Source: Escherichia coli (GTDB lineage: Bacteria > Pseudomonadota > Gammaproteobacteria > Enterobacterales > Enterobacteriaceae). Taken from it: a DNA stretch of 64,000 nucleotides. Positions 1 through 64,000 of the stretch are shown piece after piece. The position numbers and the translations under genes were made by a program. Location: the NCBI RefSeq assembly GCF_003790525.1, contig NZ_CP033635.1. One strand, given 5' to 3'. Each line of letters begins with the position of its first letter. The first letter of the stretch is position 1. The notes beneath the pieces are model-generated. The model was not told the DNA's origin. It did not search any database and saw only the letters and a program-made list of their open reading frames with translations.

Positions 1-1
1 A

Positions 2-484
2 TTGATTGGTTCGCTCTCCGGCGCAGCACCGCCAGTGATCGGCTACTGTGCGGTAACCGGCGAGTTCGATAGCGGCGCAGCAATCCTGCTGGCTATCTTC
101 AGCCTGTGGCAGATGCCTCATTCTTATGCCATCGCCATTTTCCGCTTTAAGGATTATCAGGCCGCAAACATTCCGGTACTGCCGGTGGTGAAAGGCATTT
201 CGGTGGCGAAGAATCACATCACGCTGTATATCATCGCCTTTGCCGTTGCCACGCTGATGCTCTCTCTTGGCGGTTACGCTGGGTATAAATATCTGGTGGT
301 CGCCGCGGCGGTGAGCGTCTGGTGGTTAGGTATGGCCCTGCGCGGTTATAAAGTTGCTGATGATCGAATCTGGGCGCGCAAGCTGTTCGGCTTCTCTATC
401 ATCGCCATCACTGCCCTCTCGGTGATGATGTCCGTTGATTTTATGGTGCCGGACTCGCATACGCTGCTGGCTGCTGTGTGGTAA
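2..484 (+). CDS. cyoE: Protoheme IX farnesyltransferase (heme O synthase), C-terminal part; 5' end lies outside the window
   Basis: Translation is a polytopic membrane protein matching the CyoE C-terminus; stop TAA at 482-484 followed by a terminator hairpin. Confidence 0.9.
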
Positions 485-500
485 TACAACCTCTCTATAA

Positions 501-524
501 AAAAGGTGCTACGGCACCTTTTTT
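501..524 (+). terminator. Rho-independent terminator downstream of cyoE
   Basis: Seen in sequence: stem ggtgc (505-509) / gcacc (514-518), loop tacg, flanked by an A-run 5' and a T-run (519-524) 3'. Confidence 0.6.
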
Positions 525-537
525 ATTGTCTGAGATC

Positions 538-592
538 AGAGATACGGCTAATAACCGTATCTCTTGACAGAGTGAGCATATGCACATAAATT
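538..592 (+). promoter_or_regulatory. Putative sigma70 promoter with overlapping palindromic operator for the toxin-antitoxin operon
   Basis: Perfect 10-bp inverted repeat agagatacgg (538-547) / ccgtatctct (555-564) with 7-bp spacer, abutting a consensus TTGACA (564-569); 17-bp spacer; TAAATT (587-592). A second weaker acgg-N7-ccgt palindrome lies at 599-613. Confidence 0.4.
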
Positions 593-668
593 AATCACAC
601 GGTTGATAGCCGTATTATGCATGAGATCGACTCCCTACGATTTCATTCAGTTAATCAAAGAGGTCATA

Positions 669-980
669 ATGCCTGGAAAAACAGTCGCTCTACCCGATAT
701 CGATAAAACGCTGAAAAATGCGCGGGTTGAACTCAAAACCAGCCCCGACGCCAAAAACAAACTTCGTGAAGCTGCGCAAGCCGTTGGGGTAGATTTAAGC
801 GCTTTTATTTTGAGCGCAGCTATGGAACGCGCCGAAAGTGTGCTTGATAACCAACGTCGCCGTGAGCTTTCGAATCAAAGCTGGGAACTGATGAACCAAC
901 TCATCGCTGAACCTGCTCAACCGACGCTCGCCCTCAAGGCGTTAATGAAAAGGAAAAACAGCGATGGTCGACAAGCATGA
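669..980 (+). CDS. Type II antitoxin, ribbon-helix-helix DUF1778/TacA-like (partner of GNAT toxin)
   Basis: Small protein with the characteristic AFILSAAMERAE segment; ATG at 669 preceded by aagagg (658-663). The ORF track start at 603 is probably an over-extension. Overlaps the downstream toxin by 17 nt. Confidence 0.7.
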   Translation: MPGKTVALPDIDKTLKNARVELKTSPDAKNKLREAAQAVGVDLSAFILSAAMERAESVLDNQRRRELSNQSWELMNQLIAEPAQPTLALKALMKRKNSDGRQA

Positions 981-1506
981 AGAGATTACTCTGCCCATAG
1001 TCCTCTCCTGTAATTATCAGTCTGATATTACTTATCCTGGGCAAAAACAGTTTGATTGCGGTAACCCTGTTATCGATAAATTTGTACGCGCATCGCTAAA
1101 GAAAAGTGTGCGTAATAGCGACTGTGCTGCTAAAGCTCTTATTGACAGACAAAGTGGTGAACTGATTGGCATCTGTACTTTTACGGCATATTCGCTGGAA
1201 AAACAACGCGTTTCTGGCGTCCTTCAGGGTTCACAACCTTCAGAGATTGGTGTTGTCAGATTAGTCATGTTAGGGGTAGCGCGGAAATATCAAAAGCGGG
1301 GCTTTGGTCAGGACCTACTATGTGATTTTTTTGAACATGTAAAAATAATTCACCGGGCATTACCAATTAAAGGGGTTTATCTTGATGCTGACCCTGCCGC
1401 CATTAACTTTTATACTCGCCTCGGCTTTGTTCAGCTTTCAGCGAGGCCCAATGTTTTCGGTGCTGTACCGATGTTTTTAGCGATTCAGCATATTCTCGCG
1501 GCTTAG
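964..1506 (+). CDS. GNAT-family acetyltransferase toxin (TacT/AtaT/ItaT-like, tRNA-acetylating type)
   Basis: 180 aa with the QFDCG motif typical of GNAT toxins, an acetyl-CoA binding signature (QKRGFGQ) and C-terminal FYTRLGF; translationally coupled to the upstream antitoxin. Confidence 0.7.
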   Translation: MVDKHEEITLPIVLSCNYQSDITYPGQKQFDCGNPVIDKFVRASLKKSVRNSDCAAKALIDRQSGELIGICTFTAYSLEKQRVSGVLQGSQPSEIGVVRLVMLGVARKYQKRGFGQDLLCDFFEHVKIIHRALPIKGVYLDADPAAINFYTRLGFVQLSARPNVFGAVPMFLAIQHILAA

Positions 1507-1561
1507 ATTATTATCGCCTCCGGCCAGGGCTAGTTTTGCCTCAGCCGGGGACTGAGCAGCG

Positions 1562-2497
1562 TTACCACTTTTGTTCAATTGCCCCCGCTTTCAGCAACTC
1601 CACATCCTTGCCGTTAATGGTTGCCGTTGCGGCAACGATTGTGGTCCTTACAGTTGCACAAGATTTTCGCTCAAATTCCGGTTTATAAAGAATTAGAGAC
1701 GAATTACTGGTAAATGAATCAAATATGTAATCAGTAAAGCTAATATTCAGCCGGTTTAAACCGAAAGGCGCGAAGCCAACCGTTTGGTTAATCTCCTTAC
1801 CGGATGGGCTACGAATGCTGAATGTCACGCGAAGATTGGCCACTTCGCCTAATTTATTGGTGGTGGCGAAGAGGCTATCCATGCAGGAAAAACCTTTATC
1901 TAAAAAATTATCCCGCATCCCAGAACGGGTAACCGTGATCACGGGTAACGTATCGTCAACCGTTTTTCTGTCAATCATGTCTTTTCGACATGTAGCCAGA
2001 AAGTCTTCCGGACCACCATAAATGTGGACACCTTTATCAAGATATTCCTTCGCTTTCTTACAATCTACCTCAACATACTGACCATTGGCGTACATCATGC
2101 CCAACCTGGACCATGCTAAATTCACACCGTATTGCGCGGCCTGATTAAATAGTGCATACGCTTTGGCATAATCCACCCGCACCAGCTCACCGTCGTAGTA
2201 GATACTCCCCAGCGCTAACGGAGCTTCTCTATCACCGTGTTTAGCGGCTAACTCAAACCATTTAATCGCTTCCTGAACATCAGGTTTGGTATCAAAGCGA
2301 GGCTGATAATATTCCCAGCCTAACAGGCTCTGCGCGTCGACATCTCCCAATTCAGCCATTTTATGCAGTCTATTTATAACATCGGGCGCAGGTTGACCAC
2401 CGTATATGCTGTCATACAATTCATGCGCTTTCTCGCTTGCCACCACGCATGGTGAAACTATTAGCATTAAAGAAAATAATATTCTTTTAGTTAACAT
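1562..2497 (-). CDS. Secreted Sel1-repeat (TPR-like) protein with an uncharacterised C-terminal domain
   Basis: Start chosen at ATG 2497 (aaagg Shine-Dalgarno upstream), giving MLTKRILFSLMLIVSPCVVA as a signal peptide. Several Sel1-like repeats (LGW, LALGSIYYDG, LAWSRLGMMYANG) are followed by a ~140-aa region with no recognised motif. Confidence 0.65.
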   Translation of the reverse strand: MLTKRILFSLMLIVSPCVVASEKAHELYDSIYGGQPAPDVINRLHKMAELGDVDAQSLLGWEYYQPRFDTKPDVQEAIKWFELAAKHGDREAPLALGSIYYDGELVRVDYAKAYALFNQAAQYGVNLAWSRLGMMYANGQYVEVDCKKAKEYLDKGVHIYGGPEDFLATCRKDMIDRKTVDDTLPVITVTRSGMRDNFLDKGFSCMDSLFATTNKLGEVANLRVTFSIRSPSGKEINQTVGFAPFGLNRLNISFTDYIFDSFTSNSSLILYKPEFERKSCATVRTTIVAATATINGKDVELLKAGAIEQKW

Positions 2498-2903
2498 GTA
2501 TACCTTTATGTTCTCTCTGTCATATATTTCCATAATAATTAACCACCAAACATCCATTTAATGAATAAATACAGTACCATAAAGGCCCAAGTAATAAGCA
2601 CACATTTAACCTGAAACATTATCATCGATGTCACCAAATCGTTTATTTAGTGAGATAAAAATAGCATGTTCGCAAGATAAAAAATGCACATAGCAATCAA
2701 GAAATAATATTATTACTTTTGATGTAAAACTATTTAGCTTTAAGAATAATTTTTTCAACATATAGAGCATTCATTTTATGAATGCAAAATAAACATACCT
2801 GACACACAAACTATTCTCCTCTGTAATATTTTCTCATTAACACTCTGTTTACCCAACATGCGCTCCGCACTACACTATGTGGGCATTTTTTTAAGAGGTG
2901 GTA

Positions 2904-4268
2904 ATGAACGATTATAAAATGACGCCAGGTGAGCGGCGCGCGACCTGGGGTTTAGGCACCGTTTTCTCGTTGCGCATGCTGGGCATGTTCATGGTTCTGC
3001 CGGTTCTGACCACGTACGGCATGGCTCTGCAAGGTGCCAGCGAAGCATTAATCGGTATTGCCATTGGTATTTATGGTCTGACTCAGGCCGTTTTTCAGAT
3101 TCCGTTTGGCCTGCTTTCAGACCGCATTGGTCGCAAACCATTAATTGTCGGTGGGCTGGCGGTGTTTGCCGCCGGTAGCGTTATCGCTGCGCTCTCTGAC
3201 TCCATCTGGGGAATTATTCTGGGCCGGGCGCTACAAGGCTCCGGTGCGATTGCCGCTGCCGTTATGGCGCTGCTTTCCGATCTTACGCGCGAACAAAACC
3301 GCACCAAAGCGATGGCGTTTATCGGCGTGAGCTTTGGCATTACCTTTGCCATTGCGATGGTGCTTGGCCCGATCATCACTCACAAACTTGGGCTGCACGC
3401 GCTGTTCTGGATGATCGCTATTCTGGCAACAACCGGCATTGCGTTGACCATTTGGGTTGTGCCCAACAGTAGCACTCACGTACTTAATCGTGAGTCCGGA
3501 ATGGTGAAAGGCAGTTTCAGTAAAGTGCTGGCGGAACCGCGGTTGCTGAAACTCAACTTTGGCATTATGTGTCTACACATGCTTCTGATGTCTACGTTTG
3601 TTGCCCTGCCCGGACAGCTGGCTGATGCGGGGTTCCCGGCGGCTGAACACTGGAAGGTCTATCTGGCGACGATGCTAATCGCCTTTGGCTCGGTCGTGCC
3701 TTTCATTATCTACGCTGAAGTTAAGCGCAAAATGAAGCAAGTCTTTGTCTTCTGCGTCGGATTGATCGTGGTTGCGGAAATTGTGTTGTGGAACGCACAA
3801 ACGCAGTTCTGGCAACTGGTGGTCGGCGTGCAGCTTTTCTTTGTAGCGTTTAATTTGATGGAAGCCCTTCTGCCTTCACTTATCAGTAAAGAGTCGCCTG
3901 CAGGTTACAAAGGTACGGCGATGGGTGTTTACTCCACCAGCCAGTTTCTTGGCGTGGCGATTGGCGGTTCGCTGGGCGGCTGGATTGACGGCATGTTTGA
4001 CGGTCAGGGCGTATTTCTCGCTGGCGCAATGCTGGCCGCAGTGTGGCTGGCAGTCGCCAGTACCATGAAAGAACCGCCGTATGTCAGCAGCTTGCGCATT
4101 GAAATCCCGGCGGACATTGCCGCAAACGAAGCGTTAAAAGTACGTTTGCTGGAAACTGAAGGCGTCAAAGAAGTGTTGATTGCAGAAGAAGAACATTCAG
4201 CGTATGTGAAAATCGACAGCAAAGTGACGAATCGCTTTGAGGTTGAACAGGCAATTCGCCAGGCATAA
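2904..4268 (+). CDS. yajR: MFS-family inner membrane transporter YajR
   Basis: MNDYKMTPGERRATWGLG N-terminus, 12-TM MFS core plus C-terminal soluble domain; ATG at 2904 with aagagg upstream. Confidence 0.9.
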   Translation: MNDYKMTPGERRATWGLGTVFSLRMLGMFMVLPVLTTYGMALQGASEALIGIAIGIYGLTQAVFQIPFGLLSDRIGRKPLIVGGLAVFAAGSVIAALSDSIWGIILGRALQGSGAIAAAVMALLSDLTREQNRTKAMAFIGVSFGITFAIAMVLGPIITHKLGLHALFWMIAILATTGIALTIWVVPNSSTHVLNRESGMVKGSFSKVLAEPRLLKLNFGIMCLHMLLMSTFVALPGQLADAGFPAAEHWKVYLATMLIAFGSVVPFIIYAEVKRKMKQVFVFCVGLIVVAEIVLWNAQTQFWQLVVGVQLFFVAFNLMEALLPSLISKESPAGYKGTAMGVYSTSQFLGVAIGGSLGGWIDGMFDGQGVFLAGAMLAAVWLAVASTMKEPPYVSSLRIEIPADIAANEALKVRLLETEGVKEVLIAEEEHSAYVKIDSKVTNRFEVEQAIRQA

Positions 4269-4305
4269 AAGCGAGGCGAAATTGCCTGCTGCGCTACGCT
4301 TACCA

Positions 4306-4343
4306 GGCCTACAAAGTTCCTGAGTTATAAACCTTTGTAGGCC
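4306..4343. repeat. Inverted repeat between convergent yajR and yajQ (REP-like palindrome / bidirectional terminator)
   Basis: Seen in sequence: ggcctacaaag (4306-4316) and ctttgtaggcc (4333-4343) are perfect reverse complements. Confidence 0.45.
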
Positions 4344-4395
4344 AAATCAGGCGTTCATGCCGCATCTGACATGAACAAAGCGCAGGTTGTCGCGA

Positions 4396-4887
4396 TTAAT
4401 CGCGGAAGTTTTTGAACTGGAACGGCTGACCGAGATCGCCCCCACGTACCATCGCCATAACAGCCTGCAAATCATCACGAGATTTACCCGTTACACGGAT
4501 CTCATCGCCCTGAATTTGCGCCTGCACTTTCAGTTTGCTGTCTTTAATCATCTTGACGATTTTCTTCTGGGTCGCGCTCTCAATGCCCTGTTTCAGTTTC
4601 GCTTCCACAAACCAGGTTTTACCGCTATGAACGATATTTTCCGGTACATCCAGTGAACTGCCTTCAATGCCGCGCTTCAGCAGCTTGGCACGCAGAATAT
4701 CCAGCAACTGATTGACCTGGAAATCGGACTCGCTCAACACTTTGATGGTTTTGCTGGCGTCGTTCAGCTCAAATGAGGCTTCAACATTACGGAAGTCAAA
4801 ACGGGACTCCACTTCGCGGCTCGCGTTATCGACCGCGTTACGTGCTTCCTGAAGATCAACTTCAGAGACAATATCGAAAGATGGCAT
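4396..4887 (-). CDS. yajQ: Nucleotide-binding protein YajQ (UPF0234)
   Basis: [19 protein letters not shown]... matches YajQ; start at ATG 4887 rather than the track start at 5055. Confidence 0.9.
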
Positions 4888-5054
4888 CTTTTCCTCTCCC
4901 TTCATTTTTGATGCGAAGCATAATACCTGCAAAGTTAAATAACCAACAGTCCTGCACCAGGACGTATCCCTTAATTGTGCATAGTCGCAACAGCATGCAC
5001 AATTAAGAGATAGCCTTATTGAACACCCGGAGTGGTTGCGGGTGAGGAGGAACA

Positions 5055-6519
<1,465 letters not shown>

Positions 6520-6533
6520 TGTCGGATGCGGTA

Positions 6534-6561
6534 AACGTCGCATCTGACCAGATGCGACGTT
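6534..6561. repeat. Perfect 13-bp inverted repeat between convergent yajL and thiI (REP-like / bidirectional terminator)
   Basis: Seen in sequence: aacgtcgcatctg (6534-6546), 2-nt spacer, cagatgcgacgtt (6549-6561). Confidence 0.5.
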
Positions 6562-6572
6562 ACAACCACATA

Positions 6573-8021
6573 TTACGGGCGATACACCTTCACATTGTTA
6601 AAGCCCTGCTCGCGCAGATAGAGCGCCTGCAGGCGGCTCATCACCCCGCGCTCACACCACAACAGCCAGGTTTTGCTCTGGTCGAGATCGCCAAATTTGG
6701 TGCTCAGTTTATAGAACGGCAGAGAAACCACATCAATCCCTTCGACTTTCAGTGGCTTATCTTCCTGTTCATCGATAGAACGGATATCGAGGATCACGTC
6801 GTTCGGGCCGAAGCCATTGACGGTTTCCACTTCCACCACTTCCTGCTCGGTCTGCTGGGCGATTTCGCGGATATCAACGTTATTCGCTTCCTCAACCACT
6901 TTATCGAGAATGCTGAAGTCAAACTTCTCTTCTTCCGCTTCAATCTTCGATTTAACCGCTTTCACCGTCGGGCTTTTGGAAATCACGCCGCAATATTCCG
7001 GCATCGTGCGGGCAAAGTCTTCGGTGCCAATCTGGCGAGCCAGGTTGATGATGTGCTCTTTGTCGTAAGAGATCAGCGGACGCAGGATCAACGTATCGGA
7101 GACGTTATCAATCAGGCGCAGGTTGGTCAGCGTCTGGCTGGACACCTGGCCGAGCGCTTCACCGGTAACCAGCGCCTGAACGCCGTAACGTTCTGCCACT
7201 TTGGACGCGGCACGCACCATCATACGTTTGAGGATAACGCCCATCTGACCGTCGTCGATTTTCTCGAGAATTTCCCCGACGACCGGTTCGAAATTAATAG
7301 CGACAAAACGCACGCGGTGGGAGCTGCCAAAGCGGTTCCACAGATAATGCGCTACCTGACGCACGCCAATTTCATGCGCCGCGCCGCCAAGGTTAAAGAA
7401 GCAGTAATGCACACGACATCCGCGACGCATCAACATATAACTGGAAACGCCGGAGTCGAAACCACCAGAAATGAGCGACAGCACATCTTCCTGGGTACCA
7501 ATCGGGAAACCGCCAATACCTTCGTAGCGGCCTTTAATCAGCAGAAGACGATCGTCTTCCACTTCCAGATGGACAGTCACATCCGGATTGGTCAACTTCA
7601 CGCGCGCGGATTCAATATGCTGATTTAAACCGCCGCCGACGTAACGCTCCACATCAATCGAGCTAAAATCATGTTTGCCACGGCGCTTCACGCGCACGCA
7701 GAAGGTTTTGCCTTCCAACTGATCGCGATACTGAACCAACGCTTTCTCGAAAATATCGTGCATGTCGGTAAACGGCACGTCTTCGACTTCGAGAATATGG
7801 TGGATACCCGGAATACGGGTCAAGGCGTCGCGAATGGCCAGACGCTGGTTTTCATCTTTTGCGCGAACTTCGATGTTATCCCAGTGGCGGACGACAGCGA
7901 GCGTCTCATCATAGTGCTTTAAAACGTTACGAATGTTCCCGGTAAGGATTTTTATAAAGCGCAAGCGCACAGATTGGCTTTTGATGGTGATTTCCGGGAA
8001 CAATTTAATGATAAACTTCAT
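6573..8021 (-). CDS. thiI: tRNA 4-thiouridine synthase / thiazole sulfur transfer protein ThiI
   Basis: 482 aa with THUMP domain, PP-loop and C-terminal rhodanese domain; [20 protein letters not shown]-terminus. Confidence 0.93.
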
Positions 8022-8226
8022 GGCGGCAATGGTTCGTTGGCAAGCCTTAAGCGACTTGTATAGGGAAAAATACAGCAGCCCACACCTGCGGCTGCATCCA
8101 GGCGCGGAAGTATACCACTAACATCGCTTTGCTGCGCACATCACCTTACCATTGCGCGTTATTTGCTATTTGCCCTGAGTCCGTTACCATGACGGGGCGA
8201 AAAATATTGAGAGTCAGACATTCATT

Positions 8227-8469
8227 ATGCCGAAGAAAAATGAGGCGCCCGCCAGCTTTGAAAAGGCGCTGAGCGAGCTGGAACAGATTGTAACCCGTCT
8301 GGAAAGTGGCGACCTGCCGCTGGAAGAGGCGCTGAACGAGTTCGAACGCGGCGTGCAACTGGCACGTCAGGGGCAGGCCAAATTACAACAAGCCGAACAG
8401 CGCGTGCAAATTCTGCTGTCTGACAATGAAGACGCCTCTCTAACCCCTTTTACACCGGACAATGAGTAA
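8227..8469 (+). CDS. xseB: Exodeoxyribonuclease VII small subunit
   Basis: 80 aa, [22 protein letters not shown]... Confidence 0.92.
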
Positions 8470-9368
8470 TGGACTTTCCGCAGCAACTCGAAGCCTGCGT
8501 TAAGCAGGCCAACCAGGCGCTGAGCCGTTTTATCGCCCCACTGCCCTTTCAGAACACTCCCGTGGTCGAAACCATGCAGTATGGCGCATTATTAGGTGGT
8601 AAGCGCCTGCGACCTTTCCTGGTTTATGCCACTGGTCATATGTTCGGCGTTAGCACAAACACACTGGACGCACCCGCTGCCGCCGTAGAGTGTATCCACG
8701 CTTACTCATTAATTCATGATGATTTACCGGCGATGGATGATGACGATCTGCGTCGCGGTTTGCCGACCTGCCATGTGAAGTTTGGCGAAGCAAACGCGAT
8801 TCTCGCTGGTGACGCTTTACAAACGCTGGCGTTCTCGATTCTAAGCGATGCCGATATGCCGGAAGTGTCAGATCGCGACAGAATTTCGATGATTTCTGAG
8901 CTGGCGAGCGCCAGCGGTATTGCCGGAATGTGCGGTGGTCAGGCATTAGATTTAGACGCTGAAGGCAAACACGTACCTCTGGACGCGCTTGAGCGTATTC
9001 ATCGTCATAAAACCGGCGCATTGATTCGCGCCGCCGTTCGCCTTGGTGCATTAAGCGCCGGAGATAAAGGACGTCGTGCTCTGCCAGTACTCGACAAGTA
9101 CGCAGAGAGCATCGGCCTTGCCTTCCAGGTTCAGGATGACATCCTGGATGTGGTAGGAGATACTGCAACGTTGGGAAAACGCCAGGGTGCTGACCAGCAA
9201 CTTGGTAAAAGTACCTACCCTGCACTTCTGGGTCTTGAGCAAGCCCGGAAGAAAGCCCGGGATCTGATCGACGATGCCCGTCAGTCGCTGAAACAACTGG
9301 CTGAACAGTCACTCGATACCTCGGCACTGGAAGCGCTAGCGGACTACATCATCCAGCGTAATAAATAA
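8469..9368 (+). CDS. ispA: Farnesyl diphosphate synthase
   Basis: 299 aa with the two aspartate-rich motifs (IHDDLPAMDDDD and QVQDDILD); start overlaps the xseB stop. Confidence 0.93.
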   Translation: MDFPQQLEACVKQANQALSRFIAPLPFQNTPVVETMQYGALLGGKRLRPFLVYATGHMFGVSTNTLDAPAAAVECIHAYSLIHDDLPAMDDDDLRRGLPTCHVKFGEANAILAGDALQTLAFSILSDADMPEVSDRDRISMISELASASGIAGMCGGQALDLDAEGKHVPLDALERIHRHKTGALIRAAVRLGALSAGDKGRRALPVLDKYAESIGLAFQVQDDILDVVGDTATLGKRQGADQQLGKSTYPALLGLEQARKKARDLIDDARQSLKQLAEQSLDTSALEALADYIIQRNK

Positions 9369-9392
9369 ACAATAAGTATTAATAGGCCCCTG

Positions 9393-11255
<1,863 letters not shown>

Positions 11256-11309
11256 TCCCTACTCCACTCCTGCTATGCTTAAGAAATTATTCATGGCAGG
11301 AGTGGCAGC

Positions 11310-12284
11310 ATGCAATACAACCCCTTAGGAAAAACCGACCTTCGCGTTTCCCGACTTTGCCTCGGCTGTATGACCTTTGGCGAGCCAGATCGCGGTAATC
11401 ACGCATGGACACTGCCGGAAGAAAGCAGCCGTCCCATCATTAAACGCGCGCTGGAAGGCGGCATAAATTTCTTTGATACCGCCAATAGCTATTCCGATGG
11501 CAGCAGCGAAGAGATCGTCGGTCGCGCACTGCGGGATTTCGCCCGTCGTGAAGACGTGGTCGTTGCGACCAAAGTGTTCCATCGCGTTGGTGATTTACCG
11601 GAAGGATTATCCCGTGCACAAATTTTGCGCTCTATCGACGACAGCCTGCGCCGTCTCGGCATGGATTATGTCGATATCCTGCAAATTCATCGCTGGGATT
11701 ACAACACGCCGATCGAAGAGACGCTGGAAGCCCTCAACGACGTGGTAAAAGCCGGGAAAGCGCGTTATATCGGCGCGTCATCCATGCACGCTTCGCAGTT
11801 TGCTCAAGCACTGGAACTACAAAAACAGCACGGCTGGGCGCAGTTTGTCAGTATGCAGGATCACTACAATCTGATTTATCGTGAAGAAGAGCGCGAGATG
11901 CTGCCGCTGTGTTATCAGGAAGGCGTGGCGGTGATTCCATGGAGCCCGCTGGCGCGGGGCCGTCTGACGCGTCCTTGGGGAGAAACCACCGCACGGCTGG
12001 TGTCGGATGAAGTGGGGAAAAATCTCTACCAAGAAAGCGATGAAAATGACGCACAAATTGCAGAACGCTTAACGGGCGTCAGTGAAGAACTTGGTGCAAC
12101 ACGAGCACAAGTTGCGCTGGCCTGGTTGTTGAGTAAACCGGGCATTGCCGCACCGATTATCGGAACTTCGCGGGAAGAACAGCTTGATGAGCTGCTGAAC
12201 GCGGTGGATATCACTTTAAAGCCGGAACAGATTGCTGAACTGGAAACGCCGTATAAACCGCATCCGGTAGTAGGATTTAAATAG
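11310..12284 (+). CDS. yajO: Aldo-keto reductase YajO
   Basis: 324 aa aldo/keto reductase fold, MQYNPLGKTDLRVSRLCLGCMTFG. Confidence 0.9.
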   Translation: MQYNPLGKTDLRVSRLCLGCMTFGEPDRGNHAWTLPEESSRPIIKRALEGGINFFDTANSYSDGSSEEIVGRALRDFARREDVVVATKVFHRVGDLPEGLSRAQILRSIDDSLRRLGMDYVDILQIHRWDYNTPIEETLEALNDVVKAGKARYIGASSMHASQFAQALELQKQHGWAQFVSMQDHYNLIYREEEREMLPLCYQEGVAVIPWSPLARGRLTRPWGETTARLVSDEVGKNLYQESDENDAQIAERLTGVSEELGATRAQVALAWLLSKPGIAAPIIGTSREEQLDELLNAVDITLKPEQIAELETPYKPHPVVGFK

Positions 12285-12291
12285 GTATGCA

Positions 12292-12326
12292 GGCCTGATG
12301 AGACGTGACAAGCGTCACATCAGGCA
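12292..12326. repeat. REP-type palindromic element between yajO and pgpA
   Basis: gcctgatg...catcaggc inverted repeat (12293-12300 / 12318-12325) with an internal gacgtgac / gtcac palindrome. Confidence 0.5.
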
Positions 12327-12337
12327 TCGGTGCACAA

Positions 12338-12856
12338 CTACGACAGAATACCCAGCGGCCAGTGATGTCCAATAAAGTACAGGATGCCTGCGGAAATCAC
12401 CCCGGCGACAATATCGTCAATCATGATCCCCATGCCGCCATGTACATTGCGATCAAACCAACGGATCGGCCACGGCTTCCACATATCCAGAATACGGAAA
12501 ATCACAAACCCGGCGGCAACCCACTGCCAGTCATTGGTCGGCAGCGCCATGAGCGTGATCCACATACCGATAAATTCGTCCCAGACAATGCTGCCGTGAT
12601 CGTGCACACCCATGTCTTTCGCCGTTTGATGACAAAGATACACGCCGATACAGATCCCCAGCATCACCACCAGCGAATAGAGCTGCCAGGGCAAAAAAGT
12701 CATCAGATACCAGAACGGAATCGCTGCCAGCGATCCCATCGTGCCAGGAACGATTGGGCTTAATCCACTTCCGAATCCGACAGCAAGCAGATGCCACGGA
12801 TTACTCATCTTCAGGCGACTTTTCGCGACATCTTTATGGCGTGGCAAAATGGTCAT
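12338..12856 (-). CDS. pgpA: Phosphatidylglycerophosphatase A
   Basis: 172 aa membrane protein matching PgpA. Confidence 0.9.
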
Positions 12857-13811
12857 ATCCTTTCCAGTCTAACGTGACAGGTTCGCCGTCACGAATAAAA
12901 CAAAGCCCTTCGATATCGGCGGTCATTTGCCCGATACAGGTAAACGGTACGCCCAGGTGTCCGAGAGCCACATCCAGCGCGCCACGGTTCAGTTCCGGCA
13001 CAGTGAAACACAACTCGTAATCTTCACCGCCAGAGAGCGCCCAGCGCAACGCCTGTTCAGGTTCAACATGGCGAGAAAGCGCATCAGAAAACGGCAGCAA
13101 TGCCAGGTCAATACGTGCGCCGCAGTCGCTGGCTTTCACGATATGCCCGAGATCGGAAATCAGACCGTCAGAGAGATCGATAGCTGAATTTGCCAGATCG
13201 CGCAGTGCCTGCCCCTGTAAAATACGCGGCGATGGACGGAGATGACGTTTGATCAAGTAGTCCGCATCTTTAGCATCGGCAACCTGCAAACGGTTTTGCA
13301 AAATCGCCAGCCCGGCGGCGCTATCGCCCGGTGTACCGGTCACATAGATCCAGTCACCCGGTTTCGCCCCAGCGCGCGTTAAGGCTCGTCCCATCGGAAC
13401 AAAGCCGTGGATACCCAGCGTCATTGATAATGGCCCACGCGTGGTATCGCCGCCAATGAGTTGCATATCGTAATAATTGAGAAGATCAAACAAACTGTCG
13501 CTGAAGGACTCAAGCCACGCTTCGTCGACGTCCGGTAAGGTTAATGCCAGCGTCAGCCAGGCTGGATCGGCCCCCATCGCTGCCAGATCGCTTAGGTTCA
13601 CCGCCAGTGCTTTATACGCCAGATCAGCAGGATCGATATCAGGGAGGAAGTGGTTGCCCGCCACCAGCGTATCAGTGCTGATCGCCAGGGTCTGCTTCTC
13701 GGGGATATTGAGAAGTGCGCAATCGTCGCCGATGCCCAGTTCGACATCAAGACGAGAACTTCTTACACGGTCAAAATAACGGGCAATCAGGGAGAACTCG
13801 CCACATGCCAT
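12834..13811 (-). CDS. thiL: Thiamine-monophosphate kinase
   Basis: 325 aa, [15 protein letters not shown]..., AIR-synthase-like fold. Confidence 0.92.
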
Positions 13812-13888
13812 ACGTTATGCCTCAGCAGGTAAAAAAGAAAAGGCCGGCGATCGCGGAACGGTCTTCCGTGAATCTACCGGCCTGGATA

Positions 13889-14308
13889 TCACTTTTTGTT
13901 AGGGCGAATCACAGGTGCTGCTTTATCGAGTACGCCGTTGACGAACTTATGGCTGTCTTCTGCGCCGAACGATTTCGCCAGTTCGATCGCTTCGTTAATG
14001 GCCACTTTGTATGGCACATCGCTACGTTTAGACAGCTCGTACAGCGCAATGCGCAGTACTGCTTTTTCTACCTGGCCCAGTTCTTCCAGCAGGCGGGACA
14101 GGTATGGCTTCATCAGTCCGTCGAGGTATGCGGTGTTAGTCGCCACCCCGGCCAGCAGCTCACGGAAGTACAGGACGTCAACGTCTTTTACATCCTGTTC
14201 AGCCAGGAACTGGTATTCAACATCAGCGATGTCGTTCTGGGACAACTGCCAGGAGTAGAGCGCCTGGACGGCACACTCACGAGCGCGGCGACGAGCAGCA
14301 GGTTTCAC
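13889..14308 (-). CDS. nusB: Transcription antitermination factor NusB
   Basis: 139 aa, [23 protein letters not shown]... Confidence 0.95.
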
Positions 14309-14327
14309 GGATTTCCCCTTACTAATT

Positions 14328-14798
14328 TCAGGCCTTGATGGCTTTCAATACATTAATCATTTCAAGCGCAGTCAGTGCAGCTTCTGCACCTTTGTTGCCA
14401 GCTTTGGTGCCAGCACGTTCGATCGCTTGTTCAATGCTTTCAGTGGTCAGAACACCAAAAGCAACCGGAATTTCGCTGTCCTGGGCAACATGCGCCAGGC
14501 CGTTGCTTGCACCACCAGCGACATATTCAAAGTGGGCAGTGCCACCACGAATAACCGTACCCAGCGCAATCACCGCGTCGTATTTACCGGTTTTAGCCAG
14601 TGCACCCGCCGCCAGCGGCAGCTCATAGGCACCAGGCACCCAAACAACGGTAATGTTTTCATCTTTTACCTGACCGATACGTTTCAGTGCGTCAATTGCA
14701 CCTTCCAGCAGGCTGTCATTGATAAAGTTGTTGAAACGCGCGATGGTGATGGCGACGCGAGCGTCCGGGGTAGCAACGTTAGCTTCAATAATGTTCAT
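14328..14798 (-). CDS. ribE: 6,7-dimethyl-8-ribityllumazine synthase
   Basis: Conserved protein starts [23 protein letters not shown] at ATG 14798 (156 aa); the track ORF is over-extended to 14894. Confidence 0.93.
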
Positions 14799-14886
14799 TT
14801 TCTTCCTTCGGGTTCGAGTATGGCCCCGCAGGGGGGCGGATTTTAGCATAATATTTCGTGCTCTGCTTCCCTTTCGAGCCGGGAGA

Positions 14887-15990
14887 TCATGCACCCACTA
14901 AATGCAGGCAAACATCCGGGCCTACATGACGTATCTCTTTGAATTTAAATTGGGGGGCGTCGGCTAATTTCTCAAGCCCTGGCAGCGAGCATAATCCACG
15001 GGCGTCGCTGCCTAATAGTTTAGGTGCGATATAGACAATCAGCTCATCGACTAACCCCGCCTGTAGCAATGCGCCAGCGAGCGTTGGCCCCGCTTCCACC
15101 CAGATGCTGTTAATTTGCTGTTTACCCAGTTGCATCATCAGTACAACCAGATCCAGATGACCTTTATGCTCTGGAATCAGCAAGGTACGCACCGTTTCCG
15201 GCCACTCACGAGAATCATCCTGAGTACGCGCGAACCAAGTTTCGCCGGGCTGCTGCACAATGCGATGTTCCGGCGTCACGCGATTTTGGCTATCAATCAC
15301 AATACGTATCGGCTGACGGAGATTTTGTTGCGGATAGAGCGCCTGAGTTTGTTCATCCAGTTCAGACCAACGCACTGTTAAGGCTGGATCATCCGCCAGC
15401 ACCGTGGCGCTGCTGGTTAAAATGGCATGACTTTGTGCGCGCAGTCGTTGTACGTCGCGCCGCGCCTGAGGCGAAGTGATCCACTGGCTTTCGCCGCTCG
15501 CCATCGCCGTGCGGCCATCAAGCGATGCGCCAAGTTTTAACTGAATATAAGGAAAGCCGGTGCGCATCCGCTTGAGAAAGCCTTTATTCAATTGCTCGGC
15601 TTCACTCATCATCAACCCGTGGCTGACGTCAATACCAGCCTGTTGTAGACGGTAAAGTCCACGCCCAGCGACCTGCGGATTGGGGTCTTGCATTGCAGCA
15701 ACCACGCGCGCCACGCCCGCAGCAATTAATGCATCACAACACGGTGGCGTACGACCATGATGGCTACAGGGTTCGAGTGTGACATACGCCGTTGCGCCTT
15801 TGGCTTTTTCGCCGGCCATGCGCAACGCGTGTACCTCGGCATGCGGTTCACCCGCTCGTTGATGGTAACCTTCACCGACAGTTTCGCCATCTTTGACAAT
15901 GACGCACCCGACATTCGGGTTGGGATGCGTGGTAAAACGTCCTCGTTGCGCCAGCTTTAGCGCCCGCGCCATGTAATACTCGTCCTGCAC
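14887..15990 (-). CDS. ribD: Bifunctional riboflavin biosynthesis deaminase/reductase
   Basis: 367 aa with CMP/dCMP deaminase zinc motif (HAEVHAL ... [11 protein letters not shown]). Confidence 0.93.
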
Positions 15991-15993
15991 GGC

Positions 15994-16479
<486 letters not shown>

Positions 16480-16593
16480 TTACCCTGAACTGACGATACA
16501 ACAAAGGCGCAACGCTTTTGAGATAAAGGATCGATGCTTTCACTGCTTTTACCCTCTACCATTAGGCTAATTGCGACGAGAAAGGGACGACCT

Positions 16594-16722
16594 ATGAATA
16601 CTAACGTTTTTCGACTGCTCCTGCTGGGAAGCCTGTTCAGCCTTAGCGCCTGTGTGCAGCAAAGCGAAGTGCGGCAGATGAAACACAGCGTCAGCACACT
16701 GAACCAGGAGATGACGCAACTC
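16594..16722 (+). pseudogene. yajI: 5' fragment of lipoprotein gene yajI, interrupted by an IS200/IS605-family element
   Basis: MNTNVFRLLLLGSLFSLSAC lipoprotein signal; the frame continues into IS-derived sequence after codon 43 (MTQL, 16711-16722). Confidence 0.75.
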
Positions 16723-16733
16723 ATTGACATCCT

Positions 16734-16753
16734 CCACGCCCTGAAGGACGTGG
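16734..16753. repeat. Subterminal hairpin at the tnpB-proximal end of the IS element (right-end type)
   Basis: ccacg / cgtgg stem with loop ccctgaagga, about 11 nt inside the inferred end. Confidence 0.6.
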
Positions 16754-16766
16754 ATCCCTGCTACGT

Positions 16767-17975
16767 TCAGGCTGTCGCCTGAATCATTTCGGTGGGTTCC
16801 TGCTTCAACGGGCGGCCTGACTGCACCATCCCTCCACAGGCAAGAACGGCGTGCCCCGCCGCTAAAATGTTACGAGCGCCATTTACATCGGCGTTCGCTG
16901 TATATCCACATACCTGGCATCTGAATTGACTTTGTGACAGGCGATTTTCTTTCGCTGTATGACCACAGCACGTGCAACGCTGGCTTGTGTACGCTGGCGG
17001 AACAGCAAGCACCTGACCGCCACGCCAGAGCTGCTTGTACTCAAGCTGGCGGCGCATTTCATACCAGCCCTGATCCAGTACCGAACGGTTTAAACCTGAT
17101 TTTGCCCGGACATTGCGTCCCGGCTGGCTGACCGTACCCGCTGCTGACTTTGACATGTTGCTGACCTTCAAATCCTCAATGACTATCATTGCGTGGTTTT
17201 TGCTGACGGTCGTTGTGACTTTGTGAAGGTAGTCCCTGCGGATATTTGCGATACGGGAATGCAGTCGCTGTATTTTGCGTTTCTGCTTCTGCCAGTTATT
17301 GCTGAATTCGACCTTGCGGCTTAACTGTCGCTGAAGTCTCGCCAGCGTCTTCTGGTTTTTCTGAAAACTGTTTACAGGCTCAAAGACTGTGCCATCTGAC
17401 AGCGTGGCGAGTTTAGCCACGCCAGCATCCAGCCCGACCATTGATGCTGAAGGGTGAACCGGAGTGGATACTTCACTTTCTGTCTGAATACTGATGTACC
17501 ACTTACCGCAGGACTGGCTGACAGTGACATTTTTCACAACACCCGTGACCTGGCGGCTGTTCCGGTAGCGCATCCAGCCCAGTTTCGGCAGAAAAATACG
17601 GCTGTTTTCCTGATCGAGCTTAACGCCCTGCGGGTAGCGGAATGCATCATTCTGTCCCCGCTTTTTGAATCGGGGAAAAGCAGCCCGCTTCTGGAAGAAG
17701 TTTTTGTAAGCCCGCTCAAGGTCTTTCAGTGACTGTTGCAATGGCTGTGAGGGCGAATCTTTAAGCCATTGCGTTCCAGTGGCGTTTTTCCACTCAACCA
17801 GCCAGGAAGCCATTTTCCCGTAAGGGATGTATTTATTACCGGCCTCATGATTCTCATTCTGAAGCGCCAGAGCACGATTGAAAACGAAACGACATGCGCC
17901 TGCGAAGCGCCTCATTTCATGCTCCTGTTGACCACCGGGTCTTAACTGGAATTTAAATGCCTGTAGTCGTTTCAC
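16767..17975 (-). CDS. tnpB: TnpB (OrfB) RNA-guided endonuclease of an IS200/IS605-family element
   Basis: 402 aa; RuvC-like motifs ([23 protein letters not shown]) and a C-terminal CxxC...CxxC zinc finger; N-terminal KFQLRP...RFVFNRAL helix; GTG start at 17975. Confidence 0.88.
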
Positions 17976-18045
17976 AGGTCAAATTATATTTTGGTCTGTG
18001 AAAAAAGAAACCGATATCCGGCGTGGAAGGCATTGTGTTTTCCTG

Positions 18046-18420
18046 ATGCATGTTCACCTGGTCTTTGTCCCAAATACCGACGCCAGATTTTTGACCATGA
18101 CGCGACAGAAAAACTACGCACTTACTTTTCAAATGTATGTGCTGATTTTGAAGCTGAACGGGTTGAAATGGATGGCGAACCAGATCACGTCCATTTGTTA
18201 ATTAACTATCCTCCCAAACTGGCGATATCCAGTCTGGTAAACAGCCTCAAAGGTGTATCGGGTAGGTGACTGCGACGAGATCGACCAGATATTGCAGTCA
18301 GGTATTACTACAAAGGCGTTTTGTGGAGTCCTGGCTATTTTGCCAGTAGCTGCGGAGGTGCGCCAATATCCGTCATCCGCCAATACATTGAACAACAGCA
18401 AACACCTGGTCAGGTGGAAA
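18046..18420 (+). pseudogene. tnpA: IS200-type HUH (Y1) transposase tnpA, disrupted by at least two frameshifts
   Basis: Conserved segments are split across three frames: MHVHLVFVP (frame of 18046), PKYRRQIF...EPDHVHLLINYPPKL...SLKGVS (frame of 17991) and WSPGYFASSCGGAPISVIRQYIEQQ (frame of 18321). The first shift coincides with the aaa run at 18071-18073. Confidence 0.75.
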
Positions 18421-18434
18421 ACCGCGCCTTATAT

Positions 18435-18454
18435 CCCCGCCCTGAAGGACGGGG
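18435..18454. repeat. Subterminal hairpin at the tnpA-proximal end of the IS element (left-end type)
   Basis: ccccg / cgggg stem with the same ccctgaagga loop as at the other end, about 19 nt inside the inferred end. Confidence 0.6.
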
Positions 18455-18472
18455 TTTTACGGCGCACCGGAT

Positions 18473-18880
18473 AAAGAAACCGTCAAAATCACTCAGCAAA
18501 ACAGGCTGAATGCAAAATCCAGCAGTGGGGTTTACCTTCTGCCTGGAGCGAAAACACCGGCAAGACTGGAAAGCCAGATCGGTACTTTACGTATGTCGCT
18601 AGTGAATATTACGCATGATACAGATGGCACCACCCTGACGCTACGTATTCAGGGCGAGTCGAATGACCCCTTGCCCGCATTCAGCGGAACTGTTGAATAT
18701 GGGCAAATTCAGGGAACAATAGACAACTTTCAGGAAATCAATTTGCAGAATCAATTGATTAATGCCCCTGCCAGCGTCCTCGTCCCCAGCGATGTTGATA
18801 TTCCGTTACAGTTAAAGGGGATTTCTGTAGAACAGTTAGACTTTGTACGTATCCACGACATTCAACCTGTTATGCAGTAA
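18473..18880 (+). pseudogene. yajI: 3' fragment of yajI downstream of the IS insertion
   Basis: Frame reads ...ETVKITQQNRLNAKSSSGVYLLPGAKTPARLESQIGTLRMSLVNITHDTDG... to a stop at 18878-18880; out of frame with the 5' fragment because of the insertion. Confidence 0.7.
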
Positions 18881-19178
18881 ACGTATAGCGGGGCGATTTT
18901 GTGCGTCCCGCAACATCTTTTCCCGTCATTTTGTTACTCCGCTTACATCACCTGGATTGATAGTAAAAGTTTGCAACAAGGGTGAAAGTCAGTACAATCC
19001 CCGCCCGAATGTGTGTAAACGTGAACGCAATCGATTACGTAAATGATAGAACTGTGAAACGAAACATATTTTTGTGAGCAATGATTTTTATAATAGGCTC
19101 CTCTGTATACGAAATATTTAGAAACGCAATTTGCGCCTTTTTCACTCCCGCAAGGGATTTTCAAACAGTGGCATACAT

Positions 19179-20063
19179 ATGAAAAAAACATTACTGGCAG
19201 CCGGTGCGGTACTGGCGCTCTCTTCGTCTTTTACTGTCAACGCAGCTGAAAACGACAAACCGCAGTATCTTTCCGACTGGTGGCACCAGAGCGTTAACGT
19301 TGTCGGAAGCTATCACACCCGTTTCGGACCGCAGATCCGCAACGATACCTACCTTGAGTACGAAGCATTCGCTAAAAAAGACTGGTTCGACTTCTATGGT
19401 TATGCGGATGCGCCGGTATTCTTCGGCGGTAACTCCGATGCAAAAGGTATCTGGAACCACGGTTCTCCGCTGTTTATGGAAATCGAACCGCGTTTCTCCA
19501 TCGACAAACTGACCAATACTGACCTTAGCTTCGGTCCGTTCAAAGAGTGGTACTTCGCGAACAACTACATTTACGACATGGGTCGTAATAAAGATGGTCG
19601 CCAGAGCACCTGGTACATGGGTCTGGGTACCGACATCGATACTGGTCTGCCGATGAGCCTGTCCATGAACGTCTATGCGAAATACCAGTGGCAGAACTAT
19701 GGCGCAGCGAACGAAAACGAGTGGGACGGTTACCGTTTCAAAATTAAATACTTTGTGCCGATTACCGATCTGTGGGGCGGTCAGCTGAGCTACATCGGCT
19801 TCACCAACTTCGACTGGGGTTCCGATTTAGGGGATGACAGCGGTAACGCAATCAACGGTATTAAGACCCGTACTAATAACTCTATCGCTTCCAGCCATAT
19901 TCTGGCTCTGAACTACGATCATTGGCACTACTCTGTCGTAGCTCGTTACTGGCACGACGGTGGTCAGTGGAACGACGATGCAGAACTGAACTTCGGCAAC
20001 GGCAACTTCAACGTTCGCTCTACCGGCTGGGGTGGTTACCTGGTAGTAGGTTACAACTTCTAA
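19179..20063 (+). CDS. tsx: Nucleoside-specific outer membrane channel Tsx
   Basis: 294 aa with signal peptide [22 protein letters not shown] and beta-barrel ending ...[10 protein letters not shown]; the track ORF begins at an upstream TTG. Confidence 0.93.
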
Positions 20064-20073
20064 TTGTGAGAAT

Positions 20074-20099
20074 GCCGGATTTCATATCCGGCATTTTTT
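20074..20099 (+). terminator. Rho-independent terminator after tsx
   Basis: gccggat (20074-20080) / atccggc (20086-20092) stem, loop ttcat, followed by a T-run. Confidence 0.65.
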
Positions 20100-20100
20100 A

Positions 20101-20448
20101 TCACTTCTTCTTGTTCATCATCGCTTTCAGGTCAGCGAATGGGTTGTACTTCGCTTCACCGACATCTTTCTGCGCATCTTCCCCTGCGATAACGGTCGTA
20201 CCATACTGATCCGCTTCGGTATATTTCGAATGCTCATGATCGTGGCAATAGAGACAAAGCAATTCCCAGTTACTGCCATCTTCCGGGTTATTGGTATGGT
20301 CGTGATCAATGTGGTGAACGGTAAGTTCACGCAGGTTGGAATAAACAAACTCACGGGAACAGCGACCGCAGACCCACGGATAGATTTTTAATGCTTTTTC
20401 GCGATAGCCGCTTTCTAACCGCGCATAGTTTTTTGGGATGATAGCCAT
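20101..20448 (-). CDS. yajD: HNH-family nuclease-like protein YajD
   Basis: 115 aa with the HNH signature (VHHIDHDHTNN ... CLYCHDHEH). Confidence 0.9.
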   Translation of the reverse strand: MAIIPKNYARLESGYREKALKIYPWVCGRCSREFVYSNLRELTVHHIDHDHTNNPEDGSNWELLCLYCHDHEHSKYTEADQYGTTVIAGEDAQKDVGEAKYNPFADLKAMMNKKK

Positions 20449-20535
20449 GAAAAGTTACCTGGATGAAATGTAGGGTTACGCGCAGTTTCCCAAGATGCGG
20501 GGATTTTCGCAATCCTGAGTCAAGAAATTCTCACA

Positions 20536-20850
20536 TTACCAGTGACGGCGAGGTTCCATCAGCTGATGAAGAATGCGCGCAATGAGAATGTCATCGACTC
20601 TTATAACGTAATAAACAGTGTGAAACCTAAATGCGATCTTCTTTACCTCTGGAATCGCATCATAGTCTTGCCCTATCTCGGGCATTTGAGAGAGTGTATC
20701 CAGAAAAATGCCGAGAGAGTCGGTATAGCGATCCGCCTGCTCCTCACCAAACTTTCCCAGCGTGTAGTCATAGATCCCTCTGAAATCTTCAACAGCTTTT
20801 CCGCTAAGCTTATACACGATGTTTTTGCTTCCTTTCTGCTGCGATATCAC
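20536..20850 (-). CDS. ParE/RelE-superfamily type II toxin
   Basis: About 100 aa with a ParE-like profile (KNIVYKLSGKAVEDFRGIYDYT ... RFHTVYYVIRVDDILIARILHQ); only in-frame start is GTG at 20850, overlapping the antitoxin 3' end by 41 nt, so the start is uncertain. Confidence 0.65.
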   Translation of the reverse strand: MISQQKGSKNIVYKLSGKAVEDFRGIYDYTLGKFGEEQADRYTDSLGIFLDTLSQMPEIGQDYDAIPEVKKIAFRFHTVYYVIRVDDILIARILHQLMEPRRHW

Positions 20851-21052
20851 GAAGCGTCATCGAACTTTCACCGCTCTCAAGACCTTCAATAACAGCATTT
20901 CTGACAGCTTCATCCCTGGATTCTTGTTGTTCCAATAGACGAAGCGCTGAACGCATTACTTCACTGGCCGAGCCATAACGACCAGACTGGACCATCCGTG
21001 TAATAAAACTATCTAATTGTTCGCCAACGCTTACTGAGGTAATTTTGCGCAT
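20810..21052 (-). CDS. ParD/CopG-like ribbon-helix-helix antitoxin
   Basis: 80 aa, ...SFITRMVQSGRYGSASEVMRSALRLLEQQE... typical of the ParD antitoxin family; ATG at 21052 with ggagat Shine-Dalgarno; immediately upstream of the ParE-like toxin. Confidence 0.7.
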   Translation of the reverse strand: MRKITSVSVGEQLDSFITRMVQSGRYGSASEVMRSALRLLEQQESRDEAVRNAVIEGLESGESSMTLRDIAAERKQKHRV

Positions 21053-21202
21053 AAGCGATCTCCATGTATTAACTATTAATACAAAGTATATGTCAGAACT
21101 CTTTCTACAACCAAACCGTATTCAGTTGCATGTGAAACAGGCAAAAAAAACCGCAGCGCAAATACGCCACGGTTTTTTTAACAGAACGGATTTAAAACAC
21201 CC

Positions 21203-22174
21203 TTAAGGCAGAATTGACGGCTGATCCGCCCCTTCTTTTTCCACTTTCTGCTGCAGCATGTGTTCGCGCTTCATACCCAGTTTCAGAGCCAGCGCCGATG
21301 CTACGTAGATGGAAGATGCAGTACCGATGGAAACACCGATAAGCATGGTCAGCGAGAAGCCTTCCAGTACCGGACCACCGAAGAGGTACAGCATCAGGAT
21401 AACCATCAAGGTAGTACCGGATGTGATCAAGGTACGGTGCAGCGTCTGGGTCAAGGACACGTTAAAGATTTCGTAAGGCGTACCGCGACGGATCTTGCGG
21501 AAGTTTTCACGAATACGGTCCGATACCACGATACTGTCGTTAAGCGAGTAACCGATAACTGACATCAACGATGCCACAATGGTCAGGTCAATCTCGATAT
21601 GGAATAACGACAAAATACCCAGCGTAATGATAACGTCGTGCGCCAGCGCAATAACAACCCCTGCCGCCAGTCGCCACTCAAAGCGGAAACCTACGTACAC
21701 GAGGATAGACAGCAGCGCCGCCATCAACGCCATCGCACCGGTTTGCGCAAGGTCTGCCCCCACGCTCGGCCCGACGAACTCAATACGCTTCACTGCCGCA
21801 TTCTGATTGGTGGATTCGTTAATCACCTTCAGAACCTGGCTGCCCAGCACCTGACCGCCGGTTTCGCCTTCAGCAGGCGGCATACGGACCATGATGTCGT
21901 GGCTGCTACCAAAGTTTTGCAGCATCGGCTCTTCAAAACCGGCTTTTTGCAATGCATCACGCATTACGTCAATTTCAGCCGGTTTTTCGAGCGTAATTTC
22001 AATAACCGTACCACCGGTGAAATCCAGCCCCCAGTTAAAGCCGCGCACGCCCATAATAACGATAGCGGCGATTAACAGCAGACCAGAGATGCCGAAAGCC
22101 CAGTAGTCCCAGCGCATAAAGTCATAGACTTTACGGCCGTGGTTTAGTTGTTCAACAGTATATTCCTGTGCCAC
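21203..22174 (-). CDS. secF: Protein translocase subunit SecF
   Basis: Conserved protein begins (V/M)[21 protein letters not shown] at GTG 22174 (323 aa); the track ORF is over-extended. Confidence 0.92.
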
Positions 22175-22184
22175 ATCGCACTCC

Positions 22185-24032
22185 TCAGATTGACAGCTTC
22201 TTGACGCGCTTGCCGCCATATAGCAGGTTTACGATGGCACGCGTACCGACAATCGCGGTAAACATCGACGTCGCCACACCGATACCGGTAGTAATCGCGA
22301 ACCCTTTAATTGCCCCGGTACCCACTGCGTACAGGATGATGACTTTAATCAGCGTGGTGATGTTCGCATCGAAGATGGAACTGAATGCGCCACGATAACC
22401 TTCATCAATTGCCTGTTGAACAGTACGTCCGTTGCTCAACTCTTCTTTAATACGTTCGTTGATCAGTACGTTCGCGTCGACCGCTACCGCAAGGGTTAAG
22501 ACGATACCCGCGATACCTGGCATACTCAGCGTTGCGCCTGGCAACAGCGACATAATACCGACGATCAAGATCAAGTTGGCAATCAGAGCACTGGTCGCAA
22601 TCAGACCAAACTTCTTATAGAAGATGATCATGAACAGAATAGAAACCAGCAGACCGGCAAGGCAAGCCTCCAGCCCCTGCTCAATGTTCTGCATACCCAG
22701 GGTCGGGCCAATTGTACGTTCTTCAACAATCTGAATCGGCGCGATCAACGCACCGGCACGCAGCAGCAGTGACAGCTGACGGGCTTCGTTCGGGTTGTTG
22801 ATGCCGGTGATACGGAAGCTGTTACCCAGACGAGACTGGATGTTAGCGATGTTAATCACCTCTTCCTGTTTCACCAGAACCGCACGACCGTTAGCATCTT
22901 TCTTGCCGCTGTCTTTGTACTCCACAAACAGGGTCGCCATCGGTTTGCCGATGTTGTCCTTGGTGAAGTTAGACATAATGTTGCCACCTGCGCTGTCGAG
23001 CGAGATGTTAACCTGCGGCTGGTTGTATTCGTCCTGGCTGGAAGTGGAGTCGGTGATATGGTCACCGGTCAGAATTACGCGTTTGTACAGCACAACCGGC
23101 TGACCTTCGCGGGTCTGTTTCACTTCAGAGTCGCCCGGTACGCGGCCGGATGCCGCAGCGGCCTGATCAACGTTGGTGTTTACCAGACGGAATTCCAGCG
23201 TTGCCGTCGCACCCAGAATCTCTTTCGCACGCGCGGTGTCCTGAATACCTGGCAGTTCAACAACGATACGGTCAGCACCCTGACGCTGAACCACCGGCTC
23301 CGCCACGCCAAGTTGGTTTACACGGTTACGCAGGATATTAATGTTCTGCTGCACCGCATATTCACGCGCTTCACTCAGACGAGCATCGCTCATTACCGCA
23401 CGCAGCTGGTTGCTGCCCTGGCTGCTAATCACCAGGTCCGGATGGCGCTTGCTCAGATACGCAATGGCTTCATCACGAGCTTTAGCATCGCGGAAAGTGA
23501 TGCTCAGGCCGTAGTTGTTTTCTTTACGAACGGTGGTATACGGGATGCCCTTTTCACGCAGGTCGCTGCGCAGGCTATCGATATTTTGTTCCTGGAGTTT
23601 GCCAAGCGCGGTGTCCATATCCACTTCCATCAGGAAGTGAACGCCGCCACGCAGGTCAAGGCCGAGCTTCATCGGCTCAGCGTGAATAGCTGCCAGCCAG
23701 CGCGGCGTTGCCGGGGCAAGGTTAAGCGCCACGACGTATTTGTCACCCATAACGCCCATTAATGCTTCACGAGCGCGCAGCTGGGTGTCAGTGGAGTCGA
23801 AGCGCGCAAGAATAGCGCCCTCTTCCAGTGCCACAGACTTAGCAGTTATTTTTTCTTCTTGTAACGTTTTCTGGACCTGGATCAGCGTTTGCTCACTGGC
23901 GGCGACTCCGCGCGCACCAGTGATCTGAACAGCCGGATCCTCACCAAACAGGTTGGGAAGCGCATACAGCAGACCGATGACAATCACCACGATCAGCATG
24001 ACGTACTTCCACAAAGGATAACGGTTTAACAC
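22185..24032 (-). CDS. secD: Protein translocase subunit SecD
   Basis: 615 aa, [27 protein letters not shown]... Confidence 0.95.
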
Positions 24033-24059
24033 GGCAATTCCCTTAGGGAAAAATTTTAA

Positions 24060-24392
24060 TTACAGCGCCTTCATGGTGCCTTTCGGCAGGACGGCAGCTA
24101 CGAAGTCACGTTTAATAACTACTTCAGTGGTGTCATTCAGCGCGATAGCAATGTAGCCGTTTTCCGCTACTTTGGTTACGCGACCAACCAGGCCACCGTT
24201 CGTCAGAACTTCATCACCTTTGGCAATGGAGTCCATCAGCTTTTTGTGTTCTTTGGTGCGCTTCTGCTGTGGACGCAGGATCATGAAATAGAAAATCAGA
24301 CCGAATACCACCAGCATCAAAATCAAAGACATCGGGCTACCTTGCGCCGGTGCACCCGTTGCCGCTACCGCATCAGAAATAAAAAAGCTCAT
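24060..24392 (-). CDS. yajC: Sec translocon accessory subunit YajC
   Basis: 110 aa, MSFFISDAVAATGAPAQGSPMSLILMLVVFGLIFYFMILRPQQKR; ATG at 24392. Confidence 0.93.
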   Translation of the reverse strand: MSFFISDAVAATGAPAQGSPMSLILMLVVFGLIFYFMILRPQQKRTKEHKKLMDSIAKGDEVLTNGGLVGRVTKVAENGYIAIALNDTTEVVIKRDFVAAVLPKGTMKAL

Positions 24393-24414
24393 TAAATTTC
24401 CCTCATTATTAATA

Positions 24415-25557
<1,143 letters not shown>

Positions 25558-25596
25558 TCAGAAAAACAGTCCAACGTTTAAACCAGCGCCGCGGAA

Positions 25597-26667
25597 TTAC
25601 TCCCCAACGCGCTCATTAATTGCCTGCGGATTGTACGTGATAAACATCGCATCACCGTAACTAAAAAAGCGATATTTCTCTTCTACCGCTGCTTTATAGG
25701 CATTCATGGTGTGTTGGTAACCGGCAAAGGCCGAAACCAGCATAATCAACGTCGATTCCGGCAGGTGGAAGTTAGTCACCAGCGCATCGACCACTTTGTA
25801 CTGGAAGCCGGGATAGATAAAGATTTGGGTATCGTCAAAGAACGGTTCGATGAGATCGTTTTTCGCCGCCTGGGCCGCGCTTTCCAGCGAACGTACCGAG
25901 GTGGTGCCAACCGCAATCACCCGATTTCCACGCGCTTTCGCCGCCAGTACCGCGTCAACCACATCCTGCGGCACTTCTGCATATTCCGAGTGCATGATGT
26001 GGTCTTCAATGGTGTCGACGCGCACCGGCTGGAAGGTGCCCGCACCAACGTGCAGGGTGACAAACGCCATCTCCACGCCTTTGGCGCGTAATTTTTCCAG
26101 CAAAGGTTCGTCAAAATGCAGACCAGCGGTCGGGGCTGCAACCGCGCCCGGTTTTTCGCTATAAACGGTTTGATAAAGTTCGCGGTCAGCGTCTTCGTCC
26201 GGACGGTCGATATACGGCGGCAGCGGCATATGGCCGATGCTGTTGAGGATATCCAGTACCGAACGATCATCATTAAATTCGACTTCAAACAGTGCGCCGT
26301 GGCGCGCGGTCATTGTTGCGTTAATACTTTCGTCATCGCCCAGCAACAGTTCTGCGCCAGGTTTTGGCGCTTTCGAGGCGCGAATATGCGCAAGAATGCG
26401 TTTGTCGTCGAGCATCCGCTCAACCAGCACTTCAATCTTGCCGCCGCTGGCTTTACGCCCAAACAGACGCGCCGGGATCACGCGGGTATTATTAAAAACC
26501 AGAAGATCGCCGGGGTTGAGCTTATCGAGTAAATCGGTGAAAGTACCGTGCGTCAGCGCGCCCGTCGGCCCGTCCAGCGACAGTAAACGACAGCTACTGC
26601 GTTCAGGCATGGGATAGTGGGCAATCAGGGATTCGGGCAATTCAAAGGAGAAATCGGTAACGCGCAT
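25597..26667 (-). CDS. queA: S-adenosylmethionine:tRNA ribosyltransferase-isomerase
   Basis: 356 aa, [29 protein letters not shown]... Confidence 0.95.
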
Positions 26668-26759
26668 GACACTGACTCAGACTAAAATAAGAGGCGGGTA
26701 GTCTAGTGCCGGGGCGCTCTCCCTGCAACCTTTACCCCCCTTTGGATAGAATATAATCG

Positions 26760-27341
26760 ATGAATTTTTTAGCTCACCTGCATTTAGCCCATCTCGCGGA
26801 AAGCTCGCTTTCCGGCAATTTGCTGGCTGATTTCGTACGCGGAAATCCTGAAGAAAGTTTTCCGCCCGACGTCGTGGCTGGCATTCATATGCATCGGCGT
26901 ATCGACGTACTAACCGACAATCTGCCGGAAGTCCGCGAAGCACGGGAATGGTTTCGTAGTGAAACTCGCCGCGTTGCGCCTATTACGCTGGATGTCATGT
27001 GGGATCACTTTCTTTCCCGCCACTGGTCGCAGCTGTCGCCGGACTTTCCGCTACAGGAATTTGTCTGTTATGCCCGCGAGCAAGTGATGACGATTTTGCC
27101 GGACTCACCGCCACGTTTTATCAATCTGAACAATTACTTGTGGTCAGAGCAGTGGCTGGTGCGCTATCGCGATATGGATTTCATCCAGAACGTGTTAAAC
27201 GGCATGGCAAGCCGTCGCCCACGTCTGGATGCCCTGCGTGACTCCTGGTACGATTTAGACGCCCATTACGATGCTCTCGAAACCCGCTTCTGGCAGTTTT
27301 ATCCGCGGATGATGGCGCAGGCGTCACGCAAGGCGCTCTGA
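26760..27341 (+). CDS. acpH: Acyl carrier protein phosphodiesterase
   Basis: 193 aa, [28 protein letters not shown]... Confidence 0.92.
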
Positions 27342-27361
27342 AACTTCAAGCTCCGGCGTCA

Positions 27362-28807
27362 CTATTTTTTAGCATTCGCATCCAGCGGAGCGGCATAACA
27401 ACTGTAAGAAAAACATTCGCTGGAATGATTGGCGATATCTTTAAAGTTGCTTTCAGCAACCCCCTCGAACATGAGTACCGTTCTGGACAACTCTCCGTTG
27501 TCATTTATATGTGGAAAATCAAATTGTGTACTGAATCGCCATACATCTGTCTTTTCTGGCTCGCTGTTCACAGAGATACGTCGATGGAAGACTCCTCCTG
27601 AAAACGTGCGCCAGAACAATTGTTGATCAAAATCTTGTAATATCTCAGAGTTGGATGCTATTTGATGTAGTAAACCTGCATACCGTGGACTGCCATTACG
27701 AGCAACATTATGCAAACCCTGACTAAAAGCATCAAACAAACAATAGATGTGATCACTAGTGAAAAAAGGTCTTAATTTTTTTTGTTCTTCATCGCTGTAA
27801 TCCAGGAGCATCTCATTGATTTCTTCCGGTGAGAATTTTAAGACAAAATTATCCTCAGGATTTGTTTCTTTCTTGTTTTTTTCACTATTCTTCTCCTCAA
27901 TGGTCTTCGCATTTTGTTTCGCAATTTTTTCCTCAGTTTTTTTCGCAATTTTTTCCGCAATTTTTTCCCGAGTTTTTGATTTTAGACTAACACCATCGAT
28001 GTCAACCGATGTTGTTTTCAGATCTCTCTGCGCGTCTTTCAAATTTGTCTTATAGAGATCAGGCACTTTATCGGCAGATAAGTATCCGGATGAAGAAATC
28101 TGGTGTGTACGCATGGGGGGCTGTTCACAAAGCATCGAGGCTATATCGTCTTTAAACTCTTTTACATTAAAGTTATCGGCATTAACCTTCCCTGTTATAA
28201 ACCCCGCATCGGCAATTTTCTTCTCTAATTGTTTTGTACGTTTAGAATAATAAGCGTTGTTATCATAAAACTTTTCAAGAAGGGCCCACTCCTCAAGTTG
28301 CCTTATGTGATTTTTCAACTGTTGATGATCTATTTTATATTCATGTGTACTAGAATCATTTTGGTTGCAAGAGTTACAGATTTTTAAGCATAATTTTCCA
28401 TCAGATTTATCATCTATGGTATCAGTGAAAATATAGGACACTTCAATATTCTGCCCGTTCTTATCAGTCATCTCATATGACCATTGCCCCGTTCGTTTCG
28501 CATTCTTAATGAGTTCGATGGACTCTGCAGGACAACCATGAAGAATGGGCAGAATTTTATCAGGATGCTTAATGAGTAAAATTATTATATTTACAATGTT
28601 TGAAAAGAAATCTTTGCTATTTTTTATTTCATCGATTTTTTCCGCTGAAATGTTTACTAAGTTTTCATTTCCGGAAATGAAAAGCAATTTGCCATGGGGG
28701 CTTTTTTTAAATTGTTCTTCTGTTTTAGAAAAAACATCCTCTTTAAAAGGTGGCAACTCAGTACCAGGAATAAACGGTTTCAATAAATTCGAATTTGAAA
28801 TTGTCAT
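27362..28807 (-). CDS. Hypothetical 481-aa protein, no family recognised; AT-rich single-gene insertion between acpH and malZ
   Basis: Uninterrupted ORF with ATG at 28807 and ggag Shine-Dalgarno 7 nt upstream. Lys/Asn/Glu/Ser/Ile-rich, no signal peptide or TM helix, an internal (EKIA)n repeat, a CLKICNSC cysteine cluster and a more conserved-looking C-terminal third. Flanked by housekeeping genes; by eye clearly lower GC than the flanks. Confidence 0.6.
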   Translation of the reverse strand: MTISNSNLLKPFIPGTELPPFKEDVFSKTEEQFKKSPHGKLLFISGNENLVNISAEKIDEIKNSKDFFSNIVNIIILLIKHPDKILPILHGCPAESIELIKNAKRTGQWSYEMTDKNGQNIEVSYIFTDTIDDKSDGKLCLKICNSCNQNDSSTHEYKIDHQQLKNHIRQLEEWALLEKFYDNNAYYSKRTKQLEKKIADAGFITGKVNADNFNVKEFKDDIASMLCEQPPMRTHQISSSGYLSADKVPDLYKTNLKDAQRDLKTTSVDIDGVSLKSKTREKIAEKIAKKTEEKIAKQNAKTIEEKNSEKNKKETNPEDNFVLKFSPEEINEMLLDYSDEEQKKLRPFFTSDHIYCLFDAFSQGLHNVARNGSPRYAGLLHQIASNSEILQDFDQQLFWRTFSGGVFHRRISVNSEPEKTDVWRFSTQFDFPHINDNGELSRTVLMFEGVAESNFKDIANHSSECFSYSCYAAPLDANAKK

Positions 28808-28913
28808 ATCTTTGCTCCACTACAGGGTTATCCTGGAGCATGTTGTACATAACCTCATTGGCAAAGAATACCAAAAATCGCTCATATCGAACGGGACAAA
28901 TATTTAACAAACT

Positions 28914-28961
28914 CAGCCCTGACATTGAGCAGCTTTTTTGCGCTGCGTAGTGTCAGGGCTG
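28914..28961. repeat. Long inverted repeat in the malZ 3' region (possible terminator between malZ and the inserted gene)
   Basis: cagccctgaca (28914-28924) and tgtcagggctg (28951-28961) are perfect reverse complements around a 26-nt loop that itself contains a T-run. Confidence 0.4.
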
Positions 28962-28993
28962 GTGACTACGACGTAATAAATAAAACAGATGCT

Positions 28994-30808
28994 TTAGTTG
29001 ATCCACACCGTAGCCGAAATGGCAGGCAAAGCCAGAATCCCGTCTGTCAGTTGCCCATGGCCTTCTTTGCGTTGCCATTGCGCAACATTAAGCAACGGTG
29101 ACGCGGGTAGCACCACTTCACAGGCTTCTCCACGGTTGATTGCCACCAGTACACGCTGCTGATTCAGCACGCGGCCAAATACCACCACGTTATCTTCCGC
29201 ATACAGCACCTGACAGCCGCCACGACGCAGCGCCTGACTTTTCTTACGCAGCGCAATCATTCGCTGGTACAGCGCGAATAACGCCGTATCCTGCTTTTCC
29301 ACCTGCCAGGGGAACGGTTTACGGCAAAACGGATCGTTTTTACCATCCAGCCCCACTTCATCACCGTAATAAATGCACGGTACACCAGGCCAGGTGAACA
29401 ACCAGACCACCGCCAGCGGCAGGCGCGCAATATCCCGACCGAGCAGCGTTTTAAATCGCGCAGTATCGTGGCTATCGAGCTGATTAAACATACGCAGTTG
29501 CTGTTGATGAGAAAGTCCGGCGCGGTAATTATCCATCCAGGCCATACAGGTTTGGGCGTCAATTTGCTGCGGATCATAAGAGATGTCGGTATTGGCAAGA
29601 AATCCCCACAACGGGAATGTGAAGCCGCGATAGTTCATGGCGGCATCTTCCACATCGGCCTGTAACCATTGCCGTGCATCGCCAAAATGCTCTCCAACGA
29701 TATACGCTTCCGGCTGGGTTTCTTTCGCCGCTTCGGTGATCCCGGCAACGTGCTGCAAATTATTGCGCGCCCCACCCGCTTCCCCCAGCATATGCACCAC
29801 ATCCAGCCGCCAGCCGTCCATATTCCACGGCGCTTTCAGCCAGTGGCGGACAATACTGTCTTCCCCGCGATAAATTTCATTCACCAGACTTTCCGACTGA
29901 TAATCCAGTTTCGGCAAGCTGGCATAGCCCAGCCAGTCGAGCGCCGTGCCATCGTCACTAAACGAGTACCAGTCGCGCCAGGGCGATTCGGGGTTGTGAC
30001 AAGCACCACCCGTGCCACGATTGTGCCTGTCAAACCAGGCATGGGAATCGCCACTGTGGTTAAACACGCCATCCAGCACCAGCCGCATTCCCAGCTGCTG
30101 CGTATGGTGTCGCAAACGCAGCAACGCTCCGTCGCCGCCAAACTGCGGATCGACGTGGCGATAATCCTCTGTATCGTATTTATGTACGCTGGGGGCTTTA
30201 AACACCGGGTTAAGATACAGCGCCGTCACGCCGAGCTTTTTCAGATACGGCAGTTTTTCGCTGATACCGTCCAGATCGCCGCCATAGAACGTTGATCCGC
30301 CCGCCTGCGCCGTGACCGGTTCATCCCAGTCACGCAATATGATCTCTTGTCCGGCTGCGTGATGGTAATAAACATGATCCTGTTCAGCTTCACGAGGAAG
30401 ACTACGGGCGAAACGATCAGGGAAGATCTGATAAAAAATCTGATCCGCAGCCCATTGTGGGCCGATATCCGGGACATCGACAGCAAACTGCTCCAGTCGT
30501 GCTGGCGGCATTCGGCTGAAGCCCTGCGGTGTAAACCAACGCTGGCGATCGTGCCACAGTAATTTGAAACTATAACGCCGCCGAGGTTGCCCGCTGGAGA
30601 GATCGATCGCCGCCCGCCATGCGGTAACGCCAGGCTGCGGCTGACTGCGCTGCTTATGCATCGCTACTGACGTTTCTTCGTTGTCGTGTTCTGTACGCAG
30701 CATAATGCGCTGCGGTGGGTCTTCGCCCGTCAGCCACAGTGTAATAAGCAGTTGATCTTTGCTTTGTTTAACAAATGGGGGCACCGGCAGGTGCCATGCA
30801 TTTAACAT
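28994..30808 (-). CDS. malZ: Maltodextrin glucosidase
   Basis: About 604 aa GH13 enzyme, [45 protein letters not shown]... Confidence 0.93.
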
Positions 30809-30966
30809 CATAATTCCCCTGTGATGAAAATCTGATCACCTTGCCATAGCCTAATGCAGGATCACTCATCATCTGAAGGATATTTGGGGGAGGAGGACGG
30901 GGGCGGATAACTTTCGGAATAGCCGGATCAGGATTTCCTCCTGAACCGGCTTACAGAACGCAAGGA

Positions 30967-32340
30967 TTACTGGTTTTCAGCCAGCTGACGATCGTGGCGG
31001 CGTTTAAACATCCAGCCAATCAACAGCACAACAATCCACGCGAAACCAACGTACAGCGAGATACGCGTATCCGGGTGATAACCAATCAACCCGATAATAA
31101 AGAGCAGGAAAATCAAACCGCCGATGGTCGTTGCTACCCCACCCGGCACTTTAAATTTCAGCGCCTTAACTTCTTCTGGAGGCAAACGGCGACGGAAGGC
31201 GATTTGCGACAGCAGGATCATAATCCACACCCACACCGTGGCGAAGGTTGCCAGCGAAGCGATCACCAGGAAGACGTTTTCCGGCATGATGTAGTTCAGA
31301 TACACCGCAAATAGCAGCGCGGTAGTCATCACCAGCACCGTAACCCACGGAATACCGCGACGCGAGGTTTTGCTGAAAATTTTTGGCGCGCTGCCCTGCT
31401 CTGCCATACCGTGGAGCATACGGCCTACGCCAAATACGTCACTGTTAATTGCCGACAGCGAAGCGGTCAGCACAACAAAGTTAAGAATGCTGGCGGCAAA
31501 GGTAATGCCCATATGCTGGAACGTCAGCACGAACGGGCTACCGGCAGTGCCAACCTGATTCCACGGGTAGATAGACATTATGACGAACAGCGTACCGACG
31601 TAGAACACCAGAATACGCATCGGCACGGAGTTAATCGCACGCGGAATCGATTTCTCAGGATCTTTCGCTTCACCGGCGGTAATCCCGATAATTTCGATCC
31701 CACCGTAAGCAAACATCACCATTTGCAACGACATCACCATACCAAGCCAGCCGTTACTGAAGAAGCCGCCGTTGCTCCACAGGTTATGAATACCGGTCGG
31801 TTGCCCGCCGTTGCCAATTCCCCAGATGATGATGCCGAAACCGGCGACAATCATGATGATGATAGTGGCGACTTTAAAGAACGAGAACCAGAACTCCAGC
31901 TCACCGAATACCTTCACGCTCATCAGGTTTACGGCGCAAATGATCAGCACCACGCTCAGTACCCAAATCCAGTGCGGCACCGTCGGGAACCAGACCCCCA
32001 TATAGATACCAAAAGCGGTCACATCGGCGATGGCGACAATTAGGATTTCAAAGCAGTAGGTCCAGCCGGTAATGTAACCTGCCAGCGGTCCGAGGTTTTC
32101 CTGCGCATAACGCGAGAAAGAGCTGGCGGCCGGGTTATGTACCGACATTTCCCCCAGCGCGCGCATAATGATATACGCCGCGATACCACCGATAATATAG
32201 GCCAACAACACGCTTGGACCGGCCATTTTGATGGCATCTGCCGAACCGTAAAACAGCCCGGTGCCAATTGCTGAACCCAGTGCCATAAAGCGTATGTGTC
32301 GGGTACTTAGCCCACGCTTTAGCTTGTTCTTACTTTCCAT
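30967..32340 (-). CDS. proY: Proline-specific permease (APC family)
   Basis: 457 aa amino acid permease, [30 protein letters not shown]. Confidence 0.92.
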
Positions 32341-32415
32341 CAATTCCTAACCCATCAACACAATAAAAAACCACGGGGCATCGCAGCCCCGTGGTTAAAA
32401 CAAATGTTCAGTGAT

Positions 32416-33735
32416 TTAGTGAGCGCTGGAGGTCACCTGACGACCTGCCGCACGATCCCAGATAATGGCCAGAACCACCATCACCACTGTTGGCATTAAC
32501 CACGCCAGACCTTGTTCGGCCAGCGGTAAACGCTGCGCCCAGGACGGTAAGATATCGCTGAATGCAGATGCCTTGATCCCGTCGAGAATACCAAAAAGCA
32601 GGCTGATAAACATCGGCGGAGCAATCACGCGGGACGAATTATGCCACCATGAGCGTGTAAAACTTAATACAACCAGTGCGATACACGGCGGATAAATGGC
32701 GGTCAACACCGGTACAGAGATCTGAATCAGCTGGCTCAAGCCGAGGTTAGACACCACCATCGAGAAGCCGCCGAGGATAAACACCAGCGTACGATAAGAG
32801 AGCGGTACGTACTGGGCGAAGAATTCTGCACAAGCACAGGTCAGGCCAACCGCCGTGACCAGGCAGGCGATGAAGATTAACGCCGCCAGCAGGAAGCTAC
32901 CGCCGCCGCCAAAGGTATGCTGAACGTAAGCATGCAGGATCGCCGCACCGTTTGCAGACTGATCGACCAGCGACGCGCTGTCTGAACCCAGACGGAACAG
33001 CGCCAGATACAGCAGAGTCAGACCAACACCCGCCATCAGGCCAGCCCAGACGGTATAACGGGTCAGCAGACGCGCTTCGGTAACGCCACGAGAACGCGCC
33101 GCGTTAACAATAACGATACCAAACACCATTGCGCCCAGCGTATCCATGGTCAGATAGCCGTTGACGAAGCCGTTAGAAAACGCAGCGTTTTGATAAGCCT
33201 CAGTCGCCGTGCTGATAGAACCCGCCGGCCAGATAATTGCGGCAACAGACAGGATGACCAGCGCGATAATTTTCAGCGGCGCAAGGAAGTTGCCCACGGT
33301 ATCCAGCAGCTTGCCCGGATAGAGCGAAACCAGAATAACGATAGCGAAATAAACCAGGCTGTAGATAAACAGCGGCAACGCGGAATCACCCGTCAGCGGC
33401 GCAATGCCCACTTCAAAAGAAACGGTAGCTGTACGCGGCGTAGCGAAAAGCGGCCCCACCGCCAGGTAACACACCGTTGCCAGCAGTACGCCAGCGACTT
33501 TACCGATTGGCGTGCTGAGGCTGTCAACACCGCCGCCAACTTTCGCCAGCGCCACCACCGTTAACACCGGTAGGCCAACGGCAGTAATGAGGAAACCGAA
33601 TGCCGCAGTCCAGACGTGTTCGCCTGCCTGCAAGCCGACCATTGGAGGGAAAATAATGTTACCTGCGCCGACGAACAACGCAAATGTCATAAAGCCCAGA
33701 GCGATGATATCGCGCGATCTTAATTGATGGGTCAT
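32416..33735 (-). CDS. brnQ: Branched-chain amino acid transport system II carrier
   Basis: 439 aa LIVCS-family membrane protein, [31 protein letters not shown]. Confidence 0.93.
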
Positions 33736-34141
33736 AAATCATACTGCCTGTGGATGTGGTGTTGTAACGTTAAATTTTTGTGCCAATCCCTGGGGATGAT
33801 ACAGCGGTATATTTAAACAATTTTAGCGGGAAATACTCCCAACCAGGCGCGGCGAAGAATAGTTTTTCGATTTACCGCGTAAATGCAGTCAGTATGACAG
33901 CACCTGAAGCGCAATTTAAACGCTTATAACGTTTTAAAGCAAGAAGGGATCTAAAAACCAGAGGTATATAGCGATAAGAAATCACCAACCAGTATAAAAC
34001 ACTATTTCAATGAAAAAGACATGGCTAATCATGCGAACAAAAAATCACCAACCATTGTAAAATCTAACGCCCGTATTTCGACTGCAAAGAAAATAAGCCA
34101 GCATCGGCTGGCTTATGGCAATAAAAGATGACAAAGGCGAA

Positions 34142-35437
34142 TTAATCGCTGTTTTTGGCAATTAAACGTTCCGGGATAACAAAACTGAAACGTGTACCTT
34201 TTCCTACTGTACTCTCAATATTCAGGCGACTTTCGTGATGATTCACCGCATGTTTCACGATCGCTAACCCTAATCCGCTACCACCGGTTTGCCGGGAACG
34301 CGCTTTATCAACGCGATAAAAACGCTCGGTCAGGCGCGGAATATGCTCCGGTGCAATGCCCGGTCCGTTATCTTCAACGCTAAATTCGGCACCATGCGGC
34401 ACTCGCTGCCAGCGTACGGTGATATGCGTGCCTTCCGGCGTATGATTCACGGCGTTATAGACCAGGTTCGAAATCGCACTGCGTAGCTGATCTTCGCTGC
34501 CTGACACCTTGAGGCCGTTATCTATCTCAAAGGTAAATGTCTGTTTTTTCTGACTCAGAGTCTGAGCCTCGCGCTCAACAACGCGCAGCATCATCGGCAC
34601 ATCAACCTTTTCATTGAGCAACTGCGTCGGTGCGGCTTCTATTTTCGACAGCGTCAGCAATTGCTTCACCAGCCCTTCCATCCGCTGTGTCTGCTCGCGC
34701 ATGGTGTGCAACGCTTTTTCACGTACCGCGCCTTCCAGCGGTTGCTCATCCATCATCTCCAGGTAACCCTGTAACACGGTCAATGGCGTACGTAACTCAT
34801 GGCTCACGTTGGCAAAAAAGTTACGCCGCGCCCCTTCCAGTTGATGCATTTGCGTCACATCACGCGCCACCATCAGCAACTGTTTGTGGGTATAAGGCAT
34901 GACGCGAATTTCCAGATGCCGCCCGGTATTGAGCACCAGATTGAGCGGGCGAGAAAAATCACGCGTTTTCAGATATTGCGTAAACTCCGGATAACGAAGC
35001 AGATTAAGGATGTTCTGCCCGTTATCTTCCGGCCAGCGCAAACCAAGAATTTGTTGCGCCAGACCATTACACCAGAAAATACCGCCCTCTTCCGTGGTCA
35101 GCACCACCGCATCAGGCAGCGACTCCGCGCCGCTACGAAAGCGTTTAATCAGATTGCCCAGTTCGCGGCGGCGTTTTTTATTTCGCAACTGCATCTGGTG
35201 TAATCCGTATAGCAGCGGTTCCCAGCTACCACGCCCCGGTGGCGGGGTCATACTACGATCCACCCACAGCCACCATGAAAGGCGCAATAAATTCCAGAAA
35301 TGCCAGATAAGCAGTCCCGTTACCGATGCCAGCAAAAACCAGGGCAGGTAACCAAAAAATGCACCCAGGATGAAAGCCGGGAGGCAGCAAAGTAGCAGCT
35401 CCAGCACCAGCCTTTTCCACGACAGCCGTTCCAGCAC
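34142..35437 (-). CDS. phoR: Phosphate regulon sensor histidine kinase
   Basis: 431 aa with N-terminal TM segment, PAS region, H-box ([11 protein letters not shown]) and ATPase G-boxes. Confidence 0.95.
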
Positions 35438-35494
35438 GTAAGATACTCCAGTTAAGAATTCATAAGCCCTGCTCTGCGTCCGATGAGCAAGGCG

Positions 35495-36184
35495 TTAAAA
35501 GCGGGTTGAAAAACGATATCCTGTACCGCGCACGGTCTGCACCATGCGGTCATGCCCGCCGGGCTCCAGTGCTTTACGCAGGCGACGAATGTGGACATCG
35601 ACCGTACGATCTTCCACATACACGTTGGTTCCCCAGACGTGGTTTAACAGCTGCTCGCGGCTGTACACGCGCTCAGGATGCGTCATAAAAAAGTGCAGCA
35701 GTTTAAATTCTGTCGGCCCCATCTCCAGCGGTTCTTCGCCCGCCATCACCCGGTGAGATGTCGGGTCGAGACTGAGCCCCTGCATCTCAATCACCTCTTC
35801 CACCGCCATTGGCGAAATACGGCGCATTACCGCTTTGATTCGCGCCACCAGCTCCTTCGGCGAAAACGGCTTGGTGATATAGTCATCCGCACCGGTTTCA
35901 AGGCCGCGCACGCGATCTTCTTCTTCCCCTCTGGCGGTCAACATCACCACTGGAATATCCCGGGTCATCGACTCGCGCTTGAGGTGTTTGATGAACTGGA
36001 TACCGGAGCCGCCAGGTAACATCCAGTCAAGGAGAATTAAATCCGGCCAGGGTTCATTCAGTTGATTCACAGCACTGTCATAATCTTCCGCTTCGACCGG
36101 CTGAAAGCCATTTTGTTCGAGCACGAAGCAGACCATTTCGCGAATTGGTGCTTCATCTTCTACGACCAGAATACGTCTCGCCAT
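35495..36184 (-). CDS. phoB: Phosphate regulon response regulator
   Basis: 229 aa, [42 protein letters not shown]..., OmpR-type winged helix. Confidence 0.96.
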
Positions 36185-36227
36185 GATTTGCCCTGTTGTA
36201 ATAAATAGGTTGCGATCATTAATGCGA

Positions 36228-36266
36228 CGTCATTATGCGTCAGATTTATGACAGATTTATGAAAAG
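36228..36266 (-). promoter_or_regulatory. Pho box(es) in the phoB promoter
   Basis: Minus-strand reading gives TTTTCATAAATCTGTCATAAATCTGACGCATAATGACG, i.e. tandem CTGTCAT-type direct repeats 45-80 nt upstream of the phoB ATG. Confidence 0.7.
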
Positions 36267-36373
36267 CTCGTCGCACATATCTTCAGGTTATTGATTTCCG
36301 TGGCGCAGAAAAAAGCAAATGGCACATCTGTTTGGGTATAATCGCGCCCATGCTTTTTCGCCAGGGAACCGTT

Positions 36374-37576
36374 ATGCGCATCCTTCACACCTCAGACTGG
36401 CATCTCGGCCAGAACTTCTACAGTAAAAGCCGCGAAGCTGAACATCAGGCTTTTCTTGACTGGCTGCTGGAGACAGCACAAACCCATCAGGTGGATGCGA
36501 TTATTGTTGCTGGTGATGTTTTCGATACCGGCTCACCGCCCAGTTACGCCCGCACGTTATACAACCGTTTTGTTGTCAATTTACAGCAAACTGGCTGTCA
36601 TCTGGTGGTACTGGCAGGAAACCATGACTCGGTCGCCACGCTGAATGAATCGCGCGATATCATGGCGTTCCTCAATACTACCGTGGTCGCCAGCGCCGGA
36701 CATGCGCCGCAAATCTTGCCTCGTCGCGACGGGACGCCAGGCGCAGTGCTGTGCCCCATACCTTTTTTACGCCCGCGTGACATTATTACCAGCCAGGCGG
36801 GGCTTAACGGTATTGAAAAACAGCAGCATTTGCTGGCGGCTATTACTGATTATTATCAACAACATTATGCCGATGCCTGCAAACTGCGCGGCGATCAGCC
36901 TCTGCCCATCATCGCCACGGGACATTTAACGACCGTGGGTGCCAGTAAAAGTGACGCCGTGCGTGACATTTATATTGGCACGCTGGACGCGTTTCCGGCA
37001 CAAAACTTTCCACCAGCCGACTACATCGCGCTCGGGCATATTCACCGCGCGCAGATTATTGGCGGCATGGAACATGTTCGCTATTGCGGTTCCCCCATAC
37101 CACTGAGTTTTGATGAATGCGGTAAGAGTAAATATGTCCATCTGGTGACATTTTCAAACGGCAAATTAGAGAGCGTGGAAAACCTGAACGTACCGGTAAC
37201 GCAACCCATGGCGGTGCTGAAAGGCGATCTGGCGTCGATTACCGAACAGCTGGAACAGTGGCGCGATGTATCACAGGAGCCACCTGTCTGGCTGGATATC
37301 GAAATCACTACTGATGAGTATCTGCATGATATTCAGCGCAAAATCCAGGCATTAACCGAATCATTGCCCGTTGAAGTATTGCTGGTACGCCGGAGTCGTG
37401 AACAGCGCGAGCGTGTGTTAGCCAGCCAACAGCGTGAAACCCTCAGCGAACTCAGCGTCGAAGAGGTGTTCAATCGCCGTCTGGCACTGGAAGAACTGGA
37501 TGAATCACAGCAGCAACGTCTGCAGCATCTTTTCGCCACGACATTGCATAGCCTCGCCGGAGAACACGAAGCATGA
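36374..37576 (+). CDS. sbcD: Nuclease SbcCD subunit D
   Basis: 400 aa Mre11-like phosphoesterase, [30 protein letters not shown]; the track ORF starts at an upstream codon. Confidence 0.93.
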
Positions 37577-40500
37577 AAATTCTCAGCCTGCGCCTGAAAA
37601 ACCTGAACTCATTAAAAGGCGAATGGAAGATTGATTTCACCCGCGAGCCGTTCGCCAGCAACGGGCTGTTTGCTATTACCGGCCCAACCGGTGCGGGGAA
37701 AACCACCCTGCTGGACGCCATTTGTCTGGCGCTGTATCACGAAACCCCGCGCCTCTCTAACGTTTCACAATCGCAAAATGATCTCATGACTCGCGATACC
37801 GCCGAATGTCTGGCGGAAGTGGAGTTTGAAGTCAAAGGTGAAGCGTATCGCGCGTTCTGGAGCCAGAATCGGGCGCGTAACCAGCCGGACGGTAATTTGC
37901 AGGTGCCACGCGTAGAGCTGGCGCGCTGCGCAGACGGCAAAATTCTCGCCGACAAAGTGAAAGATAAGCTGGAACTGACGGCGACGTTAACCGGACTGGA
38001 TTACGGGCGCTTCACCCGTTCGATGCTGCTTTCGCAGGGGCAATTTGCTGCCTTCCTGAATGCCAAACCCAAAGAACGCGCGGAATTGCTCGAGGAGTTA
38101 ACCGGCACTGAAATCTACGGGAAAATCTCTGCGATGGTTTTTGAGCAGCACAAATCGGCCCGCACAGAGCTGGAGAAGCTGCAAGCGCAGGCCAGCGGCG
38201 TCGCGTTGCTCACGCCAGAACAAGTGCAATCGCTGACAGCGAGTTTGCAGGTACTTACTGACGAAGAAAAACAGTTAATTACCGCGCAGCAGCAAGAACA
38301 ACAATCGCTAAACTGGTTAACGCGTCTGGACGAATTGCAGCAAGAAGGCAGCCGCCGTCAACAGGCCTTGCAACAGGCATTAGCCGAAGAAGAAAAAGCG
38401 CAACCTCAACTGGCGGCGCTCAGTCTGGCACAACCGGCACGAAATCTTCGTCCACACTGGGAACGCATCGCAGAACACAGCGCGGCGCTGGCGCATACTC
38501 GCCAGCAGATTGAAGAAGTAAATACTCGCTTACAGAGCACAATGGCGCTTCGGGCGAGCATTCGCCACCACGCGGCGAAGCAGTCAGCAGAATTACAGCA
38601 GCAGCAACAAAGTCTGAATGCCTGGTTACAGGAACACGACCGCTTCCGTCAGTGGAACAACGAACTGGCGGGTTGGCGTGCGCAGTTCTCCCAACAAACC
38701 AGCGATCGCGAGCATCTGCGGCAATGGCAGCAACAGTTAACCCATGCAGAGCAAAAACTTAATGCGCTTGCGGCGATTACGTTGACGTTAACCGCCGATG
38801 AAGTTGCTAGCGCCCTGGCGCAACATGCCGAGCAACGCCCACTGCGTCAGCGCCTGGTCGCGCTGCATGGACAGATTGTTCCCCAACAAAAACGTCTGGC
38901 GCAGTTACAGGTCGCTATCCAGAATGTCACTCTGGAACAGACGCAACGTAACGCCGCACTTAACGAAATGCGCCAGCGTTATAAAGAAAAGATGCAGCAA
39001 CTTGCCGATGTCAAAACCATTTGCGAGCAGGAAGCACGCATCAAAACGCTGGAAGCCCAGCGCGCGCAGTTACAGGCGGGTCAGCCTTGTCCACTTTGTG
39101 GTTCCACCAGCCACCCGGCGGTCGAGGCGTATCAGGCGCTGGAGCCTGGCGTTAATCAGGCCCGGCTATTAACGCTGGAAAAAGAAGTGAAAAAGCTCGG
39201 CGAAGAAGGTGCGGCGCTACGTGGGCAACTGGATGCATTAACGAAGCAGCTTCAGCGCGATGAAAACGAAGCGCAAAGCCTCCGACAAGATGAGCAAGCA
39301 CTTACTCAACAATGGCAAGCCGTCACGGCCAGCCTCAATATCACCCTGCAGCCACAGGACGATATTCAACCGTGGCTAGATGCACAAGATGAGCACGAAC
39401 GCCAGCTGCGGTTACTCAGCCAACGGCATGAATTACAAGGGCAGATTGCCGCGCATAATCAGCAAATTATCCAGTATCAACAGCAAATTGAACAACGCCA
39501 GCAGCAACTCTTAACGGCATTGGCGGGTTATGCGCTGACATTGCCACAGGAAGATGAAGAAGAGAGCTGGTTGGCGGCGCGTCAGCAAGAAGCGCAGCGC
39601 TGGCAGCAACGCCAGAACGAATTAACCGCGCTGCAAAACCGTATTCAGCAACTGACGCCGATTCTGGAAACGTTGCCGCAAAGTGATGAACTCCCGCACT
39701 GCGAAGAAACTGTGGTACTGGAAAACTGGCGGCAGGTACATGAACAATGTCTCGCACTACACAGCCAGCAACAGACGTTACAGCAACAGGACGTTCTGGC
39801 GGCGCAAAGTCTGCAAAAAGCCCAGGCGCAGTTTGACACCGCGCTACAGGCGAGCGTCTTTGACGATCAACAGGCGTTCCTTGCGGCGCTAATGGATGAA
39901 CAAACACTAACGCAGCTGGAACAGCTCAAGCAGAATCTGGAAAACCAGCGCCGTCAGGCGCAAACGCTGGTCACTCAGACAGCAGAAGCGCTGGCACAGC
40001 ATCAGCAACACCGACCTGACGGCCTGGATCTCAGTGTGACGGTGGAGCAGATTCAGCAAGAGTTAGCGCAAACTCAGCAAAAGTTGCGTGAAAATACCAC
40101 CAGTCAGGGCGAGATTCGCCAGCAGCTGAAGCAGGATGCAGACAACCGTCAGCAACAACAAACCTTAATGCAGCAAATTGCTCAAATGACGCAGCAGGTT
40201 GAGGACTGGGGATATCTGAATTCGCTAATAGGTTCCAAAGAGGGCGATAAATTCCGCAAGTTTGCCCAGGGGCTGACGCTGGATAATTTAGTCCATCTCG
40301 CTAATCAGCAACTTACCCGGCTGCACGGGCGCTATCTGTTACAGCGCAAAGCCAGCGAGGCGCTGGAAGTCGAGGTTGTTGATACCTGGCAGGCAGATGC
40401 GGTACGCGATACCCGTACCCTTTCCGGCGGCGAAAGTTTCCTCGTCAGTCTGGCGCTGGCGCTGGCGCTTTCGGATCTGGTCAGCCATAAAACGCGTATT

Positions 40501-40716
40501 GACTCGCTGTTCCTTGATGAAGGTTTTGGCACGCTGGATAGCGAAACGCTGGATACCGCCCTTGATGCGCTGGATGCCCTGAATGCCAGTGGCAAAACCA
40601 TCGGTGTGATTAGCCACGTTGAAGCGATGAAAGAGCGTATTCCGGTGCAGATCAAAGTGAAAAAGATCAACGGCCTGGGCTACAGCAAACTGGAAAGTGC
40701 GTTTGCAGTGAAATAA
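37573..40716 (+). CDS. sbcC: Nuclease SbcCD subunit C (SMC-like ATPase)
   Basis: 1047 aa with N-terminal Walker A (GPTGAGKTT), long Q-rich coiled coil, central CPLCGS hook and C-terminal signature/Walker B ([17 protein letters not shown]...[11 protein letters not shown]). Confidence 0.95.
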
Positions 40717-40841
40717 CTATTCAGCAGGATAATGAATACAGAGGGGCGAATTATCTCTTGGCCTCGCTGGTCGTTATCCTGCAAGCTATCACTTTATTGG
40801 CTACGGTGATTAGTAGCCGTTCTGGTGGTTGTGATGGTGGT

Positions 40842-42026
40842 ATGAAAAAAGTCATTTTATCTTTGGCTCTGGGCACGTTTGGTTTGGGGATGGCCGAATT
40901 TGGCATTATGGGCGTGCTCACGGAGCTGGCGCATAACGTAGGAATTTCGATTCCTGCTGCCGGGCATATGATCTCGTATTATGCGCTGGGGGTGGTGGTC
41001 GGTGCGCCAATCATCGCACTCTTTTCCAGCCGCTACTCACTCAAACATATCTTATTGTTTCTGGTGGCGTTGTGCGTCATTGGCAACGCCATGTTCACGC
41101 TCTCTTCGTCTTACCTGATGCTCGCCATTGGTCGGCTGGTATCCGGCTTTCCGCATGGCGCATTTTTTGGCGTCGGCGCGATCGTGTTATCAAAAATTAT
41201 CAAACCCGGAAAAGTCACCGCCGCCGTGGCGGGGATGGTTTCCGGGATGACAGTCGCCAATTTGCTGGGCATTCCGCTGGGAACGTATTTAAGTCAGGAA
41301 TTTAGCTGGCGTTACACCTTTTTATTGATCGCTGTTTTTAATATTGTGGTGATGGCATCGGTCTATTTTTGGGTGCCGGATATTCGCGACGAAGCGAAAG
41401 GAAAGCTGCGCGAACAATTTCACTTTTTACGCAGCCCGGCCCCGTGGTTAATTTTCGCCGCCACCATGTTTGGCAACGCAGGTGTATTTGCCTGGTTCAG
41501 CTACGTAAAGCCATACATGATGTTTATTTCCGGTTTTTCGGAAACGGCGATGACCTTTATTATGATGTTAGTGGGGCTAGGGATGGTGCTGGGGAATGTG
41601 CTAAGTGGCCGAATTTCAGGACGTTATTCACCACTGCGCATTGCAGCAGTGACTGACTTTATCATTGTACTGGCACTGCTGATGCTCTTTTTCTGCGGCG
41701 GCATGAAAATAACGTCGCTTATTTTTGCTTTTATTTGTTGCGCGGGATTATTTGCCCTTTCAGCACCTCTGCAAATATTGTTACTGCAAAACGCCAAAGG
41801 CGGAGAGTTATTAGGTGCCGCAGGTGGGCAAATAGCGTTTAACCTCGGTAGCGCCGTCGGCGCATATTGCGGTGGTATGATGCTGACGCTGGGGCTGGCA
41901 TATAATTACGTGGCGCTGCCTGCCGCCCTGCTTTCGTTTGCTGCGATGTCGTCGTTGCTGCTGTATGGTCGCTATAAGCGCCAGCAAGCGGCGGATAGTC
42001 CGGTGCTGGCGAAACCACTGGGGTAG
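40842..42026 (+). CDS. araJ: MFS transporter AraJ
   Basis: 394 aa from ATG 40842 (MKKVILSLALGTFGLGMAEFGIMGVL); the track ORF is over-extended upstream. Confidence 0.88.
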   Translation: MKKVILSLALGTFGLGMAEFGIMGVLTELAHNVGISIPAAGHMISYYALGVVVGAPIIALFSSRYSLKHILLFLVALCVIGNAMFTLSSSYLMLAIGRLVSGFPHGAFFGVGAIVLSKIIKPGKVTAAVAGMVSGMTVANLLGIPLGTYLSQEFSWRYTFLLIAVFNIVVMASVYFWVPDIRDEAKGKLREQFHFLRSPAPWLIFAATMFGNAGVFAWFSYVKPYMMFISGFSETAMTFIMMLVGLGMVLGNVLSGRISGRYSPLRIAAVTDFIIVLALLMLFFCGGMKITSLIFAFICCAGLFALSAPLQILLLQNAKGGELLGAAGGQIAFNLGSAVGAYCGGMMLTLGLAYNYVALPAALLSFAAMSSLLLYGRYKRQQAADSPVLAKPLG

Positions 42027-42053
42027 ATTACTGTCACGTTGCGCGTTGCTTAT

Positions 42054-42150
42054 TGCCGGATGCGGCATGAACGCGTTATCGGCCTGCGTTTCCGGCACAT
42101 TTTGCAGGCCTGATAAGACGCGGCAAGCGTCGCATCAGGCATGATGCGCC
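42054..42150. repeat. REP/BIME-type palindromic repeat cluster between araJ and mak
   Basis: Two REP-like units (gccggatgcggcatgaacgcgttatcggcctg and aggcctgataagacgcggcaagcgtcgcatcaggc) in inverted orientation. Confidence 0.6.
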
Positions 42151-42165
42151 AATTGCCTGGGTTTT

Positions 42166-43074
42166 TTACTCTTGTGGCCATAACCACGCAGCGCCGCGTA
42201 CGCCGCTGGAATCACCGTGCTTCGCCTTACGCACCGGCGTTTCACATTCGCCGCCGAAGACAAATTGTTTAATCAACTGCGGAACCGTTTGATATAAACG
42301 GTCTACATTGCTCATCCCGCCCCCCAGGACAATCACATCCGGATCGAGAATATTCACGACATGTGCCAGCGATTTTGCCAGCCGCAGCTCGTAGCGACGC
42401 AATGCCAGTTCCGCTACCGGATCGCTTTCTTCAACCAGGCGGATAATTTCACTGCCTTTCAGCGCATGTCCGCTCAAACGATGATAATCCGTCGCGAATC
42501 CCGTGCCCGAAATAAAGGTTTCAATACAACCTTGTTTACCGCAATAACAAGGGACTTCCTCGCGATAACGCAGTTCGTCTTCGTCCATCCACGGTAGCGG
42601 ATTGTGCCCCCACTCGCCTGCCGTGCCATTGCCGCCGATATGCGCCCGCCCATTGAATGCCACGCCCGCGCCGCATCCCGTGCCGATAATCACGGCAAAT
42701 ACCGTCTGTGCTCCCGCTGCCGCGCCATCTACTGCTTCTGAAACCGCCAGACAGTTGGCGTCATTTGCCAGCCGCACTTCCCGCTGCAACCGCGCGCTTA
42801 AGTCTTTATCGAATGGCTGACCGTTAAGCCAGGTTGAATTGGCATTCTTCACCACACCGGTGTAGGGCGAAATCGAACCAGGAATGCCCATACCTACCGT
42901 TCCGCGCTGCCCTGTCGCCTGCTCCGCCATATCAACCAACGTGGCGATCGTTTCAATAGTCTGCCGGTAATCATCACGCGGCGTGGGCAGACGATGGCGG
43001 TACAACTGCTCCCCTGCATCGCCCAGTGCAATCACTTCAGTTTTGGTGCCGCCTAAATCGATACCTATACGCAC
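42166..43074 (-). CDS. mak: Fructokinase / mannokinase (ROK family)
   Basis: 302 aa from GTG 43074, (M)[13 protein letters not shown]...; ROK family with cysteine-rich zinc motif. Confidence 0.88.
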
Positions 43075-43198
43075 GGTACTCTCCTTATTTTTTTCAATAT
43101 CAATAGCGTAGAGACGGACAACCGGATTGGCAATGCAAGGCCGCCGACAATTCGTTATCATGCCCGCTAAATTTAACGACAAGGCCGTGGAAATTATC

Positions 43199-44110
43199 AT
43201 GCTGTGGTTCAAAAATTTAATGGTTTACCGTCTTAGCCGCGAGATTTCGTTGCGTGCAGAAGAGATGGAAAAACAGCTAGCCTCAATGGCATTTACCCCA
43301 TGCGGCAGCCAGGACATGGCGAAGATGGGCTGGGTTCCTCCGATGGGATCGCACAGCGATGCGTTAACGCACGTTGCCAATGGTCAAATTGTTATCTGCG
43401 CGCGCAAAGAAGAAAAAATCCTCCCGTCTCCGGTGATTAAACAGGCGCTGGAAGCGAAAATCGCCAAACTGGAAGCGGAACAGGCGCGTAAGCTGAAGAA
43501 AACCGAAAAAGATTCGCTGAAAGACGAAGTGCTGCACTCTCTGCTGCCGCGTGCTTTCAGCCGTTTTAGCCAGACAATGATGTGGATCGACACGGTTAAC
43601 GGTTTGATTATGGTGGACTGCGCCAGCGCCAAAAAAGCGGAAGATACGCTGGCACTGTTGCGTAAAAGCCTGGGGTCGTTACCGGTTGTACCATTGAGCA
43701 TGGAAAACCCGATTGAACTGACGCTGACCGAATGGGTACGTTCCGGCAGCACGGCACAGGGTTTCCAGCTGCTTGATGAAGCCGAGCTGAAATCGTTGCT
43801 GGAAGATGGCGGCGTGATCCGCGCGAAGAAACAAGATCTGACCAGCGAAGAGATCACCAACCACATTGAAGCCGGAAAAGTGGTGACTAAACTGGCGCTT
43901 GACTGGCAGCAGCGCATTCAGTTTGTGATGTGCGACGATGGTTCGCTCAAGCGTCTGAAGTTTTGCGACGAGCTGCGCGATCAAAACGAAGATATCGACC
44001 GTGAAGATTTCGCCCAGCGCTTTGATGCCGATTTCATCCTGATGACTGGTGAACTGGCAGCGTTAATTCAAAACCTGATTGAAGGATTAGGTGGCGAAGC
44101 ACAACGTTAA
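43199..44110 (+). CDS. rdgC: Recombination-associated protein RdgC
   Basis: 303 aa from ATG 43199, [28 protein letters not shown]... Confidence 0.93.
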
Positions 44111-44129
44111 TTGCTGATTTGCCTTTAAT

Positions 44130-44166
44130 GCCGGATGCGACGCCTGCGGCGTCTTATCCGGCGTAC
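44130..44166. repeat. REP element downstream of rdgC
   Basis: gccggatgcgacgcctgcggcgtcttatccggc REP-like palindrome. Confidence 0.6.
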
Positions 44167-44267
44167 GAATCCACACCAGGCATATAATCATTCGCTACGG
44201 CGGGCAATAATTTTTAGCGCAGCAATATTATGCGTTTTACGCTGTAACTTGCTCCAGGGGCGTTGTT

Positions 44268-44546
44268 TCATTGTTTTTCCTCAAGCCGGTGACGCGCTTC
44301 ACTGCGAATTTTCCGCGTTGCCCCGATTTTCACTAAATCCCGTAACTGCGAAAGAGCGGGTTGATCGACAAATAAAAGTAATGATGGCTCCTCTTTTAGC
44401 CACGCCGTTTTCACATCGGCAGCCAGCTGTGGATTATTAATAGCCAGCGACCGATCCTGAGACTCAGTCAATGTCGTTAACAACACCGGGGTATGTGCGT
44501 TGCGCAATGCCGTTTGGCGCAAATGAACATTGCGACTTTGCAGCAA
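44268..44546 (-). CDS. Small hypothetical protein (possibly ykiA-like); may be non-coding
   Basis: 92-aa ORF in the rdgC-ppnP intergenic region; no recognisable motif. Position matches where I recall a small hypothetical gene (ykiA) in K-12. Confidence 0.25.
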   Translation of the reverse strand: MLQSRNVHLRQTALRNAHTPVLLTTLTESQDRSLAINNPQLAADVKTAWLKEEPSLLLFVDQPALSQLRDLVKIGATRKIRSEARHRLEEKQ

Positions 44547-44753
44547 TGCACGCCACCATTCATCATCTGATTTATCTTTTATCGTCGCCAGTTCCGCAAC
44601 AATATCTGGAGATCTTCGCTGATATTTATATCAACCTTGATGAATTATGAATATATCGGAAATCGAAAAAATCCCAGCAAAGGAAATATTATTATGGGTT
44701 AAAGAGAGGACATTTCAGAAAAATGCCCTCCCGTTCAAGGGGAAGGCGAGGAA

Positions 44754-45038
44754 TTACAGATAGCGGCACAGATAAGAGGTGGGTTCGGCAACTTGCAGAT
44801 GAAACTCGCTGTGACCGGGAACATTAAACACCGAACCGGCTTCATACACTTGCCAGTCGGTCGCGTCAGGCAGTAACACATTCAGCGCGCCACTGATTAC
44901 CGTCATCTCTTCAGGCTCAGCGGTGCTGAAGGTGTATTCACCTTCAACCATAACACCCACGCTGGCGCGACCAGTGCTGCTGCTGGAAAAGCCGATCGAT
45001 TTCACTTTGCCGGAAAAGTACTCATTACTTTGAAGCAT
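44754..45038 (-). CDS. ppnP: Pyrimidine/purine nucleoside phosphorylase PpnP (YaiE)
   Basis: 94 aa, [17 protein letters not shown]...; small cupin-like DUF1255 family. Confidence 0.9.
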
Positions 45039-45109
45039 AAACTGGCCCTGTCTGGTAGTTGAACATCTACTTCACTATAGGGGCCAGAGGCGCTGGCTGT
45101 CACGCAAAA

Positions 45110-45787
45110 TTACACCAGTAATTCCGCAGCCAGCCGTGCAATCAATACGTTAGAGAGCAAGACAGGAACATCGAGCTGTTTTTGCAGTAAATCGCGATGA
45201 CGCTGGTTAAATCCCAAACAATCCAGCATGATGACATCTGCACCTTTTGCCAGTAATTCTTTCCCGGCATCAATGATTTTTTGTTCCGAATCATGAATGG
45301 GGTTACCCAATGAAAATACTGGCGGTTTCTGCAAAATTTGCCATTTTTGCGCCTGAACGGTCAGCAACTCCTCAACCGGTACGATAACCCCCACCTGATG
45401 ATCTTCAACAATAGAGGAAACTAGCGGAGGCAATATTCGCGACGGCTCAAGAAAGATCGTATTACGCGCAGTCATACTACTAATGTTTGCTGTACTCATT
45501 AATAAAATGACGTCATAACCCTGATTATCGAGCACTTCAACCACACCTTGCAGGTCTCGTTCCACTTTGCGACGCGAAACATGGGCCAGCTGGTTGTCAT
45601 TTAATAATGTGAGAATTGTGTCTTCACCTGCTTCTGGCGCGTACTCCGCCATCACTTCTTCGCGGCTTAACTTCCCCAGCAGGCTATGATGGGAAATATT
45701 ATCTTCGTCAATGTATTCTGTCAGGAGCGGCAAAACTTCCTGCATAGGTACAATGCCGATGGTCAGGATCGCCAACGACGCACTCAT
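45110..45787 (-). CDS. aroM: AroM protein
   Basis: 225 aa, [45 protein letters not shown]... Confidence 0.9.
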
Positions 45788-46044
45788 TGTTCTTCCACCT
45801 TACTTTTATTTCGTCGTTAATTACCGGGCAAGCGCTAAGCACCACTGCTGACACTTACCTGTGCTACAAATGACAAAAAGCGTAGCAGCAGACCTGCACG
45901 GCATAATGTAAAGATTCCAAATGATTCCAGTAATGGATTGTTATTGTTTAATATTCTAATTATTTGAAAAACATGAATTGTGAAAAATGTGACGCAGATC
46001 CCTTGTGGTGGCACTCAGAATCCCTTCCGAGCAGTCTGATGCGG

Positions 46045-46245
<201 letters not shown>

Positions 46246-46285
46246 TTATTTCACGGGATGAACGTTAAGTATAGGCGCTCGAAAA

Positions 46286-46810
46286 TCAACAATTGATCGT
46301 CTGTGCCAGGGCGCTGCGAATTTCAGAAATCACCTGGCTGGGTTCGTTTGTTGCGTCGATGATAATATGCGCAACTTCGCGATATAGCGCATCGCGTTCT
46401 TCCAGCACTTCCTGAACTTCTTCGCTCAGCGGTTTCCCCGTTAAGGTTGGCCGTAAATCTTCTTCCGGTGCAGCTTGCAGTCGGTTAACCAGGACTGATA
46501 CTGGCGCACACAAATAAACCACGATCCCGTTATTTTGCATAAAGTGACGATTAAATTCCGTCAGGATAATGCCGCCGCCCGTGGCGATAACGGTGGATGG
46601 CGCAGTTACCGCTTCCAACGCCGCCGTTTCTCTGGCGCGGAATCCCGCCCACTCTTCCCTTTCGACGATCTCCGCGACCGTCATATTGAGCTGTGATTGC
46701 AACCACTGGTCGGTATCGACAAATCGACGGTTAAGCGAATCGGCAAGGGCCATTCCGACCGTTGTTTTACCACAGCCCCGAGGCCCGATCAGAAAAAGAG
46801 GTTGTGTCAT
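46286..46810 (-). CDS. aroL: Shikimate kinase II
   Basis: 174 aa, [26 protein letters not shown]... with P-loop. Confidence 0.95.
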
Positions 46811-46992
46811 CGTGGGTTTTCCCCAATAGGTCGCAATGCGGCGAAAGCCGGTGTCATGAGAATAGCGATCATACCATCAAACTAGTACAATTTCGATTGT
46901 AAAGAAAAAATTCCACTTAAAGTGAAAATTTTAATACATCCCTTACTATACCAATAAATTTTCAAGAATGAAGTGTAAATAATAAATTACAT

Positions 46993-47451
46993 TTAGCCAC
47001 GACTACGTTGCACTTCCAGCCACCACTTCTCCAGCTCCGCGGCAAAGGCCTGGCGGTCACGTTGTGAAAGGCTATCTGGTCCCCCGGTCTGGATCCCACT
47101 GGCGCGTAAGGTATCCATAAAATCGCGCATCGTCAGGCGCTCACGAATGGTCGCTGGTGTGTAACGTTCGCCGCGAGGATTAAGCGCCGCCGCGCCTTTC
47201 TCGATGGCTTCAGCAGCCAAAGGTATATCTGCGGTGATCACCAAATCGCCCGCTTCACACTGCCGGACAATTTCGTTATCGGCAACGTCGAAACCTGCCG
47301 CGACGCGCAGCGTACGAATAAATCGCGATGGCGGCACGCGTAAACTCTGGTTTGCTACCAGTACCAGCGGCATCTGCATACGTTCCGCCGCGCGATACAA
47401 AATCTCTTTAATTACATTGGGACACGCGTCGGCATCCACCCAAATTGTCAT
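46993..47451 (-). CDS. yaiI: UPF0178 protein YaiI
   Basis: 152 aa from ATG 47451, [26 protein letters not shown]...; the track ORF is over-extended. Confidence 0.88.
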
Positions 47452-47570
47452 AAAGTCATCCTTTGTTGGGTAATCCTCTATTGTGTCGCGCTTTTGCCTT
47501 CCGGCATAGTTCTGTTTATGCTTCTGCCAGCGATTATCAAAACAATGAATTTCACGGCAGGAGTGAGGCA

Positions 47571-48380
47571 ATGGAAAAGAAAATCGGTTTTATTGGCTGC
47601 GGCAATATGGGAAAAGCCATTCTCGGCGGTCTGATTGCCAGCGGTCAGGTGCTTCCAGGGCAAATCTGGGTATATACCCCCTCCCCGGATAAAGTCGCCG
47701 CCCTGCATGACCAGTTCGGCATCAACGCCGCAGAATCGGCGCAAGAAGTAGCGCAAATCGCCGACATCATTTTTGCCGCCGTTAAACCTGGCATCATGAT
47801 TAAAGTGCTTAGCGAAATCACCTCCAGCCTGAATAAAGACTCTCTGGTCGTTTCTATTGCTGCAGGTATCACACTCGACCAGCTTGCCCGCGCGCTGGGC
47901 CATGACCGGAAAATTATCCGCGCCATGCCGAACACTCCCGCGCTGGTTAATGCCGGGATGACCTCCGTAACGCCAAACGCGCTGGTAACCCCAGAAGATA
48001 CCGCTGATGTGCTGAATATTTTCCGCTGCTTTGGCGAAGCGGAAGTAATTGCCGAGCCGATGATCCACCCGGTGGTCGGTGTGAGCGGTTCTTCGCCAGC
48101 CTACGTCTTTATGTTTATCGAAGCGATGGCCGACGCCGCCGTGCTGGGCGGGATGCCACGCGCCCAGGCGTATAAATTTGCCGCTCAGGCGGTAATGGGT
48201 TCCGCAAAAATGGTGCTGGAAACGGGAGAACATCCAGGGGCACTGAAAGATATGGTCTGCTCACCGGGAGGCACCACCATTGAGGCGGTACGCGTACTGG
48301 AAGAGAAAGGCTTCCGTGCCGCAGTGATCGAAGCGATGACGAAGTGTATGGAAAAATCAGAAAAACTCAGTAAATCCTGA
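47571..48380 (+). CDS. proC: Pyrroline-5-carboxylate reductase
   Basis: 269 aa from ATG 47571, [25 protein letters not shown]... Confidence 0.95.
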
Positions 48381-48396
48381 TGACTTTTGCCGGACG

Positions 48397-49512
48397 TCAG
48401 GCCGCCACTTCGGTGCGGTTACGTCCGGCTTTCTTTGCTTTGTAAAGCGCCAAATCTGCCGATTTCAACCACTCACGATAGTGACTCATTTGTGGGTTCA
48501 GCGGCGCAACCCCCACACTAATCCGTAAAGTTACCTGTGGCGTATTCGGCAGACGTAATGTATTTAGCCCTTCATGCACTCGTAACATGGCGGTAATGGC
48601 GCTCTCAGCTGGCGTACCGGACATGATTACCGCAAACTCATCGCCGCCAAACCGACCAATCACATCGCTACCGCGCAGGGTTATTTGTAACTGTCGGGTA
48701 AGCGCCACAATCGCTTCATCGCCCACATCATGGCCCCAGGTATCGTTGATGCTCTTGAAATGGTCGATATCGATAATCAGTAATGTCGCATCGCGGTTAT
48801 GCCGCCGACAGTTATCAAATTCATTGCGTAACATAGTTTCCCAATGACGTCGGTTATACACGCCCGTCATACCGTCGCGGGTACTCATGACCTGCAACCT
48901 GCGTTTGTGTTCCGCCAGTTTAGTCGCCGTCTGGTAGCTGACCCAGCCAAACAGCAGAGGATAAATGACGATAATGGGAAGGGAGAGCCACCATTCCAGC
49001 GGCGCACTATTGAACGACACGGTGATGCCCGTCAGTTCGAGGGTGACAAGGCAGGAAACCACCATCAACACCAGACCCGCGACAAACAGACGGGGGCCGC
49101 CTGCCCCCATCAAATTCAGACACATAATCATCAACATCGCGGTGGAAGGCAGCACGTTTACGCCCATTACGCCTACCCACATTCCCGCTAATACTGCATC
49201 GGTTTTTAAGTTGTAAATTTCCCGGCTAAGCGGATCGACGGCCCTGCTCGCTATCTGCCAGGCTAAATGCGGCCAGACGAACGCCCAGCCGACCAACACC
49301 AGCCACCACCAGCCCGGCGGCGGGTGCGAAACCAGCGTTGAAGCAATCGGTAAGAACATGCCAGCCAGGCCAACCGCGCGGGGTAGTCTGACGCGACGAG
49401 CGAAGCGCAGCCCGGATCGCTGATGTTCGTTTTGAGGAGTTAAAGGAGGTTCCTCCCCATGCGCCGCCGCTTTTTTGAAAAAGTTTTCATCATTCATTAT
49501 TTTTGGGAACAT
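48397..49512 (-). CDS. adrA: Diguanylate cyclase AdrA/DgcC (GGDEF, membrane-anchored)
   Basis: 371 aa with N-terminal MASE2-type TM region and GGDEF active site (RFGGDEF). Confidence 0.92.
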   Translation of the reverse strand: MFPKIMNDENFFKKAAAHGEEPPLTPQNEHQRSGLRFARRVRLPRAVGLAGMFLPIASTLVSHPPPGWWWLVLVGWAFVWPHLAWQIASRAVDPLSREIYNLKTDAVLAGMWVGVMGVNVLPSTAMLMIMCLNLMGAGGPRLFVAGLVLMVVSCLVTLELTGITVSFNSAPLEWWLSLPIIVIYPLLFGWVSYQTATKLAEHKRRLQVMSTRDGMTGVYNRRHWETMLRNEFDNCRRHNRDATLLIIDIDHFKSINDTWGHDVGDEAIVALTRQLQITLRGSDVIGRFGGDEFAVIMSGTPAESAITAMLRVHEGLNTLRLPNTPQVTLRISVGVAPLNPQMSHYREWLKSADLALYKAKKAGRNRTEVAA

Positions 49513-49613
49513 TCAGAAACAATTTTCCCAAATTATAGAGACGGGGCTAAAGGCAGAAGTATGAAATTTCGGGTGAGCCATTTTCGTAGCTCACCCGTTA
49601 GCACTATCAGGTA

Positions 49614-49934
49614 TCAGGCGGCTTTCTTGAGGCAGGCGCTCATAAACTTATTACGATCATCACCTTTCAGAGATTGTTGCGTTGCTTGATTATTACATTC
49701 GCGCATCTTTTGCTGCTGTGGCGTCAAACTTTTTTCACCAGGCGCAGACTTGCTGTTCTTCAGGCAATCACTCATGTAGGTCTTACGAGCATCCCCTTTC
49801 AACGCCTGCGCCGTCGCCTGCTGATTACAGGAGGTCATACGCTGTTGTTGCGGGGTTAAGGTTCTCTCGGCAGCGCCGACGGTGGTTAAAAAAACCAGTC
49901 CGAAAAGCAAGGTAACCAGTAATGTTATTTTCAT
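49614..49934 (-). CDS. psiF: Phosphate starvation-inducible protein PsiF
   Basis: 106 aa from ATG 49934, MKITLLVTLLFGLVFLTTVGAAER...; two internal LTPQQQ(R/K)M repeats. Confidence 0.9.
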   Translation of the reverse strand: MKITLLVTLLFGLVFLTTVGAAERTLTPQQQRMTSCNQQATAQALKGDARKTYMSDCLKNSKSAPGEKSLTPQQQKMRECNNQATQQSLKGDDRNKFMSACLKKAA

Positions 49935-50052
49935 AGCACCATCCCTCTTCATGTTTTAACCATGAGCGTTTGCGCCCGTGATCTGCCATTAAGTCTGGTT
50001 GCTAACAGCAAAAAAACCACCCGACAGCGAAAATTCACCGCCGGGCGCGGTT

Positions 50053-51468
50053 TTATTTCAGCCCCAGGGCGGCTTTCATGGTGTAGAAGAGATCGGTCTG
50101 GTCGGTCAGTCCAACGACATTGGCGGCATGTGGGCCATACGCTGCAATACGCAACTGACTGCCGGTATGTTCTTGTGAATCCTCTTCGGAGTTCCCGTAA
50201 CTCATCACCATCACTGCGCCATCTTTGGTATTTAGCGCCTGGGTGAGGCCCGGCGCTTTGGTGTCCGGCGCGACAATCTGGCTGGCGTGGGCGTGATCAG
50301 CGGTGACTATGACCAGCGTGTTGCCATCCTTTTTAGCGAATTCCAGCGCACGTTGTACGGCTTCATCGAGATCGACCGTCTCGCCAATTTGCCCACAAGG
50401 ATTCGCAGCGTGATCCTGTTTATCGATTGATGCACCTTCAACTTGCAGGAAAAAGCCTTTCTCATTTTTACTCAACAATTCAATGGCTTTGTCGGTCATC
50501 TGCGCCAGGGTCGGTACGCTGTCATTACGTTGCGGATTAGGCGTACAGGTAACTGCGGGCTTGTCGATATTGCCGTGGTACGTTGCTTTCGGTCCTAGCC
50601 AGCGCACTGGCATATTGCCGTCAGCAAACAGTCCTAATAGGGGTTTTTGCTGATTCGCTTCCGTCACCGAATTCAGTGAGGCAGCATCACTCACCAACTG
50701 ATAACCACGCGCCTGTGCCTGTTCACGCAGCGTTTTTCCCTGCCATTCACCGGCGGTTGCCGTTTCAGCAAAGGTTTTTGCGCCGCCGCCAAGCGTAACA
50801 TCGGCACGGGCGTTAAGCAGCTGTTCGGTAATCGATCCTTTTCCGCCTTTTTCCAGAGCGTTACCCGGACATTTTTCACTGGTCGCGCTCGGACCGTAGC
50901 ATTTGCGCGAGGTCACATGCGCCACCAGCGCAGCGGGCGTGGCATCCTGCAACTCTGCGGTAGAAACGTTACCGGTCGCCAGACCTGCGGCTTTTGCCAT
51001 TTCCAGAATCGTTGGGTGATCTTTTTCGTGAATATCGATGCCCAGCGCGCCGTTATAGGTTTTGACACCAGTTGACCAGGCGGTTGCTGATGCAGCCGAG
51101 TCGGTGACGTAGTCCGGTTTGCCGGTTTTTTTATTCAGCGCATAGTGAGTGTATTGCCCGGTAAGCGGTAAGGCATCGATACCTTTAAAAAAGCCGCCCG
51201 CACCTTCGGCATAATTGCGTGCGGCAGTAATTTCCGAGTCCCCCATCCCATCGCCAATCAGCAAAATAATATTTTTTGCAGGTTTATCGCTAAGAGAATC
51301 ACGCAGAGCGGCGGTCTGATCACCCGTTAAGCGGCGAGCACCGCCGGGCGCAGTAATATCGCCCTGAGCAGCCCGGTTTTCCAGAACAGGCATTTCTGGT
51401 GTCCGGGCTTTTGTCACAGGGGAAAACAGTAACGGTAAGAGTGCCAGTGCAATAGTGCTTTGTTTCAC
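50053..51468 (-). CDS. phoA: Alkaline phosphatase
   Basis: 471-aa precursor, (M)[46 protein letters not shown]..., with active-site DSAASATAW. Confidence 0.97.
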
Positions 51469-51528
51469 TTTATTTTCTCCATGTACAAATACATTAAAAA
51501 TAAAAACAAAGCGACTATAAGTCTCGGC

Positions 51529-51547
51529 CGTGACAGCTTTATGACAG
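51529..51547 (-). promoter_or_regulatory. Pho box in the phoA promoter
   Basis: Minus-strand CTGTCATAAAGCTGTCA (two CTGTCA-type half sites) about 60-80 nt upstream of the phoA start. Confidence 0.7.
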
Positions 51548-51567
51548 CTGTTGAAAAGATTAACTTT

Positions 51568-51828
51568 TTACTGACGAGGATGCTTCAATAACTTCTTTAC
51601 ATAATTGCGCAGCAGCTCCGTATCGTCGTCAGGAATGCTGGCATCGGGCTTTACCTCGTACAGCGCCCCCTCTACCTGATCAATCAACCTCTGTTGGTCA
51701 TTTTGCGCCATATTGCGAAGCATTGCAGTGACGATAATCTCCAAAGCTTCTACCTGCGCACACAGTTCTTTCGACTCTTCTTCTTTTTGGGCAAGCTTAA
51801 ATAACAACTCAGCAATGAGATTTTTCAT
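51568..51828 (-). CDS. iraP: Anti-adapter protein IraP
   Basis: 86 aa, [59 protein letters not shown]... Confidence 0.92.
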
Positions 51829-52290
51829 GTCTGTATTTCCTTATCCAAAGTATGGAGAAGTTAACATTATGTTTCACAACTTCATAGTGTCTGGAAGTAT
51901 TATTTTTATGACAAAGGAAATACTTTGCGCAAATATTTTTTGTTTGATTACCAGCGAAACGTTTCTCTTATTTTAATAATTACCCACACAAAATATAGGC
52001 TTTTAATTATCAACCTTTATTATAAATAAAAGTTATGAAATATATTCTCTTCGTTAACTTATAATTAAGAGAAAAAAACTCACTGCATGGCCATACAAGC
52101 CAGGAATAAATTAGCTTCCCGTTCATCATTTTTGTGATCTTGCGCACATCATTGAGATAACGCACTTTCTTCACCAGTACGTTGCACGCTTTGTCAGCAG
52201 AAGATTGCAACATTCTGTCAGAAGGCCGCGAATCCCCCGTTTTGTCGTGGTAATGTATGCACTTTGTGTTAGACGGGATAGGTTTTTAAG

Positions 52291-53385
52291 ATGGAAAAAC
52301 TGCGGGTAGGAATCGTTTTTGGTGGTAAATCAGCGGAACATGAAGTGTCTCTGCAATCGGCAAAAAACATTGTCGATGCCATTGATAAAAGTCGCTTCGA
52401 CGTTGTGCTGCTGGGCATTGATAAACAAGGGCAATGGCACGTCAGCGATGCCAGCAATTATCTGCTAAATGCAGACGATCCTGCCCATATTGCGTTGCGC
52501 CCTTCGGCGACCAGCCTTGCGCAGGTGCCTGGTAAACATGAACATCAGCTTATCGACGCGCAAAACGGTCAGCCGTTGCCGACGGTGGATGTCATTTTCC
52601 CGATTGTCCACGGTACGCTGGGCGAAGATGGTTCCTTGCAGGGAATGCTGCGGGTCGCCAATTTACCGTTTGTAGGTTCTGATGTTCTGGCTTCAGCGGC
52701 CTGTATGGATAAAGATGTCACCAAACGTCTGCTGCGCGATGCCGGGCTGAACATTGCGCCATTTATTACCCTGACGCGCGCTAATCGTCACAACATCAGT
52801 TTTGCCGAAGTGGAGTCTAAACTGGGGTTACCGCTGTTTGTAAAACCGGCTAATCAGGGCTCTTCTGTTGGTGTCAGCAAAGTAACCAGTGAAGAACAGT
52901 ACGCAATTGCCGTCGATCTGGCGTTCGAGTTCGACCATAAAGTGATCGTTGAGCAAGGGATCAAAGGTCGTGAGATCGAATGCGCAGTTCTGGGCAACGA
53001 CAATCCGCAAGCCAGCACCTGTGGCGAGATCGTACTCACCAGCGATTTCTATGCCTACGACACCAAGTACATTGACGAAGATGGCGCGAAAGTGGTTGTT
53101 CCGGCAGCCATTGCGCCAGAAATCAACGATAAGATCCGGGCGATTGCCGTTCAGGCCTATCAAACGTTGGGATGCGCAGGCATGGCGCGTGTAGACGTGT
53201 TTTTAACCCCAGAGAACGAAGTGGTGATCAACGAGATCAACACCCTGCCTGGCTTCACCAACATCAGTATGTATCCGAAGTTGTGGCAAGCCAGCGGTCT
53301 GGGTTACACCGACCTGATCACGCGTTTGATTGAGCTGGCGCTGGAGCGTCACGCTGCAGATAACGCACTGAAAACCACAATGTAA
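52291..53385 (+). CDS. ddlA: D-alanine--D-alanine ligase A
   Basis: 364 aa, [50 protein letters not shown]... Confidence 0.95.
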
Positions 53386-53408
53386 TATTCAAACGCCCGG
53401 TAATATTC

Positions 53409-53621
53409 TTATTGGGCGTTTTCAGTTTCTTCATCGCGACGACGAATAATCAGCCCCGCCAGCCAGAAACTAATCACCCACGTCACCAGACCGACGGCAT
53501 AGGTCTGCCAACCTTTTGCTTCAAATCCCAATAAACCCACCACGCCATTAAGAATGAATATAAGGCCAATGGCGAACGCATAGTAGTGCCAGTCACGGCG
53601 GATTTTTACAGGCAAGTTCAT
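53409..53621 (-). CDS. yaiZ: Small inner membrane protein YaiZ
   Basis: 70 aa from ATG 53621, MNLPVKIRRDWHYYAFAIGLIFILNGVVGLLGFEAKGWQTYAVGLVTWVISFWLAGLIIRRRDEETENAQ. Confidence 0.8.
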   Translation of the reverse strand: MNLPVKIRRDWHYYAFAIGLIFILNGVVGLLGFEAKGWQTYAVGLVTWVISFWLAGLIIRRRDEETENAQ

Positions 53622-53880
53622 GGCAGCTCCGTTAACGAAAAACAACATCCTTGCATATTCTGCAACATCCGTCTGTGGCGTAGACAACATTTCCGTAATT
53701 GTTAATAAATTTAACTTAAGGTTGTCATTTTGTGACTCACGACGAAGATTCACGCTTCGGGAATATTCCCAACATCAATTTACCATGATTCTGATATTGA
53801 CAATCTTAATGACCTGTCAGACTTGCCATAAGCCGCTGGTATCACACCAGAAGAGAAGCAGATGACTTCCGGAGGTTTTT

Positions 53881-54189
53881 ATGGCTGATTTCACCCTGTC
53901 AAAATCGCTGTTTAGCGGAAAATATCGCAATGCCTCTTCAACGCCTGGCAATATTGCCTATGCGTTGTTTGTGCTGTTTTGCTTTTGGGCTGGGGCGCAA
54001 TTGCTGAACCTGCTAGTGCATGCGCCCGGCGTCTATGAGCGTTTAATGCAGGTCCAGGAAACAGGTCGCCCACGGGTGGAAATTGGTTTAGGTGTCGGCA
54101 CCATTTTCGGGCTGATCCCGTTTTTAGTAGGCTGCCTCATTTTTGCAGTAGTGGCGTTATGGCTGCACTGGCGACATCGCCGCCAGTAA
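53881..54189 (+). CDS. yaiY: Inner membrane protein YaiY
   Basis: 102 aa, [50 protein letters not shown]..., two predicted TM helices. Confidence 0.85.
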
Positions 54190-54246
54190 GATTTACTTGC
54201 CAGATAGGACCTAAAACGCTTTATCTGGCATGACATTCCTGTTTGA

Positions 54247-55341
54247 TCACTGTTTCATACAACGCGCCCGCCGTTCGTCTACGCGCTTCGCAAACCAGGC
54301 CGTAGTCAGGTTGCGGGTGATTTTCGGGCTTTCCAGTTGAATGCCAGGCAACATTTCGCGGGGTAGTGATTTACCCGTTTTCGCTTCGGCAAGTTGATAA
54401 ACTTTCTTGTACAGCGCCGTCTCCTCAAAAGAGAAGCTGTCCCCTTTCTCTAACTGGCGGCGAATTTCACTGTCGCTCATCCCCAGTTTTCCCGCCAGTT
54501 TGCGCGTTGCCAGTTCGGTTTTCCCGGGCTCTTTACTGTCGTAACGAATTAAATCACCGTCCAGTGCCAGCTTCACGCCGCTGACCTTACTGACCGCGTT
54601 CTGAAACGCGGCATTACGGCTGGCGTACCAGCCAGCGTTAAAATCAGCAAAACGGTATATCGGCGCGCTATAGCTGGCGGGATAATTCAGTAAATGGTAA
54701 GTACCAAACCACAACCCGCCGCGACGACTGAAGACTTCCTGACGGACTGTACCGTCCATTTTCCACGGATACCCTTTGGTATGCTGTTCGGCAAAGGCAA
54801 TGCTGACCTGCATCGGCCCACCGGTGCGCACCGGATTAAGCGAACCAAACAACGTCTGCCCCATTGGCACCATGCTGATCAGATCGTCAAAAATCGCGCT
54901 CAATTGCTTTTCAGTACGCACCGAATCTAACCGTTCGCTATAGCTTTTGCCGTTTGGCGATTTGATTTTTAGCGCGGTATGCACCAGAAAAGCAGGAATG
55001 TGCATCCGTTCAGCACGACGGTCAATCTCTTGCCAGGCGATCTTGCTTAAGCCCGGAACGGCCGGATCTGCCTGATAATTTGACTCCTGCTGCGCCACCG
55101 CCAGCACCGAGCAGACGTTTTCCAGCGTCGGTGCCAGCCCCTGACTTTCAAACGTGGTGGCGAGATCTTTCGCCCAGGCATCGCGGTCTTTCACGCTCGC
55201 AGGCATCTTCTGCCGCACGACGCTCGCCACATCTATCGCTTTTTCGCCCTTTTTCAACGGTTGCGGAGCCTGACTACTACACCCCGCTAAAACCAGAACC
55301 GCCAACAATGACAGCGAAGATAGATGATTGACGCGCGACAT
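54247..55341 (-). CDS. yaiW: Surface-exposed outer membrane lipoprotein YaiW
   Basis: 364 aa with lipoprotein signal MSRVNHLSSLSLLAVLVLAGCSS. Confidence 0.88.
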   Translation of the reverse strand: MSRVNHLSSLSLLAVLVLAGCSSQAPQPLKKGEKAIDVASVVRQKMPASVKDRDAWAKDLATTFESQGLAPTLENVCSVLAVAQQESNYQADPAVPGLSKIAWQEIDRRAERMHIPAFLVHTALKIKSPNGKSYSERLDSVRTEKQLSAIFDDLISMVPMGQTLFGSLNPVRTGGPMQVSIAFAEQHTKGYPWKMDGTVRQEVFSRRGGLWFGTYHLLNYPASYSAPIYRFADFNAGWYASRNAAFQNAVSKVSGVKLALDGDLIRYDSKEPGKTELATRKLAGKLGMSDSEIRRQLEKGDSFSFEETALYKKVYQLAEAKTGKSLPREMLPGIQLESPKITRNLTTAWFAKRVDERRARCMKQ

Positions 55342-55353
55342 TACTTCTCCTTT

Positions 55354-56574
55354 TTAGCTCAAGGTATGGGTTACTTCCTGAATTTTGTCACCATCCAGCT
55401 CATGTTCAAAGCTGCGCAGACGTTTGTAGATAGACATCAACTCAACCAGTGTGGTCCATGAGTTAATCAGGTACTGGAAAGCTCCGCGAACCTGACCAAA
55501 AACGTTGGTAATCTGCGTCATCAGGCCGAGCGTAATCGTACCGGCAACAATTGACGGAAACAGCAAGAACAAACCGAAAACGTTATCGACCTGCAAATAG
55601 AGAATGCGGGCGATGTTGAAATACATATAGTGAAAATAGAGGCGGAAATAGTTTTTCCGTACGGCGCTAAACAGCTCGCGTACCGTAGGCGGCGTCGCGC
55701 GCGTGGCATCGTCTTCACCATAAACCAGCTCTTTACGGTAGGCAGCCTCTACACGCTGGTTTTTAAACTCCAGCCCCGGCAGTTTGATCCCTACCACTGC
55801 CAGTAATCCGGTCCCCATCAGCGACCAGACGATAGCGGCAATCACCAGACCATACGGAATGTGCCCGACAATCGGCAGCTCCGGCACATGCGCGGAGAGC
55901 GTTACCAGCACCGGCAGGAAGGCGATCAACGTCATGATAGCGTTGATAAAGCTGACGCCCATATTCTCCAGCGTTGAAGCAAAACGCATGGTGTCTTCCT
56001 GCACACGCTGTGCGGCACCTTCGATATGACGCAGTTGTTGCCAGTTCGCCATGTAATATTCGTTCATCGCCGTACGCCAGCGGAACACGTAGTGACTGAC
56101 AAAGAAGTTGTTCAGCACACTGATCACCACCGCGATCAGCGCAATCCCCAGAAAGACGCCAACTTCGCGGTAAAATTGTTCGATGGTGACTTTATGCGGC
56201 GAACTTAGCGCGGTTTGAATCAGATCATAGAACGGCGCATACCAGGCGTTGACGGCGACCCCGACTTCCACCAAAAACCAGGTGACGAAGATGATCAGTG
56301 CAGTACCGAGTATTGACCAGTATTGCCAACGATGCGGGCTGTAGATAAACCAGAACAATGCAAAAAGTCCTACGCAAACAATGTAGTAAGCGTAAAAAAT
56401 CAAGAAATCCAACGACCAGAAACGCGCGGCGCTAATCGGGATCTGCCCGGAAGCTCCGGTGATACGCGCCACCCAATCCCCCCCACCGGCTTGCCAGAAG
56501 ATAACGGCAATCAATGCCCAAACAAAGGCCGAGAGAAAAAACGGTCCCGGCTTTGGGAAAAAAGACTTAAACAT
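55354..56574 (-). CDS. sbmA: Peptide antibiotic / antimicrobial peptide transporter SbmA
   Basis: 406 aa from ATG 56574, [34 protein letters not shown]..., polytopic membrane protein. Confidence 0.92.
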
Positions 56575-56925
56575 ATGCACTCCTGCTAACTTCTTATCGT
56601 TTTAACAACTGCTGTGTATTAACCGCATGACCGCTACAAAGCGTCAGCCAAATGAAACCGCCCATTGTGACCCATAGCAAGGCGCTTAGTTCGCCAGCCT
56701 GAGCATAAGAATTGTTTCGACGGATTTCACAAACCAAAGATTGTTTACATAAGCGGATTAACACGCGCAGGATCACAAATGCAGGCATTGGTGAGCAGGA
56801 AAAAGATCGTGTTTACGCGCCGTTACGTTTTTAACACTATTATTGCACTAATTCGCCCTTTGCAATCCATCAATGAGTAGTATAAATACGCTCAGTTACC
56901 TTCATTCAATTTATGGACACCACCG

Positions 56926-58083
56926 TTGAAACGTAGTCTGCTTTTTTCTGCCGTGCTGTGTGCGGCGTCATTGACCTCCGTCCATGCGGCGCAGCCGATC
57001 ACTGAACCGGAGTTCGCCTCTGATATTGTCGATCGTTATGCCGATCATATTTTTTACGGCAGCGGTGCCACGGGGATGGCGCTGGTTGTTATCGACGGTA
57101 ACCAGCGCGTCTTTCGCAGTTATGGCGAAACGCGACCTGGTAATAACGTTCGCCCGCAGCTGGATTCGGTAGTGCGTATTGCTTCCCTCACCAAGCTAAT
57201 GACCAGTGAAATGCTGGTGAAATTGCTCGACCAGGGGACCGTGAAGTTAAACGATCCGCTAAGTAAATATGCTCCGCCAGGCGCACGCGTGCCAACCTAC
57301 AATGGGACGCCCATTACGCTGGTGAATCTGGCAACCCATACCAGCGCCCTGCCCCGTGAACAGCCCGGTGGCGCGGCACATCGTCCGGTATTTGTCTGGC
57401 CAACGCGCGAGCAACGCTGGAAATACCTTTCCACTGCCAAACTAAAAGCCGCGCCGGGCAGCCAGGCCGCGTACTCCAACCTCGCATTCGATCTGCTGGC
57501 AGATGCACTGGCGAATGCGTCCGGCAAGCCTTATACCCAGTTGTTTGAAGAGCAGATTACCCGTCCATTGGGGATGAAAGACACCACCTACACCCCCTCG
57601 CCGGATCAGTGCCGCCGTTTAATGGTGGCAGAGCGCGGTGCCAGTCCATGCAATAACACGCTGGCGGCAATTGGCAGCGGCGGCGTCTATTCCACGCCTG
57701 GCGATATGATGCGCTGGATGCAGCAGTATTTGTCATCTGATTTTTATCAGCGCAGTAATCAGGCAGATCGCATGCAGACGTTGATTTATCAGCGCGCGCA
57801 GTTTACGAAAGTGATTGGCATGGATGTCCCCGGCAAAGCGGATGCGCTTGGTTTAGGCTGGGTATATATGGCCCCGAAAGAGGGTCGTCCGGGGATTATT
57901 CAGAAGACAGGCGGTGGTGGCGGTTTCATTACCTATATGGCGATGATCCCGCAGAAGAATATTGGCGCATTTGTGGTGGTCACTCGTTCTCCATTGACGC
58001 GCTTTAAAAATATGAGCGATGGCATCAATGACCTGGTGACCGAACTGAGCGGGAATAAACCGTTGGTCATCCCCGCGTCCTGA
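56926..58083 (+). CDS. ampH: Class C beta-lactamase-like DD-peptidase AmpH
   Basis: 385 aa with signal peptide and SxxK active-site motif (SLTK); apparent TTG start at 56926. Confidence 0.9.
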   Translation: MKRSLLFSAVLCAASLTSVHAAQPITEPEFASDIVDRYADHIFYGSGATGMALVVIDGNQRVFRSYGETRPGNNVRPQLDSVVRIASLTKLMTSEMLVKLLDQGTVKLNDPLSKYAPPGARVPTYNGTPITLVNLATHTSALPREQPGGAAHRPVFVWPTREQRWKYLSTAKLKAAPGSQAAYSNLAFDLLADALANASGKPYTQLFEEQITRPLGMKDTTYTPSPDQCRRLMVAERGASPCNNTLAAIGSGGVYSTPGDMMRWMQQYLSSDFYQRSNQADRMQTLIYQRAQFTKVIGMDVPGKADALGLGWVYMAPKEGRPGIIQKTGGGGGFITYMAMIPQKNIGAFVVVTRSPLTRFKNMSDGINDLVTELSGNKPLVIPAS

Positions 58084-58766
<683 letters not shown>

Positions 58767-58780
58767 AACCTATTTCTTCA

Positions 58781-61702
<2,922 letters not shown>

Positions 61703-62227
61703 TTGTCATCCCTCCTCAGGGACGTAATAAGTTGATCCATCAATTATCAATGCATAGAAAACATATTATGTTTCGCGCTAACGATTATGCGGCGTTATTG
61801 AGGAATGGTTCAATTATTCTTTCCCCGAAGTCCGGTTACGGACATATATAAAGCACGGAGGAACACACAAAGAAAAAATTGATAAAAGCTTAATGTTTCA
61901 ACAAGTTAACAGGAGTTCCATTTTTAAAGCATATGCATTTAAAATATCAAACACACAAACCAGACAAATAATCTATCAATAACCAATGAACTTTAAATCA
62001 TTCCGTTTTTGAAAACGTCACCAAATCCCCAAAAACAATAATCTATAGCTATAAATAAAAATTAAAAATATTTTCAATGAATATAAATTTATTGCTATTT
62101 CTATTACAAAGATGTCCTGACCTCTCATTCATTCTCTTCTTGTCAACATCGCGACAACTTTCGTAAAACATCCCCACCCTGCTTCAGGTATACTATGCCC
62201 CTCGATTCCACAAACATCAGGCAGACC

Positions 62228-63202
62228 ATGACCGACTTAATCCAACGCCCTCGTCGCCTGCGCAAATCTCCTGCGCTGCGCGCTATGTTTGAAGAGACAA
62301 CACTTAGCCTTAACGACCTGGTGTTGCCGATCTTTGTTGAAGAAGAAATTGACGACTACAAAGCCGTTGAAGCCATGCCAGGCGTGATGCGCATTCCAGA
62401 GAAACATCTGGCACGCGAAATTGAACGTATCGCCAACGCAGGTATTCGTTCCGTGATGACTTTCGGCATCTCTCACCATACCGATGAAACCGGCAGCGAT
62501 GCCTGGCGGGAAGATGGTCTGGTGGCGCGTATGTCGCGCATCTGCAAGCAGACCGTGCCAGAAATGATCGTCATGTCAGACACCTGTTTCTGTGAATACA
62601 CTTCTCACGGTCACTGCGGTGTGCTGTGCGAGCATGGCGTCGACAACGACGCGACCCTGGAAAATTTAGGCAAGCAGGCCGTGGTTGCAGCTGCTGCAGG
62701 TGCAGACTTCATCGCCCCTTCCGCCGCAATGGATGGCCAGGTACAAGCGATTCGCCAGGCGCTGGACGCTGCGGGCTTTAAAGATACGGCGATTATGTCG
62801 TATTCGACCAAGTTTGCCTCTTCCTTTTATGGCCCGTTCCGTGAAGCTGCCGGAAGCGCATTAAAAGGCGACCGCAAAAGCTATCAGATGAACCCAATGA
62901 ACCGTCGTGAGGCGATTCATGAGTCACTGCTGGATGAAGCCCAGGGCGCAGACTGCCTGATGGTTAAACCTGCTGGAGCGTACCTCGACATCGTGCGTGA
63001 GCTGCGTGAACGTACTGAATTGCCGATTGGCGCGTATCAGGTGAGCGGTGAGTATGCGATGATTAAGTTCGCCGCGCTGGCGGGTGCTATAGATGAAGAG
63101 AAAGTTGTGCTCGAAAGCTTAGGTTCGATTAAGCGTGCGGGTGCGGATCTGATTTTCAGCTACTTTGCGCTGGATTTGGCTGAGAAGAAGATTCTGCGTT
63201 AA
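62228..63202 (+). CDS. hemB: Porphobilinogen synthase (delta-aminolevulinic acid dehydratase)
   Basis: 324 aa from ATG 62228, [39 protein letters not shown]... Confidence 0.95.
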
Positions 63203-63241
63203 TGATCATTATGCCGGGTTATCCAACCCGGCATTTCCCCC

Positions 63242-64000
63242 TTACCCCGCCCGATAAAACGGTTTATCCCCAAGGATCGTCGCCCGATGCATAATCCGCC
63301 GCTGTGGCAGGTAATCCGCATTGGCATAGTGCTGAGTCACGCGGTTATCCCAAATCGCGATATCATTTGGCTGCCAACGCCAACGCACCTGAAACTCCGG
63401 TTTGGTGATATGGGCAAACAAAAAACTTAACAAGGCTTCGCTCTCTTTCTCGCTCACATCAACAATTCGCGTAGTAAAGCCTTCATTCACAAACAGCGCC
63501 TGTTTACCGCTCACCGGATGCGTTCGCACCACCGGATGTAGCAACGGCGGATTTTTCGCGACCGCCTCGCGCCAGCGTTGATGCTCCTCCTCGGTTTTGC
63601 GGTATTTGTATTCCGGGAACGATTTACGGAAATCATGCTCCGCACGCAGCCCGCTCAGCAGCTGGCGGAAGGGAACAGAGAGCGCCTCATAGGCCGCAAT
63701 ACCGCTGGTCCAGAGCGTATCGCCGCCGGTCGAGGGTAACTCTTTTGCCGCCAGAATCGCCCCTGCGGGTGGCGTTTCAATAAATGTCACATCGGTATGC
63801 CAGTTGTCGTTATCTGGCGGATTATCGTTATGGGTATCCAGGACGATGATCTCGTCAACCCCTTCGGCATGAGGGTAAACAGGGTGAATATGCAGTTCGC
63901 CAAAACGCTGGGCCAGCGCGCGTTGCTGCTGCGGCGTAATAGCTTGATCGCGCAGAAACACCACCTGATGGCGTAGCACCGCATGGTAAAGCTGTTCAAA
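63242..64000 (-). CDS. tauD: Taurine dioxygenase (alpha-ketoglutarate dependent), C-terminal part; 5' end lies outside the window
   Basis: ...[36 protein letters not shown]...WHTDVTF... matches TauD; the reading frame continues to the window edge. Confidence 0.88.

Follow-up and report, generated by a model that had tools for sequence, protein, structure and literature searches.

An islet of AT-rich DNA separates acpH from malZ in this strain of Escherichia coli and carries a single gene, which encodes a protein of 481 aa. The explanation that we prefer, with about an even chance of being right, is that the islet is genuine foreign DNA and that its gene is a real, dispensable, lineage-restricted E. 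coli orphan, which has been spread or erased by recombination in the flanking DNA. Judged by its sequence, the gene appears to belong to no known defence system or effector family. It is already present in databases as ECs_0454 and is thus not a new gene there. All coordinates refer to the window, the whole stretch of 64,000 nucleotides that was analysed (contig NZ_CP033635.1).

The islet at the acpH–malZ junction

In the K-12 lineage (MC4100), the stop codons of acpH and malZ are separated by 4 bp, in agreement with the gap of less than 100 bp given in the preliminary description. The same 4-bp spacer is found in four non-coli representatives (Escherichia sp. MOD1-EC7003, Escherichia sp. E1V33, E. 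albertii, and SCPM-O-B-8794), and we regard it as the ancestral state of the genus. When aligned with the empty junction of K-12, the window shows an islet of ~1,649 extra bp in this spacer (27345..28993, no strand assigned). The GC content is 37.4% for the islet and 36.4% for its open reading frame (ORF), against 50.6% for the whole 64-kb window; along the sequence, GC fractions of 0.32–0.39 over 27600–28950 stand against 0.52–0.58 in the flanks. These values confirm an AT-rich insertion of the size first noticed (~1.6 kb) and, together with the empty K-12 junction, support the horizontal acquisition of a single-gene islet that had been proposed.

To the left of the islet lies acpH (26760..27341, + strand), which is convergent with the ORF, with 20 nt between their stop codons. 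To the right lies malZ (28994..30811, − strand), which runs in the same direction as the ORF and upstream of it. No tRNA, integrase or partner gene is found near the islet, as had been stated, and a repeat finder detects no terminal inverted repeats at its ends. A mobile element (an IS, an integrative islet or a MITE) was rejected because there is no transposase or integrase, there are no end repeats, and the islet occurs as a single copy per genome. A doubtful 6-bp repeat, T(G/A)AAAC, can be seen at both ends of the islet. An Rfam search of the islet returned nothing significant. In other genera, the same junction contains an unrelated gene for a 200-aa peroxiredoxin-like protein and other unrelated ORFs; a remote homologue of the 481-aa ORF among these was ruled out by phmmer (E at least 0.14).

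Between malZ and the ORF, 31 nt past the malZ stop codon, RNA folding and an inverted repeat (I3) reveal a strong hairpin (28911..28963, − strand). The 137-nt segment that contains it folds at −41.5 kcal/mol (z = −3.6), and none of 200 shuffled sequences is as stable. The stems of the hairpin are invariant in 14 alleles, and K-12 has no such element; the hairpin came with the islet and is probably the malZ terminator. A second, small hairpin followed by a T-run (28879..28893, − strand) is weakly terminator-like by consensus scan and folding. The 186-bp region upstream of the ORF, which includes the hairpin and the Shine-Dalgarno sequence, is conserved (pi = 0.020 versus a dS of 0.055 for the ORF). 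A simple scan of the coding strand found no sigma-70 promoter upstream of the ORF. An extended −10-like element (TGGTATTCT) was spotted, by eye only, ~60 nt upstream.

An orphan gene without detectable relatives

The ORF (27362..28807, − strand) starts with ATG, has no internal stop codon, and has orthologs in O157:H7 Sakai (ECs_0454), EDL933 (WP_000155946.1) and EAEC 042 (WP_000155936.1), all of them annotated as "hypothetical protein". By our own calculation, with ~7% stop codons per codon expected at this composition, the probability of an open frame of 481 codons arising by chance is ~1e-16, and the frame is unbroken in 240 distinct full-length protein variants. A Shine-Dalgarno GGAG, read from the sequence and invariant in 14 alleles, lies 7 nt upstream of the ATG (28815..28818, − strand), in keeping with the intact ORF and good ribosome-binding site first described; this site, too, came with the islet. 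A search of the literature on the gene (by locus tags and accessions, junction genes, and the supplement of an O-island review) yielded no mention of it and no record of expression, protein or phenotype.

The features listed in the preliminary description, namely the CLKICNSC cluster, the (EKIA)n stretch and the C-terminal FWRTFSGGVFHRR and WRFSTQFDFPHINDNG strings, are all present in the translation. It also holds that the protein has neither a signal peptide nor a transmembrane helix: the most hydrophobic 19-mer (aa 71–89, KD 1.56) is broken by K80, H81, D83 and K84. No recognisable family had been found at first sight, and profile, sequence and deep homology searches likewise give no significant match. 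Pfam (at a significance cut-off of E <= 0.001), NCBIfam, PADLOC, PHROGs and the PDB (searched by sequence and profile) contain nothing significant for the protein, and no relatives are found among species representatives. A deep scan of 1.84 billion representatives returned one full-length cluster, which is its own. At the level of sequence, the protein has no detectable relative among ~15 billion proteins.

Two partial resemblances deserve mention. The first is a weak match to PKD-like repeats (P0139), in which aa 102–158 share 31% of their residues with each of three repeats in a repetitive protein of 947 aa. PKD-like repeats form beta-sandwiches, and the matched region is predicted to form a four-strand beta-meander; however, the Pfam PKD models give no match and the protein lacks a signal peptide. 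PKD family membership was rejected, since the E value of 8e-7 is inflated by three near-identical repeats and covers only ~57 residues. The second is the cysteine cluster C140-x3-C144-x2-C147 (28367..28390, − strand), whose Cys columns are nearly invariant across the 240 variants. Its spacing is identical to that of the radical-SAM CX3CX2C motif, but it is predicted to lie within beta-strands (AF2) and other radical-SAM features are absent. A radical SAM enzyme was rejected, as Pfam yields no Radical_SAM hit even with the threshold relaxed to E <= 10, and we regard CLKICNSC as either a coincidental motif or a small metal site.

Among known kinds of genes, the ORFans of E. coli O-islands and S-loops are the closest comparison. 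Like them, the gene is AT-rich, absent from K-12, confined to a narrow clade, under weak purifying selection and frequently lost, and it shows the marks of an ORFan: no outside homologue, an atypical composition together with an empty ancestral site, and coding evidence. Most ORFans are short, whereas this one is long at 481 aa, has a clear two-module build and a demonstrably maintained frame. O-islands consist mostly of genes of unknown function (PMC8565820).

Two conserved modules and a variable linker

Across the 240 variants, the mean per-site entropy is 0.57 in the centre of the protein versus ~0.15 elsewhere. The conserved N-terminal module (aa 1–250; 28058..28807, − strand) has an entropy of 0.12–0.20 and, for aa 1–100, a pN/pS of 0.45. 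In a low-confidence AF2 model, it consists of a polar N-terminus, helices, a four-strand beta-meander (aa 107–159) and then long helices. The hypervariable central region (aa 251–394; 27626..28057, − strand) includes an E/K-rich helical linker and has a pN/pS of 0.7–1.05. The conserved C-terminal module (aa 395–481; 27365..27625, − strand; entropy 0.15, pN/pS 0.54) is predicted, again at low confidence, to form a four-strand antiparallel sheet. No fold can be predicted confidently for the protein, and the structure models are to be regarded as unreliable; the only stretch with an AF2 pLDDT of ~70 is aa 271–315, which is 40–53% E+K and predicted to be helical.

The (EKIA)n stretch is encoded by a 12-bp tandem repeat of ~5 copies (27908..27978, − strand), detected by TRF and a repeat finder. 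Its copy number varies between strains, so that the protein measures between 469 and 493 aa, in steps of 4 aa, and the indels at nt 840–873 of the gene are multiples of 12 nt. In a second, common allele class of 461 aa, the repeat has been lost or replaced and the central region has diverged deeply or lost some of its length (dN 0.26, dS 0.33), giving a mosaic; the C-terminal module is near-identical even there. These sequence comparisons show a protein with two conserved modules, between which lies a charged linker that is hypervariable and polymorphic in length. This build resembles ER/K single alpha-helix spacers and VNTR linkers, in that an E/K-rich helical stretch arises from a copy-variable 12-bp repeat. 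Unlike in those, the repeat is not conserved here and the helix is a predicted one. Since the repeat is missing from the 461-aa class, a function as a precise 'ruler' is unlikely.

Distribution and recombination

The gene is carried by 1,127 of 5,426 complete E. coli genomes (~21%), always in the chromosome, at one site and in single copy. Carriers include O157:H7, EAEC 042 and the lineage of SMS-3-5, an environmental isolate with 3 differences from the window over ~61 kb. Every one of the 240 full-length variants belongs to E. coli, Shigella or Escherichia. No phage copies and no true plasmid copies were found; a plasmid location was discarded, as the two 'plasmid' matches are mislabelled 4.9-Mb chromosomes. 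The phylogroups of most carriers were taken from strain names and general knowledge rather than from a computed tree. Carriers fall on either side of the root in the E. coli tree of PMC2808357. The dS of the ORF (0.055) is about half of that of the flanking genes (0.10–0.14), which could partly reflect the composition of the ORF and not a younger age. Because of this lower dS and the carriers on both sides of the root, we favour recombinational spread.

In the explanation that we prefer, the gene would have been acquired once from an AT-rich donor, and homologous recombination in the core genes around it would since have carried it from lineage to lineage or removed it. Its product would be soluble and synthesised in the cytoplasm; cells could do without it, and it would help them at most under certain conditions. 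We think it likelier that the protein acts by binding or as an adaptor, with two interaction modules and a tolerant spacer, than that it is an enzyme; the sole basis for this reading is that enzymatic motifs are lacking and that the architecture is one of modules plus a spacer. That the gene is translated and conditionally useful is suggested solely by how it has evolved.

Selection and disruption

Constraint on the amino-acid sequence is very weak, yet the frame is kept open. Pooled pairwise dN/dS is 0.71 for the ORF versus 0.026 for acpH, 0.069 for malZ and 0.019 for queA, and omega is 0.6–0.8 even in the deeply diverged patch. The gene has also been inactivated independently at least five times. 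A +1 frameshift is common to two strains and a −1 frameshift lies inside the repeat of a third (three of the 13 sampled alleles are frameshifted); further disruptions are an IS3 insertion, an IS1 insertion and a deletion in O55:H7.

These observations raise the alternative of a functionless relic, a former gene in foreign DNA that is now silent and drifting, and that has simply escaped destruction in most lineages. We consider this unlikely, although less so than the alternatives discussed below. The counts of nonsynonymous and synonymous variants match the neutral expectation exactly (161:49 observed versus 154:47), the transition/transversion ratio of 0.86 is typical of unselected change, and a site-count dN/dS of ~1 is also what would be expected of a functionless gene. 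The frameshifts, IS insertions and deletion point the same way, as do the missing sigma-70-like promoter on the coding strand and the lack of any literature record of expression. However, not one of the 210 variants is a nonsense variant where 9.1 are expected (Poisson P = 1e-4, in a sample of 13 alleles of which related ones share history), and this deficit implies that the gene is not simply dead. Pairwise dN/dS is below 1 and drops to 0.45–0.54 in the terminal modules, indels across the many full-length variants are nearly all in-frame, and the Shine-Dalgarno sequence does not vary. Both terminal modules are moreover kept where the centre has diverged by ~26% at nonsynonymous sites.

The preliminary description had named frameshifts in close relatives as a sign that the ORF is a decaying remnant. 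This sign is partly there: frameshifts, IS insertions and a deletion occur in relatives, and dN/dS is near-neutral; the copy in the window, however, is intact, and the nonsense deficit and the conservation of both terminal modules speak against decay. An important undescribed function becomes less likely because of the disrupted relatives and the near-neutral dN/dS.

Secreted effector, interaction protein or defence gene

The protein might instead be a type III secretion substrate, that is, a current or former ETT2 or LEE effector with a signal in its polar N-terminus and a fast, host-driven evolution, like espY3. We judge this to be quite improbable. The comparison with OI-26/espY3 (z0521, ECs0472), an O157:H7 T3SS effector gene, is prompted by the layout: espY3 forms a ~2-kb single-gene islet among housekeeping genes without mobility genes, to which our AT-rich single-ORF islet corresponds (PMC8565820). 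In Sakai and EAEC 042, 15 kb separate the espY3 islet from that of ECs_0454, and K-12 has neither. EspY3 has been localised to actin pedestals (PMC8565820; PMC6313403). Unlike the 481-aa protein, EspY3 has a SopD-type WEX5F N-terminal domain and Salmonella homologues (PMC8565820). Our protein shows no similarity to EspY3 (BLASTP E at least 0.5) or to a Pfam effector family, and a suspected relationship with EspY/SopD was ruled out by BLASTP and Pfam. Homologues of the gene are lacking in Salmonella, Citrobacter, E. albertii and other T3SS-bearing taxa, and espY3 is missing from the lineage of the window.

The first 25 aa of the protein contain 48% S/T/N/Q/P/I versus 36% overall, and no acidic residue occurs before position 17, a composition that is compatible with an effector but non-specific. 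Effectors commonly show high dN/dS and repeated pseudogenisation, and a high dN/dS and repeated disruption are seen here as well. The chaperone-binding motif [LMIF]xxx[IV]xx[IV]xN (not universal among effectors) was not found in the first ~150 aa.

Co-occurrence with type III secretion systems was judged from individual strains. EAEC 042, which serves as the reference for a near-complete ETT2 (PMC2808357), carries an intact copy of the gene; some carrier lineages have been reported with an intact or partly intact ETT2, whose attrition is comparable to that of the gene (PMC7058095). However, the link with ETT2-bearing lineages is confounded by shared phylogeny, the ORF is also intact in SMS-3-5, where ETT2 is deleted down to yqeH plus IS1, and the E. 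albertii junction is empty though its ETT2 is intact (PMC4700944). The gene is also not in the homology-based effector table (Table S7) of the EAEC 042 genome paper. The secreted, effector-like virulence factor suggested at first is therefore not supported, as there is neither effector homology nor a match with ETT2 presence.

A related idea, to which we give an equally small chance, is that the protein is the first of a new family of interaction proteins specific to E. coli, acting as a secreted effector or as a sensor of phage or host factors. Its two modules would be binding modules held apart on a charged helix that evolves rapidly and varies in length, the near-neutral average dN/dS would hide diversifying selection in the centre, and the ~481–493-aa and 461-aa classes would represent distinct specificities.

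Least probable, and in our view very doubtful, is an undescribed single-gene anti-phage protein of the abortive-infection type with a variable centre shaped by a phage arms race: an accessory AT-rich gene with a patchy distribution, fast amino-acid evolution and a variable centre between conserved modules would suit it, and PADLOC 2.0 dates from 2023 and is blind to newer or undiscovered systems, but the best PADLOC match (E = 5.5e-4) covers 52 residues (aa 246–297) of low-complexity linker only, nuclease, NADase (TIR/SIR2), protease, ATPase and TM effector domains are all absent (Pfam, NCBIfam, PDB), and dN/dS is high gene-wide and not limited to a sensor region. Defence genes usually move between loci, whereas this gene occupies one fixed locus in 1,127/1,127 carriers, never on a phage or plasmid, and its neighbours are housekeeping genes, with no defence island and no mobile elements. 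Single-gene defence, the other possibility raised in the preliminary description, thus finds no support in a defence match, a domain or a defence-island setting.

Implications

With 481 aa and no relatives, and present in about one-fifth of complete genomes, the protein is among the larger unexplained proteins of the best-studied bacterium. With our results, its gene no longer ranks among the likely candidates for defence or virulence, and its evolutionary profile is now clear: it is real, dispensable and weakly constrained. Its function, if any, is probably niche-specific, and the two modules and two allele classes indicate which parts of the protein deserve attention. Furthermore, the islet documents that DNA can enter a 4-bp spacer without the machinery of a mobile element and then apparently be spread or erased through flanking recombination, which makes it a helpful case when the persistence of orphan genes is considered.

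The islet and its orphan ORF

The region between acpH and malZ holds an ORF on the minus strand (27362..28807) that starts with ATG and comprises 481 codons, confirming the intact ORF of the preliminary description. The ribosome-binding site reported there is a GGAG 7 nt 5′ of the ATG, and the translation contains the described cysteine cluster (C140, C144, C147), EKIA stretch and C-terminal aromatic/His strings. As the stop codons of acpH and malZ are separated by 4 bp in the K-12 lineage, ~1,649 bp (27345-28993) is extra in the window, in agreement with the earlier estimate of ~1.6 kb. The claimed AT-rich composition is borne out as well: overall GC is 36.4% for the ORF and 37.4% for the islet versus 50.6% for the window, and along the ORF it stays at 0.32-0.39, against 0.52-0.58 in the flanks. 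No partner gene, integrase or tRNA was found in the region, as had been stated. Searches of the islet for terminal inverted repeats and Rfam families also returned nothing.

A 12-codon upstream ORF (ATGAGG...CTGTAG; 28820-28858, minus strand), which has no Shine-Dalgarno (SD) sequence of its own, ends directly 5′ of the SD sequence of the main ORF. Its TAG is TAT in four alleles (L088, L093, L094 and that of EAEC 042), which places it in frame with the main ORF, and in these alleles it could possibly form a 17-codon N-terminal extension.

Relatives and distribution

The product belongs to no recognizable family, as the preliminary description held: sequence and profile searches against Pfam, NCBIfam, PADLOC, PHROGs and PDB gave nothing significant. 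A filter-free HMMER search of 1.84 billion representatives of ~15 billion proteins yielded one full-length cluster, its fragments and one distant match, to the PKD-like units of a repeat protein (31% identity to aa 102-158); the near-identity of three of these repeats inflates the E-value. Nor did a search across species, each represented by one genome, detect a relative. Orthologs occur in O157:H7 Sakai (ECs_0454), EDL933 (WP_000155946.1) and EAEC 042 (WP_000155936.1), annotated throughout as 'hypothetical protein'. The ORF is not mentioned in the searchable literature under any derivable gene tag, nor do the O-island review and the effector table in the 042 genome paper include it.

Of 5,426 complete E. 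coli genomes, 1,127 carry the islet, in every case on the chromosome and at the acpH-malZ junction. Among the matches listed (H8-H29), all non-carriers matching both flanks have an 893-bp empty configuration. No copies were found in phages, and two 'plasmid' matches proved to be mislabelled chromosomes.

Origin and proposed spread of the islet

Four representatives of non-coli Escherichia species (Escherichia sp. MOD1-EC7003, Escherichia sp. E1V33, E. albertii and one labelled E. coli SCPM-O-B-8794) share the 4-bp spacer; the empty site is therefore the ancestral state of the genus, and the islet was gained later, within E. coli. Among its carriers are SMS-3-5 (group F/D2) and 042 (D1), with the E. 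coli root falling between them in PMC2808357. Mean dS of the ORF is 0.055, about half that of acpH, malZ and queA (0.10-0.14) in the same strains. Together with one mosaic allele class, this carrier distribution and low dS lead us to infer that the islet was acquired once and that homologous recombination in the flanking genes would then have spread and erased it.

The sole mark at the two islet ends is a doubtful 6-bp direct repeat, T(G/A)AAAC. A 13-nt imperfect direct repeat (27315-27362; GCGCAGGCGTCAC in the acpH 3′ end, GCTCCGGCGTCAC at the islet's left edge) could have been left by the insertion or could be coincidental. Directly 3′ of the malZ stop lies a strong hairpin (folded segment -41.5 kcal/mol, z = -3.6) with stems invariant in 14 alleles; it arrived with the islet and is probably the present-day malZ terminator.

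In other genera, the junction holds an unrelated 200-aa ORF that reads as a putative 2-Cys peroxiredoxin (AhpC)-like gene, conserved in Salmonella (including S. enterica subsp. arizonae), Enterobacter, Leclercia, Pluralibacter, Cedecea and others (junction loci L012, L026, L028, L032, L038, L043, L055, L076, L077), sometimes with further cargo, amounting to 4-5 kb in Enterobacter and relatives. It is absent from all Escherichia examined, where it was evidently lost. In the E. albertii type strain NBRC 107761 (L007, 5580-7405), malZ aligns as two pieces, one spanning aa 1-347 and the other a stand-alone C-terminal ORF of 274 aa, which suggests a frameshift or sequencing error.

Other accessory elements in the window

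Over ~61 kb, 3 mismatches separate the window from E. coli SMS-3-5, and the sole structural difference is an IS3 copy (1,330 bp) that the window lacks and that interrupts an autotransporter-type gene in the SMS-3-5 RefSeq record; the corresponding 970-aa ORF is intact here (58796-61705). A low-GC islet between cyoE and yajR (669-2497; GC ~0.40-0.42 around 1751-3250), annotated from the near-identical SMS-3-5 record with ORFs confirmed open in the window, encodes a DUF1778 antitoxin-like protein (669-980, plus strand), a GNAT acetyltransferase toxin-like protein (964-1506, plus strand) and a 311-aa tetratricopeptide-repeat protein whose N-terminus resembles a signal peptide (1562-2497, minus strand). 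The DUF3251 lipoprotein gene yajI, uninterrupted in EAEC 042 and Sakai, is broken by an IS200/IS605-family element (16594-18880) with a degraded tnpA and an intact 402-aa ORF for a TnpB/InsQ RNA-guided endonuclease (16767-17975, minus strand). A ParD/ParE-type toxin-antitoxin pair between secF and yajD (20536-21052) also occurs in Sakai (ECs_0461/0462) and EAEC 042.

Selection and recurrent inactivation

Selection was assessed in 13 alleles, with identity rank the only criterion of choice. Across them the ORF has a pooled dN/dS of 0.71, versus 0.026 for acpH, 0.069 for malZ and 0.019 for queA. With each variant counted a single time, there are 161 nonsynonymous, 49 synonymous and 0 nonsense changes, where neutrality predicts 153.7, 47.2 and 9.1; the N:S ratio thus fits neutrality, but nonsense variants are significantly too few (Poisson P = 1e-4). 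That the ORF is a functionless relic we consider unlikely.

Constraint is slightly higher at the ends (pN/pS 0.45 for aa 1-100 and 0.54 for aa 401-481) than in the unconstrained middle (0.7-1.05), and entropy over 240 distinct full-length variants is 0.12-0.20 in two conserved modules and 0.57 in the variable center. The EKIA stretch is encoded by a 12-bp tandem repeat (27908-27978), whose varying copy number changes protein length between 469 and 493 aa, 4 aa at a time. A common 461-aa allele class is missing the repeat; it is near-identical to the other alleles over the first 250 residues and the last 90, and has a central patch at dN 0.26 and dS 0.33 (omega 0.6-0.8). The 188 nt upstream (pi = 0.020) are conserved better than the ORF, and its SD sequence is invariant.

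The ORF has been inactivated repeatedly across strains: by a +1 frameshift common to O145 RM12367-C1 and ESDR8, a -1 frameshift inside the repeat in GPEC1446, IS3 and IS1 insertions in SBF22 and E21, respectively, and a deletion in O55:H7 USDA5905 that also removed the malZ 3′ end.

Possible functions

We favor, at an even chance, a genuine orphan gene, lineage-restricted and lying on a small islet without mobility machinery, with its frame maintained and its amino acids barely constrained, which strains can do without and which helps them under certain conditions at most. Judged from sequence, a binding or adaptor role would be likelier than an enzymatic one, given the two conserved modules, the tolerant spacer between them and the absence of any catalytic signature.

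The secreted-effector role suggested in the preliminary description, as a type III secretion (T3SS) substrate, appears quite improbable. The islet resembles OI-26/espY3, a single-ORF O-island 15 kb off in Sakai and 042, the polar N-terminus has no acidic residue before position 17, and EAEC 042, with a near-intact ETT2 (a T3SS locus), has an intact ORF copy. However, the product shows no similarity to EspY3 or effector families, carries no chaperone-binding motif and has no homolog in other T3SS-bearing taxa in either the deep protein scan or the one-genome-per-species scan. Two cases also run against co-occurrence with ETT2: the junction is empty in E. albertii despite an intact ETT2 (PMC4700944), and the ORF is intact in SMS-3-5 although espY3 is absent and ETT2 deleted down to yqeH and an IS1, between yqeG and tRNA-Gly (L102, 3,074,481-3,078,870, outside the window). 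In the window, yajO and pgpA are adjacent (12284-12338), without the espY3 islet found there in O157:H7 and EAEC 042, so the two single-gene islets do not co-vary. The lineage distribution of the ORF does resemble that of ETT2 (PMC7058095), a likeness confounded by common phylogeny. The other earlier suggestion, an undescribed single-gene anti-phage defense protein, is very improbable, as the PADLOC alignment is limited to 52 low-complexity residues, an effector-type domain is absent, and the one fixed locus lacks any defense-island or mobile-element context.

AT-rich O-island-type ORFans with no assigned function are already well known as a kind, and the orphan gene described here stands out among them by its length and complete lack of relatives. 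That it is weakly constrained and has been lost repeatedly speaks against a major undescribed function.

What the first reader, a model, noticed from the sequence alone, without database searches (positions are those of the whole stretch)
27908..27967. In-frame 12-nt tandem repeats inside the orphan gene
On the + strand the unit cgcaattttttc (reverse complement gaaaaaattgcg, encoding EKIA) occurs at 27920-27931, 27944-27955 and 27956-27967, with degenerate copies between. Together they encode REKIAEKIAKKTEEKIAKQNAKTIEEK. Perfect adjacent 12-nt copies are substrates for slipped-strand mispairing, so the linker length may vary between strains without breaking the frame. It may be a flexible linker between two domains.
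Basis: seen in the sequence. Interest (0 to 1): 0.3.

Follow-up and report, generated by a model that had tools for sequence, protein, structure and literature searches.

The report
Variable in-frame repeat in orphan gene
A 12-base repeat inside an E. coli-only gene of unknown function really does gain and lose whole copies between strains, changing the length of a spacer between two protein domains; this is a well-supported but ordinary example of a known kind of mutation-prone sequence.

Summary
Three perfect copies of CGCAATTTTTTC lie at the stated coordinates, in frame, in a 481-aa ORF (27362..28807, minus strand). The window is E. coli SMS-3-5. The array is longer than reported: about 10 degenerate units (27863-27982) encoding [A/K/E/R]-[E/K]-[K/E/Q]-[I/T/N]. 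It is the only strong tandem array in the 64 kb and exceeds chance.

Proteins from other E. coli strains form a ladder of 469, 473, 477, 481, 485, 489, 493 and 505 aa (7 to 16 units). Every length difference lies in the array. DNA comparisons show exact gains or losses of 12 or 36 nt between short direct repeats in otherwise near-identical genes. A divergent allele without the repeat has the same linker length in 118 of 118 proteins.

Change is slow. O157:H7/O55:H7 genomes are identical, and the window's exact allele is on at least 1000 contigs against one for its deletion derivative. Poly-A runs inside units are also the frameshift sites that made pseudogenes in O145:H28 and other strains.

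The gene is a true orphan, fast evolving, on a 1.65-kb islet between acpH and malZ. The spacer is weakly predicted to be helical, not flexible. It is a new member of a known kind.

The parts
27362..28807 (-). Orphan protein-coding gene, 481 aa. It is ECSMS35_RS02170 / WP_000155925.1 in E. coli SMS-3-5 and the orthologue of ECs_0454 in O157:H7 Sakai.
   Evidence: ORF list. 100% match to NC_010498.1, annotated as hypothetical protein. Chance of a 481-codon open frame at this base composition is about 1e-16. No Pfam, NCBIfam, PADLOC, PHROGs or PDB match. Only one full-length cluster among 1.84 billion representatives.
27863..27982 (-). Full degenerate 12-nt array: 10 units of consensus GCG-RAA-AAA-ATT encoding residues 276-315 (KSKT REKI AEKI AKKT EEKI AKQN AKTI EEKN SEKN KKET).
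   Evidence: Unit-by-unit layout of six alleles. Unit profile from 37 distinct arrays. Period-12 self-match 0.62 against 0.40 in shuffles.
27908..27967 (-).
27920..27931 (-). Perfect copy 1 of CGCAATTTTTTC (EKIA, residues 293-296).
27944..27967 (-). Perfect copies 2 and 3, adjacent to each other (EKIA-EKIA, residues 281-288). Together with copy 1 they bracket the 36 nt that are missing in the 469-aa allele L006/P0002.
27876..27882 (-). A7 run (T7 on the plus strand) in the SEKN unit. The homologous run is A8 in O145:H28, which frameshifts the gene there.
27983..28807 (-). N-terminal conserved block, residues 1-275, ending in VDIDGVSL. Residues 102-158 weakly resemble PKD-type repeats.
   Evidence: Alignments. 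Weak PKD lead.
27362..27856 (-). C-terminal conserved block, residues 318-481, plus the stop codon.
   Evidence: Alignments.
27345..28990 (.). Low-GC islet of about 1.65 kb (GC 0.32-0.39 against about 0.53 in the flanks), inserted between the stop codons of acpH and malZ. It is absent from K-12 and carries only this gene.
   Evidence: Composition profile. K-12 junction, with acpH and malZ stop codons 4 nt apart. Present in about 1126 of 5426 complete E. coli genomes.

Best explanation
The segment is an in-frame variable-number tandem repeat (VNTR) with a 12-nt period. It encodes a charged tetrapeptide repeat, [A/K/E/R]-[E/K]-[K/E/Q]-[I/T/N], which forms the spacer between the two conserved blocks of an Escherichia-specific orphan protein.

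Shown: whole units are gained and lost between strains (7 to 16 units; 469 to 505 aa). The breakpoints lie in short direct repeats, so the frame is always kept.

Inferred: the mechanism is replication slippage, meaning RecA-independent misalignment between short direct repeats. This follows from the event products and from established knowledge of short-repeat instability.

Shown: the rate is low. Alleles are fixed within clonal lineages, and derivatives are rare next to their parent alleles. This is a slow, lineage-level polymorphism, not a fast switch.

Shown: the A6-A8 runs inside the units give a second mutational mode. A change of one A frameshifts the gene, and this has made pseudogenes at least twice.

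Inferred, moderate to low confidence: the spacer is probably a continuous amphipathic, Lys-rich alpha-helix and not a floppy linker. If so, each unit would add about 6 Å (4 residues x 1.5 Å) and about 40 degrees of twist.

Inferred: the length changes are probably tolerated, near-neutral by-products of an A-rich low-complexity stretch in a weakly constrained gene.
For: Real repeat, in frame.

Length ladder confined to the array: five alleles; 120 relatives with linker lengths of 30, 34, 38, 42, 46, 50 and 54 aa; a 66-aa linker in strain F2_81.

Sixty complete genomes taken at even steps down the match ranking: 29 at the window's length, 19 at +12, 8 at +24, 2 at +25 (frameshift), 2 repeat-less.

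Exact events at the DNA level:
- a 36-nt deletion between two GGAAAAAATTGCG copies, in a gene with only 2 aa differences elsewhere;
- duplication of GCGGAAAAAACT, loss of GCGGAAAAAACT, and a 12-nt loss between AAAATGCGAA copies, each with only 2-4 other nt differences in the gene.

At least 19 independent length changes on a flank-only tree.

Natural control: the repeat-less 461-aa allele family has an identical linker length in 118 of 118 proteins, against seven length classes among 116 repeat-bearing proteins.

Slow rate: at least 60 O157:H7/O55:H7 genomes are 100% identical over the whole gene. The window's exact allele is on at least 1000 contigs, and its deletion derivative is on 1.

Frameshifts in poly-A runs of the array.

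Helix: modelled as H277-307 with 10-residue block mean pLDDT of 72, 72 and 60 over residues 271-300, among the best-scoring parts of a poor model, and H281-319 in the 505-aa allele. Only 4 Pro/Gly in 1556 array residues.

Weak constraint: dN/dS of 0.35-1.4 against 0.00-0.04 for acpH in the same strain pairs. Array amino-acid diversity is 2-3 times that of the flanks.
Against: The mechanism is inferred from event products, not observed. Unequal recombination or gene conversion between units would give the same products.

The tree used for counting events ignores recombination between alleles, which could inflate the figure of 19.

The protein hit lists are cluster representatives, so the counts are not population frequencies.

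The structural models are poor (mean pLDDT 39 and 35). In the 505-aa allele the helix grew by only 8 modelled residues for 24 added, at pLDDT 24-53, so 'helical spacer' is weakly supported.

Neutrality is not demonstrated. No allele has fewer than 7 units, dN/dS near 1 could also reflect diversifying selection, and no expression or phenotype data exist.
Confidence: 0.8

Rival explanations
1. Adaptive tuning or contingency locus. On this reading the array is maintained because variation in spacer length (units of 12 nt) and on/off switching (poly-A +/-1) diversify a protein that interacts with a host, a phage or a competitor. Selection would favour the mutability itself.
For: dN/dS is near 1 in both domains while the 481-codon frame stays open. 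Array diversity is 2-3 times that of the flanks. Gains and losses recur. Two independent poly-A frameshifts lie inside the array, and one O145 strain is back in frame. The gene sits on a low-GC islet with patchy distribution.
Against: There is no sign of fast switching. O157:H7/O55:H7 genomes are identical, 24 genomes with the O145:H28-type allele share the same frameshift, and derivatives are rare next to parent alleles. The 12-nt unit cannot switch expression. The purest stretch has only 2-3 perfect copies, far fewer than in classical contingency tracts. A repeat-less allele is widespread (on at least 730 contigs). There is no signal peptide, no surface or secretion signature, and no defence-system hit.
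Confidence: 0.12
2. Artefact. On this reading the length differences are assembly or sequencing errors in a low-complexity A-rich stretch, and the true array is invariant.
For: Homopolymer-rich, low-complexity DNA is error-prone on some platforms. Some variants are known from a single contig.
Against: The length classes are shared by many independent complete genomes from different laboratories and are consistent within lineages. The differences are exact multiples of 12 nt at unit boundaries, not random indels. The whole array is under 200 nt, so it fits within single reads. The repeat-less allele shows no length noise in 118 proteins.
Confidence: 0.03
3. Wrong strand. On this reading the functional element is the antisense 79-aa Phe-rich ORF on the plus strand (27816..28055), or a non-coding element, and not the 481-aa ORF.
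For: All three antisense frames are open across the array, and a 79-aa ORF with a hydrophobic product is listed.
Against: The antisense openness follows automatically from A/G-rich sense codons. It scales with array length and is broken in the repeat-less allele. The 481-codon sense frame is kept across alleles with synonymous divergence (dS) of 0.02-0.08, and its chance probability is about 1e-16. A GGAG lies 6 nt upstream of the sense ATG.
Confidence: 0.02

Closest known systems
In-frame coding VNTRs of bacterial proteins, for example the 24-nt repeats of the S. aureus spa X region, the 18-nt Ser-Asp repeats of clf/sdr genes, and the repeats of the group B streptococcal alpha C / Rib proteins (from my own knowledge, not checked here)
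   Same: Tandem units whose length is a multiple of 3. Whole-unit gain and loss between strains. The array lies in a spacer region between functional domains. Slippage or short-homology recombination is the accepted cause.
   Different: Those proteins are secreted, wall-anchored surface proteins with many near-perfect copies and fast change, which is why they are used for typing. Here the protein has no export signal, the units are degenerate with only 2-3 perfect copies, and change is slow and lineage-level. No published description of this locus was found.
Simple-sequence contingency loci of Neisseria, Haemophilus and Campylobacter: phase variation through homopolymer or tetranucleotide tracts (from my own knowledge)
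   Same: Poly-A runs (A7/A8) inside a coding region shift the frame by +/-1 and inactivate the gene.
   Different: The frameshifts are fixed in lineages, with 24 identical genomes of the O145:H28 type, so they do not appear to be switching. The tracts are short. The 12-nt unit preserves the frame.
ER/K single alpha-helix (SAH) spacers, as in myosin VI/X and caldesmon (from my own knowledge)
   Same: A charged, Pro/Gly-free segment modelled as one uninterrupted helix between two domains. The length would set the spacing between domains.
   Different: Charged residues make up only about 52% of the array (22 of 42), with net charge +6. The units contain Ile/Ala/Thr/Asn, and opposite-charge pairs at i/i+4 are not enriched over other spacings. 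Helicity is not experimentally supported.
Length-variable helical or extended spacer proteins that act as rulers, such as TolA domain II, Lpp, and the type III secretion needle-length protein YscP (from my own knowledge; a paper search for TolA repeat variation returned nothing relevant)
   Same: A repeat-built spacer whose residue count can change in whole units, which in principle changes a physical distance.
   Different: There is no evidence that this protein spans any compartment or measures anything. It has no homology to those proteins, and its function is unknown.

Membership tests
In-frame coding VNTR (slippage-prone tandem repeat) | Head-to-tail tandem copies beyond chance expectation | tested here: met
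   TRF reports period 12, 5.1 copies, score 80, and it is the only array with score 60 or more in 64 kb. Period-12 self-match is 0.62 against 0.40 +/- 0.04 in shuffles, reached by 0 of 5000.
In-frame coding VNTR (slippage-prone tandem repeat) | Unit length is a multiple of 3 and lies inside an open reading frame | tested here: met
   The 12-nt units are in frame in the 481-aa ORF.
In-frame coding VNTR (slippage-prone tandem repeat) | Copy number differs between strains by whole units | tested here: met
   7-13 units in 37 distinct arrays and 16 in F2_81. Proteins of 469-505 aa in 4-aa steps. Complete genomes differ by 0, +12 or +24 nt.
In-frame coding VNTR (slippage-prone tandem repeat) | Event breakpoints lie in direct repeats, in otherwise near-identical alleles | tested here: met
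   A 36-nt deletion between 13-nt perfect copies. Single-unit duplication and loss events with only 2-4 other nt differences in the gene.
In-frame coding VNTR (slippage-prone tandem repeat) | Length variation depends on the repeat: a non-repetitive allele is stable | tested here: met
   The repeat-less allele family has a 38-aa linker in 118 of 118 proteins, against seven length classes in the repeat-bearing set.
Contingency locus / phase-variable simple sequence repeat | Frequent, reversible change within clonal populations | tested here: not met
   At least 60 O157:H7/O55:H7 genomes are identical. 24 genomes with the O145:H28-type allele share one frameshift, with one in-frame exception. Parent allele on at least 1000 contigs against 1 for the derivative. 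True mutation rates cannot be measured with these tools.
Contingency locus / phase-variable simple sequence repeat | The repeat change switches expression on and off | tested here: inconclusive
   The 12-nt units keep the frame. Poly-A +/-1 changes inside units do frameshift the gene, but they look like fixed pseudogenisation.
ER/K single alpha-helix spacer | Very high E/R/K content with an alternating i/i+4 opposite-charge pattern | tested here: not met
   About 52% of the 42 array residues are charged, net charge is +6, and i/i+4 pairs (6) are no more common than i/i+1 or i/i+3 pairs (7 each).
ER/K single alpha-helix spacer | A stable isolated helix | tested here: inconclusive
   AF2 models a continuous helix at 277-307 (block mean pLDDT 60-72) and at 281-319 in the long allele (pLDDT 24-53). 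The overall models are poor. Pro/Gly are nearly absent.
Heptad coiled coil | Hydrophobic positions with a period of about 3.5 residues | tested here: not met
   The hydrophobic period is 4 (Ile/Ala every fourth residue). The hydrophobic moment peaks at 90 degrees, not 100-103. This is a crude test; no coiled-coil predictor was run.
PKD domain (N-terminal block only) | A match to the Pfam PKD models above the gathering score | tested here: not met
   No PKD hit in Pfam even at E = 1. The only link is a weak phmmer similarity of residues 102-158 to PKD repeats of P0139, E = 8e-7.
Published E. coli VNTR typing (MLVA) loci | The locus or its repeat unit is described in the literature | tested here: inconclusive
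   Full-text searches for the unit sequence, locus tags and protein accession found nothing relevant. The library lacks most subscription-journal papers.

The most novel reading that the evidence does not exclude
The orphan may be a fast-evolving interaction protein, facing a host, a phage or a competitor. In that case the repeat-built helical spacer would be a selected 'length dial', with each unit adding about 6 Å and about 40 degrees if helical, and the embedded poly-A runs would act as an on/off switch. That would make ECs_0454 / ECSMS35_RS02170 a chromosomal contingency-type gene in E. coli, a species in which simple-sequence contingency genes are, to my knowledge, uncommon. dN/dS near 1 with a preserved 481-codon frame would then reflect diversifying selection and not decay.
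Probability: 0.1. Interest if true: 0.55.

Novelty: new member of a known kind. Interest (0 to 1): 0.25.

Why it matters
The case shows the expected behaviour of a short coding repeat unusually cleanly:
- a complete 4-aa length ladder;
- exact unit-level events at the DNA level;
- a built-in negative control, the repeat-less allele that never varies in length;
- a second, frame-breaking mutational mode in the same stretch.

In practice it gives a lineage-level length marker for E. coli strains that carry the acpH-malZ islet. These include SMS-3-5, O157:H7/O55:H7 and O145:H28.

It also flags a source of annotation differences. The annotated product ranges from 461 to 505 aa, and the gene is a 'frameshifted' pseudogene in O145:H28.

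It does not reveal what the orphan protein does. The biological weight is small unless the spacer length turns out to matter.

Tried and rejected
Function of the protein.
- Pfam, NCBIfam, PADLOC and PHROGs scans gave only sub-threshold noise.
- PDB sequence and profile searches found nothing.
- The exhaustive representative search found no relative apart from fragments of the same gene and one weak PKD-like hit.

Structure.
- Two AlphaFold2 runs gave poor models (pLDDT 39 and 35).
- I therefore did not run fold searches, because matches to such models would be meaningless.

Origin of the islet.
- No phage match.
- The two 'plasmid' matches are 4.9-Mb records, which are mislabelled chromosomes.

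Literature.
- No paper mentions ECs0454, WP_000155946, Z0503 with O157, an acpH/malZ hypothetical protein, or the repeat unit.
- The hits for Z0504 are fungal strain codes.
- The TolA repeat analogy could not be documented.

Rejected readings.
- Antisense ORF as the real feature: it is a by-product of A/G-rich codons.
- Sequencing artefact: the length classes are consistent across many complete genomes.

Promoter and terminator scan. It gave no more sites than shuffled sequence, so it is uninformative.
Full report
**Where the window comes from and what surrounds the finding**

The region 27300-28900 is 100% identical to E. coli SMS-3-5, NC_010498.1. The finding lies in a 481-aa ORF on the minus strand (27362..28807). 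RefSeq annotates it as a hypothetical protein, ECSMS35_RS02170 / WP_000155925.1. Its orthologue in O157:H7 Sakai is ECs_0454.

The gene sits alone on a low-GC islet of about 1.65 kb. GC there is 0.32-0.39, against about 0.53 in the flanks. The islet lies between the stop codons of acpH (26760..27341, plus strand) and malZ (28994..30811, minus strand). In K-12 those two stop codons are 4 nt apart and the gene is absent. About 1126 of 5426 complete E. coli genomes carry it.

**Checking the observation**

- CGCAATTTTTTC occurs perfectly at 27920-27931, 27944-27955 and 27956-27967, and nowhere else in the window.
- The intervening 12-mers are degenerate copies.
- Tandem Repeats Finder reports period 12, 5.1 copies, at 27908-27968. 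This is the only array in the 64 kb with a score of 60 or more.
- Period-12 self-match is 0.62, against 0.40 +/- 0.04 when codons are shuffled only within the array. None of 5000 shuffles reached it.
- A perfect adjacent 12-nt duplicate arose in 2 of 5000 codon shuffles of the whole CDS.

In the coding register the array has about 10 units: KSKT REKI AEKI AKKT EEKI AKQN AKTI EEKN SEKN KKET. These are residues 276-315, window 27863-27982.

**Does copy number vary?**

Yes.

- Five alleles from complete genomes are 481, 485, 481, 505 and 485 aa. Every length difference falls in the array.
- Among 120 close relatives, the segment between the anchors VDIDGxSL and EDNFVLKF is 30, 34, 38, 42, 46, 50 or 54 aa, giving proteins of 469 to 493 aa. 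It is 66 aa in strain F2_81.
- That corresponds to 7-13 units in 37 distinct arrays, plus one array with 16.
- In 60 complete genomes taken at even steps down the match ranking, the bracketed segment differs from the window by 0 nt in 29, +12 in 19, +24 in 8 and +25 in 2. The remaining 2 carry a repeat-less allele.

**The events at the DNA level**

| Event | Change | Differences elsewhere in the gene |
|---|---|---|
| Window allele to 469-aa allele (L006/P0002) | Exact 36-nt deletion between two GGAAAAAATTGCG copies | 2 aa |
| 489 aa to 493 aa (L017) | Exact duplication of GCGGAAAAAACT | 3 nt |
| 489 aa to 485 aa (L018) | Exact loss of GCGGAAAAAACT | 4 nt |
| 481 aa to 477 aa (L020) | 12-nt loss between AAAATGCGAA copies | 2 nt |

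On a neighbour-joining tree built only from the non-repeat residues, Fitch parsimony needs at least 19 length changes among 130 proteins. All of them are multiples of 4 aa. Recombination between alleles could inflate this number.

These products are what replication slippage between short direct repeats gives. That mechanism is inferred from established knowledge and was not observed here.

**A natural control**

A divergent allele family of 461 aa is 80% identical to the window protein. In place of the array it has a non-repetitive linker, KTRRHLADIIHVKCMREKNYTTDQGFELPEE.

Using the anchors VDI[DN]GxSL and LLDYS[DN]E, all 118 proteins of that family with recognisable anchors have the same 38-aa segment, with 8 sequence variants. 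The repeat-bearing set has seven length classes and 36 variants among 116 proteins.

Length instability therefore goes with the repeat. The control also shows that the protein can exist without the array. Because the gene has no outgroup, I cannot say which state is ancestral.

**Tempo**

Change is slow.

- At least 60 O157:H7 and O55:H7 genomes are 100% identical across the whole gene. Their repeat copies are imperfect.
- All nine sampled genomes with the SMS-3-5-type segment (at least 99.7% identity) have the same length.
- The window's exact protein is recorded on at least 1000 contigs. Its 36-nt deletion derivative is on one, the 493-aa gain on one or two, and the 485-aa loss on four or five.

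This is a lineage-level polymorphism, not a fast switch.

**A second mutational mode**

The units contain A6-A8 runs.

- In O145:H28 the gene is annotated as a frameshifted pseudogene. The cause is A7 to A8 in the IEKN unit. The same allele is 100% identical in 24 complete genomes, so it is not an error confined to one assembly.
- One O145 strain, RM12275-C1, has A7 and an intact ORF.
- O78 strain 3 and strain KV7 carry A8 to A7 in the AKKN unit and are also annotated as frameshifted. Two further records span the same 374 nt.
- The homologous A7 run in the window is at 27876-27882.

**What the array encodes**

- The unit profile is [A/K/E/R]-[E/K]-[K/E/Q]-[N/I/T]. Only 4 of 1556 array residues are Pro or Gly.
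- In the window allele 22 of 42 residues are charged, and net charge is +6.
- Ile/Ala recur every fourth residue, and the hydrophobic moment peaks at 90 degrees.
- AlphaFold2 on the 481-aa allele gives a poor model (mean pLDDT 39) but draws the array as one helix, 277-307. The 10-residue block means over 271-300 are pLDDT 72, 72 and 60, higher than anywhere in the model except residues 321-350.
- In the 505-aa allele the helix is 281-319, at pLDDT 24-53.

A helical spacer is therefore more likely than a flexible one, but support is weak. The array does not meet the composition criteria for an ER/K single alpha-helix or for a heptad coiled coil.

**What the gene is**

- No Pfam, NCBIfam, PADLOC, PHROGs or PDB match is significant.
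- An exhaustive search of 1.84 billion representatives found one full-length cluster. The other matches are 80-95%-identical fragments of the same gene, plus one weak hit of residues 102-158 to PKD repeats of an unrelated environmental protein.
- It was not found on phages or true plasmids.
- The 481-codon frame is very unlikely to be open by chance, about 1e-16. A GGAG lies 6 nt upstream of the ATG.
- dN/dS between alleles is 0.35-1.4. Neighbouring acpH shows 0.00-0.04 in the same strain pairs.

The gene is real but weakly constrained or diversifying. It has been inactivated in some lineages.

**Rivals**

- Adaptive contingency locus. This is not excluded, but it is disfavoured by the slow tempo, the few perfect copies and the widespread repeat-less allele.
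- Sequencing artefact. Rejected, because the length classes are exact multiples of 12 nt and consistent across many independent complete genomes.
- Antisense 79-aa ORF. Rejected, because it is a by-product of A/G-rich sense codons and is broken in the repeat-less allele.

**Comparison with known systems and verdict**

The feature meets every criterion I tested for an in-frame coding VNTR. It does not meet the criteria for a phase-variable contingency locus, an ER/K helix, a coiled coil or a PKD domain.

I found no publication on this locus. The library I searched lacks most subscription-journal papers.

It is a new member of a known kind. Interest is modest.

Noticed in passing
window 27362-28807 (orphan) compared with 26760-27341 (acpH): Between the same strain pairs, the orphan gene has dN/dS of 0.35-1.4 at dS of 0.02-0.08, while adjacent acpH has dN/dS of 0.00-0.04 at dS of 0.11-0.16. 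The islet is less diverged at synonymous sites than its flank, so islet and flank may have different histories. The orphan is either barely constrained or under diversifying selection.
   Followed up: partly
window 27876-27882, with loci L007, L012, L013 and L014: Poly-A runs inside repeat units are the frameshift sites that made the gene a pseudogene. The change is A7 to A8 in 24 complete genomes carrying the O145:H28-type allele and A8 to A7 in O78 strain 3 and KV7. One O145 strain, RM12275-C1, is in frame, which could be a reversion, the ancestral state or an assembly difference.
   Followed up: yes
locus L008 1455-2840 (strain AHM21C2872I); protein P0141: A second allele class of the orphan (461 aa, 80% identity) has a non-repetitive linker in place of the array and is found on at least 730 contigs. 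Whether the array expanded from this sequence or was replaced by it cannot be decided without an outgroup.
   Followed up: partly
window 28334-28504 (residues 102-158 of the orphan): These residues have a weak similarity (E = 8e-7, about 30% identity) to three PKD-type repeats of a 947-aa environmental protein with a peptidoglycan-binding domain (P0139). Pfam itself gives no PKD hit on the orphan. A beta-sandwich in the N-terminal block is possible.
   Followed up: partly
window 28915-28960 (minus strand): A composite hairpin, AGCCCTGACA ... TGTCAGGGCT with inner stem GCAGC/GCTGC, lies just downstream of the malZ stop codon and inside the islet. It could be the malZ terminator in islet-bearing strains or a remnant of the insertion.
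   Followed up: no
PLSDB records NZ_CP134663.1 and NZ_CP141089.1: Two records in the plasmid collection that carry the gene are 4.9 Mb long, so they are chromosomes filed as plasmids.
   Followed up: no
window 27345-28990: The islet boundaries fall immediately after the stop codons of two convergent housekeeping genes, acpH and malZ, which are 4 nt apart in K-12. I did not see flanking direct repeats, an integrase or a tRNA gene. How the islet was inserted or lost is unexplained.
   Followed up: partly
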